Part shown: positions 1 through 64,000 of the stretch, piece by piece
How the letters are laid out: each line of letters opens with the position of its first letter
Position numbering within the stretch: the stretch's first letter is position 1
Notes under the pieces: model-generated
What the model saw: only the letters and a program-made list of their open reading frames with translations
Told to the model about the DNA's origin: nothing
Database searches by the model: none
Source of the DNA: Mustelus asterias
Lineage: Eukaryota
Reading direction: 5' to 3'
Assembly: GCF_964213995.1 (NCBI RefSeq)
Contig: NC_135803.1
Location: forward strand, 140,306,001 to 140,370,000
Length of the DNA stretch: 64,000 nucleotides
Position numbers and translations under genes: made by a program

Positions 1-359
1 AGGCAGCCTGGCGTGCACCCCATCCACCATCTTCAAAACTCACTCCCTCCATCACTGACGCACAATGGCAGCACTGTGCACCAAGGTGCACTGCAGCAAC
101 TTATCAAGGGTCTTTCAACAGCACCTTCTAAACCTTCCACCTCAGGATCTGGAAGGACAAGAGCAGCACATGCATAGGAACACCACCATCCACACATTCC
201 CCTCCAAGCTACACACCATCCTGGACTTGAAACTGATCAAAGTTCAATAAGCTTTCATTTGAGTAAAGTTAATTGGAAAAGGCTGAATTTCTAAATTGTC
301 GAAAGAAATCTTGCGTTTATGATCAACAAATTATAATTATGCTACCAGATGTAGAAACC

Positions 360-950
360 ATAGATGTAGAAAACAGGATGTGGCCATTTGGCACTTGGAG
401 CCTGCTCTGCCATTCATTATGATCATCCAACTCAGTAGGCTGACCATGTCTTCCCCCTATATCCTTTGATCCCCATTGCCCAAGAGCTACTTCTAACTCC
501 TTGAAAACATACAATGCTTTGGCAGAGAATTCCACAGGTTTACCACTCACTAAATGACGAAGTTTCTCATCCAAGTCCTAAAAGATTTACCCTGTATCTT
601 TAAACTATGGCCTCTGGTTCTGGACACCTCAACCATCAGGAACATCCTTCCTGCATCCACCCGGTCTAGTCCTGTTGGAATTTTATAGGTTTCTATAAGG
701 TTACCCCTCATTCTTCTGAACTCCAGCAAATATAATCCGAACTGGCTTTATCTCTCCTCATACATCAGTACCGCTATTCCAGGAATCAGTCTGGTAAATT
801 TTCACTGTAGTCCCTCTATATCGAGAACATCCTTCCTCAGATAAGGAAACCAAAACTGCACTCAATATTCAAGGTGTGGCCTCACCGCGGTCCTGCAAAA
901 TAGCAGCAAGACATGCTGCTGCTATATTGAATCCTCTTGCTAAGGCCAAT
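360..950 (-). mobile_element. CR1-clade LINE 3' fragment (decayed)
   Basis: Reverse complement resembles the CR1 ORF2 C-terminus (VQFW-P-L, GQFGLYLLEFRRMRG) and 3' UTR ending in a TTTCTAYR-type tail at ~350-372; many stops. Confidence 0.7.
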
Positions 951-954
951 ATTA

Positions 955-1262
955 CAGCAGTACAATGGCACTGGTTAGCACTGCTGCCTCACAGCGCCAG
1001 GGTCCCAGGTTCAATTCCCGGCTTGGGTGACTGTTTGTGTGGAGTTTGCACGTTCTCCCCATGTCTGTGAGAGTTTCCTCCGAGTGCTCCAGTTTCCTCC
1101 CACAGTCCAAAGATGTGCAGGTTAGGTTAAATTGTTCTTTAGTGTCGGGGGACTAGCTAGGATAAATGCATGGGGTTATGGGGGATAGGAGCTGGGTGGG
1201 ATTGTGGTCAGTGCAGACTCAATGGGCCGAATGATCTCCTTCTGCACTGTAGGATCCTATGA
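955..1262 (+). mobile_element. HE1/V-SINE-like tRNA-derived SINE
   Basis: Head TGGTTAGCACTGCTGCCTCACAGCGCCAGG with B-box-like GGTTCAATTCCC, central GTGTGGAGTTTGCACGTTCTCCCC domain, tail GGGCCGAATG...CTGCACTGTAGG. Confidence 0.85.
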
Positions 1263-1600
1263 CTGCCATTTGCCTTTCTTTTAAAACCACTGGCTGCACC
1301 AACATGCTTACCTTCAGCGACTGGTGTACTCAAGTGTCATTGCACATTCCCCCTCAATTTATAGCCATTCAGATAATAATCTGCCTTCCTATTTTTACTA
1401 CCAAAATTGATATCCTCACATTTATCTCCACTATACTGCATCTTCCAAGCATTTGCCCACTCAGCTTGTCCAAATCATATGGAAGCGTCTCTGCATCCTC
1501 CTCCACTCAACTTTGTGTCGTCTACAAATTTGGAGATTTATACATTTAGTTCCCTCATCTAAATCAATTATATTGCAAATAGCTGGGATACCTGCAGTAC

Positions 1601-1830
1601 AGCAAGTAGTCTTACAACACCAGGTTAAAGTCCAACAGGTTTATTTGGCAGCAAAAGCCACTAGCTTTCAGAGTGCTGCCCCTTCGTCAAGGACTCACCT
1701 GACGAAGGGGCAGCACTCCGAAAGCTTGTGTGGCTTTTGCTACCAAATAAACCTGTTGGACTTTAACCTGGTGTTGTGAGACTTCTTATTGTGTTTATCC
1801 CAATCCAACGCCGGCATCTCCACATCATGA
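1601..1830. mobile_element. Non-autonomous palindromic PLE-terminus element (two inverted pLTR ends)
   Basis: 1604-1690 is the reverse complement of ~1700-1788; both match the 3' end of the PLE at ~8585-8682; 13-bp TSD ATACCTGCAGTAC at 1588-1600 and 1831-1843. Confidence 0.85.
1696..1730 (+). ncRNA. Minimal type I hammerhead ribozyme motif (PLE-type)
   Basis: CAC-CTGACGA-A-GGGGC/AGC/ACTCC-GAAA-GCTT-GTG: CUGANGA and GAAA cores, stem I CAC/GTG, stem II with one mismatch, palindromic AAGCTT stem III. Confidence 0.7.
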
Positions 1831-1889
1831 ATACCTGCAGTACTCCAGTCATCACAGCCTGCCACTCAAAAAAAGACCTGTTTATTCGA

Positions 1890-2230
1890 ATCATAGAATA
1901 CCCTCAGTGCAGAAGGGGGACATTCAGCACATTGGGTCTGCAACAATCCTCCAACAGAAAATCCCACCCAGGTCCAATCCCTATAACCCCGCATGTTTAC
2001 CCTGCTAATCCCCCTAATCTACACATCTTGGGACACCAAGGGACAATTTAGCATGGCCAATCCACCTAACCTGCTCGTCTTTGGACTGTGGGAGGAAACC
2101 AAGGAACCCGGAGGAAACCCACGCAGACATGGGAAGAATGTACAAACTCCACATGGACAGTCACCCAAGACTGGAATCAAACCCAGGTCCCTGCCGCTAT
2201 GAGACAGCAGTGCTAACCATTTTGCCACCT
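1890..2230 (-). mobile_element. HE1/V-SINE-like SINE
   Basis: Reverse complement of the same SINE consensus (CAGCAGTGCTAACCA at the right end, CATAGAA tail at the left). Confidence 0.85.
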
Positions 2231-2234
2231 GCTC

Positions 2235-2965
2235 ATTCCTCTTCTTTTTCTCCTGTCTGCCAACCGGTTTTCTATCGATAAGCTACTCCCAATTCCATGA
2301 TCTTTCATTTTACAGACTGTCGAAAGCCTTCTAAAAATCCAAATAAACCACATGCACTGGCTTCCCCTCATCAACTCTACCAGTTACATACTTGATGAAT
2401 AGTAGATTTGTCAAGCATGATTTTCCTTTCATAAATCCTCTGTCTGATTCTACCAGTGTTTTCCAAGTGTTCTGTTATAAAATCTTTGATAATGGACTCT
2501 AGAATTTTCCCCACTATTGATGTCAAGCTAACTGGTCTATAATTCCTTGTTTTTGCTCTACCTCCCTTTTTAAATAGTGGGATTAAATTAACTGCCCTTC
2601 AAACTGTAGGAACCGTTCTAGACTCTGTAGAAATATTTTCTTTCTTCACACGCCTACAGAAACTTTTAGAGTCAGCTTTTATGTTCCCCACAAGCTTAGC
2701 TTAATCAATCCCTTGGTCTTCCTTTGCTGAATTCTTAACTGCTCCCAATCCTCAGGTCTTGGTGTTTTTTCTGGCCAATTTGTATGCCTCTTTCTTGGAA
2801 CCATACTAGTCTAATTTCCCTCGTAAGCCATGGTTTGGCCACCTTTCTCGTTTTACTTTTGAGCCAGACAAGAACAAACAACTGTTGCAGTCTACCCATA
2901 CGCTCTTTGAATGTTTGCCATTGCCTATTCTCTGTCATCCCTATAATTAACATTTCCCAATCTAT
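2235..2965 (-). mobile_element. CR1 LINE ORF2 fragment
   Basis: Minus-strand KPWLTREI and NYRPVSLTS motifs typical of CR1 ORF2; disrupted. Confidence 0.65.
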
Positions 2966-4029
2966 TTCTTTATATGGATAGAATACAGCACTTGAATGAC
3001 ACTTTTGATTCATTAGCCAGCTGACACCCAAGTGTAAAAAATGGTAATGTGTTTGGTACTGAAGAATGATGTCAGCCACTGAACCAGAGTTTTTTTTTTG
3101 TTCTGAAGCATCATCCACAACCACAATTAAGCAGATCTCTTCTTAAAAAAGCTGATGTCATTAACAACTTTCTCTTCCAGTTTTTCGTTGTATGCACAGA
3201 ACAGGACAAACCGATTCCAAAGATCTCACAATTTATTTTGTGGCAAAACAAAGCATCTCTGCATCTCCCAAGGGCTTAAAAGGGTCACAGATGAGTAATT
3301 TCAGAGATGAGTGCATAAGTCAAATGACCAATGGTAAAATGGATGTATTGCTAAATGCTGAATACAGCTAATATACATCTCATTCAATTACTTTAAATTG
3401 AAGCTTTTAAAAGATAATGCTCCAATATATTAAAAGATGATTTGCCAGGTTACCTCTGCATTACATCTTCATATGCTGAATATGTTTATTAAAAAAAGAC
3501 CAAGTTACCTGCGTAGTGAAAAGAAATCTACATTTCGTATGGTCAATGATGCCAGCTGTTATATTTTTAATTTAACATGCCATTTGATTCAGTTTTAGTA
3601 TTTGTACTTCAAATTCAGACAGCCATGAGGTTTTAAAAACCCATTCCAGGACTCTGACACATAATCTCGGCTGATGCCTCAGAGTGACATGTCAGGAATG
3701 CAGTTGTTCAGTTCAATGAGTCATTAAACCTAAATACATAACTTGGCCCTCTAATAAAGCTGCCTTTCTGGTGTGATGTCCCACGAGCGCTTGAAAGAGA
3801 AAACTATATTTTGCATTGGGACGAGGGCCCCCTTAAAATAATTTTTGGTAAAGCAGGTTCTTCCAGTAAATGATCATGTGACCAAACTGCTTGAGGGGTA
3901 AAGAATAGAAAGGAGAGAGCATGAGAGCAAGAACATGGAGTGTCAAACAGTTGGAAGTAGTGTGCAGAAGGCCCAACAGACCTCACACAAATCTTTGGAA
4001 CTAAGTCAGTTAATCTTTCAATTTCTGAT

Positions 4030-5745
4030 AAGTATTAGCTTGAGTTTGAGGTCTCACCAATGCCCTACACAACTGTAGCAAAACATCTCTACTTCGATAT
4101 CCTATCCTCCTTAGAATAAACATTCAATTTGTCTTACTAATCACTTGGCACATTGGCATACTAACTTTGTGTTTCATGTACAGCAAACCCAGATCTTTAA
4201 TTTATTTCCATTTAATATGCTGCTTTTCTATTCTTCCTGCCAAAGTGGACAAGTTCATATTTTCCCACATTATACCCCATCTGCCAAATTTTTGCCAACT
4301 CATTTAACCTATCCATATCCCACTGCAGATTCCCTTATGCCCTCCTCACAACTTACTTTCCTCCCCATCTTTGCATCAGCAAATTTAGCAACCACACACG
4401 ATTCTTTCATCCAAGTCGCTGATATAAATTGTTAATAGTTGAAGCCCTAACACAGATCCCTGTGGCACTCCACTCGTCACATCTCACCAACCCGAAGAGG
4501 CATCTATGCCTACTCTGTTTTCTATTAACTAACCAATCCTCTATTCATGCGACTCCCTATACAGTGAGCTCTTATTTTGCATAGTAATCTTTGATGTCAC
4601 ATTTTGTCAAATGCCTTCCGGAAATCCAAGCACAACACATCCACAGATTCCCCATCATCCACATTATTTATTACTTCCTCAAATATTTCCAATAAATTAG
4701 TCACACAATTTATTTTTCACAAAACAAATGTTGATTTTGCCTGATTGGATTGAGATGTTCTGAGTGCTTTTTTATAACCCCCTTAATAACAGATTCCAAA
4801 ATGTTTCCTATGACATATTAAGCATACTGGCCTGCAGTTTCCCGCTTTCTGCCTCCCTCCTTTCCTGAACAGAGGGTCACATTTACTATTATCCAATCTG
4901 ATGGAACCTTTCTGGAATATAGGGGATTGTGGAAAATGAAAACCAATGCATCCGTTATCCCAGCAGACACTTCTTTTAAGGTTCCTGGACTTGTCAGCCT
5001 TTGGTTCTAATAATTTTCTTAGTCCACTTTCCCTGCAATTGCTTTCAGTTCTACTATCCCCTTCACCTCCATTTCAAAATTATTTTGGGGATGTTACTTT
5101 TATCCTCTACAGTGAAGGCAGGCACAAAAACTGTTCAATTCATTTCCTTATTTTCCATTATTAATTCCCCATTTTCATTTTCTGGAAGGCCACACCTTTC
5201 TCCTTTTCAAATACTTGTAGAAACACTTACTTTTTAAAAATATTTCTAGCTAGCTTTCTCTCGTATTCTAATTCCTCCCTCCTTGGTATTTTTTTAGTCA
5301 TTCTTTGCGGTTCTTCATATTTTGTCCAATCTTCTGACCTGTCACTTATCTTTGCTGAATTCTATGCTTATTCTTTCAATTTGACAGGAACTTTAACTTC
5401 CTTAGTTAGCCAGATGGTGCACCCTTCTCTTAAGGGTCTTGCTTTCCCACTGAAACACATCTATTCTGAAATATCTCCCGAAATGTCTGCCACTATTGAC
5501 CAATCCCCTAACCTAACTTGCCAAGTCATTTAGCCAGCTCTGCCTTCATGCCCTCACAGTTGTCCTCATCGAATTTTAAAATGCTAGTCTTAGATCCACT
5601 CCTATCACCTCAAACTGAATGTGAAATTCAATCGTATGAATAATCACTGCTACCAAGGAGTGCCTTTACTATGAGGTCATCAATCCTATCTCATTGCACA
5701 TTATCAGATAGACCACAGCCTGTTCTCTGGTTGGCTCTAGAACAT
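4030..5745 (-). mobile_element. CR1 LINE ORF2 fragment (host of the PLE insertion, continues at 8683-10160)
   Basis: Minus-strand decayed RT motifs (SGVPQGSVLG, KFAD, DFRKAFDK). Confidence 0.65.
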
Positions 5746-8393
5746 AGACACCGCAAACTGCCGGCTCCAAGTGGAGAGGATCTCCAAGAAGATCGCGCAT
5801 ATCGACACAGACATCAAGTTTCTACAAAGATGCAAGAAAGCAGACAAAATACCGAAAGGACTACGGATCACGAACCCACTCAGGTCAACCTATAACACAG
5901 ACTACGCTGAGAGACTTTGCCGTCGCACCTCTCTCACCCTCCTCAACCACCTCATACACCAACTCTACAGCAAACGCTGCAGCCTGGAAACCAAGATAGA
6001 GTCCATATTCTCAACTTGCGCTCAGGATGCAGACCAGCTGCGAAACTCTGCCAAGCAGACGAGACAAAGGAACTACACCATCTACATGCACACCAAGAAC
6101 AGAAAACTTGAGAAACTCGGCATCACCACCAGCAGCAACCAAGCCTCCCCCGGTACCACAGTAGAAAACAGTACCACTGCAGGGAAGTCCATTGTCAACT
6201 TATCGGACTACACACTTCAACCAGATGAAATCGAAGTTCTCAGCCGAGGGCTTAATTTTTGCCCCACCACCAAAATAGACCCCATCAGTCTCGCAGCAGA
6301 CACAGAAGAATTCATCAGGCGAATGAGGCTGAGGGAGTTCTTCCACAAACCCCAAGAGGCCAACAACGAACACAATGGGACAGCCAATGAACCGGAACAG
6401 CCGACAGAGAGATCCGCAGTGCACCCGAAGAGGAAAGAGTCAAATTGGACTCCTCCGGAAAGCCGCTGCCCTCGACTTGACATGTATGCCCAAGCCGTCA
6501 GGAGGTGCATCAACACCAAATTCATCAGCCGCACTCACAAGACAGCCCCGAACATCACCCAAGCACAACGTAACGCCATCCACGCTCTCATGACCAACCG
6601 CAACATTGTCATCAAACCAGCAGACAAAGGAGGGGCCATCGTCATACTGAACAGAACGGATTACTGCAAAGAGGTGTACCGACAACTAAACAACGAGGAA
6701 CACTACAGACAGTTACCTGCAGATCCGACCAAAGAACACACCCGTCAACTCAACACTCTGATCAAGACCTTTGATCCGGACCTTCAGAACACCCTCCGTG
6801 CTCTCATCCCACGTACTCCCCGCGTTGGAGATCTCTACTGCCTCCCGAAGATACACAAGGCAAACACACCCGGCCGTCCCATCGTATCGGGCAATGGGAC
6901 CCTGTGCGAGAACCTCTCCGGCTATGTCGAGGGCATCCTGAAACCCATTGTACAAAGAACCCCCAGCTTTTGTCGCGACACGACGGACTTCCTACAGAAA
7001 CTCGGCACACATGGAGCAGTTGAACCAGGAGCGCTCCTCGTCACAATGGATGTCTCGGCACTCTACACCAGCATCCCCCATGACGATGGCATTGCTGCAA
7101 CGGCCTCAGTGCTCAGCGCCAACAACTGCCAGTTTCCAGATGCAATTTTACATCTCATCCGTTTCATCCTGGACCACAATATCTTCACCTTCAACAACCA
7201 GTTCTTCATCCAGACACACGGAACAGCCATGGGGACCAAATTCGCACCTCAATATGCCAACATCTTCATGCACAGGTTCGAACAAGACTTCTTCACCGCA
7301 CGGGACCTTCAACCGATGCTATACACTAGATACATCGATGACATTTTCTTCCTTTGGACTCATGGTGAACAATCACTGAAACAACTATATGATGACATCA
7401 ACAAGTTCCATCCCACCATCAGACTCACCATAGACTACTCTCCGGAATCGGTTGCATTCTTGGACACACGCATCTCCATTAAGGACGGTCACCTCAGCAC
7501 CTCACTGTACCACAAGCCCACGGATAACCTCACGATGCTCCACTTCTCCAGCTTCCACCCTAAACACGTTAAAGAAGCCATCCCCTACGGACAAGCCCTC
7601 CGTATACATAGGATCTGCTCGGATGAGGAGGATCGCAACAGATGCCCTCATAAGAACAGGATATGGCGCTCGACTCATTGATCAACAGTTCCAACGCGCC
7701 ACAGCGAAAAACCGCACCGACCTCCTCAGAAGACAAACACGGGACACAGTGGACAGAGTACCCTTCGTTGTCCAGTACTTCCCCGGAGCGGAGAAGCTAC
7801 GGCATCTCCTCCGGAGCCTTCAACATGTCATTGATGAAGACGAACATCTCGCCAAGGCCATCCCCACACCCCCACTTCTTGCCTTCAAACAACCGCACAA
7901 CCTCAAACAGACCATTGTCCGCAGCAAACTACCCAGCCTTCAGGAGAACAGTGACCATGACACCACACAACCCTGCCACAGCAACCTCTGCAAGACGTGC
8001 CGGATCATCAACACAGATGCCATCATCTCACGTGAGAACACCATCCACCAGGTACACGGTACATGCTCTTGCAACTCGGCCAACGTTGTCTACCTGATAC
8101 GCTGCAAGAAAGGATGTCCCAAGGCATGGTACATTGGGGAAACTATGCAGACGCTGCGACAACGGATGAATGAACACCGCTCGACAATCACCAGGCAAGA
8201 CTGTTCTCTTCCTGTTGGGGAGCACTTCAGCGGTCACGGGCATTCGGCCTCTGATATTCGGGTAAGCGTTCTCCAAGGCGGCCTTCGCGACACACGACGG
8301 CGCAGAGTCGCTGAGCAGAAACTGATAGCCAAGTTCCGCACACACAAGGACGGCCTCAACCGGGATATTGGGTTCATGTCACACTATTTGTAA
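5746..8393 (+). pseudogene. PLE polyprotein (RT + Cys-rich linker + GIY-YIG endonuclease) with a frameshift at ~7640
   Basis: ORF 5771-7681: KPADKG, GRPIVS, MDVSALYTSI, GTAMG, RYIDD. ORF 7452-8393: CHSNLCKTC, VVYLIRC...WYIGET...R..EH...E...GLN. Frames switch at RNR|DALIRTGY. No ATG at the 5' end (ORF track starts at GTG). Confidence 0.92.
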
Positions 8394-8586
8394 CCCCCAC
8401 AGAGTTTCACTGGCTGTCTTGTCTGGAGACAATACACATCTTTTTAGCCTGTCTTGACGCTCTCTCCACTCACATTGTTTTGTTTCTTAAAGACTTGATT
8501 AGTTGTAAGTATTCACATTCCAACCATTATTCATGTAAATTGAGTTTGTGTCTTTATATGCTCTGTTTGTGAACAGAATTCCCACT

Positions 8587-8623
8587 CACCTGAAGAAGGG
8601 GCTTGCAGCTCCGAAAGCTTGTG
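8587..8623 (+). ncRNA. Minimal type I hammerhead ribozyme motif in the PLE 3' pLTR
   Basis: CAC-CTGAAGA-A-GGGGC/TTGCA/GCTCC-GAAA-GCTT-GTG; intact cores, stem I CAC/GTG, palindromic stem III. Confidence 0.75.
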
Positions 8624-9641
8624 TGGCTTTTGCTACCAAATAAACCTGTTGGACTTTAACCTGGTGTTGTTAAACTTCTTACTGGCTCGAGAACATGCAG
8701 CTCTAAGAAACTGTCCTGAAAATACGATGAACTCATCATCCAGGATTTCCTCTGCCACTCTGATTTGAACAATCTATAACTCATGATTATCATTGTACAT
8801 TTCTCACAAGCCATTATTTCCTCTTCTATACTCCATCCTACAGCGTGGTTCCTGTTAGAAGGCCTATAAACCAACCTTAAGTGAATCTTTACATTTTCTA
8901 CTTCTCATTTCTACCCAAACTGATTCTGTATTCCGATGTCCAGAATGGAGGTCATCTCTCTTGACTGCACCAATGTCATCCTTAATTAACAGAGCTTACC
9001 CTCCACCTTTTCCTAGCTTCCTGTTCTTCCAAAACGTCATATACCCTTTAACGCTCCGGTCCCAGCCTTTGCCATTACAGAGATGTGGCTGCAAGATGGC
9101 AATCAGATAATACATTTTTATTTTTGTGCTCTCAATTGATCTGTTTTGTTAAGAATGCTACGCAAATTCAGATGCAGAGTCTGTATTTTTCAACTTGTTG
9201 GTGCACTCTGCCACGCTCTGACCACTTTTCTTCTCATGCCTTGTCTTTATTTAATTTACCACATTATCCCAAACCTGATCTCTTTGCTCCACTATTGCCT
9301 AGTTATATGACTCAAGAACACTGGTTCAGCACAGTTTAGATGAAGACTGCCCGAATTATATAGTTCCCAACTTCCCCAATGCTGGTGCCAGTGCCTCATG
9401 AATGGAAATCCATTTCTCCCACAACAATTTTTGAGCCACTCATTTAACTCTATAATCTGATTTACCGTATGCCAATTTTCTTGTGGCCAGTTTATTGCCT
9501 TTGGAGGTTCTGGTTTTTAATTTATCCCCTAGCTGTTCATACTCCCTCAGGAAACTCTTCCTTAGTTTCACCCATGTCATTGGTACCTACGTGGAGCACA
9601 ACTATTGTATCATCCCTTTTCCACTGCAAGTTCCTCTCCTA

Positions 9642-9944
9642 GCAAGGAGTCTCACAACACACCAAGTTAAAGTCCAACAGGTTTATTTGGTAGCAAAAGC
9701 CACTAGCTTTCAGAGCGCTGCTCCTTCGTCAGGTAAGTGGGAGTTCTGTTCACAAACAGGGCATATAAAGTATAACATGATTTTGAGCATATAAAATATA
9801 AACAGAACTCCCACTTACCTGACGAAGGAGCAGCGCTCCAAAAGCTAGTGGCTTTTGCCACCAAATAAACTTGTTGAACTTTAACCTGGTGTTGTGAGAC
9901 TTCTTACTGTGTTTACCCCAGTCCAACGCCGGCATCTCCACAAC
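9642..9944. mobile_element. Non-autonomous palindromic PLE-terminus element
   Basis: ~9645-9750 is inverted relative to ~9800-9905, with an AT-rich spacer; TSD AGTTCCTCTCCTA at 9629-9641 and 9945-9957. Confidence 0.85.
9701..9735 (-). ncRNA. Minimal hammerhead ribozyme motif (intact core)
   Basis: Minus strand TAC-CTGACGA-A-GGAGC/AGC/GCTCT-GAAA-GCTA-GTG; the partner arm (9816-9850, +) has GAAA changed to AAAA. Confidence 0.68.
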
Positions 9945-10179
9945 AGTTCCTCTCCTACCCAGGGCAGATGCCCTGAATCCTGGCACTAGGCCAGCAACGC
10001 AGCCTTCTGGATTCCCACTCTTGGCTGCAAAGAACTTATCTATCGCCCTGGCCACACTGTCCGCTATTATCACTACATTCCAGTAACTTCCCCACTTGAA
10101 TGGCTTCCTGTACTCTGGTGCCATGGTCAGTTTGCTCATCCACCTTGCAGCCCCCACTTTTATCCATACAACTTGCAAG

Positions 10180-10345
10180 AGTGTGGTGGCACAGTGGTTA
10201 GCACTGCTGCCTCACAGCGCTGGGGACCCGGGTTCAATTCCCACTTGGGTCAGTGTGTGCGGAGTCTGCATGTTCTCTGTGTCTGCGTGGGTTTCCTCCG
10301 GGTGCTCCAGTTTCCTCCCACAGTCCAAAAGATGCGCTAGTTAGA
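10180..10345 (+). mobile_element. HE1-like SINE 5' half
   Basis: GTGGCACAGTGGTTAGCACTGCTGCCTCACAGC head and central domain. Confidence 0.8.
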
Positions 10346-10349
10346 TGCA

Positions 10350-10745
10350 TTGGTCGTGAATGTAGCCCAATCCAGCCTTCCATCCATTGACTCCGTCTAC
10401 ACTTCCCACTGCCTCAGCAAAGCAGCCAGCATAATTAAGGACCCCATGCACTCCGGACATTCTCTCTTCTACCTTCTTCCGTCGGGAAAAAGATACAAAA
10501 GTCTGAGGTCACGTACCAACCGACTCAAGAACAGCTTCTTCCTGGCTGCTGTCAGATTTCTGAATGGACCTACCTTGCATTAAGTTGCTCTTTCTCTACA
10601 CCCTAGCTATGACTGTAAACACTACATTCTGCACTCGCTCGTTTCCTTCTCTATGTACGGTATGCTTTGTCTGTATAGCACACAAGAAACAATACTTTTC
10701 ACTGTATACTAATACGTGACAATAATAAATCAAAATCAAAATAAA
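10350..10745 (+). mobile_element. Rex1/Babar-like LINE 3' end
   Basis: ORF IIKDPMHSGHSLFYLLPSGKRYKSLRSRTNRLKNSFF, then a 3' UTR ending AATAAATCAAAATCAAA. Confidence 0.75.
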
Positions 10746-11191
10746 TGATCAAAACACTCACCAACAAATCACTTACCCGTTTTCCTGTGATGTCACTTTT
10801 TATTTTATCTCTTAGAATGTGGTCAATTCACAAACTCAGCTGACTGGTTTGGGCATGTTCTGCTTGCAGAGGACAGGACCCTGCATACAAATATATGTAG
10901 CTTCTAGTGCGCAAGTCCTCTGCAAGCAGAAAGAATACGTCCAGACATTGTGCCTTTTTTCAATTAAAGAAAAGCATGTGACAAAATGTGGTATACAAAT
11001 TTCAATGGCACATCCCAAAACTAGTGGATCATATCAAATAGCATCCCTTCAGCTGCTTGCAATGGGCTGCGTACAGACCAGACTCAGCCAACTCGCACTT
11101 GCAAAACTCAGAACACAATGTCTAATGTTAGGTACAATTCCACAATTGGACAACAATAGCTGGACGGCCTCAAGTGTGCCGGGAATTACAT

Positions 11192-11524
11192 GGGGCGGCA
11201 CGGTAGCACAGTGGTTAGCACTGCTGCTTCACAGCTCCAGGGTCCCGGGTTCGATTCCCGGCTCGGGTCACTGTCTGTGTGGAGTTTGCACATTCTCCTC
11301 GTGTTTGCGTGGGTTTCCTCCGGGTGCTCCGGTTTCCTCCCACAGTCCAAAGATGTGCGGGTTAGGTTGATTGGCCAGGTTAAAAATTGCCCCTTAGAGT
11401 CCTGAGATGTGTAGGTTAGAGGGATTAGCGGGTAAATATGTGGGGGTAGGACCTGGGTGGGATTGTGGTTGGTGCAGACTCGATGGGCCGAATGGCCTCC
11501 TTCTGCACTGTAGGGTTTCTATGA
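11192..11524 (+). mobile_element. HE1/V-SINE-like SINE, young full-length copy
   Basis: GGCGGCACGGTAGCACAGTGGTTAGC A-box region, GGTTCGATTCCC B-box; nearly identical to the copies at 17326 and 26656. Confidence 0.92.
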
Positions 11525-12199
11525 ACAACAACATCAGATGGGCTCACAATACAGCTCAGATTTGGCAGAAGAACCTGTTCTCTGCGGGAAAAGGGATCAT
11601 GTCCCAGCATCGTGCCTTTTTTGAATTAAGCAAAAAAGCCTGTGGGACAATAGTCCCTGTTGCATTTCCAAGGCAACACCTCGACCAAACCAACAAATCA
11701 GCACCCTGTCTGTATAGCACAAGAAACAATACTTTTCACTGTATACGAATACGTGACAATTATAAACCAAATCTTTTCCCATACAGTATAAAGCTGCTGC
11801 TCCCTTTGAAATCTGGCACTCTTGCATTTGTCCTGATGAGTGCCAAATGAAAAGCTTCAATGGCACGCATTTTTTTTCAAGCATTGCTCAATTTCTGTAC
11901 TGCCAAGCCAGTACATGCAAGTTTAATTCAGAGAAATGTGAAGTCATATCTTCTGGATGCAATAAAGGAAAATATATATATAATTGGTGATGACTTTACA
12001 TGGATCAAGGGGCAACGGGACCTGAATGCGTACAGCAGTGGAACAGGGTAATGTGCCAGAGATAGTGTAAAAACCTTCAGATATCCACTAGATTTAAGTA
12101 AAAATTAGAGAAAACAATGACAGTCAAGAGAGATAAATCTTCAGGAAATTATAGTTTACACCCCAGGCTATCAAAAGGTAAGGAAATAAATCCCCAGTC

Positions 12200-13180
12200 C
12201 TCCAAATCAGGATACTTGCTTTTATTAACCAAGGCATAGAGCAGGGAGGTTGTGATGGAACTGTATAAAACGCTCGTTAAGCCACAGCTAGAGTGCTGTG
12301 TCCAGTTTTGTTTGCCATTCTCTAGGCAGCATGTGATTGCATTAGAAAAAAGGGTGCAGATGAGATTTGGCAGGGCTGCAGCATTTCAGCTATGAAAAGA
12401 AGCAGGTTAGGCTGGGGTTATTTTCCTTGAAGTAGAGAAGGCTGAGGACGGACCTGATTCTATTGTACAAAATTATAAGGGACATTATTCATAGGTTCGA
12501 TAGGATGAAACTTTTACCTTTAGTAGAGGGGTCAATAGCCAGGGGACATGCATTTAAGGGGCAAGAGAATCAGTGAGCTTGCGCACACCAGTGGGAGAAC
12601 GTAGGGAGTTAGGAGTTAAACTTAAAAAGTAGGACCTCAAAGGTAGTAATGTTAGGATTGCTACCAGTGCCATGTGCTAGTCAGAGTAGATTGTCAGGAT
12701 AGGCAAGATGAACACTTGGCTTCAGGGGTAATACAAGAGGGAGGGATTCAAATTTCTGGGACATTGGAACCGGTTCTGAGGGAGGTGAGACCAGTACAAA
12801 TTGAACATCTGCACCTGGGCAGGATTGGAACCAATGTCCTAGGGGGAGTGTTTGCTCGTGCTGTTGGGGAGAGTTTAAACTAATATGGCGGGGGACAGGA
12901 ACCGATGCAGGAAGTCAGTGGGAAGTAAAGTGGAGTCAGAAGCAAAAGGCAGTGAGGAAAAAGTGGAAGGTAGGGAAGCCAAAGACAAAAAATCAAAAAG
13001 GACCACATTACCGTATAATTCTAAGAGGACAATAAATACCCAAAAACAAGCCTGAAGGTTCGGTGTCTCAATGCTAGGAGCGTTTGTAATAAGGTGGATG
13101 AATTAACTGTGCAGACAGTCATTAACGGATATGATGTAATTAGGATTAGAGACCTGGCTCCAGGTTGATCAGGGAGGGAA
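12200..13180 (+). mobile_element. CR1 LINE fragments (ORF2 3' end; ORF1 esterase-like end and ORF2 start)
   Basis: MELYKTLVKPQLECCVQF; LHLGRIGTNVL; CLNARSVCNKVDEL (APE endonuclease start). Confidence 0.7.
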
Positions 13181-13189
13181 CTCAACAAC

Positions 13190-13895
13190 CAAAGCAGAAA
13201 ATGCTGGAAAATCTCAACAGATCTGGCAGCATCTGTAAGGAGAGAAAAGAGCTGACGTTTCGAGTCCAGATGACCCTTTGTCAAAGCTAAAAGGCATAAA
13301 AAGTGGGAGATATTATACTGCAGGATGATGAGGGAATTAAAGATGAGTCATAGCCACAGAAACAAGGGTAAAGGACTGCTAATGGCAGACCATAGAGAGA
13401 ATAAAGGGTGTGAATGGCCAAACGGCAGAGAAGCCAAAATCAGAGGATAAGCTGTGACAGATAAGCTGTGACAGTCCAAAGATGTGCGGGTTAGGTTGAT
13501 TGGCCAGGTTAAAAATTGCCCCTTAGAGTCCTGAGATGCATAGGTTAGAGGGATTAGCGGGTAAAATATGTGGGGGTAGGGCCTGGGTGGGATTGTGGTC
13601 GGTGCAGACTCGATGGGCCAAATGGCCTCCTTCTGCACTGTAGGGTTTCTATGAGATGAAGATGTGGGGAGAGGGGGTGGGAGGGAATGGGTAGGAGAGA
13701 GGTAAATTAGAAAAGGGGGGGGGGGGAGAAGGGGAAGCAAAGGGGGAAGAAAAGATAAGGAATGGGGGGGGGTCAAGTAGGGGAAAGAGTGGGGGGGGGA
13801 AAAGAAAAATGAAAGACAATAAAGAAATAAAAGGAAGAGAAGAGTATAAATTAAATAAAATGAAAACAAGGAGGTAGAGGTGGGGTGGAGCTAAT
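13190..13895 (-). mobile_element. 3' end of a second PLE-related family (degenerate hammerhead, long purine tract), interrupted by a SINE 3' half at 13470-13653
   Basis: Minus strand TTTGACAAAGGGTCATCTGGACTCGAAACGTCAG (degenerate CUGANGA...GAAAC-GUC); the terminus GCAGAAAATGCTGGAAAATCTCA recurs at ~20110, 55330 and 63140. Confidence 0.55.
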
Positions 13896-16205
13896 CAACA
13901 TACAAGATTATGAAGGGAATAGATGATAGAAGCAGAAAAGTTGTTTCCACTGGCAGGTGAAACTAGAACTAGAGGGCATGGCCTCAAAATAAGGGGGAGC
14001 AAATTTAGGACTGAATTGAGGAGGAACTTCTTGACCCAAAGGGTTTTGAATCTGTGGGATGCTCTGCCCAGTGAAGCAATTGAGGCTACCTCATGTTTTT
14101 AAGGCAAGGATAGATAAATTTTTGAACAGTAAAGGAATTAAGGATTATGGTGAGCATGCAGGTAAATGGAGTTGAGTCCATAAAATGATCAGCCATAATC
14201 TTATTGAATGGCGTAGCAGGCTCGAGGGGCCAGATGGCCTACTCCTGCTCCTCGTTCTTATGTTCGTATGTTATGTTCTAAAAGCATCTATAGATAGGTG
14301 AAGAGAAAAAGACTGAAGACAAATACAGGTCCCTTACAGTTAAAAAGTAATGGGCAACAAAGAGGTGACACTCCAACGGAACAAATCATAGAATCTACAA
14401 TGCAGAAGGAGGCCATTTGGCCCATTAAGTCTGCACCAACCACAATCCAACCCAGTCCCTATCCCCATAACCCCATGAATACTTTGGATCTGACTTCACT
14501 AAGGAGGACAGAAATGATCTTCCAGAAATACTAGGGGATAGAGGGTCTAGTATGAAGAACTAAAAGAAATCCTTAGTCAGGAAATTGTACTATGGAAATT
14601 GCTGGAATTAAAACCCAATAAGTTCTCAGGGCCTGATGCTCTGCATCCCAGAGTACTCAAGGAAGTGGCCCTAAAAATAGTGGACGCATTGGTGATCGTT
14701 TCCCAGCATTCTATAGACTCTGTAAGAGTTGCAGTGGATTGGAGGGTAGTTAATGTCACCCCACTTTTTAAAAAAGGACGGAGAGCAAACCGGGAATTAC
14801 AGACTGATTAGCCTGATGATATCTGCGGTGGGGAAAATGCTGGAGTCAATTCTTAAGGATGCAATAACTGAGCATTTGGAAAGCGGAGACAGGATTGGTC
14901 CAAGTCAGCATGAATTCACTTAAGGGAAATCGAGCTTGACAAATCTTCTGGAATTTTTTTGAGGATGTGACCAGTAGATGTTGTGTATCTAAACTTTCAA
15001 AAGGCTTTTGACAAGGTCCCACACGAGATTAGTGAGCAAAATTAAAGCTCATGGTATTGGAGATAGTGTATTGATGTGGATATGGAACTGACTGGCAGAC
15101 AGGAAGCATAGTGTGGGAACAAACAGGTCCTTTTCAGAGTGGCAGGCAGTGACTAGTGGGGTACCACAGGGTTCAGTGCTGGGGCCCCAGCTATTCACAA
15201 TATACATTGATTTGAACAAAGAAATTGAATGCAATATCTCCAAATTTACAGATGACACTAAGCTGGGTAGCAGTGCGTACTGTGAGGAGGATGCTAGGTG
15301 ATTTGGACAGGCTGGCTAAGCAGAAAAAGTAAGAAGTCTCACAACACCAGGTTAAAGTCCAACAGGTTTATTTGGTAGCACACAAGCCACTAGCTTTCAA
15401 GTGGACAAATACAATATAATGTGGATAAATGTGAGGTTATCCACTTTGGTGGCAAAAACAGGAAAGAAGGTTATCTGAATGGTGGCAGTTTAGTAAAAGG
15501 GAAGTGCAACGTAACCTGGTGTCATGGTGGAACAGTCGCTGAAGGTTGGCATGCAGCTACAGCAGGCGGTGAGGAAAGTTAATGGCATGCTGGCCTTTGT
15601 AGCAAGAGGATTTGCATATGGGGTAAGGATGTCTCGCTGCAGTTATGCAGGGTCTTGTTGAGGCCACACCTTGAGAATTGTGTGCAGTTTTGGTCTCGTA
15701 GTCTGAGGAAGGACATTCTTGCTATTGAGGGAGTCCAGACTGATTCCTGGAATGGCAGGACTGACATATGAAGAAAGACGGGATCGACTGGGCTTGTCCT
15801 CACCTGGAATTTAGAGGAATGAGGGGATCTCATAGAAAAATAAAAAATCCTGATGGGACTGGCTAGATGCGGGAAGAATGCTCCCGATGTTGGGGAAGTC
15901 CAGAACGAGGGGTTACAGTCTAAGAATGAGTAAGCCATTCAGGACTGAAATGAGGAAGAACTTCTTCACCCAGAGTTGTGAACCTCTGGAATTCTCTACC
16001 ACAGAAAGCTCGTTGGGGCCAGTTTGTTCAATATGTTCAAGAGGAAGCTGGACGTGACCCTTGTGGCTAAAGGGATCAAGGGGTATGGAGAGAAAGCGGG
16101 AGTGGGATACTAAAAATGGATGATCAGCCATGATCATATTGAATGGTGGTGCAGGCTCGAAGGGCCAAATGGCTTATTCATGCACCAATTTTCTATGTTT
16201 CTATG
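13895..16205 (+). mobile_element. CR1 LINE ORF2 and 3' UTR fragments
   Basis: GPDALHPRVLKE, WRVVNVTPLFKKG, SGVPQGSVLGP, SKFTDDTKL; TTTCTATG tail at ~16190-16205. Confidence 0.85.
15327..15400 (-). mobile_element. Truncated PLE pLTR end inserted in CR1
   Basis: AAGAAGTCTCACAACACCAGGTTAAAGTCCAACAGGTTTATTTGGTAGC...CCACTAGCTTTC is the reverse complement of the PLE terminus; cut at the hammerhead. Confidence 0.8.
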
Positions 16206-17099
16206 AGATTTGGCAGAGATTTTAGGAAAAACCTTTTCACCGAAAGGGTGGTGGGAATCTGGAACACTCTGCCTGAAAGTAGGGACAGGAACACTTAGAA
16301 CATTTAAGAAGCATCGAGATGAGCACTTGAAACATCATAGCATACAAGTCGACGGATCAGGTGCTGGAAGATGGGATTAGAATATCTCGGTGCTCGATGG
16401 CCTAGTGCAGACACAATGGGCCGAGGGTCCTCTTTTGGTGCTGTATAATTGTTTCCAATCAGAGACAATAACAGCCATTACTTGAGATAGACTAACAGGC
16501 TTATAATTTCCTGGTTTAATATCTACTATGTAAAAATTACTCAAATCGAATATTATGGACATGGTGACCAAGCACTTCAGCAAATATAAATTGATCTAAA
16601 TAATCTCAAAATTACATAACTAGAGGTAGAAATGTCTACAGACACTATTTAAATGAACTTCCTGAAGACCGTGGCATTTTCACAGGAACCTATTAACAAA
16701 AAGAATGCATGAAATTGAAGCAAACTTACTGACACAAGAAACAAAAGGGATAACGGCTTTCTCATTTGGCAGGTTGCAAATAGTGGTCTTCAACCATTTT
16801 ACTGTATACTCAGGGAAAAAGCACGAGACATCCAAGCTTGTTGATGACACTAGTATCAATGGAAGCATGAAGTTGAAGGGCATCAACACATCAAATGATG
16901 GGAACTATAGCAGATGAGCGAAGATAAAGGGATCAGGATGTTTTATAAATCAGGAGAATGAGAACCATGGAGTAACAAGGAGATTTAGTGTTTCTCTAAG
17001 TGGTCACTCAAATGTGAGAATTCAGTGATCAGAATTGAGCCTGATCCTATCCTCACCTCAGGGTCATAGGATTGTTCTTCTCTAAATGCCACATCAAAT

Positions 17100-17322
17100 A
17101 ACATAGAAATGTTTGGAAACCATGGTTGCCTATCATAGTGACAGTGGATGCCCTCATTATTGGGGTTCTGGTTAAGCCAGTCTTTAATGGCTTTCTTCGC
17201 CATTGGTCTTTATCTTTCTCCATTAATCCATCTGGTAATGATTAAGCACTCCAACTTTTCTGCATGGATAACATGTCTTAAAAAACTCAATTTTTCTTTT
17301 GAGGTTATTTAAAGGCTTCTCT
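17100..17322 (-). mobile_element. RTE-clade LINE C-terminal fragment
   Basis: Minus-strand translation resembles RKLSFLRHVIHAEKLECLIITRWING-R, typical of the RTE ORF end; decayed. Confidence 0.45.
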
Positions 17323-17325
17323 TCT

Positions 17326-17655
17326 TCATAGAAATCATAGAAACCCTACAGTGCAGAAGGAGGCCATTCGGCCCATCGAGTCTGCACCGACCACAATCCC
17401 ACCCCACATATTTTACCCGCTAATCCCTCTAACCTACGCATCCCAGGACTCTAAGGGGCAATTTTTAACCTGGCCAATCAACCTAACCCGCACATCTTTG
17501 GACTGTGGGAGGAAACCGGAGCACCCGGAGGAAACCCACGCAGACACGAGGAGAATGTGCAAACTCCACACAGACAGTGACCCGAGCCGGGAATCGAACC
17601 CGGGACCCTGGAGCTGTGAAGCAGCAGTGCTAACCACTGTGCTACCGTGCCGCCC
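17326..17655 (-). mobile_element. HE1/V-SINE-like SINE, young copy
   Basis: Near-identical reverse complement of 11192-11524. Confidence 0.92.
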
Positions 17656-17832
17656 TTCTTCTTTAGTACAACTTTAGTTTTTTTCTCCACCCAGCTTACC
17701 CTTAAGCACCATGTTTCAAAAGTTGATGATTTTCTTCCTCTTTCCCAATGTGCTAAGCTTCATATCCATAGTTCATTGCTGACTGAGTACAGAGATTCTC
17801 GTTTCAAGACTGATGCAGATGTTAAAAACACT

Positions 17833-18143
17833 TCATAGAATCCATACAGTGCAGAAGGCAGCCATTCAACCCATCAAGTCTGCATCAACAACAATAACAC
17901 CCAGGCCCTATCCTCGAAACCAATGTATTTACCTTGCTAATCCCCTTGACACTAAGGAGCAATTTTTCATGGCCAATCAACCTAACCCGCACATCTTTGG
18001 AGTGTGGGAGGAAACCAGAATACCCAGAGGAAACCCACACAGACACACAGACGTCTGGTGAACATGCAAACTCCACACAGTCACCCAAGGCCAGAATTGA
18101 ACCAGTGTCCCTGGTGCTGAGTGCTAACCACTGCGCCACCGTG
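17833..18143 (-). mobile_element. HE1-like SINE, older copy
   Basis: Same consensus, more diverged. Confidence 0.8.
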
Positions 18144-19598
18144 TCAAATTTTTTTTGGATTTCGATCTTTGTTGTTACTGTGCTTCCTAGGTAGAGGAAT
18201 TGATTGACTTGTTCTAACTTGCTTCAATTTACCATGAATTTGGATACTGAATGCTACTTTGTCATTAACAAAGTGCATGTTTGCTCGCAGTTGAATGCAA
18301 GCATCTACCACTTCCCTTTACAACTAAATCGGTTAATAACATCATGGGAGAGTAATCAAAATTAGTAATTCTGATCAATATTTTCCTTACAATCCCAGAA
18401 TACCAAGGATCAGATTCCCCCTGCCCCCCCAGTTTTGAGAAGATTTACAAAGATACTCGGTAGCTCCCTGAAGATACACAGAAAATTCTGTGGCGGAGAA
18501 ACCACACAGAAAGGCAAGGCAAAACTATCAATTTTCAAAGCACAAATGAGTAACCCGACAACATCTATTGCCTTCCAAAGGGAAATACTAGATAAAAATG
18601 TCGAAAGAGCATAGAGACTTTTAAATACCTCGGTATCCTAACGCCACCGTACCAATCATACAGATAGGCATCACGTCACTATATCAACCTCATAGTACCG
18701 TCAATGTTCTAAAGCATCTTGAGATGGGGCAGTAAGCTCGGTGCTGCACACATACCCAAAAGACAATGCAGTTAAACAACATAAGGTGACACCAAATCCT
18801 ATTCAGTGCTGTAGTGTGCATTCTTTTAACATGTGGCAATTTTACACCTTTACCAAAGCGAGCAATAAAGTCACAAATTAATAAATAAACCCAAGGCAGA
18901 TCACAAAGCACATGACCATGACGGGATAACTCTGAACCCGATTTCGTTTGTAGTATTTGCTTGAAGCAGGCAGCTAGCAAAAGATAAACACCTCATTACG
19001 CCCCTTCCTTGGGGGGGGGGGGGGGGATTAAATTAGATCATCGCGGGTTTAAATAAATACTGCATCATCACACTTTCTTTAAAAAAAATAAACCACTAAA
19101 TGTGTGTTTATTCAGCGCAGCAAAACCTAATGTCACTCATGAACCGAAAAATGCTCCCAGCAAGTCGGGCAGTATCTGTGGAGAGAGAAGCGCGGAGCGA
19201 AAGTTAGCAAGATCGGCGACCTTTTTAGCATCGCCTGTTTTTATTTCAGAATTCCTCAGCGCCGGCGTCGCCTCCAAAAGCGCAACTAGGCGACACCACG
19301 GTGACAAGTTGATCTATAAAAGAGAGGGAGAGAGAGCGTGTGAGACTCTGCGGAGAAATCCCGAGGCAGCCCGGTATGTTTGACAGCAACTGAAGCCTCT
19401 AACTTTCGCGCGGCGTGCTGCATGCGGGGATCGGGTAAGGAAGAGAAGATTGGAATTAAGATTCCCCCCCCCCTCATCCCCCCATTTGTGAGAGGCTTGT
19501 TGCCCGCGGGGGGAGCCGCTGCTTTCATCCGCCTCCCGCCTCGCCTCCGCCGTGTGCTGCAAGAAGCGCGAGCCAGCGACTGCCGCTAACCGACTAAC

Positions 19599-19679
19599 CT
19601 GGACGTGGGAGACGACCAAACTCCGGTTGCCTTCCCCGTGGTATTTCCACTCGTTCCCGTCGAGTTCCTCCACTTCCAT
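19599..19679 (-). CDS. IPPK: Inositol-pentakisphosphate 2-kinase, coding exon 1
   Basis: MEVEELDGNEWKYHGEGNRSLVVSHVQ matches the vertebrate IPPK N-terminus as recalled (MEEGKMDENEWGYHGEGNKSLVVAHAQ); 81 nt ending at a CAG|GTTAGT donor; CpG-rich context. Confidence 0.93.
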
Positions 19680-19779
19680 AACTGCCAGAGTTATGTTTTT
19701 ATTTCTATAATCGTGAGTTATTTATTTGCTCCGTCGCTCCCTGTCCCCTCACATCCACTCAAAGTGCCTTGATGCTCGA

Positions 19780-20040
19780 ATCCGGTTCTGACAGCCGCGA
19801 GAGCCCCCCCGCGCGCACAGGAAGAGGAAAGCGCACCCTACCCCGACTGCCGGAAGTTCAAACCGCCCGCCCGCCCTTTAAGCTGAACGGGCGGCGAGTG
19901 GCTCCTGATTGGTAAGCCTTCCCCTCCCCCTCACCATAGCTGTTCCCCAAGTTCGGTTGAGAGGAAGAGTCTGAGGCGGTTGGTGAGTGGCTCCTGACAC
20001 GGTTCCTCCTCTCAAAGCCCACACCAATTCGGGGATTACA
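19780..20040 (-). promoter_or_regulatory. IPPK CpG-island promoter
   Basis: CpG-rich ~19100-20050; ETS motif CCGGAAGT (~19850-19857), GC boxes CCGCCCGCCCGCCC (~19863-19876), CCAAT box (CTGATTGG, ~19905-19912). Confidence 0.7.
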
Positions 20041-22355
20041 GAAAGTGGCGGATGTGCAGTATGGCGAAACAGTCTTAAGTACAAAATACGAAATGCCGGA
20101 AATCCGAAAACACCAACAGAAAATGCTCGAACTCAACAGGTGTGTTGAGGGAAAGGAACAGAGTTAACGTTTCAGATGTTGAACATCATCGACCTGAAAC
20201 TTTTAACTCATTTCTCAGGAATCCAAAAGCACACCAGGCTGGGAAAAAAACGCACAATTTTATTGTTTTTGTTATTTATTTCTCAAAAATATGAAGCAGA
20301 GTGAATACTTTAATGATGTCTGATTCCCACCACAATGAATAAGTACTACTCGATGTTTCTCCTGAAACCTGAGAGCAACCTAAACTTGTGTGTGTAAAGC
20401 ACGTTTGTTTCAAAGTTAATTCAATGTTCAAATATATTATGTATCCTACTCTAATTTCAGTATCAACGTGCATGCTAATCCTCAGGTGACGTGATAAACA
20501 TACCTTCGAGAGAGACATAAATTTGGAGGGCAAATCGCTATAAAAACAAGCACAGGTTCACTTCCGGAAGGGTAGGATTGACAAGCTGATGAGTTTTGTT
20601 GAACTTGAATGGAGTATTCCACACAAGGAATCATGTACAGAGTACTGGTCTATATAATATATAAAGGATGTAGAAACATTGGCGAAGGTGTAAAAATTAT
20701 TCACGAGGATTATAATGGAACTGGGAGGATACTTATCAGGAACAGCTGAACATACTAATTATTTTCTCTATTAAAGAGAAAGCTAAGGATTGATATGATA
20801 AAGGTGTAAAAGATTAAGTAAATGTTTGAAAAGATAGAGAAAATGTTTCCACTTGTGGGGTATCCAAAACTAGATAAATATAAGGCAGTGTCTAATAAAC
20901 CAAATAGGGAACTCCAGAGAACCTTTTGTACCTTAAGAATGTGGAAAACCAGGAGGTGTAGTTGAGGCAATATACATGCATTTAAGGGAAGCTAGATAAA
21001 CATATGAGGGATAAAGAAATATAAGAATATGGAAGGTTTGTGTGGAGGATAATCACCAGTACAGACTAGTTGGGTGAATGACCTGTTTTTGTGTTGTATA
21101 CTTGGTGTAGCTCAGCTCAATGTAACATCCAGTTCTTTTTAAGTGAAAATTAGATCAATATAAAGATCAGTTTATTGTCTAACATACTTTGAAGATTTTG
21201 TAACAGGGAAAAAAATACATGGTATTTGTAAACTTTAAGGTGTGAAATTGTAATATTGAATCTGTTCTAATTTGAAAAAATAATAATCACATGGTCTGAT
21301 CTATAAATAAAGGGATCAATACTCTACACAGTTAAGCGCAAATATTTCAGAAAATAAAATATTGGGCCTTAAAAAGCAGTTATATGAATTCCTTTCAGGG
21401 CCATTAGAATGCCCATTCAATTCAGTTTATCGTGCAGCGCTTTCGATTTTTACTCTTGCTGTAGCAAATTTCCAAATCTTTATTACCTAACATGGTAAAT
21501 GAGATCCGATGCATTTTTATTACGGCATTTGTTGGTCTTGGTGAACGTAAAATGTAATGTTGTCGTATCTGGGGATGGTGGATGACTGCACAAATGCCCT
21601 GTGGCCAGAGTTTGGCTAGAGTGTTTTTGTTTCATAGGGGTCAGAGAATTGAGTTTATTCATCCACACTGTTTAATGTTTGAACTAGAGCTGTCAAGTGA
21701 TTTGAGAAGAATAATCATGATCAATCTTGTCATTAGAAATTGTAATCTTGATTTTAATCATATGCTTAATTGATACAATTACAGCATCCATCTCATTCTA
21801 GTTCATTTTATTATTGTGCTATTTTATTAACTTATTATCAGCCAAAAAATCATACACAGCATTGCAATTTCCCATTTCTAGATTCGTCGTGCTAGTCCCT
21901 CTTTTATTGTTTCAATTTATTGACACAATGATATTAAAAATTCACAAATTGAATTTGTTATTGTGAAGTGAAAGCTTTTTAAAAATTATATCTGTAAGCA
22001 TAAATTGAGAAGGGAAATTGTTTGACTTTCCATCAACCTGCAAAGGAAAATGGAGTGCAACCTTAAAATAGATGAACAAAAACAACAAAATAATGGATTG
22101 AGCAACTGACTCATCGACTAAATGCACAATAGGTCTTTGTGTATTTATTTCTGTGACTCACTGTGTACTGATGTGCACCATACATGTAGATGCATTGAAC
22201 TGATAAAAAGTATTTATTAAAGACTTTTGTTGCTAATACCCCCCCCCCCCTTTTTACAAATCACAAAACAAGATAGTTTGCTCTGACATGCTAAAAATAA
22301 TATGTTTTAAAGTTTTCATTCCAGTCTATTATCATCTGGCTTTGGAACACACTAT

Positions 22356-25200
22356 GGCTGGAATTTTACCAACCTACTGGAGAAGGGCTGGGAGGTGGGA
22401 GAGTTGGTAACTGGCAGCAAAGGTCATTGGGAGAGAAGCCTGGCCTCTTAACATTGCTAATAGATATTACCAGAGGCAATTGGGCTGGCAGGAAGGTAAT
22501 TAGACCTATGAAACAAGCATTTAATTGTGGTTTTAGCAGGTTTTTCAAATATTTACAAAACCACAAAGGGTGAATGAGAATATTAGAGTTGACTGCAGTC
22601 AGCAACCATCATGAAAGGTAGTGTGTCTTGATAACGAGGGTGAAACTGAATGAACAATGGCAATAACAAGTTAGAGCAACTTACCTAACACAGCGGAGGC
22701 ATCCTGGTTCAGTGTCCTTACTGACTTGGCACTTGCACATACACAGCTGTATGATGAACGTAGGATGGAGTGCAGCTCTTTGCCATGGGTCTCATTCACT
22801 CAGCCTTCAGGACCTCCAGTGAGGAGAACCAGAAAAAGAAAGATATGAAACTACAGGCAGTGGGGCAGCAGCAACTAGAGGGGAACTGGGATCATAAGCC
22901 TGGAAAGGAGCAGGGAGGAATGGGGCACAAAGAGAGGAATAGGACTCAAGGGGCATGTAACCAGTCTCTTACAGATGGCAATACTCTCTGGAGAGAGTCT
23001 ACTGTTAAGAGGCTCAACTTCATGCAAATGTCAGAGCAGCAGTGTAGCTGAAAGCTGCACCTCTCTTGGGAGCTGTGTGCTATGATGGTGAAAGAGCTGA
23101 GCCCAATGAGAAATGGCAAGCATCCAAAGATGTGTGGGTTAGGTTGATTGGCCATGCTAAAATTGCCCCTTATTGTCCTGAGATGAGTAGGTTAGAGGGA
23201 TTAGCGGGTAAAATATGTAGGGATATGGGGGTAGGGCCTGGGTGGGATTGTGGTCGGTGCAGACTCGATGGGCCGAATGGCCTCTTTCTGCACTGTAGGG
23301 TTCTATGAATCACCCAATGCCTACTACTTTCAAAGTCACAGAGATACTGAATTTTTACACCTAACAACCATTAAAGGGATATTCTGGAAATATTTATGGG
23401 TTCTGCCAGTCTGAGGCTCATCAAAATGGTGACCTATGCCATGTTAAAGAGGCCAGAACATACACTTTTGCAATGATCGTATAGTCAGGTTGAAGGGGAT
23501 CATCGGATTTCGGGCCATCATTAGATTACCCCAGGTACAAGCTGTCATCGACTGCATGTGTGTGTCATCATGGACCAGGCACACAGCCTTCATCAACAGG
23601 AAGGAATTCCATTGGTTCAAAGTACAACTGGTCCACGATCACCAAAAATGGATCCTTGACATTTGTGTAAGATTCCCAAGAAATTCTCACAATGTCTGCA
23701 TAACAAGGCAATCCCAGGAGCTCACCTTAATGGTTGGATACTTGGTGATAAAAGCTACGCACGAGAGATGCTACTGAATGCCTGTGATGAAGCTGAGCAC
23801 AGGCAGAATGGATACAACAGCTGACACGGAACATAGGCATCAGAACTGCATCTTCATAAGCCCTAAGCAGATCTGGTGAAGTCCTTCAAGATAGTCCAGC
23901 AGCGGCCTCACGAATGAAGGAGATGTGCTCTTCTCTACACGACTTCACACTCCAGAGGGAACAACAAGGACATCTTGGAGTGCCTTCTCTGAGAATAGAG
24001 ATAGGGAGGGGGACGATGCAACAGGATGAGGACCCTGAACGACAGTAAGCAAAGTCAATAAGTTACACAAAAGGGAGTCTCTCAACTCGAGTACAAGTAT
24101 GTTTCACAAAGCCTTACTACGCACCCAGCCAGTCAAATAAACTCTTCACTTTCTGCAGCCCTGTTGCAATTTCCTAGGATTCACTATTTCCGTGGGCCCG
24201 TCATCACACAAGGCAACAGCAAGGGAAGTGCATTAACCTCATTCAGTATGGCCATCGTTGTCTTTGGAGGAACCAGCGAACTGTTAAGGACACAGTCGTA
24301 AAAAAAGTGAAAAAAGTAAAGCATTCTTTTAGTGGTGCACCACTTCAGAATTAATTTAAGGCACATATGTAACAAAGTAACATCTAACATCAAAATATAA
24401 ACCATGAAACCTCGGTGTAGCAAAGTGGATTTCTTCATATTGAGTGCTTCTAACTTGTCCTCCGCTTACTTTGTTAATTGAGATGGAGACAGACTTCTGA
24501 CATTTCTCCTTGGCTCTCGATGATCCTGGTTGCTTTCCTTTGGCGGCCTGAGGCTTGAAGGACCCCGGCATATTAGATGAACCTCCTCTGTGTGGGTTAT
24601 TGAGGCACTGCTGTCACCATCAGAGGGGCTGAGGAGTCACTGTCCATGCCAGAAGCGCCTTAAGAAGTACCCCAAGGTGCAAGGGCACACTCTACCCCAC
24701 CATTCCTTGTGCACATCTAAGTACCTAATGATGACTCCAGGCTTTCATTTTCCCTCTCATCCAACCATTGCTCCAGAGCTCATGAACAAAACTGCCCTCT
24801 GTACCCTTACAGCCTGGATCAGTATCTCCAGGGAGGCATCATTGAACCTTGAAGCGACCCTTGATCTTCTGACAACAATTGGTGCAGTCGCCAGTGTTCT
24901 CTGACTGCTGTCTCCAGGGCTGCTGCATCAAAACATTCTGCTGGCTGCTTTTTAAAAATTGTATCAGCTATTCAGGAGTCCATACTGAGCACCTCATCCA
25001 GAGTCGGATTTACAGTACGTGGGGCCCTGTAGTCACCATTTCTGAGTCTCCCCACCCAAAACCCTTCCGCCCACATCCCCCAGAATGCGATGGCAGAAGC
25101 CACAAAAGTACACTTGTAGATCACTGCTTCTTCACTTGTGAAAACATGCCTTTATGAATAATTGCTTTGCTGAAATCAAAGCTGACCTCTTTATGAAGCT
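22356..25200. mobile_element. Decayed PIF/Harbinger DNA transposon (transposase on +; possible second ORF on -)
   Basis: ORF 23490-23777 LPQVQAVIDC...FINRKEFHWFKVQLVHDH...RFPRNSH resembles the Harbinger DDE transposase, followed by a frameshifted G-LGDKSY; TIR-like GGCTGGAATTTT at 22356; right boundary uncertain. Confidence 0.65.
23122..23308 (+). mobile_element. HE1-like SINE 3' half inserted in the Harbinger element
   Basis: TCCAAAGATGTG...GGGCCGAATGGCC...CTGTAGGGTTCTATGA. Confidence 0.85.
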
Positions 25201-26655
25201 GTGATTCTGATCACAGATTTCCTAGAACACTCACTCTAGCCTTGCCCATACCTCTCTCTCTCACAGACAATTTTCCTCCACCAACCCCCTCACGTGCCCC
25301 CCTCCCTTACCCTCTCCCCACCCAAACCCCTCACATGCTCCTATTCTGACTTTGCTCACCTCTGGATCCTCCGCCTACTCCGATGCCTCACCACTGGGAT
25401 CCTCCATCCACTTTGCTGCCTCACCTCTGTCTGCTGTCTCGCATGTGGTTTGCTGCCTCACCTGGTGCCTCCTGCTGCTGGACTGAGGTCTGCTACCTCA
25501 CACATACCTGGTGAGGGAGAAGTGGACGCGGTGAGTGGCAGATGTGGGTAAAGCAAGGAGAGTGAGGTCCTGAGGTGAGGGAGAGGCCGCTGCAACGAAC
25601 AGCTCAGGGCTTGCTCTGTCTGATACCTGCCTCACCCATGCCCACCTGGTGCTCACCAATGGCATCTCTCCCTCGCCTCAGGTCCTTGCTCTCCTGCTGC
25701 CTGTCTTACACCCCTGCCTGATGCTTGCTGCAGTCACCTCTCCCTCACCTTAATTCTCAGTGCTTTTCCCCTGCTTGCAACTGGGGTCCAAGTCCAACTC
25801 AAACATTTAAATATTTTCCCTTCTTGGTATCTTCCCTTCCACTCTTTGTTTCTTGTCCAATCACAGCCTGGTTTTGCTCTATCAGTAGCAAATGCAGGGA
25901 GCCTGTGATTGGATGAGCAGCTTCACTGCTTTTTTCAAACATCAGCCAGACCAGCTGAGTGTTCCACAATGGGCTCTGTCCAAGGCCAGTCTTCCGTCAA
26001 TAATAACCCTTTATTTATAGTGTGTTTGAAATTCCGTTCAGCAGCTACAGAGTGAAGGTCAGTCCCGAGTCTTTCGACTGCCAGCCTGAGTGCAGCCAGC
26101 TGGTTTTAAACCCCCCACTGCTCCTTCCCTTTTGAGCGAACTTTCACTCGTCTAATAGGGAAGCTCGTTGGCCATGGGGGATCATTGATGATCCCCCATG
26201 GCCAACATAACAACCCCCCCTGTTATTCAGGGCCCTGTGTATTTGATTGTAAATTTGCCTCTGACCTCACCTGCTCAACCATGACACCCGCTTTCAGTCC
26301 CAGTGACAGGACTTGTTTCCATAAAATTCTGGCCCATATTATTATAATATCTGCTATCAGGTCTGGTTTGGAAAACACCCCTTTCGTGCTTTTTCTCTAT
26401 CTGGTGGTGCCACAACATTATAACAAGATGCAAGTCTGTTCTGCTTACAATGATATTAGCAAATTTGTACAACTACTAGGAGCCACAAGGTTTACAGAGC
26501 CAGACAAGTTCAATAGGCAGGATGAATCACTTATGGATAGGTTTTGGACAGGAACCACACTGTGTATTTAAAAACTAAACACTGATTATGTATTTACTAT
26601 AAACATTTAGTAGTCAGTATATTTAGAGCAACAATTTTCCACAACAATGTCACAT

Positions 26656-27004
26656 AATAGAAATAATAGAAACCCTACAGTGCAGAAGGAGGCCATTCGG
26701 CCCATCGAGTCTGCACCGACCACAATCCCACCCAGGCCCTACCCCCATATCCCTACATATTTACCCGCTAATCCCTCTAACCTACGTATTTCAGGACTCT
26801 CAGGGGCAATTTTTAGCATAGCCAATCAACCTAACCCGCACATCTTTGGACTGTGGGAGGAAACCGGAGCACCCGGAGGAAACCCACGCAGACACGAGGA
26901 CAATGTGCAAACTCCACACAGACAGTGACCCAAGCCAGGAATCGAACCCAGGTCCCTGGAGCTGTGAAGCAGCAGTGCTAACCACTGTGCTACCGTGCCG
27001 CCCC
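26656..27004 (-). mobile_element. HE1/V-SINE-like SINE, young full-length copy
   Basis: Near-identical to the 11192 and 17326 copies. Confidence 0.92.
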
Positions 27005-29282
27005 GGTACGGTACATGAAATGGATTTCAAAATGGATTTCAAAAATTTATTTATCAAGTAACACTTTTTCTTTGAAATGCTTTTACAATTTGTCAATCTT
27101 GTTTTACAGAGCTCCTCCTCGGGTCCTCTGTCATCTCCCATATTGAGCATAAAATTTCAGGGGTCTCAGTACTCTCTGACTCCCACTCGAGACTTTAGCA
27201 CAAAAATCTAGGCTGACACACCATTGCAACTCTGAGGGAGTGCTGCCCTATTGGGGTGCCATCTTTCTGTGTTAAAGTTAGTGTATTAGTTAAAGAAACA
27301 AAGGGCCCAATTTTAACTTTATATAAGTGAATGGGTGTTGGTTTAGTTAAAATAAGACCCAGAAAACTGCCTCGTTGTTGCTAATTTCATTGTTAATACA
27401 AGAGGGAGCTGCATTTTAGGATTTGAGTTTCCATTGCTCAACCTCTTACACTATATTGTCTGGAGAACCAAAACCATATCTCTTGGATAAGCTTTGCAAA
27501 AGTCAAGCTTGCTCTGATTGCAAAACAGGGAAAGCAGCAATTCACTAAGTTGAACAATGTGATATTTATTCAGTTAGCCAACTAACTGTACCTCCTAGAC
27601 AGAGTGGTTTGCCAGTAGGATCAGTATGAGTTTAAAGTTTACTCTCCTTGGAATTTCTATGATGAATTAATGTGCATTAAAAAAATCTCAAAACAAATAA
27701 ACTTGTTTGATTGCAGAAGTTAACTGTGATTAATTGAGAGTTTAATGGTATTGTTATTGAGGTGGAGAAGAGATCAGGATTGTACAGCGCTTTTCATTGA
27801 CATTGCACAAGTCACCTCCTGAGTTCACTGAGACCTTGAGTTTTCCATATCTGGGGATTAAGGTTATTTCAAGACAAACAGGGATCTTGCCAAGTTGTCT
27901 ATGAACATCATGGATCTGGACAGAGTGGTGGCAAGATGATCTTGGTGCCAATTGATTTTCGGCCTTTCAAAGTCAAGAGAGGATGGAATATTGGGAAACA
28001 GAGGAAGTGCACCTGGCCAACCATGCTCAAGGAATCTGAGAAAGATGGAAAGTTCACACCTCATCTCACAACCCAAAACTAAAAAGGCAGCATCTTGAGA
28101 GAGCATATTCAATCACACAGGGGGACACAGGTGGTTGGGAAATATGGAGGTCTGATGCCAATTTACCAAGCTCTGGGGACAAGGGACCTCTGAACACAAT
28201 AGGTGTGAGGCATTTATCAGTTATGAACACAATCTAATACTGCTTATTGGTTATGGTCAATAGTTCATCGGACATTTAACTACTTTTTCTTTCATTGCCT
28301 TTTTAAAAGATAGATTGGGGGAAAGGCATTGACTCAGTTGCTCTACAAAGAGCTGGTGTAGACGTGATGAACTGAATTGTCTCCTGTGCCATTATGATTC
28401 TGACTCCATGAATGTACTTTGCTTTAAAATATAAACTTAAATCTAACTCTTTCTCAATTTCTTTCTGTGGAAAAAGAGACAAAAAATCTACAAATGTGGC
28501 AAAAGACATTAAAAGAGATATTTCAATTGTTCTCATTTCAGCATTTGAAGCAGAACAATAAGATTTTGATATCATGCAGCAGATACGTTTTTGTTATGTG
28601 AAGCAGTCCTCAAGACTATCATTGACTCAGTGGGTCTTCAAATATTTGGGTCCTAATGATCACTGACCAGGAAGTTCAGTGACACTCAGAAGAATTCTCA
28701 GTTATTGCTATTCTGCTAAGTTTCACGATTCGTGGATAATGTTAGCACATTTCTTTCTAACTTCAAAATCAGAATTAATTTACTCTTCAGTTTTTTGTTT
28801 GTCTGGGTCACCAACAGAACTGTTACCCACTGAAAATTAACTTCCTTAAAATAGCTAAACACATGAAAAAAAATGAACTGCTTAAATTCATTTTTTTAAA
28901 AATTACTTCCTCATAACCACTGCCAACCATATATGGCTGCTCACTACAGTGCATTCACAATTTGATTATTGGGTTTCACAATTAATATACCTTTCCATCT
29001 TGCTGCTAATTAAAATTTGTTTTTTGTTTATGCATCTGTGTATGAGGAAGGTTCTATATAAAGCAAAAATTCTTATTTTGTGTGATTTTTTTTAAAAAGT
29101 TGCTTTATAAAGAAATAATGGGAGAATTAAGCAAGTTAGTGCCAGTGTTGCCTGACTTGATATGCTATCACCAATGATTTGTGTTCCATCAAGGTTCATC
29201 GCCATTCAGTCACTTTTACAAGTTAATGTTTCTCAATTGGAAGCCTCTTTAAATGCAGCAGAAAAAGAAAATAAAGCCATAT

Positions 29283-29845
29283 TAGAAACATAGAAAAACT
29301 ACAGCACAAACAGGCCCTTCGGCCCACAAGTTGTGCCGAACACATCCCTACCTTCTAGACCTACCTATAACCCTCCATCCTATTCAGCTCCATGTACTCA
29401 TCCAGGAGTCTCTTAAAAGACCCTATTGAGTTCGCCCCCACCACCCCTGACGGCAGCCGATTCCACTCGCCCACCACCCTCTGTGTGAAAAACTTACCCC
29501 TAACATCTCCCCTGTACCTACCCCCCAGCACCTTAAACCTGTGTCCTCTCGTAGCAGACATTTCCACCCTGGAAAAAAGCCTCTGAGAGTCCACCCGATC
29601 TATGCCTCTCAACATCTTATACACCTCTATTAGGTCTCCTCTCATCCTTCATCTCTCCAAGGAGAAAAGACCGAGCTCCCTCAGCCTATCCTCATAAGGC
29701 ATGCCACTCAATCCAGGCAACATCCTTGTAAATCTCCTCTGCACCCTTTCAATCTTTTCCACATCTTTCCTATAGTGAGGCGACCAGAACTGGGCACAGT
29801 ATTCCAATTGGGGTCTGACGAGGGTCTTATATAGCTGCATCATTA
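29283..29845 (-). mobile_element. Young 5'-truncated CR1 LINE (HER1-like)
   Basis: ORFs 29649-29843 and 29361-29645 are in frame with one stop: LYKTLVRPQLEYCAQFWSP...RGDLIEVYK...FFTQRVV; tail GGGCCGAAGGGCCTG...TTTCTATGTTTCT resembles the SINE tail. Confidence 0.9.
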
Positions 29846-29889
29846 AAATTGCATGTTAAAATGTGTAAACTTTTTTTCTTTTGTTATCT

Positions 29890-30190
29890 TCCTTCTTCAC
29901 CTTCTTAGGCAATCCCTCGGGATCGAGGATGACTTGCTTCCAAGCCAGTTTGATGGGTTCGGAAATGGCCGATAGGTCCAATGTCCACCTGCAGACTCTG
30001 TCACTTGTGGAGCAGATGGTGCTTAAAAGGTTGGGTAGATGGCTTTGGCAGTTTGTGTGCTCCCTCTGACATCTCAACTTTGCTTCTACACATTTCTGAC
30101 AAAGTCTTTTGATGTGTTTGGTGCCTACCCGAATGAGCCTTCTCCATTTAAATAGGTCACAAGCCAGGGTTTCCCACAAGTCAGCGGCTG
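29890..30190 (-). mobile_element. RTE-clade LINE 3' end
   Basis: WETLACDLFKWRRLI...CSTSDRVCR and an ILDPEGLP-(AAG)n-type tail. Confidence 0.6.
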
Positions 30191-33100
30191 TTACATGTTG
30201 AAATATATTAACACATCACTTCCACAAATCCTCATCAAAAACTAAAAGGGTTTGTGGTGCTTCACTATCCTCAAACAAAAAGACAATTTACTCGAGGGTT
30301 GTTTGTTATGGAGGACATGTGTTTTTTAAGGGAAGAGTACATTATGTAAACCGGTTCTCCTTTTTCACTTGTTGCAACCTAGTCGAACCTCCCTGGAGAT
30401 CTCTTTGTTAACTTAAGTCAACCTGAAGCAAACTCAAAACAAAAACAACAGAGAATGGGAATGAGAAGTCAGAGTTTATTTGTTGTTTTAGTGTAAGATA
30501 AATGTTTTGTCTGATTATGTTCCTGTGAAGGGCCCAGGGATGTCTTACTCTAATTAAACAATCACTTTGGAGGACATGGTCACTAAACTCATGATCTTAA
30601 ATATTAGTAAAGTCAGAACACAGGCATATGAATCTGGAATAAAGTATCATTTGCTTTGAAGCAATAATAAACACCAAAAAACAACAAATCTAATGGTGGT
30701 TTAGTAGGTCAGAAGCCAGGGTTTATCACGAGTCAGTGACTATGACATGTTAAAATATATTAACACATCACAGAAGAATGAGTGTGTTTTGATAAGAATT
30801 TCAGAAAACTATGACTAAGACTGCTGGTGATCTGCTGTGAATTTACCCTGGGTTTTAAAAATTGATTCTGTGATTTCCAATTTTGGTTTATTAAAATCTA
30901 TCCTGTAAAATCTAGCATAAAAATTACAGCTTCAATATGTTTCATAATGCTCTAAATCCAAAGAGTTATATAACATCATACAGGATGTATTACATGACTG
31001 TGATCAGGAACTCTGGCCAATTCTTTCATTCCTACTCAGGGCAATTGTAGCACCATCATTGTAAGTGAGATTAGCTAGCTCAGCACAGCTTGGGATCTAA
31101 CAATCATGTCCTTTAAACAGGTACATATTGAGAATGTCAGAAGTGTAAAATTTGTTGTTTCATAGCATGATAAACATCAGTTGGAGAAAATTTGATTGCT
31201 TACTATTAATACTTGCAGAGAACTGTTTTGGAATCGTGAAGTAGCATTTATCAGAATGGTGTAGTGGGAACAAAAAAATTGTGATTATTTTGAGCATTGC
31301 GTAATCTTATTCACAGCATGATTTGAAAACAATTTTATATGGGGAACATTATCCCTTTGTATCTCTCCTTGCTTTTATTTTAATACTAAATTGTTTGTTT
31401 CGAGGTGAAAAATTATGAAATTGTCTCATCATACCACTATCCAGTATTTGTACTGTATCCAGAATTAAAGTTTATTTACCTTTCCAATTTTATCTTTAAT
31501 TCTTCCTACAAATTGCTGGATCCGCTTATACTTATTCTGTGGCAGTCTGCATGTTTGCTTTCCCAAGTGATCTCTTTCTCTTCCCCTCACGTGAGGAGAT
31601 TTCACTAAAACAAACAGTACGTCAATAATTTGGACCAATTAATTTAGAAAATAATGAGGCAAATTTTAAATCCCAAAAATGGGTGGTTTTGGGTTGGATG
31701 TGATGTAAACATTTTAAAACTCTCAAATCCAAACCCACTCACCCATCTGTTAAAACTAGAAGCTGGTGGGACAGGGAGCAGGCAACGAACCTGCTTCCAG
31801 GAGGCAAGTTGCTCATTCAGGTCCTTGATAGTGTGACCGAATCTCTGTAACCTCTATAGATTGTATGAGGATAAATCTTCCCAGGTTTTCACCACAGAAA
31901 CTTGGGACCAGAAGTAGGGCATTCAGACCCTTCAATGTCATTCAATGGCTGTCCTGTATCTCACCTCAATTTTTTTGCCTTTGCTCCACATCCCTTGATA
32001 CTCTTCCCTACCAAAAACCTACTCAGTCTTGAAAATTTCAATCACCCAGCATTTTGGGGAAGATAATTCCAGATTTCTACTGTTATTACTGTGTAAAAGT
32101 ACTATCTGATTTCATTGCTAACTGGCTTAGTGTTAATATTAAGATTATGTCCCCCACATCCTATGAACAAATAAAAAATGAATGCCATACTCCAGATGAT
32201 ATGTGAACAAAGCTTTATGCAACTGAAGTATCACTTCTGCACTTTTATATTTCAACCCCCTTGAAATGAAGGGCACCATTCCATTAGCCTTTTTAAATTC
32301 CTTTGCATCTGTGTAGCCACAATTTTGTGATCTGTGCATGTAGACACCCAAATCCCTTCACAGCTCCAATGCATCACCTTTAAGAAAATATTCTAATTGC
32401 TAGTTTTGTTGGATACAAAATGAATTAACTCACACTTCTCTACATTGAACTGCATCATTTGCCCACTCACTTTCGTCTGTTGTAATTTTGTGGTTCAATC
32501 TACACAAACAAGTGTGTCTCTTAATTTTGTGCAATCTGCAAACTTTGATATATACAGTAACTCTATTATGAATATAGAATATAAAAGCTGAGGCCAGTCT
32601 AGTTTCTTGGGGGTGGGAGGGGGGGTGGGGGTTCACATCCCACCAATCAGAGAAAGTTCTCTTTATTTCTACATTTTGCCTCTTGCCTCTAAACCAATTA
32701 CCAACCCAGGCCACAAGGTTACCTCCAATTCTATATAACTTCCCCAAAACTGATGTTAAAAAGAGAAGTTGGTAATTATCTGGTTCCTCTCACATTCTCA
32801 ATCAATAGAGTGACCTTTATAATTTTCCAACCCAAAATGACAAGGTAGAATTTCTGAATCTGGAAAACTGAAAAATTCTGACTGATGCAATTGTAAATTT
32901 CTCACTTGTTTCTTTTATGTAGTAGAATGGAACCCAGAAGTGTACTGGAGATTTGTCTCGCTTGGGCCACATTATATTTCTCCATTGACTTTTTAAAATT
33001 TATATTAAATCCACTCAGTTGTTATCCTTAAAATATTTAGTTTCAATTGTAAGAGTAGTACAATGTCTTCTCCCGCCACTGTGAAATTAACTCCAATTGT

Positions 33101-34119
33101 AATTAGGCTTTCCTATTTACCCGTAGGTAAGCTGGGAGGTAAAGTTTAAAGTCCAAATAAATGTTCAGTGAAATATTCTGCTATTGATTCAGTGTATAAT
33201 TCACAATGTAGATTCAAGTGTATTTTTGTGATTTCAGAGTGACTGGAACAAGCCGTCTAAATGTAAAAATGAATATAATAGAACAAAGTTCCGCAAAGAC
33301 AAAATGTTCTAATGAAATTTCCCTTTCAGTTCTTGTTGCCTTCTACTAATTTTTATTTTCATGTTTTTCCTTTTGCTTTATGATCGGTTTTTGTTATGTG
33401 CACATTTTTGCATTTTGTTCTTTGGCACTCCCATTTGGAAAGATTGCCAAGAAAGTGATCAATATCAGCATTACTGCACGTTTTTTCTTGGAAAAATAAA
33501 CTTCTGGCAACATTCACCTTCCTCCTTCATATTTCTGCATTGTTTGCTATTTTGCTGACTGCAAGAGATGCACACTGAGCCTACCTATAAACATGCACAA
33601 TCCTTTAAGTTCTGAATGTTAAAAGTTTTGTCATAGATTTCCCATTGTGGTGTATATATAACCCCAACCAAATAGAAATGCATATAACTGACTAGTGAAT
33701 TATGTGGTAGGTAGCATTTTCGAATTGCTAATATAGTTAATATTTTACAAATTATGAAGCCTGAAATTTAAACTCAAAGTCACTCTTTGCATTACTTCAG
33801 CCTTTAGCTTTAATTTACTGACAGGCTGGATAATTTGCCACTGACAATCTATAAAGTTTTCTCATGAAAGTTCAATTACAAATTATTTAAAATAACAAAT
33901 TAAAGTGAAATGTTTAATGTACTCAAATCAGTGTGGCTTACAGCACTTAAGGATATAAATATATCGAATGACAACTCTAACACAAATGCCTGCAGATCAG
34001 ATTTGATGGCATTGATTTTAAATATTCTACTGAAACAGTGTGAAAATGCCTTTTCAGAACCGTGAGCAAATTGCTTACAATGCAAAGAAGTGTTATGCAG
34101 GGTATATCACTATATCAGA

Positions 34120-34390
34120 ATAGTGGTTAGCACTGCTACCTCACAGCGCCAGGGACCCGGGTTCAATTCCCAGCTTGGGTCACTGTCTGTGCAGAGTCTG
34201 CACATTCTCCCCATGTCTGCGTAAGTTTCCTCCCACAGTCCAAAAGATGTGCTGGTTAGCATTGACCATGCTAAATTCTCCCTCCGTGTACCCAAACAGG
34301 CACCGGAATGTGGCGACTAGGGGATTTTCACAGTAACTTCATTGCAGTGTTAATGTAAGCCTACTTGTGACACTATAATAAATAAACTTT
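34120..34390 (+). mobile_element. tRNA-derived SINE, alternative-tail subfamily
   Basis: HE1-like head followed by CAGTAACTTCATTGCAGTGTTAATGTAAGCCTACTTGTGACAC...AATAAATAAAC. Confidence 0.75.
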
Positions 34391-36715
34391 AAAAGAACTG
34401 TAAGGTCAAAACCTGCCTAAATTTCTCTCCTCAGGCTTTATTATTAATGGAGCCGATGTCACACTGCAGCCCCCTGGTGAAGAATTCTGCAAAATCAGGG
34501 TGTTGCAATCCCTCTGGGATCAGGGCAGGCCAAGTCAGAGCATTAGTATTTGGCCTGGGATCGAGTTTATGGGCCTAACCCAGAGGTCTTGGATCGTGGG
34601 TCAGGAGAAAAGGTGAGAGGAACCAGTGGGGTGGGGAGTCAATGTAGGGTCAGGAGAGGAAGCGAGGCAGTGGGGGGTGGATGGTAGTGGTTATCTGCAG
34701 GGTTGGTTAATTGTGGGGGTCGAGGGAATACATTCAGGTAAGTTACCTTTTTTTGCAGGCAATCCCTTGATTCGTTTCTGAGTGCGACAATATCTAATTT
34801 TGGAGAAGGGGTTCAAACAGGTATTCAGCCACTTATTTCCATATAGTAAAGGTGAAGTCACATAGTCCCAGATGACCATAGGCTGTTCTCCCCTTTGAGG
34901 GGAAGCGTTGACTGGTTGTGATTTAACCTGAGGAGTGCCACACATCAGGCAAGGGGCAAGATTGAGAAGGTAGAGCCTTCATGAATAACCTCAGCCGAGA
35001 ATCAAACCTTCACTGTTGGCGTCTCTGCTTCACAAACCAGCTGGCCAGCCAACTGAGCTAAACATATACAAAGAGACTAATGGCAGCTTCAGGCCTGTGT
35101 AAAGTATACCTTTTGCTGTTCCTTAAACAATATTCTGAGTTGCGTACTTATATCTGACAATTTACACATACTTCATGCTACCATAGTATGAAAAGCGTCT
35201 GAAAAATAATCACTGCATGGACCAATTTCTAGGCCCAAGATTATTTAGAAAGACTAAAGACTGACTTTGTGCAAAGGACAACCGAAACCATTTCAATTGT
35301 AAAAGTATTTCTGTGATTAAAGTAGTCATAACAGAAATAGATTTTTGATGTGGGCATGTTACTTCCTAAAGCACTTCAACTTGAGTTTAAAAAATAATAA
35401 TTTTAACTGCTGTTGTGCTTTCATTCACAAAATATAAAGGATACAAAAGAGCTGTATTGGATCAACTGTCTGTTAAACACAGCACCTCTTGTGAGTTCCA
35501 TTGCAGTCGATGTAATTAACTATCAGATGCTGTGTAGAACAGGCAGCAATTCCAATGCAACAACCAACCGAGACAAATTTCTATGCCATAAAGGGCCCAA
35601 AGAGATAGGAAGGTGCTCATTATCATGAGTAATGTGTTATTTTGTTGATTTCATTTATTTAATTACAAATGGTTAGAAAAATGTGCTGGGTTAGAAACAA
35701 ACATTGAAAGAAACGTAAATCCAGTGGTTTGCTCTGTCTAGAGCATGGGAGAAGGAAGAATCAAGAATTTGTGCATTCCCCTTGGAACACCGTTGGCATG
35801 GTTGACAGAATGACTCTGAGTCTGGTGGTGGACAGCAGCCTAGAACTCAATAATGAAGATATGGGGATAAATAATAATTTTGGAAATCTGAATGATTACC
35901 TCTGGTGATCAGGGAGCATTTATGCAGAAACGTTTTGAAGGTGGGGTGGATGGTAGATCTGGTGAAGGAATGGATTGGATGGGCCCAAAGATCTTCTTTC
36001 ATTTCATGCTCTCTAGTGTTTTCTAACGTCAACTAAATTAATATTTATTGTGTTTCTGTAATGTTGATCGAATAGGATTAGAAACCAAATTACCAGTTTG
36101 AAATTAACAATAACTTTTTCTTGCTGAAAACTTTATAGGACTAAAGATTTAACTATTTTATCCAAGTGAGCTCATTAACACAGTGCGCTAATATTTGATC
36201 ATCACCATTTGATCAACTATGCGCGATGACAATTTTTTTAACAGCTATCTGTGAGACAACAGCTTGACTAAGACTGTATGTTTCCACACATCCTTAATGA
36301 AGAAATTTAATTAAACTCTTCATTAGGAACTTTTGATGCAATAGAAATTTCCCATGGGATGTGATTTGTGTTATTGGATTTGTTCATGTCCTATTTTGGG
36401 AATTAGGTCAAGGTTCTAGTCATGCTTGATCCCACAGCAACTGCATTTTGGTGTTCTAATTTGCTTAGTGGCTTTATTACAGACATCTCTCTGGGCAGAA
36501 TGAGGGTTCAGGTTCAGCCCAAGCTAGCTCTCCTTTACCTCAGCTATCAAATTAGCAAGAATAGATAATAATGTGGATGTTTCCACCAAGGTACAGGAAG
36601 CCAAGCTTGCAGATTGAACAGATAAATGGTAAATTAAACCTAATATTGTGAGTGTGAGCTGGTACATTTTGGTAGAAGGCAGTGTTGAAGTGGAAATTTT
36701 CCTGCTTCTTGACTG

Positions 36716-37183
36716 TGATAGAAAAACTCAACAAAGTTCGTTCTGACAAAATAATTAGCCTTTATTTACAAAAGACTGAATGCAGTTTTGGCTGAAAACT
36801 TGAGTTCAGAGAGCAGTTGGTACAACTTGCTAATTCCTCCTCAAGTCCGCAATTACACAAAGAATCAGTTCAGTATTTATACATAATCATTATCAGTTTG
36901 CGTGACCAGAGCATATTCAGGAATTCGATTAGTAATAGAATCATAAGCAATGTCATTAAGCATGTCATAACTTGCTGACCTCCTAGAACTCTTTGTCTCA
37001 TCATTCATACCCTTATCTTGTCCTTTGATGTAACAGAAGGTCAGTGACTCCATCATCCCTGACCTTATGTTGTTTTATTCACTCATACAGCCTTAAGTTA
37101 TGCGGAGTCAGCCTTGCTTATATTGTATCAAATAGCTGACCAATTTTCCCATCATGCTATTCCTTAGTTCGTACGACTTCACA
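36716..37183 (-). repeat. ERV 3' LTR (468 bp)
   Basis: Minus strand begins TGTGAAG directly after the PPT AAAAGGAGGGAA (~37184-37195) and ends TTTTCTATCA; TATAAAT at ~36876-36882 and AATAAA at 36761-36766. Confidence 0.8.
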
Positions 37184-38489
37184 TTCCCTCCTTTTGTCAT
37201 ATCATGACAACTAATTAAATAGGTATATCCATGACCCAATTTAAAAATGCATTTACACAAGCAGCCAATCAATCCTATCCCCAGTAGCAGTAGTAGTAGT
37301 AACATGAAGACCTTAAAGATCCAATCAAATAATCCGTGACCCAGCCATCCTAACCAACCCGGTGGGTCATAATCATGAAATTCACGGCCAATCTCTTGAA
37401 AAAGATCAGCCTGTCTCTTAATATGGTCGGCCAGGTTGGTGATATTTTCAGAGGCATCTGGGATATAAGTACAGCATTCCTGACCTACAATGGCACATGT
37501 TCCTCCCTGCGAGGCTAACAGATAATCCAAAGCCAGTCGATTTTGTCATGCCACGGTCCGGACAGCCACCAGCTCAGCCGAGACCTCGGCCAGTGCCTGT
37601 CCAGTTGCCCTGGCTTCCGCCGTTGTTACGTTTGCCAGTTGTTCCAATGCTGAGGCCATAAGAATCAGTTCGTTGGCTGTCCCGCCCGTTCCATATAGTG
37701 GAAAGGCCATCATAAAGAACCGTTCGGTTCCGCTAATGGTCCTTTTGGCTCGCGAGGGGTGATGCAGAAGGGAGGGTAGGTGGTGCATGTAGGGTACGAC
37801 ATATCCCAGATAACAGGATCCTATCCAATTGGTAGGAAGCCACGAGTATGCTTTAGTGCCACATATGAAATATGTTCCATTATAGGCCGTAAAATCATCA
37901 GCCAATGTCATCCAGGGTATTGGGGAAGTATGTGCCCATGAGCTATTAGAGGTTATATTCCATACCCTGGACCAATCAAGAATAAACATACCCTTGGTGG
38001 ATAGGTTTGCTACTGGTCCTTGCCACTCAGCTGTAAGGTTACATCTACTTTGCCCCATCAGCTTTCCTTTCCCCGATTTACTAAAACATAGGGAACCTCG
38101 CACATCATTCGAGGGGACGGTAAGGGAGGGTGGAAGCAAGGCATGATTATAAGCAGGCTGGTACCAAGCCGAAAACTTTGTCATTTCATACCCAGCCGAT
38201 TTCCATTCTCTCATATCTCCCCTGAACCCTGTTCGGTTTTGACGTAGAATCCATTCAACTGTCTCTCCGAGCTGGAATGGAGGGATTGGAGAGGTATTCC
38301 TTCCCTCGAATGGACGGGGATGTGGGTACAAACCCAACACTTGCTTACATTCAATTTTTCAGCATAAATATATGACATATATAAATAGGTATTGGCATGC
38401 AGTCCCTGGGTAGTTCGCTTTTTCACTACCGAGTGGCCATTAAGGCCAAGTGGTCCAGAAAGTCCAAAAAATATAATGAAGATCTTCAT
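37108..38489 (-). pseudogene. env: ERV envelope (gamma-type SU-TM)
   Basis: Signal peptide MKIFIIFFGL, SU CWVC, furin site RAKR, fusion peptide, ISD-like *QNRLALDYLLASQGG, CX6CC (CAIVGQECC), hydrophobic TM; frameshift at ~38275 and TGA at 37546-37548. Confidence 0.9.
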
Positions 38490-39860
38490 CCTGTGTTCGT
38501 ATCTGGGTTGGAGACAATCTTCTTGCAGTTGGATAGATGTATCCAACTTGGACGTCCTTCAAGCTTGACGGAAGTCGGTGTGGTCAGTAGTACTTGAAAA
38601 GGTCTGCTCCAGCATTGTCCTAGCTTTTTTCTATCCCAGTTCTTCACCAATACATAGTCTCCGGGGTCGATCACTGGATATCGAGGGGTGGCTGTCCCTG
38701 CTGTCACTGGGAGGTGTGCCTGTTTCACCTGTGAGTGGAGAAACTTCAGAGAAAGTGTTAATTGCTTCAAATAATTCTGCATCTGTTCCTTCATCACATG
38801 GAGGTCTACTCCCTCCAGGGGTTTTTCATGGGCATCCCAGGGAGTCCTCATTGGCCGACCATAGACTATCTCTGCAGCTGACAGTCCGGTCCGCGAATGT
38901 GGAGTCACCCGCATGTGAAACAGTGCCAAGGGCAATACCTTTAGCCAATTTAATCCAGTTTCTTCAGTCAATTTAGATAATTTTTCTTTTAAAGTCCCGT
39001 TGGCTCTTTCCACAAATCCTGCTGCCTGCGGGTGATACGCGCAGTGCAGTTGTTGTTTAATTACGAGTGCTTCGCACAATTCAGTATTGATCCGAGCCAC
39101 AAAATGTGGTCCATTATCTGAGCTCACCATTTTGGGTATCCCAAAAATGGGGAATAACTTCTCTCAATAATAACTTCACCACCGTATGTGCAGTACAATT
39201 CGTGGTGGGGAAGGCTTCAATCCATTTACTAAACACATCAATTATTACTAAACAATATTTATAGCAACATACTTTTGGTAATTCAATAAAATCAAGCTGT
39301 ATACAGGCAAAAGGACCATCTGGCAAGGGAGTGGTTCCGGGAGGGCATTTAATGCCTTTACCCTTATTATTTCTCATGCAAATGAGGCATCGATCCAGCC
39401 GCGTTTGCGCTGCTGTATTCAAATCTGGGTGCCACCAATTCTTTAGAAGTAGCTGTACCATTCCCTCCTTGCCGAGATGGGTACAAGAATGCAAATAGTC
39501 AATAAGTACCGGCAATAAAGAATCCAGGATACAAACTTGACCAACTGGAGTAAGCCAGAGGTCCCGTGCCAAGGAGTGCGAACACCCCATTGACTTCCAT
39601 AGTGTGCGCTCAGAATCAGAGGCGTCCCTCTAATTGTTGAACCTCAGTCACCTCTGGCATGCCCTTCGTCCCAAATGCAGGTACCTGATTTAGAGCCTGA
39701 TTACCCCCAGTGGGAACAATCACAGAGGCCGATACAGCTGCCGCCTTAGCAGCTGAATCAGCACGGGCATTCCCTAATTGCACAGGAGTGTCCCCCTTCG
39801 TGTGCGCAGCACATTTAATAATAGCCAATTGACGAGGAAGCTGAACAGCATCGAGGAGAT
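38486..39860 (-). pseudogene. pol: ERV pol remnant: RNase H C-terminal part plus integrase
   Basis: IIKCAAH...GNARADSAAK (RNase H); HSCTH..CLIC (HHCC), QLDFIELP, SDNGPHF, YHPQAAGFVER (DDE), WSRPFQVLLTT; frameshifts at ~39140 and ~39625. Confidence 0.92.
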
Positions 39861-39861
39861 T

Positions 39862-40265
39862 TTATCCTCCTCTTCCTCCGTATCACCTGAATAGGGAAAC
39901 AGTGGCATGCCAGGGCAACTGGGAGGATCCTCCTGCTGTTTAATCTGATGGGCTAGCCCAGCCTGCCTATCACCTGATGATTTCTTATCCCGAAGTTCGC
40001 ATTCCAATTTTGGTTCCTTTGGTTTCCTGTCCACACCTTCATCAATCCCTTTTTTACGGGTGTTATCTCTCAAACTCATTAATAGCGATTGTTTGTGGCG
40101 CCTAGTCGACTCTTTTTTTCCATTTTGAAATTAAAGTTTTCCACTTGGAACCTACATTTTTCGTCCAAATAGCTTTTTCTGCTGCAGTACAATTTTCCAA
40201 GTTCCATGTGCCGCCTCGTGGCCAAATATCATTACCCAATTTACTATTTAGTGCAGCAGAGACCA
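39862..40265 (-). pseudogene. gag: ERV gag N-terminal stub (matrix-like)
   Basis: WPRGGTWNL resembles the WPxxG(T/S) MA motif; followed by a basic and Pro/acidic stretch, then joined directly to RNase H. Confidence 0.5.
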
Positions 40266-40908
40266 TGGCCTGAATTTTACGGCATGGGGCCAGCAAATTT
40301 CACATGAAAACAGATTTGCCCGAGTGCTCCAATTTAGTTATGAAGCCAGTCTTTCAGGTCTGCAGCTCTGACAGCTCAAGTTGGATGATGAGAATGCCAA
40401 GCCTCTGGGTCCCAATGTTTGGCATCATCTGCACCCGCCTCTCCTAGGCCCTGCTTGTCAGAGAGATTCTGCATGTAAATGCCCCAAAATAGCTCTACTC
40501 TGCATTTTTCCCAGCTCAGCTATATGCTAAGGGTGCCAGAGTTGAACACAATATGGAAACAAGCCTGAGCACCACTATAGCACATCAGGATAATTTCTTT
40601 GAGTTATTTATTCTGCATTCCCAAGTGAATTACTTTACATTTATCTGCGTTAAATTGCATTTGACCATTGTTGACTCACCTCCTGAGGCAAACTCCCTCC
40701 ATAACTTGTCCCCATCTACAAACTTTGTGATAAAGTCAACAATATCCTCTCCCACATTGCTTTTGAAAACATTTTTATCACTATGAACCTTACAACCTTA
40801 AGATCACTATTCCCAAACTGCTCCATCTATAAGTCCACAGTATAATTCAAAGAGCTTACAACTCATGGATTACTTTTGCAATGCAGTCACCATTTTGCAT
40901 ACAATTAT

Positions 40909-41270
40909 GGGGAGGCGATGGCCTAGTGGTATTATCACTAGATTATTAATCCAGAAACTCAGCCAATGTTCTGGGCACCTGGGTTCGAATCCCGCCACGG
41001 CAGATGGTGGAATTAGAATTCAATAAATAATATCTGGAGTTAAGAAGCTACTGATAATCATGAAACTGTTGTCGATTGTTGGAAAAACCCACCTGGTTCA
41101 CTAACGTCCTTTAGGAAAGGAAATCTTCCATCCTTACTCAGTCTGGCCTACATGTGATTCCAGAGCCTCAGCAATATGGTTGAGTCTCAACTTCCCTCTG
41201 AACAATTAGGGATGGGCAATAAACATTGGCCAGCCAGCAACGCTCATGTCCCATGAATGAATTTTTAAAA
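40909..41270 (+). mobile_element. SacSINE/DeuSINE-like tRNA-derived SINE
   Basis: GGGGAGGCGATGGCCTAGTGG A-box, GGTTCGAATCCC B-box, central AAAACCCACCTGGTTCACTAA...GGAAATC domain. Confidence 0.65.
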
Positions 41271-44200
41271 ATTCAAACATGACAGATTTGTAGGTCCCAC
41301 AAACAGCAAATGAATAAGTAACCAGAAGTACTTTCTACTCTTTTTAAATGGTGTCATGGAAATTTTTGAATCTACTTGAGCAACAGACAGGCCCTTAGTT
41401 TATCATCTCATCTGAAAGATGAAAGCCATGTGGCAATGCACTCAACACTTCGATGGTGACCATCAACCATATCAGAGTTTATGACTTACAAGGCTACACC
41501 TCTTCATTTCAACCACATCCAACAATATTCAATAAAGCAGCCTTTCAGGTTACTATAAGCAAGTTTTCGGTATACAAGAATTAATTAAATAAGCTAAATA
41601 GAATGTAAAATAATTCACATGCTGGGTGCAGCCTGGTTCAGAATACATCACTGAATGAAACACTTCACCTAAGTTTAATTTTGAAAACCATGTTGGGAAC
41701 ACTCAATCTGTATTATGTTTCTGAAGCATCTCAGCACTTGACCTTCAGCAATATGAGTCATATACATAAATACATATGATTAATACAGCTGCTGGTTATG
41801 TTTATAAGTTTGAATTGGATTGTGTGTTGAAAACAGGACTGAACTAGCAAACGCACATCAGTGTAGTCACTGAGAGGTCACAGATTCATGATTTAACTGG
41901 AATGTATATTGTCACTGCTTCATCACTATTGCAGCAAAGTCATGTAATTCTCTACCTAACACTATTGTGGTAACAGCATCAACACAAAAATACCAGCAAC
42001 TTACGGAGAAAGCCCACCACCTTCTCAGAGCCACTGGGAGGAATGTTTATTTTAACTGTCAGCATCACCAAAGAATACATTTTAAAAGTGCATGCATTAA
42101 GGTAAACGATTTTCACATGATAATTTGTCATTGGTTAGCCGTAAATGTGGAACAGATCGGTCATGAAATTCAGTAATTAAAGTCTGCTTCCAGCAATACA
42201 TCAATAATACAAAAAATACAGAAATTCCCAAGGGCATCTTGCCTGCCATAGTGCTTCTGTACAGTGCTCCCCTTGTGACTGTAGCATGGCTAGTGGAAGG
42301 CTGCTGACTTTCACTGGTGAAGACTGCAGTTGACCTTACAGGACACCCTTGAGAAGCTCTGGGGCTTGAGGCCCCAGCATCAGACCGCACTACCTTGGCA
42401 TTGATGGCAGCAGTCTGGGTAGACTGAGTGAGAGGCAACAGTGAGGGTACAGGTGAAACAGCAATGGTGGGAGCATGAATGCTGTTGTCATGAGAGAAGG
42501 CAGCAGCTTTGTACTCCATCGAGCCATTGACATCCCCATGAAGCAGCACCTCAGCAATTTTTATCATCTCCTGTAGCACAGATTGCTGAACTATTGTGAA
42601 AGACGGCATGCCCCTTCGAGTATTGAAATTTGCATTCCAAGATGACAGCTGTCTGCCTGCATAGTAGCAGTCGCATACTGGATGCAGCAGTCTAAGACTG
42701 GGATTTCTCTGAGCTGCTATCACAGTCTGTGTGACAGTGGTAGCAGAAACAATGGCTAGTAGATGCTCCATCATGGATCAGTCTGGCCGTAATGTAATAG
42801 AGGTGTCCATCACTCCCAGAGTTGAATGAAAGAGTTCTATTCCACAATGACCTGTATCATGCTGGAGTCAGACTCCTCATGCTCCTCATTAGTGACCGGA
42901 GCCAGTTTCTGGCAGGCTTGCCAAGGACCAGCTCGATATGCATATTCATCAATGTTCTCCAGTAGTTTGTCCCCAACAAGCAACCTCACTCTCCATTTGC
43001 ACATGAGCTGACCTATTCCCCATGTGCTTGCTGCAGCCCAATTACGCCCAGTAACTCACCAGGTGTAGATGCCAATTCCAAATTCACCCCTAATGTTCAC
43101 TCTGCATTACCTTAACAGTACCTGCCTGTCTTTGGTTGAGTGATGGTATTTCTTCAAAGATATCTGCTACCTCTCAACCTTCCACTTGTTTCTGCAGGGG
43201 CTAAGCAGCAGACAGTTCTTACCCACCTAGAAGCACAAAGGCACATGGAAAAGGTTGTGGTAAGAGAAGGGGAGTGGCGAGGGAATCAGGAAACATAGTT
43301 ACTCCATCTGAAGTTTCCATTTCATGGAATCTTTCAGGGTGGGGGGAGTTAGTGGAAAAGATATATAATTCAGCAACTTTCCATCGTCAGCAAAGGCCTC
43401 ATTTGCGCCAGGTGCCTTTGGCTCCGTAGCACTGCTGCCCATGATCCATGGAATCACCTCCTCCTTTTCATTGCTGCAACTTCCCTTTTATGTGCACTTC
43501 ATCTTTCAAAGGAGAAGGCTGCATGGAGCACATGGTTGCTAAAGAATGAGACTTGACATTTAGTTGAGTAGGATATGCCATCTGATTGCCAAGGGCAGTG
43601 ATGAAGGAATGGGATAAGGTACTGGGGACTGTCAAAACTGTCATTTGGCTGGCCACTTTAGTGCTAAGTGTGACTGCCTTGACAGTTATTTACACTGGCC
43701 TAAAATAATTTAATTTTAAAAAAAGTTTCAGGTAATCAGTAAAATGTATTGCAATTAGTCTGATGCAATTTTGCATCAGGTACCCCCTCATCCATCTGAA
43801 CCAAAGGGAAACTCCATGAGTGATGGGAGCTTTTAAATAATGCAAAGCCTTCTAATGTATTTTTCTATACATGTTGGTACTATGTTGGTTAATGTGTATT
43901 GACATCATTGGAAATATTTTTCTATTTATTTTTAATAAGATTGGAAATTTTAGGGGTAAAATTAGTCTACACCAGCAACAGGAAATGGGTATGGCAAATT
44001 GGCAGCTGATTTTTCACAACATCTAATCTTCTTTACACGGAAATTCACAAGGCGATAGTTCAAACTCTTTTGGAGGCTCATTTCCTACTTTCTCTGTCAC
44101 TTTTACTTGGCTTGAGATTAAAAATCTTGGCAATGTAAAATAAAAACTGGCACGGTGAAAAATCGGCTGCTCATTCATTATGAGTCCGTCTCATGCTGCT

Positions 44201-45454
44201 GACATAGATGAATTTCCTCGCTTTGTATTCTTTCTCCTAGCTGCAGGCAATATTTATGCAGAACCTAAAATAGTTTTTTTTGCTATATCACTGGAAATGT
44301 AAGAGTAACTGGAATACTTAAATCAGCTTAGCACAATGGATAGAATATTTAATGAAGGGTCATGGAAAAAGAGCTCTTGTGATGCATACTTTCATGGTAA
44401 CTAAGGGAACAAAGCATTTAACTTGGAGGGTCATGGGATGATCAGCAAGTTAAAACTAATGTTGAGAGTTGAACTTGATGCACTATAAATAAGACAGAAT
44501 AGTAATATTGTTGAAGTTGCGTTGCAAGAATACCATGGACAGTGATATCTGATATTATGCCTTCACCTGTATCTACAGCCTCTTGTAATAACCATGTGCA
44601 CCTGGTTCCAAAAGACTCAGGTCAGCATGGAGCCTGTTACAGACCTAAGCCATTTGATGCAAAGACATCTGCAGCCAGTGTAAGAATGTTATGGCCAGAG
44701 ACAGTCTATTTTTGTTTTTCTGAATCTCTATTCTGCAGTATCAGCCAATGTGCTGTTCATACATTTATCAAACAAATGACAGAAACACAGGTCATTATGA
44801 CCAGTACTTTCACCTTCACAAATGCAACATGGCATGGCCATATTTCCCCATGTGGAGGGATCATTGATGCAATCAATGTGGCCCCCCTCGGCTGCTTACA
44901 ACGGTTTGATGTGTTGAAGCTCTTTGAAGATACCAGTTTAGTGACACTTTCAAATATAAGTCACAACTTGAATGTGTGCCCCACTGGAAACAGTATGAAA
45001 AACAATGAAAGAAATATAAGGGCTTAACATGAGCCAGCAGCAGAAAACATAGATTCACAACACTTTGTGGGGTAAACACATCTATTTGTACCAGATTGTA
45101 CCAATCTGTAGTCTTAAAGAATAGTTTTAACATCAATTATGTTAATGATAATTGATTAACATTATCTCTTGTTAATCAATCCCAGATCCTGCAGGAAGTT
45201 TGTAGGACATTCATACTGGCCATTGTCTTTTGCCAAGTGTGCTGCACCATTGTCCTCTGGCAAAGATGTTCTTGAGTGGCAAACAGGGAAATCTCCTTCA
45301 TTGCATCCCTTTTAGCATCTCCACTTTAGCATCCATGAAATGGGGAATTTGGTGCTATGCCATTCTGTTACTTGTCCAGACATAATTTATGACCTTCATG
45401 TTTATTTTCTAGTCTTTTCTTGTCCATAAAAGTTAATAAGTACTTTTTAAATGT

Positions 45455-46300
45455 ATGTCTATTTACAATCTATATCAATGACTTGGATGAAGGGACCAAA
45501 AATGTATGGTTGCTAAATCTGCTGATGACACAAAGTTAGGTAGGAAAGTAAGTTGTGAAAGGGACATAAGGGGATGAATTTTCATGTTCCACCCGCCACA
45601 GGAATCGTAGTGGGCAAGGGGTGGAACATGGAAAGGTCCATTGACCTCGGGCAGGATTTTCCAGTTTTAGAGCGAGCATGGCCAGAAAATCCTGCCCAAG
45701 GAGTCTGCAAAGGGATGTAGGTAGGTTAAGTGAGAGAGCACAAATTTGGCAGATGGAACATAATCTTGAAAAATGTGGAAAAACTTGTCCACTTTGTCAG
45801 GAAGAATAGAAAACATTATGTTATTTAAATGGAAAGATTGCAGAACTCTGCGAGATCTGAGTGAACTTGTAGAGGAATCACAAAGTTATCACAGGCTAGC
45901 AAATGAATGGAAAACAAATGGAATGTTGGCAAGGGAAATGGAAAATGTAAGTAGAGAAGTTTTGCTACATTTGTACAGGGCAATGATGAGACCACATGTG
46001 CACTACTGTGTACAAGTTTGGTCTCCTTACTTAAAAAAAGATATAATTAAATTCAAAGCAATTTGCAAAATTTTCACTGGATTGATTCTTGAGATTATCT
46101 TATGAAGACAGGTTAGACATGTATCCATTTGACTTTAGAAGAATCAGAGGTGAATTTTTTGCTACAAGATGCTGAAGGCAATTAACAATGGATGCAGAGA
46201 GGATGGCTCCCCTTACGGGAGAGACTAAAACTAGGGGACACAGTTTAAAAATAAGGGGTCTCCCATTTAAGACAAAGATAAGATTTTTTTTCTCGCGGGG
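45455..46300 (+). mobile_element. CR1 LINE ORF2 3' fragment
   Basis: YINDLDE, KSADDTK, LYRAMMRPHVHYCVQVWSPYL, TRGHSLKI. Confidence 0.75.
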
Positions 46301-46606
46301 TCATTATCATAGAACATCTAGTGCAGGAAGCCATTCAGTCCATCGAGTCTGCGCCAACTCTCTGAAAGTGCATCTTATTCAGGCCCAAGCAGCTTAGTGT
46401 AATGCACCATCTTGGTAAAGGAATTGAAGTTTGCACAAGGAGGAGCAGTTCACAGGAGGAAGGATTCGATTGCCACATAACTTGCCTTCTAGCACTCATT
46501 AAGGATACTGCAGTGCATTTTGGTGGATGGCACCTGACATAATTAGGTATGAGCAATAAATGCAAACCTTGCCAACAACGTTCACATTTCATGAAAGAAT
46601 AAAAAT

Positions 46607-46936
46607 CCATAGAATCCCTATACTGGAAAAAAAGCCATTTGGCCCATCGGATCTGCACCAAATCTCTGGAAGAGCATCTTACCTAAGCCCACCCTATTTC
46701 CACGCACTTACCATGGCTAATACAACTAACTACACATCTTCGGACACTAAGTGGCAATTTAGCATAGCCAATCCACATAACCTGCACATCTTTGGAATGT
46801 GGGAGGAAACTGGAGCACCCGGAGGAAACCTACAGACATGGGGAGAACATGCAAACTCTACTCACCCAAGGTTTGAATCGAATCTGGGTCCCTGGCACTG
46901 AGGCAGCAGTGCTAACCACTGTGCCACCATAGCGCC
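46607..46936 (-). mobile_element. HE1-like SINE
   Basis: Reverse-complement SINE consensus. Confidence 0.8.
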
Positions 46937-48002
46937 CTCTTCCTAATGCCCTCTCTGAACAGCAACCAGTTGATAGGGAGTGAACAATTCATTGCAGATG
47001 GTTTTGAGCGATACTTCAATGCATTTGACTATTCACAGCTCTCTTGCCACTGGAGGTTTGAAGAGGATAGCTGAAACTCATTGGCTAACCTTTTGGGACA
47101 CTTTGTCAGGATTTCAATAACACTCTTATCAACATTCATTTTGTAAATTCTTTTGAGCAGTTCACCTTAAAGGTCTAAGAGCTTTTACTCTACGTTATTG
47201 GACAGGATTTAGTGGTCACCTAGAGAAAAGGAATAATTCATTAGTTTCTGGTCCTACACAGGAAACGGACATGGATCATGACAGAGCAGGATCAGCAGCT
47301 GCAGGAGATGGACAGAAGAGTGAAACTGATAAAGAAAGACTACTGCAGATGCTGGTGCAGTTGGGTGAAATGGATGTCTTCTCCCCTTCAGGTAAAGGGC
47401 ATCCCACCTTTGGACCAAACCTTAGGATTGCACATGAGAACCTGTGCATCTTGCCCTTACTCAGTGCCTGAGCCATCCTGTAATGTGTCAGTGTGTCAGC
47501 AGTGTACTGCAGTACAGTCCATATGTGTCCATTAATATTGTGTCTATTCTGTGCTTGAGCAGTAAAACTACACTTGCCTGTTTTAGCACCAGGCAAGTTC
47601 AAATTATGATAATCAGTAATTAGGACCAAATTTAGGACCAATATAGGCTTTCTAAAAAAGCATGGTTTATTAGCATCGTGATCACTTAGCACATTTTCAT
47701 CCTTTCAACAAAATATTCCCCTGTGGTTTATCCCCATTTTGAGACACTTACCTTCACATAGCTGCATCACTTAAAACATTATCTGTAGCCTTTTAAGTAC
47801 TGCTGACTTGTGTCATTTCCCACATAGTTCTCTTTGACAAAGAATATCACAAGATTGTCATTAGAACTGACTCCATAAAATCCTAGAAGTTGACTTCTAT
47901 AAAATCAAATGCACCCTAGAGAAAGAGAAAAAAAAAACAGCTCAGCTTCCTTCTCCTATCCAGCACCTGTTACAGGAAGTGCATTGGATCCGGACAACTT
48001 TA

Positions 48003-48300
48003 GGGAGGCATGGTGGCACAGTGGTTAGCACTGCTGCCTCACAGTGCCATGGACCCAGGTTTGATTCCTGGTTTGGGTCACTGTCTGTGTGGAGTTTGCA
48101 CATTGTCTGCATGGGTTTCCTCCCACAATCCAAAGATGTATGGGTTGAGTAGATTGGCTATGCTAAATTGCCCCTTCGTGTCAAGGGGACTAGCTAGGGT
48201 AAATGCATGGGGTTATGGGGATAGGGCTTGGGTGGGATTGTGGTCGGTGCAGACTCGATGGGCCGAATGGCCTCCTTCTGCACAATAGGGATTCTGTGAT
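48003..48300 (+). mobile_element. HE1-like SINE
   Basis: GGCATGGTGGCACAGTGGTTAGC head through GGGCCGAATGGCCTCCTTCTGCAC tail. Confidence 0.88.
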
Positions 48301-50399
48301 CTTTGTGTTTGGCTGAAATGTTTTGCATTATCATCCAGGCTTGCACCTTACGTTCACATAAACAACTACCAATGTACTTCAAATTGACTCACTGATTGTC
48401 AACAATTCTACACGAAAGAGATTACTCCAGCTAAAAATTGAGAATGCATATAAATATATCTGAAGGGTTTTTAAAAAATGGTACTTGTCAGAGTCACCAT
48501 GTTACAGTGGAAATATTAAGCAGGTTTCCAATGATCAGTTTTAGACATACTGCTATACTGAATTTATATCCTTGACTACAATTCAGAAATTCAAAACAAA
48601 TTGGTAGAATTTGTCAAAACTTCCACACTCAAGGAAGGCAGAACAATCAGAGGAGGTAGCTCATAAATTACAGTGAGCTGAATATGAAGTGGACATAAAA
48701 ATTTAATGCAAACATGTTTGAGAGACTGCAGATGGGAAGGAATAATATGCAATACACACTCACGGTGTTGAAATAGCTAAGGATGGAGTGTAAAGAGAAT
48801 GTGGTGACTTCACAGACAGGACACTCAGTACGTCCAACCAATGCAGAGCAACTATCAGGCTAGTAAAAGGCAGATTTGAGTAATCGTATCTGGCAGTTCT
48901 TCACACAATGCATAGTATATGGGCTCCCAAATCTGGTAAAATGCAAAAATCTGTTGAATAATTTAAGAACAAATTGGATGTTGAAATGAGAAGTAGTTGG
49001 TGTGTCTCCGGATGTTCAATTTAAAACTGAGATTAATAGATATCTGTTAAGCAGGGTACTAAGGGCTATGAAAACAAAGCTGATAAGTGCAATTAATTAT
49101 AAATTAGCTATGATTTAATTCAACGGAGGGAAAGGTTTGAGGGCCTGAATTCCTAAGGATGGTGAACTGAGGTGATGCGAATCACCTTCCTCATCTGTTG
49201 TATTGTTATTTTACAAGAGAAAATTAAAGTGTCAAATCCAGAAATAATACAACTCAAATAATACGTGGATAATCAGCCCACATCATACTCAATTGTATTT
49301 TCACTGCATATATAACAAGCTAAAATGATTTGTATTCTCTAAATTTATGTACCTTATTTTTAAATATCTTGTTTATTTTCAAAATGGTATCTAGGAGAAA
49401 ATAGTCTTAGTTATACATTGAGATAAACAGAAAAATGAACCTGAGTATTAGTTAGCTTTTAACTTGTGACTTATGTAAATCAATGGATAAATAATGGTAA
49501 ATCTATCAAATAAAATAACAGCCATCAGGTCAGCGAAAAAACCTTTGCAAAGATTTCATTCGAAACAGACTGCACCTTTCCCCCTATGCCTTGTACTTCT
49601 AAATAAAATTAAAGAAATAATTTTCTTCCTTGCTAATTACCTTCTTGGATGCATCCACTGCAGGTCCACTGCTTTTGTGTCTCCTTAATCCTGCTGTTGT
49701 TCATCCATTCCGTGATACATGTGATTGCCAAACAGGAAAATTACAATGTAGTTTCTGACACTGTATCTACTTCCAGATAATCTGAGATTGTAGGAATTGA
49801 TATTTTTGTGATTTCACTACCTTATGTTTAAAAAGAAACGCTTTTTAAAAATGGGACATTAGGTGGAACAAAGTACTTTATTATTTAGGAAAAAATGTAC
49901 AGTACTGTTCCTGTAACATTTAAATAAGAAACAAAAGGAACGTCAAAACTCAGTAAACTGTACCATACAATTGTTCAGTGGTCAACATATATTTTCTCAA
50001 AATTCAGAGATCACATTTATGATGACCAGTAAAAAATGCAATGTTTTTAAGTACCAATTCAAAGACTGTGTGGATGTTTTACAAAATCAGTTCAGTCATT
50101 AAAAGACATCCTGAACACATCATATGGATTCATTTTTGATGTTTTATTATAAACAGCCATGGCTTATTTTAAAATATAAATCTGTAAAACACAATTATCC
50201 ACTGACTGTACATGTTTTTACAATATACAATCCAGGAATTTAATATGGTGCAAAAACAGTTTTGCATATAGCCACTGGCCACATCAAACAAAGGTTTTGG
50301 CAGTCGCACTACTAAAAGTTAACTAGGGATTAACATTTCACTACATTATCAAAGGGGCCTGCATATTGTACAATAACAGTTGTATGTGTAAATGAATTA

Positions 50400-50743
50400 T
50401 TAACTTGAAACAGTCATCATGTAACTCTTAGAGGGGCTCGATCTGCCAATTCTAAATTCATCCTTGCAACTTATCATACTATCCAAGGGGGAGATGCCGC
50501 TGCTAGGTACATTTTCATAAAGAACGCAAATTGACCCATCTTCACCTATTCGGTAGGACACCTCGAACGGGTCGACCCACAGAGTCAATTCACTGGGCAA
50601 AAGTTGAAAAAGTTGTTGGCTGCTGAGTCCGATGATGTTGGACGCCCTTGCTATCAGCGGATCCATTTTGTGATTGATCCTGATGCATCGGTATCCTGAC
50701 CCTTTGCAAGGCATGTGGGGGAACCAATGGTGTCTGTAGTGTT
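50400..50743 (-). CDS. BTG1/BTG2-family anti-proliferative protein, exon 2
   Basis: Acceptor TTTGACAG|AACAC; [27 protein letters not shown] (box A), [20 protein letters not shown] (box B), DGSICVLYE (box C), C-terminus [15 protein letters not shown] stop. Confidence 0.95.
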
Positions 50744-51071
50744 CTGTCAAACAAAGACAACAAACGTTAGATTCAAATGACCAGCAAAATTCGCTCTGCT
50801 TTGCACTCGCTGTTTTGTGAGATCTGAATTCATCCAACTGCGCTTTTCTTTCTTTCCTGTGAGGGGAGAGGAAATAAATAAAGAGAACAATTATAACACC
50901 TTTCAAATATATGAATTTTCCTGGTGGCCAGGATTTCGATTCTCTGCACTTTGTTTTGGCGTTAGTAAAATGATTTCCTTACCGTTGACCTGTTTCACAT
51001 GGAGTTGGCCCCAGAGATAATCAATGCTTCACATTTAAGACCAAACCTACTCTAATCTCCCCCCCTCTCAC

Positions 51072-51189
51072 CTGCTAAAGATTTCTCCAACGACTCGCTG
51101 AAATGTTGGAGCTGCTCGTCAGAAATAAGCCCTGTCGTCCTCAACAATCTGGTGATAAAACCCACGGCAGTTGTGATTTCAGTTTTCAT
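51072..51189 (-). CDS. BTG1/BTG2-family protein, exon 1
   Basis: MKTEITTAVGFITRLLRTTGLISDEQLQHFSESLEKSLA(E); 118 nt ending at GCAG|GTGAG; phase-1 328-bp intron; 118+344 nt = 153 aa + stop. Confidence 0.93.
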
Positions 51190-51649
51190 TTTGATCAACT
51201 CTACTCCAGGACTCATCGGCTGACCCAAAACATAAAACGATATTTCCCTTTTCTCTCTGAATCGGGGAGGCGGGGGGGCGGGCGTTTGATTTTTTTTTTA
51301 AATGTCGAAACAAGAAAACTCGACGTCGGAAACTTTTTTTTCCCCAGAAAAATATTTGGTACGAAACGTGTTGGGGGGGGGGGGGGGGGGACGTTTTCAA
51401 ACTCGATTTTGACGACAAGTTCACCGGGCCCCAAAAACAAAACCCGACGGTCTATTTTTCCCCCTTTTGTTCCGATCAAGACGACGACTTTTTCTGAGGT
51501 TTTTTTTTCTGATCACAAAGGCATGCGGGGAGTCTCTTCGGTGTTTTTTTTTTGTTTTTCCTTTCTCTCTCGGTTTTTTTTGGTTGTGATAGGATTTGGC
51601 TAGAGGAAAAACATTGTTTTTTCAACCAGGTCGACGAAGGCCGTGAGGA

Positions 51650-51835
51650 GATGAAGAGACATCAAATAAAGGGCGACCCGCGGGCCAATCTTCATCGACA
51701 CAAACCCCCCGCACCGAAAGCTGTAAACACCGCCAGCGCTGCCCCTCTGTGACCTCACACACGACGCCTCACAGCCAATCGAATCACCAGGTTTACCAAC
51801 GTCACAATGGATCATTTGCATGTCACGTGCCGACA
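51650..51835 (-). promoter_or_regulatory. BTG-like gene proximal promoter
   Basis: CCAAT boxes (~51684, ~51775), CRE half-site TGACG on minus (~51800), E-box GTCACGTG (51822-51829), CpG-rich. Confidence 0.6.
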
Positions 51836-51870
51836 CGGGGGGGGAGGGTTTTTGCCCTTCCCCCCACCGC

Positions 51871-52036
51871 CAGTCTCCGCCCCCTCCTCCCCAGTCTCCA
51901 CCCCCACCTCCCCAATCTCCGCCTCCTCCTCTCCAGTCCCCGCCCCCTCCTCTCCAGTCCCCGCCCCCTCCCCCCCAATCTCCGCCTCCTCCTCTCCAGT
52001 CTCCGCCCCCTTCTCCAGTCTCCGCCCCCTCCTCCT
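51871..52036. repeat. 21-bp GC-rich minisatellite (~8 copies)
   Basis: Unit CAGTCTCCGCCCCCTCCTCYC with variants. Confidence 0.9.
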
Positions 52037-52137
52037 GGCCACAGAATGTGGACGGCATGAACCGTCCGGGAAAAGAAGTCACGTACGAAGCGACTCAGGT
52101 GCTGCCTTCAGACCTTTGAACGGACCTACCTTACAAT

Positions 52138-52462
52138 TCATAGAAATAGAATCCCTACAGTGCAGAAGAAGGCCATTCGGCCAATCAAGTCTGCACCGAC
52201 AAGAATCCCACCCAGGCCCTATCCCTGTAACCCCACATATTTACCCTGCTATGCCCCCGACACTAAGGGGCAATTTAGCATGTGGGGGAACCGATGGTAT
52301 CCACCTAACCCGCATATCTTTGGACTGTGGGTGGAAACCGGAGCACCGGGAGGAAACCCATGCAGACATGGGGAGAACATGCAAACTCCACACAGTCACC
52401 CAAGGCTGGAATTGAACGAGTCCCTGGTGCTGTGAGGCAGCAGTGCTAACCACTGTGTCACC
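52138..52462 (-). mobile_element. HE1-like SINE
   Basis: Reverse-complement SINE consensus. Confidence 0.85.
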
Positions 52463-52464
52463 AT

Positions 52465-53005
52465 TGACCATTAAGTTGATTTTTCTCAACACCTTACCCA
52501 TGACAGTAACACTAAATTCTGCACCCTCTCCTTTCCTTCTCCCTTATGTACCCTGAATGGTTTGCTTTGTCTGTTTAGAGCTCAAGAAACAATACTTTTC
52601 ACAGTATGTCAATACATGTGAAAATAATAAATCAAATCAAAAAAATCTTTGCGCAACATAAAAATCTTCCCCATTTTGCTTAAAGGGATTTATTTACCCC
52701 TTTGCTTTCTCCGAAAGAGTGGTATTCACCCTAAAAGACGATTTGATTGGATTTCATAGGGGAAAAGGAAAGGAGAGGGTGCAGAATATGGCGTTGCAGT
52801 TACAAATAGGGTGTAGAGAAAGATCAACTTAATATCATGTAGGTCCATTCAAAGGTCTGATGACAGCAGGGAAGAGGCTGTTTTTGATTTGGTTGGTATG
52901 TGTTTTCTGACTTCTGTATCTTTTTCTTCTTGACTGCCTGGTAGAAGGTGGAAGAGAATATGTCCGGGGTGGTGGGGTCCTTGATTATGCTGGCTAGTTT
53001 TCTGA
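52465..53005. mobile_element. Two Rex1/Babar-like 3' fragments in opposite orientation
   Basis: 52470-52645 (+) and ~52770-53005 (-) both match 10430-10745. Confidence 0.65.
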
Positions 53006-53414
53006 GGATGGGCAGACGAAGGCGGGGGCGGCGGGGGGCATGGTTCAGAAACAACACATTAAAAAAACTTTCCTGTTTTATTTTCCAGGGACCTTGTTCA
53101 CAGTTTCATGTTTGCCTTAAATATCTCATTTGGTTTGGATTTTTCTTGAACAAGCAACATACATTGAAATTCCATCCTTCATGTTTCAGATCTTCTCACA
53201 ATTGCAGATATTTCCTAGAAATTCAGAATTACTTGATCTGTTATTCTCACTGCATCCAAAGACCCTCTTTCAAGACTAGGTGCGTTTACATGCACACTCT
53301 CTTAAGCAGCAACATCTCAGTCTATCTCAAGGCTGTCTTGACTCCTGGTCCACAGATTCATTTCATGCTTAGACTCATTCAGCGCTTAAAATTTTTTAAA
53401 AATCTTTTTTTCAG

Positions 53415-54380
53415 GTGAGAAGGATCACAAGCTTCAGCAACCAGGTTTCAGAGTTTGAGCAGCAGCGTGCATCACTGCAGCATGTCTGCACGAGCTTTGT
53501 GGATAGGTTTATTTTAGATGTTGTCACCCTGCAGCTTAAGAATATGCAGGGAGAGAGGGTATGGGTGACCACCAGGCAGTCAAGAAGAAATAGGCAAGAT
53601 GCTCAGAAATCCCTTGGGTGCATTTCACTCCCCAACATAGAAAATAGGAATGGGAGTAGATATTCAGCCCTATGAACCTGGGCCATTATTCATTATGATC
53701 ATGGCTGATCTCTATCTCAACACCATATTCCTGTGCTCTACCCATATCCCATGGTATCTTTAGAGTCTAGAACTCTTCCTATTTCCTTTTTTAAATATTT
53801 TCAGTGATGGCCTCCACAGCCATCTTTGACAGAGAATTCCACAGGTTCACCAGCTTCTGAATGAAATCCATTGCGACTTTGAAGAGGAGAAGATTGATCC
53901 CAGGTATAGAGGGATTTTCTTATGTGGAGAGGTTGAATAAATTGGGCCTGTACTCATTGGAGTTTAGAAGAATGAGAGGCGACCTTATTGAGACATATAG
54001 GATTAGGATTCTCAGGAGGCTAGACAAGTTGGATGCTGAGAGGTTGTTCCCCCTTTGCGTGAGTCTAGGACCAGAAGGCATAATCTCAGAGTAAGGGGCT
54101 GCCCATTTAAGATAGGGCTGAGGAGGAATTACTTCTCTCAGAGGGTAGTGAATCTGTGGAGTTCTTTGCCGCAAAAGGCTGTAGAGATTTGACATTTAAG
54201 TATATTCAAGGTTGATACACAGATTTTTTATCAGTAAGGGAATCAAGGCTTATGGGGTTAAGGCATGAGACTGGGGTTAAGGATTATCATATCTAATCAG
54301 TCTTGATTTCATTGAATGGTAGTGCAAACTCAATGGGCCAAATGGCCGACCTCTGCTCCAAGTCTTCTGGTCTAATGGTC
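53415..54380. mobile_element. CR1 LINE fragments
   Basis: LGLYSLEFRRMRGDLIETY (53861-54094, +); inverted 3' UTR piece at 53635-53860. Confidence 0.75.
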
Positions 54381-54519
54381 CTGGCAGGCTTTGGGAAGTC
54401 AGGAGGTCAGTTTATTTCTACAGAATTCCTAGTTTCTGACCTGCTCTTATAATCACGGGATATATATGGCTTGTCCAGTTCAGTTTCTTGTCAAGAATAA
54501 TGCCCAGGATGTTACCTCC

Positions 54520-55130
54520 TCCCTTCTAATCATCTGAGGTCCCTAAACATTCCTCCCCAGTGAAGTAGCAATTTATTTGAACTTCATTCAATTTAGCATA
54601 CCATATTTGCTGCTCATAACATGATATCCTCTACCTTGGGGAGTCCAAACACAGATTGGGTGACCGCTTTGTTGTACACCTCCATTCAGTCCATAAGCAT
54701 GATCCTGAGCTTCCTATCACTTGTCACTTCAATCCTTTATCTTGCTCCCACTCTGACATTTCTGTCCTTAGCCAGCTACAGTGTTCCAATGAAGTTCAAC
54801 ACAAGCTCAGGCAACAGCATCTTATCTTTCAATTGACATTTTACAGTTTTATGAACTCAACATTGAGTTCAAGAATTTTGTTTCTTTTTCTTGATGGTTC
54901 ATTTTTCCTCAGGTTATTTTTAATCCCTTTATTGTGCATTCAGACAGCTGCTACCCTGCCATTTACATCTCATCTAGGCACAACTTTTGTTTCTTTACGA
55001 GCTCCATTACCAGGCAATCTTTTGTCATTTAATATCTCCTGTTCTGCACCCTATCACAGACCTCCCCTTTTGATCTTCTTCCCACCATCCCTCCTTTCAC
55101 TTGCTCAAAATCTATTATGTCTCTAACTTA
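54520..55130 (+). mobile_element. Decayed PLE GIY-YIG fragment (second family)
   Basis: LYLGESKHRLGDRFVVHLHSV...PITCHFN...EVQHKLRQQHLIFQL, followed by a pyrimidine-rich 3' region. Confidence 0.7.
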
Positions 55131-58100
55131 ACCCCACACACATCTGAAATGTTGGCCAGAATTTTACTGCCCCGCCCACCACAGGAATTGGAGCGGGTGG
55201 GGGGTTGGGGGAGAGAATGGAAAGGTCAGTTGACCTTGGGTGGGATTTTGCGTTTTTGGGATGAGCGAGGCCGTTAAATCCCACCCATTAACTTTGTTTC
55301 TCTCTTCACAGATGCTGCCAGATACTGAGTGTTTCCAGCATTTTCTGGTTTTATCATAAACTTTGTTCAGTGCGTGCATATTACCCTGTCCAAGCCACAA
55401 GATGATACAAGTGAGAACCAGTCTGAGTAGTTCAGAGGGAAAAGAAAATAAAAGAGGCAAAGATAAAGCATGAGAGAGACTGGAAGCTAACATAAAAGAG
55501 AATCCAGAAGTCTTCTACAGGCATATAAATAGCAAGAGTGGATAAGAAGAGGGTGAGGCTGAAGATGGACCAAAAAGTGAATGGAGGCAAACATAGTCTG
55601 ACACAGAACTAAATTTACATATAGACCAATAAAACATTTGCGAGCTATACTGCATTTATGTATGGTGATTTATGTCCATCAGCTTTGTAGTTACCCTTTC
55701 ATTCGTACTTGAGAGCACATTTTTTCATTTCCCATAAAGCAAAATACAATCATTTCAGCGATGGAAAATCATAGCAATAGGCCAATTTGATACACAATCA
55801 CAGTATCTTGTCACATGCAAGGATGCAGAAAATCTACCCTTTGAACTTTCCTTTAGAATGAATGCATTGACAGTAGTGTGTGGAAACTGACTAGGATTAC
55901 AATAACATTCGTTCTTATGTTTCCATTATGGTTAAAGCATTGTAACTATGGTGGGATAGGGCAGGTATGCTCTTTGAACTTAATACCAAAGTAATTTTGA
56001 GACATTTACAGCCCTGAAGACAAACTGAAGTGACTATAGTTTTGGTCATTGTAGAGTTGTGGTCTGTAGTAGAATGCATTCCTGACAGAGTGGCAAGCAG
56101 TTATTCTGGGGATCTTTTTAAAACATATAATTATTACCTCTGGTGCACTGCATTTATCATATCTTGTTACATTCCTGAGAAAGCACTTGAGTACCTGTGT
56201 ATATTTATTACACTTTAATGTGCGATAAGGCATTGTAATCACACATCTCTAATTTATCCTGTGAAGCAATAATTGTGTTTTAAAGAAATATATGAATACT
56301 ATATGTATAGTTGAAAGTACTCAACCAGTTTTCTTAGCTTTTTCAGTCAATTTTTGGTATTTCCCCCTTAACACACTTTGACAGTATGAAACATCATGAA
56401 CTTGCCAAGTGAAACTATTGAGTTAACTATTTTAAAATATGTAATTTATCATTTATTTTAAAACTATTGCCATTAATAATCATAGGAACTTTGTCTTCTT
56501 TCAGTTCCTCTCAATGAACAGCAGCAATACATTGGAACTGAGCACAACAAAAATGAGAGCTCTACATTCCACTAACTCTAGCCTTCTATGCATCATGGAC
56601 TGTCTTCACTTCACCATCAGTGCCCATGCCTTTGGTCATTTGAACCCAAATTTCTGGAATCTCCTCCATACATTTTTAACCATTCTGTCCTTCTTTAAGG
56701 TGCACCACAAAACCTACCGCTCTGACTAGACCTATAGTTAGCTATCCTAACATCTCTTTCTTTGATTCAATTTTTGTCTAGTTACACTTCTGGGAAGCAC
56801 CCTGGATGTTTCCCTACATTAATGGTGCTATACAAATTCAAATTGATTTTATACTGTGAAATAAAATGATTTAACTTAATAACACTATGATTTGTATCAG
56901 GTTTCATTTCATCAAATGTTTGCAGGTTTCTGCTTCAGAGAGACGGAAAAAGCACTCGTGAAAAAGACACAAATTCCTAGTTCAGATCAAAAGCTACATC
57001 TATTGGTTACACTTTCTTCAAAGTGAATGTAAGAAAGAACTTTTAATGCCTTTCACATTCTTAAAATATCTCAAAGTGCTTCATAGTCAATTAATTGGTT
57101 TTGAAACATAGACCCCGGATTTACCGCTAATATGCACGGAGCAAGGCCACACAAACACCAGTGAGATAAGAGACAGTGTGAGATAATTTCTATAAAAGAT
57201 GCTGAGACTGTTTGCAGGTACAACTGAATCAGTGAGAAAATTGATGGGAGACTCAATTTTTAACAGACCATCTTAAAAATGAACACAAGCTGTTGTGTGA
57301 TTAAAAGGGCTTTCCAAACTAGCAATCTTGTCGATCACAAAGGTTCCCTGGTAAGTTGCATTTGTCCTTTACCGGACTGTGAAATCACGCAGTTTAAATG
57401 GAATTTAACTAGTTGTAGTATGGTGCTCAAAGGAAGAGAAATGCAAAAACTAGTGGGTTGTAAGAACTGGAATGCTATCAATGTAAATTTCACTTTATGC
57501 TTTCTGCTTTTCAGCGCTGGTTTATGCCCCAGGTGTCTGATTGAGGGACATGAGGAAGTGTGGTTCTGAGCACGGTGGAGGGGTTATTGAACAGACACTA
57601 TTTTGAACATCCTTTGTGGGAAATGTGGTTTAAAGCTGAACTAACGTTAAGGAGCTCCTTGTGGCTCAGTAGGTAGCGCTTCTCCTTATGAGCTAGAAGT
57701 TCAAGGTTCAAGTTGTACTCGGACTTTTAGCTTTGGAAGGAGTGTTCCGGACATGACGCAAATAAATTGATTATCAGCCTGCTAATCCTGCCAACACTTT
57801 CCCACTCTTCCCCAAGAGGGAAAAATGAGTGTGCGAAGACACAAAACAAACAAAAGGGGAACTCACAGATTGATTGCATAAGCTTTGAGAATTCATCATT
57901 TCCAGAAACAAATTGCACAGTCATTTGTCTCCTTGTTGTGCTGAAAGATCCTCAAGTGTTTTGATGTTTTAAGCAATGAGAATATGCTAGTGCTGGTTAC
58001 TTGCAAGGAAATTCTGAGAATGCCAAAAAGAATCAAACAGGACAATTAAAAGCAGGTTGGGTAGTGAAGGTAATATAAAAGTGAGAGAATGGCCTTCTGT

Positions 58101-58959
58101 TTATGTCGTGCTTTTCACATCTCCAAGATCCCCTGGAGCTCTTTTAAAATCTATTCATTGTGGGTTGGAAAGCCAAATGTAAGGACATTTTTGTTGACTA
58201 TAATGATAACATGGTACTAGGCATCAGATGATCAAATTCACAACCACAAATGTTTTTAATTACTGGATAAGCACACACTGCCAAATACAGAAAGAATTTA
58301 TTTACACATTCCTAAGAACAGAGATAATAAAGTGACTTTGGGCCTCCTTTCTTCCTTGATCTTTAGTTACACTATCTATAACTAAAAATGTACAATCACG
58401 TTATTTTCTTGTGCTGTTTTTGAACATACTCATTGTCTCTTTGACTTGAATGCTTTATAGTTTATTTTCAAGAATTGTTTAATGCCAGTGTCCTCTATAC
58501 CAGAATTTAAATGCTTGTTTTTTTGCCAGCAAAAATGTCCTTGCTGCAATCTCACTTAAACTCTTACAATCACAACCCACATTCTTTGCTTGCAAGTTCA
58601 AGATTGTAGCACAAAGTTATAATCGTTTAGTTCAACAATTCTCTATTTTATAATGTGGCATTTTATCTTTACAGAGCAGCCTTCTGAGGAAGCTTATTTT
58701 CTCATTATTTCATGCAATCAAACACATGTGATTCCAACAATTGGTTCACAGCAGAACTATTAACTTGTCTGTTCTCATTATAGATTCCAACTGATCAGAT
58801 GAGTGATTTCAGCATTTTTCTGGTTTTGTTTCAGGTCTCCAACATTTGTGTTTTTCTGATCAAGCGATGTAATGTTAGTGCTGCCAATTGGAAAGTGCGT
58901 GTAACTGATATCATGGGTGATCAGCATGGCAGTGGTCATGGCATGGCAGTGTTGGGCAC

Positions 58960-60580
58960 TCCAACATTAACTTATTGATCTCATGATGAAGAGATGACAG
59001 GGAGTATGAGCAACTTGGGAGTAAATTATGAAGCAAACCACAAATGTAATAATCTCTAGATTTTTACCTGAGTCTTGGGCAAATTGGCATGAGGCAAATA
59101 ACATTAGAGAGTTATACGTGGGACTCAAAGATTTGTTTGGGAGAAATGGTTTTAATTCATGGATGTTGATACACGTACCATGGAAGGAGGGAGCTGTAAC
59201 TCTGGAATGGCCTTCACCTGAACCACGCTGAGACCAGTGTCCTGGTGAATTATGTAACAAGGGACAGCTTTGCAATAAAGAGTGGGGGTGGGGGGGGTCA
59301 GTGCTCCCATGGGGGGAGAATTGGAAAGTGAAAAGACAAGTCAGGGTACTGAAGCACATAATCCTAACCAAAGTGTGACAGGCTGGCACTCATAATCATA
59401 ATACAATCAGAAGAGTTGATAAGGTTTTGTGAAAGGACAATTATGTTTGACAAAGTTATTGAAGTTCTTATGAGGATGTAATAAGCTGGGTGGATAAGGG
59501 GGACCCAGTAGATGTAGTATATTTGGATTTCCATAAGGCATTTAAGGTGCCACATAAAAGGCCATATAAAGGCTCAAGATAGGAGTTCATGATGTTGGCG
59601 ATGATTTATTAGCATAGATTGGCCACTATCAGGAAATAGAGGGTGGGATAAATACGTGATTTTCTGGTTGGCAAATTGTAATTAGTGGAGTGTCACAGGG
59701 ACTAGTGCTAAGGCATCAACTATTTATGATTTATGTTCATGACTTGGATGAAGGGGCAGACTGTATTGTAGTCAAATTTGCTGATGATACTGAGATAGGC
59801 AGGAATGCAAGTTGTGAGGATGATATAGATAGGTTACGTGAGTGGACAAAAATACTGGCAGGTGGAGTATAATGTGGAAAAATGTGAAATTCTCCTCTCC
59901 ACATTGGCAGGAAGGATAGAAAAAATAATATTATTTAACTGCAGAGTGGTGCTTACAGGGGGATCCCTTACCTGAATCACTAAAAATTAGAATGCAATAT
60001 TCAGCAATTAATTAAGAAGACAAATGGGATGTTGACCTTTATTGCAAGGGGGAATGGAGAATAAAAGTAGGGAAGTCTTGCTACAGCTTTACAGGGCATT
60101 GTATGAGAGCACATGCACCTAGAGAAATGCATACAGTTTTGGCCACCAATACTTAGGGAGGAATATACTTACATTGGACGCAGTTCAGAGATTTAGTAGG
60201 TTGATTCCTGGGATGAAGGGGTTGACCTATGAGGAAAAGTTCAGCTTATATACTCACTGGAGTTTAGAAGAATGAAAGAATGCAAGATTCTGAGGGGGAG
60301 CTGCTGGAAGGATGTTTCCTCTTGTGGGGAATCTAGAAATAAGGAGTCTCCCATTTAAGATGGAGTTGAGAATCAAGAATTTCTTCTCTCAGAGGCCATT
60401 AGTACTTTGAACTTCTCTTCCACATACAGCAGTGGAGTCTGCTTGGGTCATTCGGGTAGTCTGCATTAAAGAGATTTTTGATTGACAAGAGGGCTCTGGG
60501 AGAAAGGCAGGAAAGTGGAATCAAGGCCACTGATCAGCCATGATCTTATCAATTGGCCTATTTCCACTTGTATTTTTTTG
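58960..60580 (+). mobile_element. Decayed CR1 LINE
   Basis: YLDFHKAF, SGVSQGLVL, YVHDLDEG, KFADDT. Confidence 0.75.
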
Positions 60581-60658
60581 TCTAGATCAGCCAGGCCTAG
60601 TGGCATTCAAAACAGTCTTTTCCCAAAACTGGCAGCATTTTCATACAAAGGTCCAGGA

Positions 60659-60753
60659 ATGATCCATGCAAACATAGAAAAAATGATCCATGCAAACCAT
60701 AGAAAGAATGATCCATGCAAACATAGAAACAATGATCCATGCAAACCACAGAA
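60659..60753. repeat. 24-25-bp tandem repeat x4
   Basis: ATGATCCATGCAAAC(C)ATAGAAA-A repeated directly 5' of a Rex1/Babar fragment. Confidence 0.9.
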
Positions 60754-61230
60754 AGCATTCTTTCTGGTTGTATCACAGCTTGGTATGGCTCCTGCTTTGC
60801 CCAAGACCACAGGAAACTACAAAAGGTCACGAATGTAGCCCAATCCATCACGCAAACCAGCCTCTCATCCATTGACTCTGACGACACTTCCCGCTGCCTC
60901 AGCAAAGCAGACAGCATAATCAAGGGCCCCACGCACCCCGGACATTCTCTCTTCTACCTTCTTCCGTCAGGAAAAAGATACAAAATTCTGAGGTCATGTA
61001 CCAACCGACACAAGAACAGCTTCTTTCCTGCTGCTGTCAGACTTTTGAATGGACTTACGTTGCATTAAGTTAATCTTTCTCTACATCCTAGTTATGACTG
61101 TAACACTAAATTCTGCACTCTCTCGTTTCCTTCTCAATGAACGGTATGCTTTGTCTGTATAGCATGCAAGAAACAATACTTTTCACTGTATGTTAATACA
61201 CGCGACAATAATAAATCAAATCAAAAATCA
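60740..61230 (+). mobile_element. Rex1/Babar-like LINE 3' fragment
   Basis: ESILSGCITAWYGSC...LLPSGKRYKILRSCTNRHKNSFFP; AATAAATCAAATCAAA tail. Confidence 0.82.
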
Positions 61231-61539
61231 AAAGAGATGTTCCCTCGCAGCCTCAGGAGAGAAAGGAAACTGATCTTATATAAATAGCATCCATATTAGA
61301 AATCTATTATAAATTTTTAAAAGTGTAGCATTTTCTGTTTTTATTTCAGATTCCCAACATCCACAGTATTTTGCTTTTATTAGGAATCCATGGCTGCTGC
61401 ACAATATTTGATTTAGAACTATAGTGCACAGCATAGCTTTGGCATTTTATCTGAATGTTTTTTGAATGAGTGAATATTGCAACAATTATTTAATCTGTTA
61501 TTAATCCCTGGTTATTGATGCTTCAAAATGCGTTATCAA

Positions 61540-61860
61540 AATGGAACGGGGACCTCGAGGGCACCGTACGTGGACGGAGCCCCAATCAGAAAGCGGGATG
61601 GAGGGATGTGCGCGGGTGCCGGGAAGAAGCGCTGATTTGATTGGCTGTGGTTGGGGCACATCGTTGAAGGCTGACAACATGGCTGTCGGCGGCCGGCTTC
61701 TTGTGCTGGAAACGCCGTGAGTTTTAGAACGGGAACCTTGCCGGCTGTTAATTCGCACCGCCATGGGTTCAGCTGTTAATCGGCAGGCTTTGCGTCCGAT
61801 GGAGCCGTTTAGTCAAATACAAGATTAAACGTATTCAGGGGGCGGTTTCTTGATGGGTGT
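61540..61860 (+). promoter_or_regulatory. CpG island / promoter of an unidentified gene
   Basis: High CpG density, CCAAT boxes in both orientations (~61582, ~61640), YY1-like AACATGGC (61676-61683), GC box GGGGGCGG. Confidence 0.6.
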
Positions 61861-62254
61861 AAATAGCAAATGCTGGAAGTACCCAGCGGGTTAGACAGTG
61901 TTCATGGAGAGAGCAACAGGAATCCTGTTCCAGGCCGCGACCTCCCATTAGAACTGGAACTGTTAAGAGACGTAACATTGAGAGTTTTTAAGCGAGGCTG
62001 TCTTTGTGGGTTGGAGGTAGATGAAACATAAAAGGTTCTGATTGAAACGTCACCGGCCTCCACTCTTGTTTTTCTCTCCAAGGACGCTGCAGACTCGTTG
62101 AATACATTCGCCGTGTCCGCTTATATTTCAGATTTCCAGCACCCGCATTTTTTTCCTTCCTTTGACCCCTTTTCATAGAATCCCTACAGTACAGAAGGGG
62201 ACCATTTGGCATCGAGCTGCACCAACAACAATCCCACCTGGGTGGGATAGTTGA

Positions 62255-62812
62255 AAGTCTTAACAACACCAGGTTAAAGTCCTACAGGTTTATTTGGTAG
62301 CAAACACCACTAGCTTTCGGAGCGTGCTGCTCCTTCGTCAGGTGGAGTGGGAGTTCTGTTTACAAACAGGGCATACAGAGACACAAACTCAATTTACAGA
62401 ATAATGATTGGAATGTGATACTTTACAGCTAATCAAGTCTTAACGGTACAGACAATGAGTGGAGAGAGCATTAAGTACAGGTTAAAGAGATGTGTATTGT
62501 CTCCAGACAGGACAGCTAGTGAGATTTTGCAAGTCCAGGCAAGTTGTTGGGGGTTACAGATAGTGTGACATGAACCCAAGATCCCGGTTTCGGCCGTCCT
62601 CATGTGTGCAAAACTTGGCTATCAGTTTCTGCTCAACGACTCTGTGTTGTCGTGTGTCGTGAAGGCCGCCTTGGAGAACGCTTACCCGAAGATCAGAGGC
62701 CAAATGCCCGTGACCGCTGAAGTGCTCCCCAACAGGAAGGGAACAGTCTTGCCTGGTGATTGTCGAGCGGTGTTCGTTCATCCATTGTCATAGCGTCTGC
62801 ATGGTTTCCCCA
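62255..62812 (-). mobile_element. 5'-truncated PLE (GIY-YIG C-terminus + pLTR), same family as 5746-8682
   Basis: ORF 62554-62781 is nearly identical to the C-terminus of ORF 7452-8393; same pLTR terminus. Confidence 0.92.
62307..62345 (-). ncRNA. Minimal hammerhead ribozyme motif
   Basis: Minus strand CCAC-CTGACGA-A-GGAGC/AGCAC/GCTCC-GAAA-GCTA-GTGG; intact cores, stem I CCAC/GTGG. Confidence 0.75.
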
Positions 62813-64000
62813 TGGGATTGTTGGTGTAGGCTCGATGCCAAATACGTGTAACCCCACTTATTTATCCTGCTAATTCCCCTGACTTTAAGGCACAGTTTAG
62901 CACAGCCAATCAACCTGAACCGCACACCTTTGGACTGTGGGAGGAAACTGGAGCACCCGGAAAAAGAACCCCACATAAACACAGGTTGAGTGAGATGAAA
63001 ATAGTGAACTCGCAACTACACGGAACCTTGATTTTTCCTTTAAGGAGATGAAATGCTATGGCTTTTATAACATTGTGTTCTAAATTGAGTATGTACTGGG
63101 TTGAAAGCAAAATGCTGCGGATGCTGGAATCTGAAACAAAAGCAGAAAATGCTGGAAAATCTCAGCATGTCTGACAGCATCTGTGGAGAGAGAATGGAGC
63201 CAACATAGGTATTAGGTTCTTGGGTAAACTGGGTGAATAGTATTTTGCAAGTGAGTTGAAAGGTGACTGCAATGAACAGTTTTTTGAAATTAATTTTGCT
63301 AAATTCCATATTTTGTGTGATTTATAACTCATCTACAATATGATCTCCAGCAGAATAGACCTTCCATATTAAAAACATTTTTTGGGGAGGGCAACAAGCT
63401 AATCATAACATGTTTTAGTTAAATTATTTTCTACCTTGCTTAGGCAGGTCTTAGCCAAATCTATTATTCTACATGAACTGTTTAATTGTCAAAGTTGGTA
63501 AACCTTTGAATGATTGTTAAATTATCAGGGTTCCTCATGATTTGTACTTTTTAAAAAGAAAGTAGAATCCTGGTCAAAATTGAGTCATAATTTGGAATTA
63601 ACTTTCAGTGGGATGGCTGGATGACAATTGGTGTGAAGTGTCGACCTTTGGCAAATATTGTTCCTCCCCCAAACAACTGAAGAGGACATGCCAATTGTGG
63701 CATTCCAAATGCTGCATTGTAGACCATTGTGAACTCAGCATAGAGTGGGGATCTTCCTGCTCTGTACAAATTAGCTCACTTGAGTCATCCGTGGAGTCCA
63801 CTTTTCTCTTTTACTTTTCTGTGTCATGTATCAGATCTTAGTTGAAAGAATTTGTAGGTGACTTGTTTACATGTTGTTGCTAGTACTCCATCCAACCAGC
63901 TCCTAGAAGATATGTGAAAACTTTCTCCTGCCTTCTCTCATCACTATAGGAAGATGGAACCAGCCTTTGCTTAGCACATCAAGAAGCTGCCATGTGCAAA

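Follow-up and report, generated by a model that had tools for sequence, protein, structure and literature searches.

A short head-to-head PLE insertion in Mustelus asterias and an excess of a non-parental G at arms that begin on the first base of the hammerhead

The window, a 64,000-nt stretch of the Mustelus asterias genome (contig NC_135803.1, positions 140,306,001 to 140,370,000), carries a 230-bp non-coding insert (1601-1830) that is devoid of any ORF and consists of two ends of a Penelope-like retroelement (PLE) facing away from a common centre. Is such an object a member of a small self-propagating family or a product of PLE integration, and, in the latter case, by which steps is it made? 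The features that bear on this question are listed in Table 1, in window coordinates.

The insert is a single insertion of two short PLE leader copies joined 5'-to-5'. The 13-bp duplicates at its borders are identical to each other, and the same sequence occurs once in a paralog of the host repeat (L132), which represents the empty site. The minus-strand arm pairs over 1604-1689, at about 90%, with the plus-strand arm (up to 1787), leaving a centre of 10 nt and, on the right, 43 nt of unpaired tail; the RNA is predicted to fold into one long hairpin (-152 kcal/mol, z = -21). Thus, a preliminary description, made from the sequence letters, was right about the 230-bp insertion within a perfect 13-bp duplication and about the head-to-head layout, and the long hairpin that it envisaged for the transcript holds as a predicted fold. 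The host of the insert (1263-1600 and 1843-1890) is an old, decayed piece of a LINE-like RT that lies on the minus strand, a label read from its translation; compared with the paralog, it is missing 12 nt directly ahead of the TSD. The surrounding DNA contains many copies of a tRNA-like SINE family (953-1263, 1889-2238, 11193-11524, 17333-17655, 26662-27003 and others), which we take to resemble the shark HE1-type SINEs, and, at 51834-52036, a C-rich tandem repeat with a 21-nt unit.

Table 1. PLE-derived features of the window.
Feature	Position	Strand	Remarks
Left TSD	1588-1600		13 bp; identical to 1831-1843; present once in paralog L132
Inverted arm without tail	1601-1691	-	PLE leader that begins about 43 nt short of the unit end and extends inward as far as the hammerhead core
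Non-parental G	1692	+	stands directly before the inferred +1 base; may derive from the cap, an assignment that is ambiguous for this copy
Sense arm	1693-1787	+	begins where transcription is inferred to start
Minimal type I hammerhead motif	1699-1732	+	motif scan against the descriptor of PMC4209133
PLE tail	1788-1830	+	about 43 nt; final part is the parent ORF start codon, ATG 1827-1829
Right TSD	1831-1843		13 bp; identical to 1588-1600
Near-complete parent PLE copy	5743-8684	+	RT (PF00078), C-terminal GIY-YIG (PF01541), 3' pLTR with hammerhead
Second head-to-head insert	9642-9944		13-bp TSDs 9629-9641 and 9945-9957; 50-nt centre
Single short PLE end without tail	15330-15398	-	no TSD found
Single 5'-truncated PLE copy without tail	62255-62812	-	no TSD found

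The parent element of the two arms is represented within the window itself. Both match the pLTR of the near-complete PLE copy; they differ from each other in subfamily alleles. This long copy is frameshifted, has neither leader nor tail, and is 91.5% identical over 2,981 nt to another genomic locus (L296); none of nine long PLE copies has an unbroken ORF, the longest reaching 737 aa. At 19 other genomic loci, the tail sequence continues into the N-terminus of the ORF, so the tail end corresponds to the start codon. A TSD was sought and not found for the long copy or for the two single stubs in the window. The second head-to-head insert, which the preliminary description had recognized as having the same layout and its own TSD, indeed has both, along with an empty-site paralog (L386); it differs from insert 1601-1830 in its centre and in the GAAA of its plus arm, which reads AAAA.

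As judged from its translation, the parent element has a CX4CxxC linker in front of the endonuclease and two cysteines between GIY and YIG, and thereby shows the features given for Neptune and Nematis, a CX2-5CxxC linker and two cysteines in the GIY-to-YIG interval (PMC8557442). Several hallmarks of EN+ PLEs are present as well: RT and, at the C-terminus, GIY-YIG in one ORF, both domains being detected in the window copy; a putative minimal hammerhead in the pLTR, by match to the descriptor; an inverted 5'-truncated copy at the 5' end; a tail at one end only, 30-40 nt in such elements and 43 nt here; and a TSD of variable length.

The hammerhead itself is identified by motif. The first six nucleotides of the sense arm (1693-1698) form the 5' strand of stem I and are followed by the core (1699-1705), an extra A, stem II, a GAAA and a palindromic AGCT, with a predicted cut after 1727; the published minimal type I motif likewise has one base added behind A9 and is palindromic at positions 15.2-16.2 (PMC4209133). 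The same scan bears out the proposed intact core of the plus arm and the change of CTGACGA to TTGACGA in the minus arm, that is, C3 to T; the minus arm lacks the 5' strand of stem I, too. The further suggestion that the motif be checked against covariance models gave a negative result: an Rfam scan produced no hammerhead match at the gathering score or at E<=10, so that the ribozyme call rests on the match to the descriptor of PMC4209133. The weak Rfam matches were rejected as generic hairpin matches. Folded alone, the plus arm is no more stable than shuffled sequences (z 0.68), and its minimum-energy form is not a hammerhead.

The position of insert 1601-1830 among the PLE insertions of the genome is apparent from a random sample of ten 100-kb blocks (1.0 Mb), which contains 63 PLE clusters: 21 inverted, 21 single with a tail, 20 single without a tail and one without an end. 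Arm lengths, expressed as d, the distance to the unit's 3' end (the ATG occupying d4-d2), range continuously from d56 to beyond d1571, and the insert is the short end of this continuum. Extrapolation to the 3.68-Gb genome yields about 230,000 inserts, about 77,000 of them inverted, and about 37,000 as short as the one examined here (10 per Mb). In one sampled block (C11 85243-87734), a longer inverted PLE copy seems to have received a mini-palindrome in its pLTR, of which about 15 nt are duplicated.

The outer ends in the random sample fall into two groups about 40 nt apart, d1-9 (45 of 86), at the ORF start codon, and d24-61 (41 of 86, mode 43), some 40 nt earlier. These ends match the pair of sites, one on either side of the tail, at which the RT starts in PAc, an element whose protein, a predicted dimer, cuts and extends both target strands (PMC11167929), so priming from both strands is likely here as well. 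The tail-less end, found on 20 single inserts, is thus a start site in its own right. At the tail end, the TSD and the element overlap by at least 2 nt in 27 of 41 inserts, against a chance expectation of 16% (3 of 44 inserts, with negative overlap, were set aside); this excess makes it likely that priming uses short pairing, a difference from PAc, for which non-homologous priming is reported (PMC11167929).

The two arms of an insert mostly share subfamily alleles, in 23 of 24, 34 of 36 and 25 of 26 comparisons, where shuffling gives means of 8.0, 10.0 and 11.9, and they often end together: at most 3 nt separate the 5' ends in 17 of 31 pairs, where shuffling yields a mean of 2.6; the figure of 17 is inflated by alignment breaks at subfamily differences; the safer, reference-free test finds loops of at most 10 nt in 13 of 31 centres.

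Taken together, the TSDs, the two fixed outer ends, the variable junctions, the parent ORF and the excess of a non-parental G before a fixed base, described below, support an account in which each of the two sites is primed once, from opposite target strands, which yields the two-arm layout with its TSD. The enzyme of the element would cut both target strands with a stagger of 12-13 nt, and each target 3' end would anneal, by 1-5 nt, to RNA at one of the two start sites. Both cDNAs would usually copy one RNA, or one source, to the same end, the sense arm likely running off the 5' end of a capped mRNA, where the cap would cause the RT to add a C. The 3' ends of both cDNAs would then be joined via microhomology or end joining and filled in. 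We consider it probable that insert 1601-1830 was made anew in this way, by two primings and with a cap-terminated sense arm.

The strongest competitor is a fold-back, in which one molecule, a cDNA or, as PMC3846280 proposes, an antisense template, doubles back on itself, serves as its own primer and is copied into the second arm. It predicts equal arm lengths and shared alleles no less than two primings do, and the junction palindromes of Adineta have been interpreted along these lines (PMC3846280). However, the loops at the centres are 0 nt in two and 1 nt in three of the 31 cases, too tight for a fold-back primer, and the tail-less end also occurs on inserts with no partner arm at all. Moreover, either arm can be the longer one (9 pairs have the longer arm on the tail-less side and 5 on the tailed side), and in some inserts the arms carry alleles of different subfamilies (at one site, 6 of 25 inserts with the recurrent junction; L202; and insert 1601-1830 itself). 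Given, in addition, that the cap-like G points to a sense template, we regard a fold-back as unlikely.

That G precedes the homologue of position 1693, where the plus arm starts and, with it, stem I of the hammerhead. In long copies, a TATA-like box precedes this homologue by 31 nt (box at 8553 and homologue at 8584 in the parent copy of the window), and the base in front of the homologue is parental C in 7,479 exact copies. Base counts were made by hand on the first 100 listed matches of each set, which come from the first contigs. When the base before +1 is not C (405 matches), it is G in 66, T in 25 and A in 9; one base upstream, in the control (525 matches), there are 15 G, 13 A and 72 T, and one base downstream (396 matches), with 32 G, 42 T and 26 C, there is no G excess. 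A replicate on other core variants, with no overlap with the first set (7,969 matches), gives 71 G, 15 T and 14 A. For G versus A against the upstream control, Fisher's p is 0.0004 in the first set and 0.004 in the replicate.

The G-bearing ends are true 5' ends in 18 of 19 PLE loci of the first G set, from which two non-PLE loci (L245 and L246) were dropped, and in 20 of 20 of the second, in which 29 of all 30 loci begin at the +1 base; they occur in several subfamilies. By eye, about 15 of 38 have no possible source for the G in the partner arm or the TSD, and over half are ambiguous. The copy under study belongs to the ambiguous ones, since G 1692 could originate from the minus arm if 1690 is an insertion. 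In one two-arm insert (L060), both arms are complete to the +1 base with a single G between them. Arms ending at +1 amount to about 3% (1 of 32 in the random sample), most arms running further upstream.

Full-length L1 inserts carry an additional G where the capped 5' end was copied (PMC11702581), and the non-parental G at this position is what a capped sense mRNA would be expected to leave; it likely records the cap and hence the transcript start. A 3' splice site at the edge of the hammerhead was set aside because the ends join unrelated flanks, not a common upstream exon. As to promoters, the pLTRs of Adineta contain TATA and Inr-like motifs (PMC3846280), Penelope of D. virilis has an internal, TATA-less promoter (PMC2377424), and the box found here upstream of the +1 homologue is only TATA-like. 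Against the cap reading, a large TATA-less subfamily (L304-L333) shows no G excess, with 26 G, 18 A and 56 T in the first 100 of 1,005 matches (p = 0.81).

These observations lead to a broader proposal that we favour by a modest balance of probability, namely, that the PLEs of this clade make "strong-stop" cDNAs: a dimeric enzyme would use a staggered cut to prime from each strand, at two fixed positions of the leader; the template would be a capped sense mRNA that begins with the six stem I bases, and thousands of genomic scars would record the cap as an additional G.

Some further loci show unusual joints around the leader. At L249/L250, L267, L337 and L355, the filler at the junction repeats the opening bases of the leader in several short copies, as though the RT had returned to the RNA 5' end more than once. 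At L275, L276, L281 and L291, the leader, together with 100-170 nt from the start of the ORF, is directly joined to another pLTR end, likely by a template jump, and one contig of a related organism (X3) contains a similar joint with the extra G. Two single inserts, L032 (C1 12928-13030) and L043 (C2 22482-22582), begin on the predicted hammerhead cut or beside it (d101 and d102); two cases are too few to speak for or against inserts made from cleaved RNA.

Long inverted repeats are unstable. The short stubs could accordingly have formed after insertion, through central deletion and arm-to-arm conversion of longer palindromes, with the G supplied by junction microhomology or by a G-bearing source; the antisense arm is G-rich near the junction, and a few private variants are common to both arms (L178, L233 and L224). 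Such an origin seems improbable, more so than a fold-back, given that single inserts free of any partner arm begin at the same base (L252, L265, L373, L378, L385 and L387) and that G-ends are found in several subfamilies whose long copies have C. Besides, later instability should be expected to destroy perfect centres and not to create them.

There remains the choice that the preliminary description had offered between a retrozyme- or MITE-like family mobilized by the PLE enzyme and a recurring product of extreme truncation during PLE integration. An initial search by likeness returned at least 40 similar copies of 220-240 bp, roughly one third of 30 loci having the same junction; the apparent single-junction family was rejected as an effect of ranking by likeness to the query. 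Because of this bias, the search was replaced by consecutive matches to an exact pattern, two hammerhead cores facing outwards within 20 nt, which has 1,181 matches in the genome and one in the control. The first 50, taken in the order in which they follow one another on C1, include 44 genuine two-arm inserts; the other six have no arms (L211, L213, L219, L236 and L238) or a broken left arm (L173). There are 40 distinct junctions among the 44, exactly one tail in 43, and a TSD in 35, of 8-16 bp (12-13 bp in 24 of these). The commonest junction known, the one that had dominated the search by likeness, recurs exactly in 29 copies, 2.5% of the 1,181, in both orientations relative to the tail (17:12, p = 0.46 versus 1:1) and with several subfamilies mixed; two +1-ending cDNAs that pair across one G.G mismatch would predict this very junction, in both orientations. 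Of the two readings offered, the diversity of junctions, the continuous arm lengths and the mixed make-up of the recurrent junction support the truncation product.

A palindromic unit that is itself transcribed and re-inserted by the PLE enzyme would account for the many similar copies and the recurrent junction; pLTRs can act in trans (PMC3846280), and in a longer insert from a random block (L105, C8 44371-44876) the arms have an identical internal inversion, so that either one was copied from the other or a rearranged source gave rise to the two. But with 40 junctions in 44 inserts, a recurrent junction confined to a small and mixed minority, and one hammerhead per strand that is masked in the hairpin where minimal hammerheads require a same-sense partner (PMC4209133), this possibility is already largely refuted and very unlikely.

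Non-LTR retrozymes resemble the insert in being non-coding, derived from PLE pLTRs and hammerhead-bearing, but they form head-to-tail arrays with same-sense hammerheads (10.64898/2026.07.22.740005), whereas the insert is head-to-head; neither head-to-tail units nor at least two same-sense motifs are found in it. Four contig sets from related organisms contain neither starts nor ends of molecules and so speak neither for nor against a discrete RNA of the retrozyme type. MITEs have a fixed TSD length and a uniform internal sequence, unlike the variable TSDs and junctions seen here, and inverted repeats at both termini, where the insert has an unpaired tail on one side and no terminal repeat there. 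The insert almost certainly does not belong to a retrozyme or MITE family of its own, and the self-propagating alternative of the preliminary description is not supported. With no TATA-like box upstream and with its hammerheads enclosed in the hairpin, the stub is probably a dead end.

What it does resemble has been in print since at least 2013: an inverted pLTR, a one-sided tail, a TSD and junction palindromes are all published (PMC3846280; PMC8557442), and insert 1601-1830 is a real but ordinary PLE insertion stub of this known layout. A close likeness is to the EN+ PLE Pen_Av of Adineta vaga (PMC3846280; scheme in PMC8557442), with head-to-head 5'-truncated copies, a one-sided tail of 30-40 nt, TSDs, junction palindromes and a TATA plus Inr-like pLTR motif. 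Unlike Pen_Av, the insert contains no ORF whatsoever and its kind is present in very high copy number, and, in place of the antisense self-priming proposed for Pen_Av (PMC3846280), the evidence here favours two primings on capped sense RNA. Dual minimal hammerheads on opposite strands, 100-700 bp apart, have been reported from Schistosoma and ascribed to truncated PLEs (PMC4209133); they share the minimal type I motif and the opposite orientation with the present inserts, from which they differ in coming, in the accessible text, without a TSD or junction analysis. PAc, a Poseidon element of Anolis, likewise has two start sites bounding the tail; they lie inside the ORF, whereas the sites here are in the leader, end at the ATG and show a 1-5 nt overlap, and the hammerhead is dispensable for PAc insertion in vitro (PMC11167929). 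The CX4CxxC linker of the parent element is absent from Poseidon. As in the twin priming of L1 (PMC11702581), there appear to be a second priming from the other target end, a discrete TSD, joins by microhomology and an extra G at complete 5' ends; the second cDNA of L1, however, copies the adjacent upstream part, and here both copy the same stretch, hence the palindrome.

What this analysis adds is the excess of a non-parental G at arms that start on the first base of the hammerhead. In a search of the open literature, we found no cap-derived G or strong-stop product described for PLEs. PMC8557442 calls the formation of the inverted pLTRs and tails of PLEs undefined, and PMC3846280 leaves open whether the template is sense or antisense. 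The insert, ordinary as an object, is valuable as a record of mechanism: the cap-like G at a fixed base, the two fixed start sites and the zero-loop centres together make a testable model of PLE replication. If the strong-stop proposal is true, the transcription start of these elements would have been mapped from DNA alone, the question of sense versus antisense template would be decided, the inverted pLTR and the tail would be explained in one step, and cutting by the ribozyme would remove the cap.
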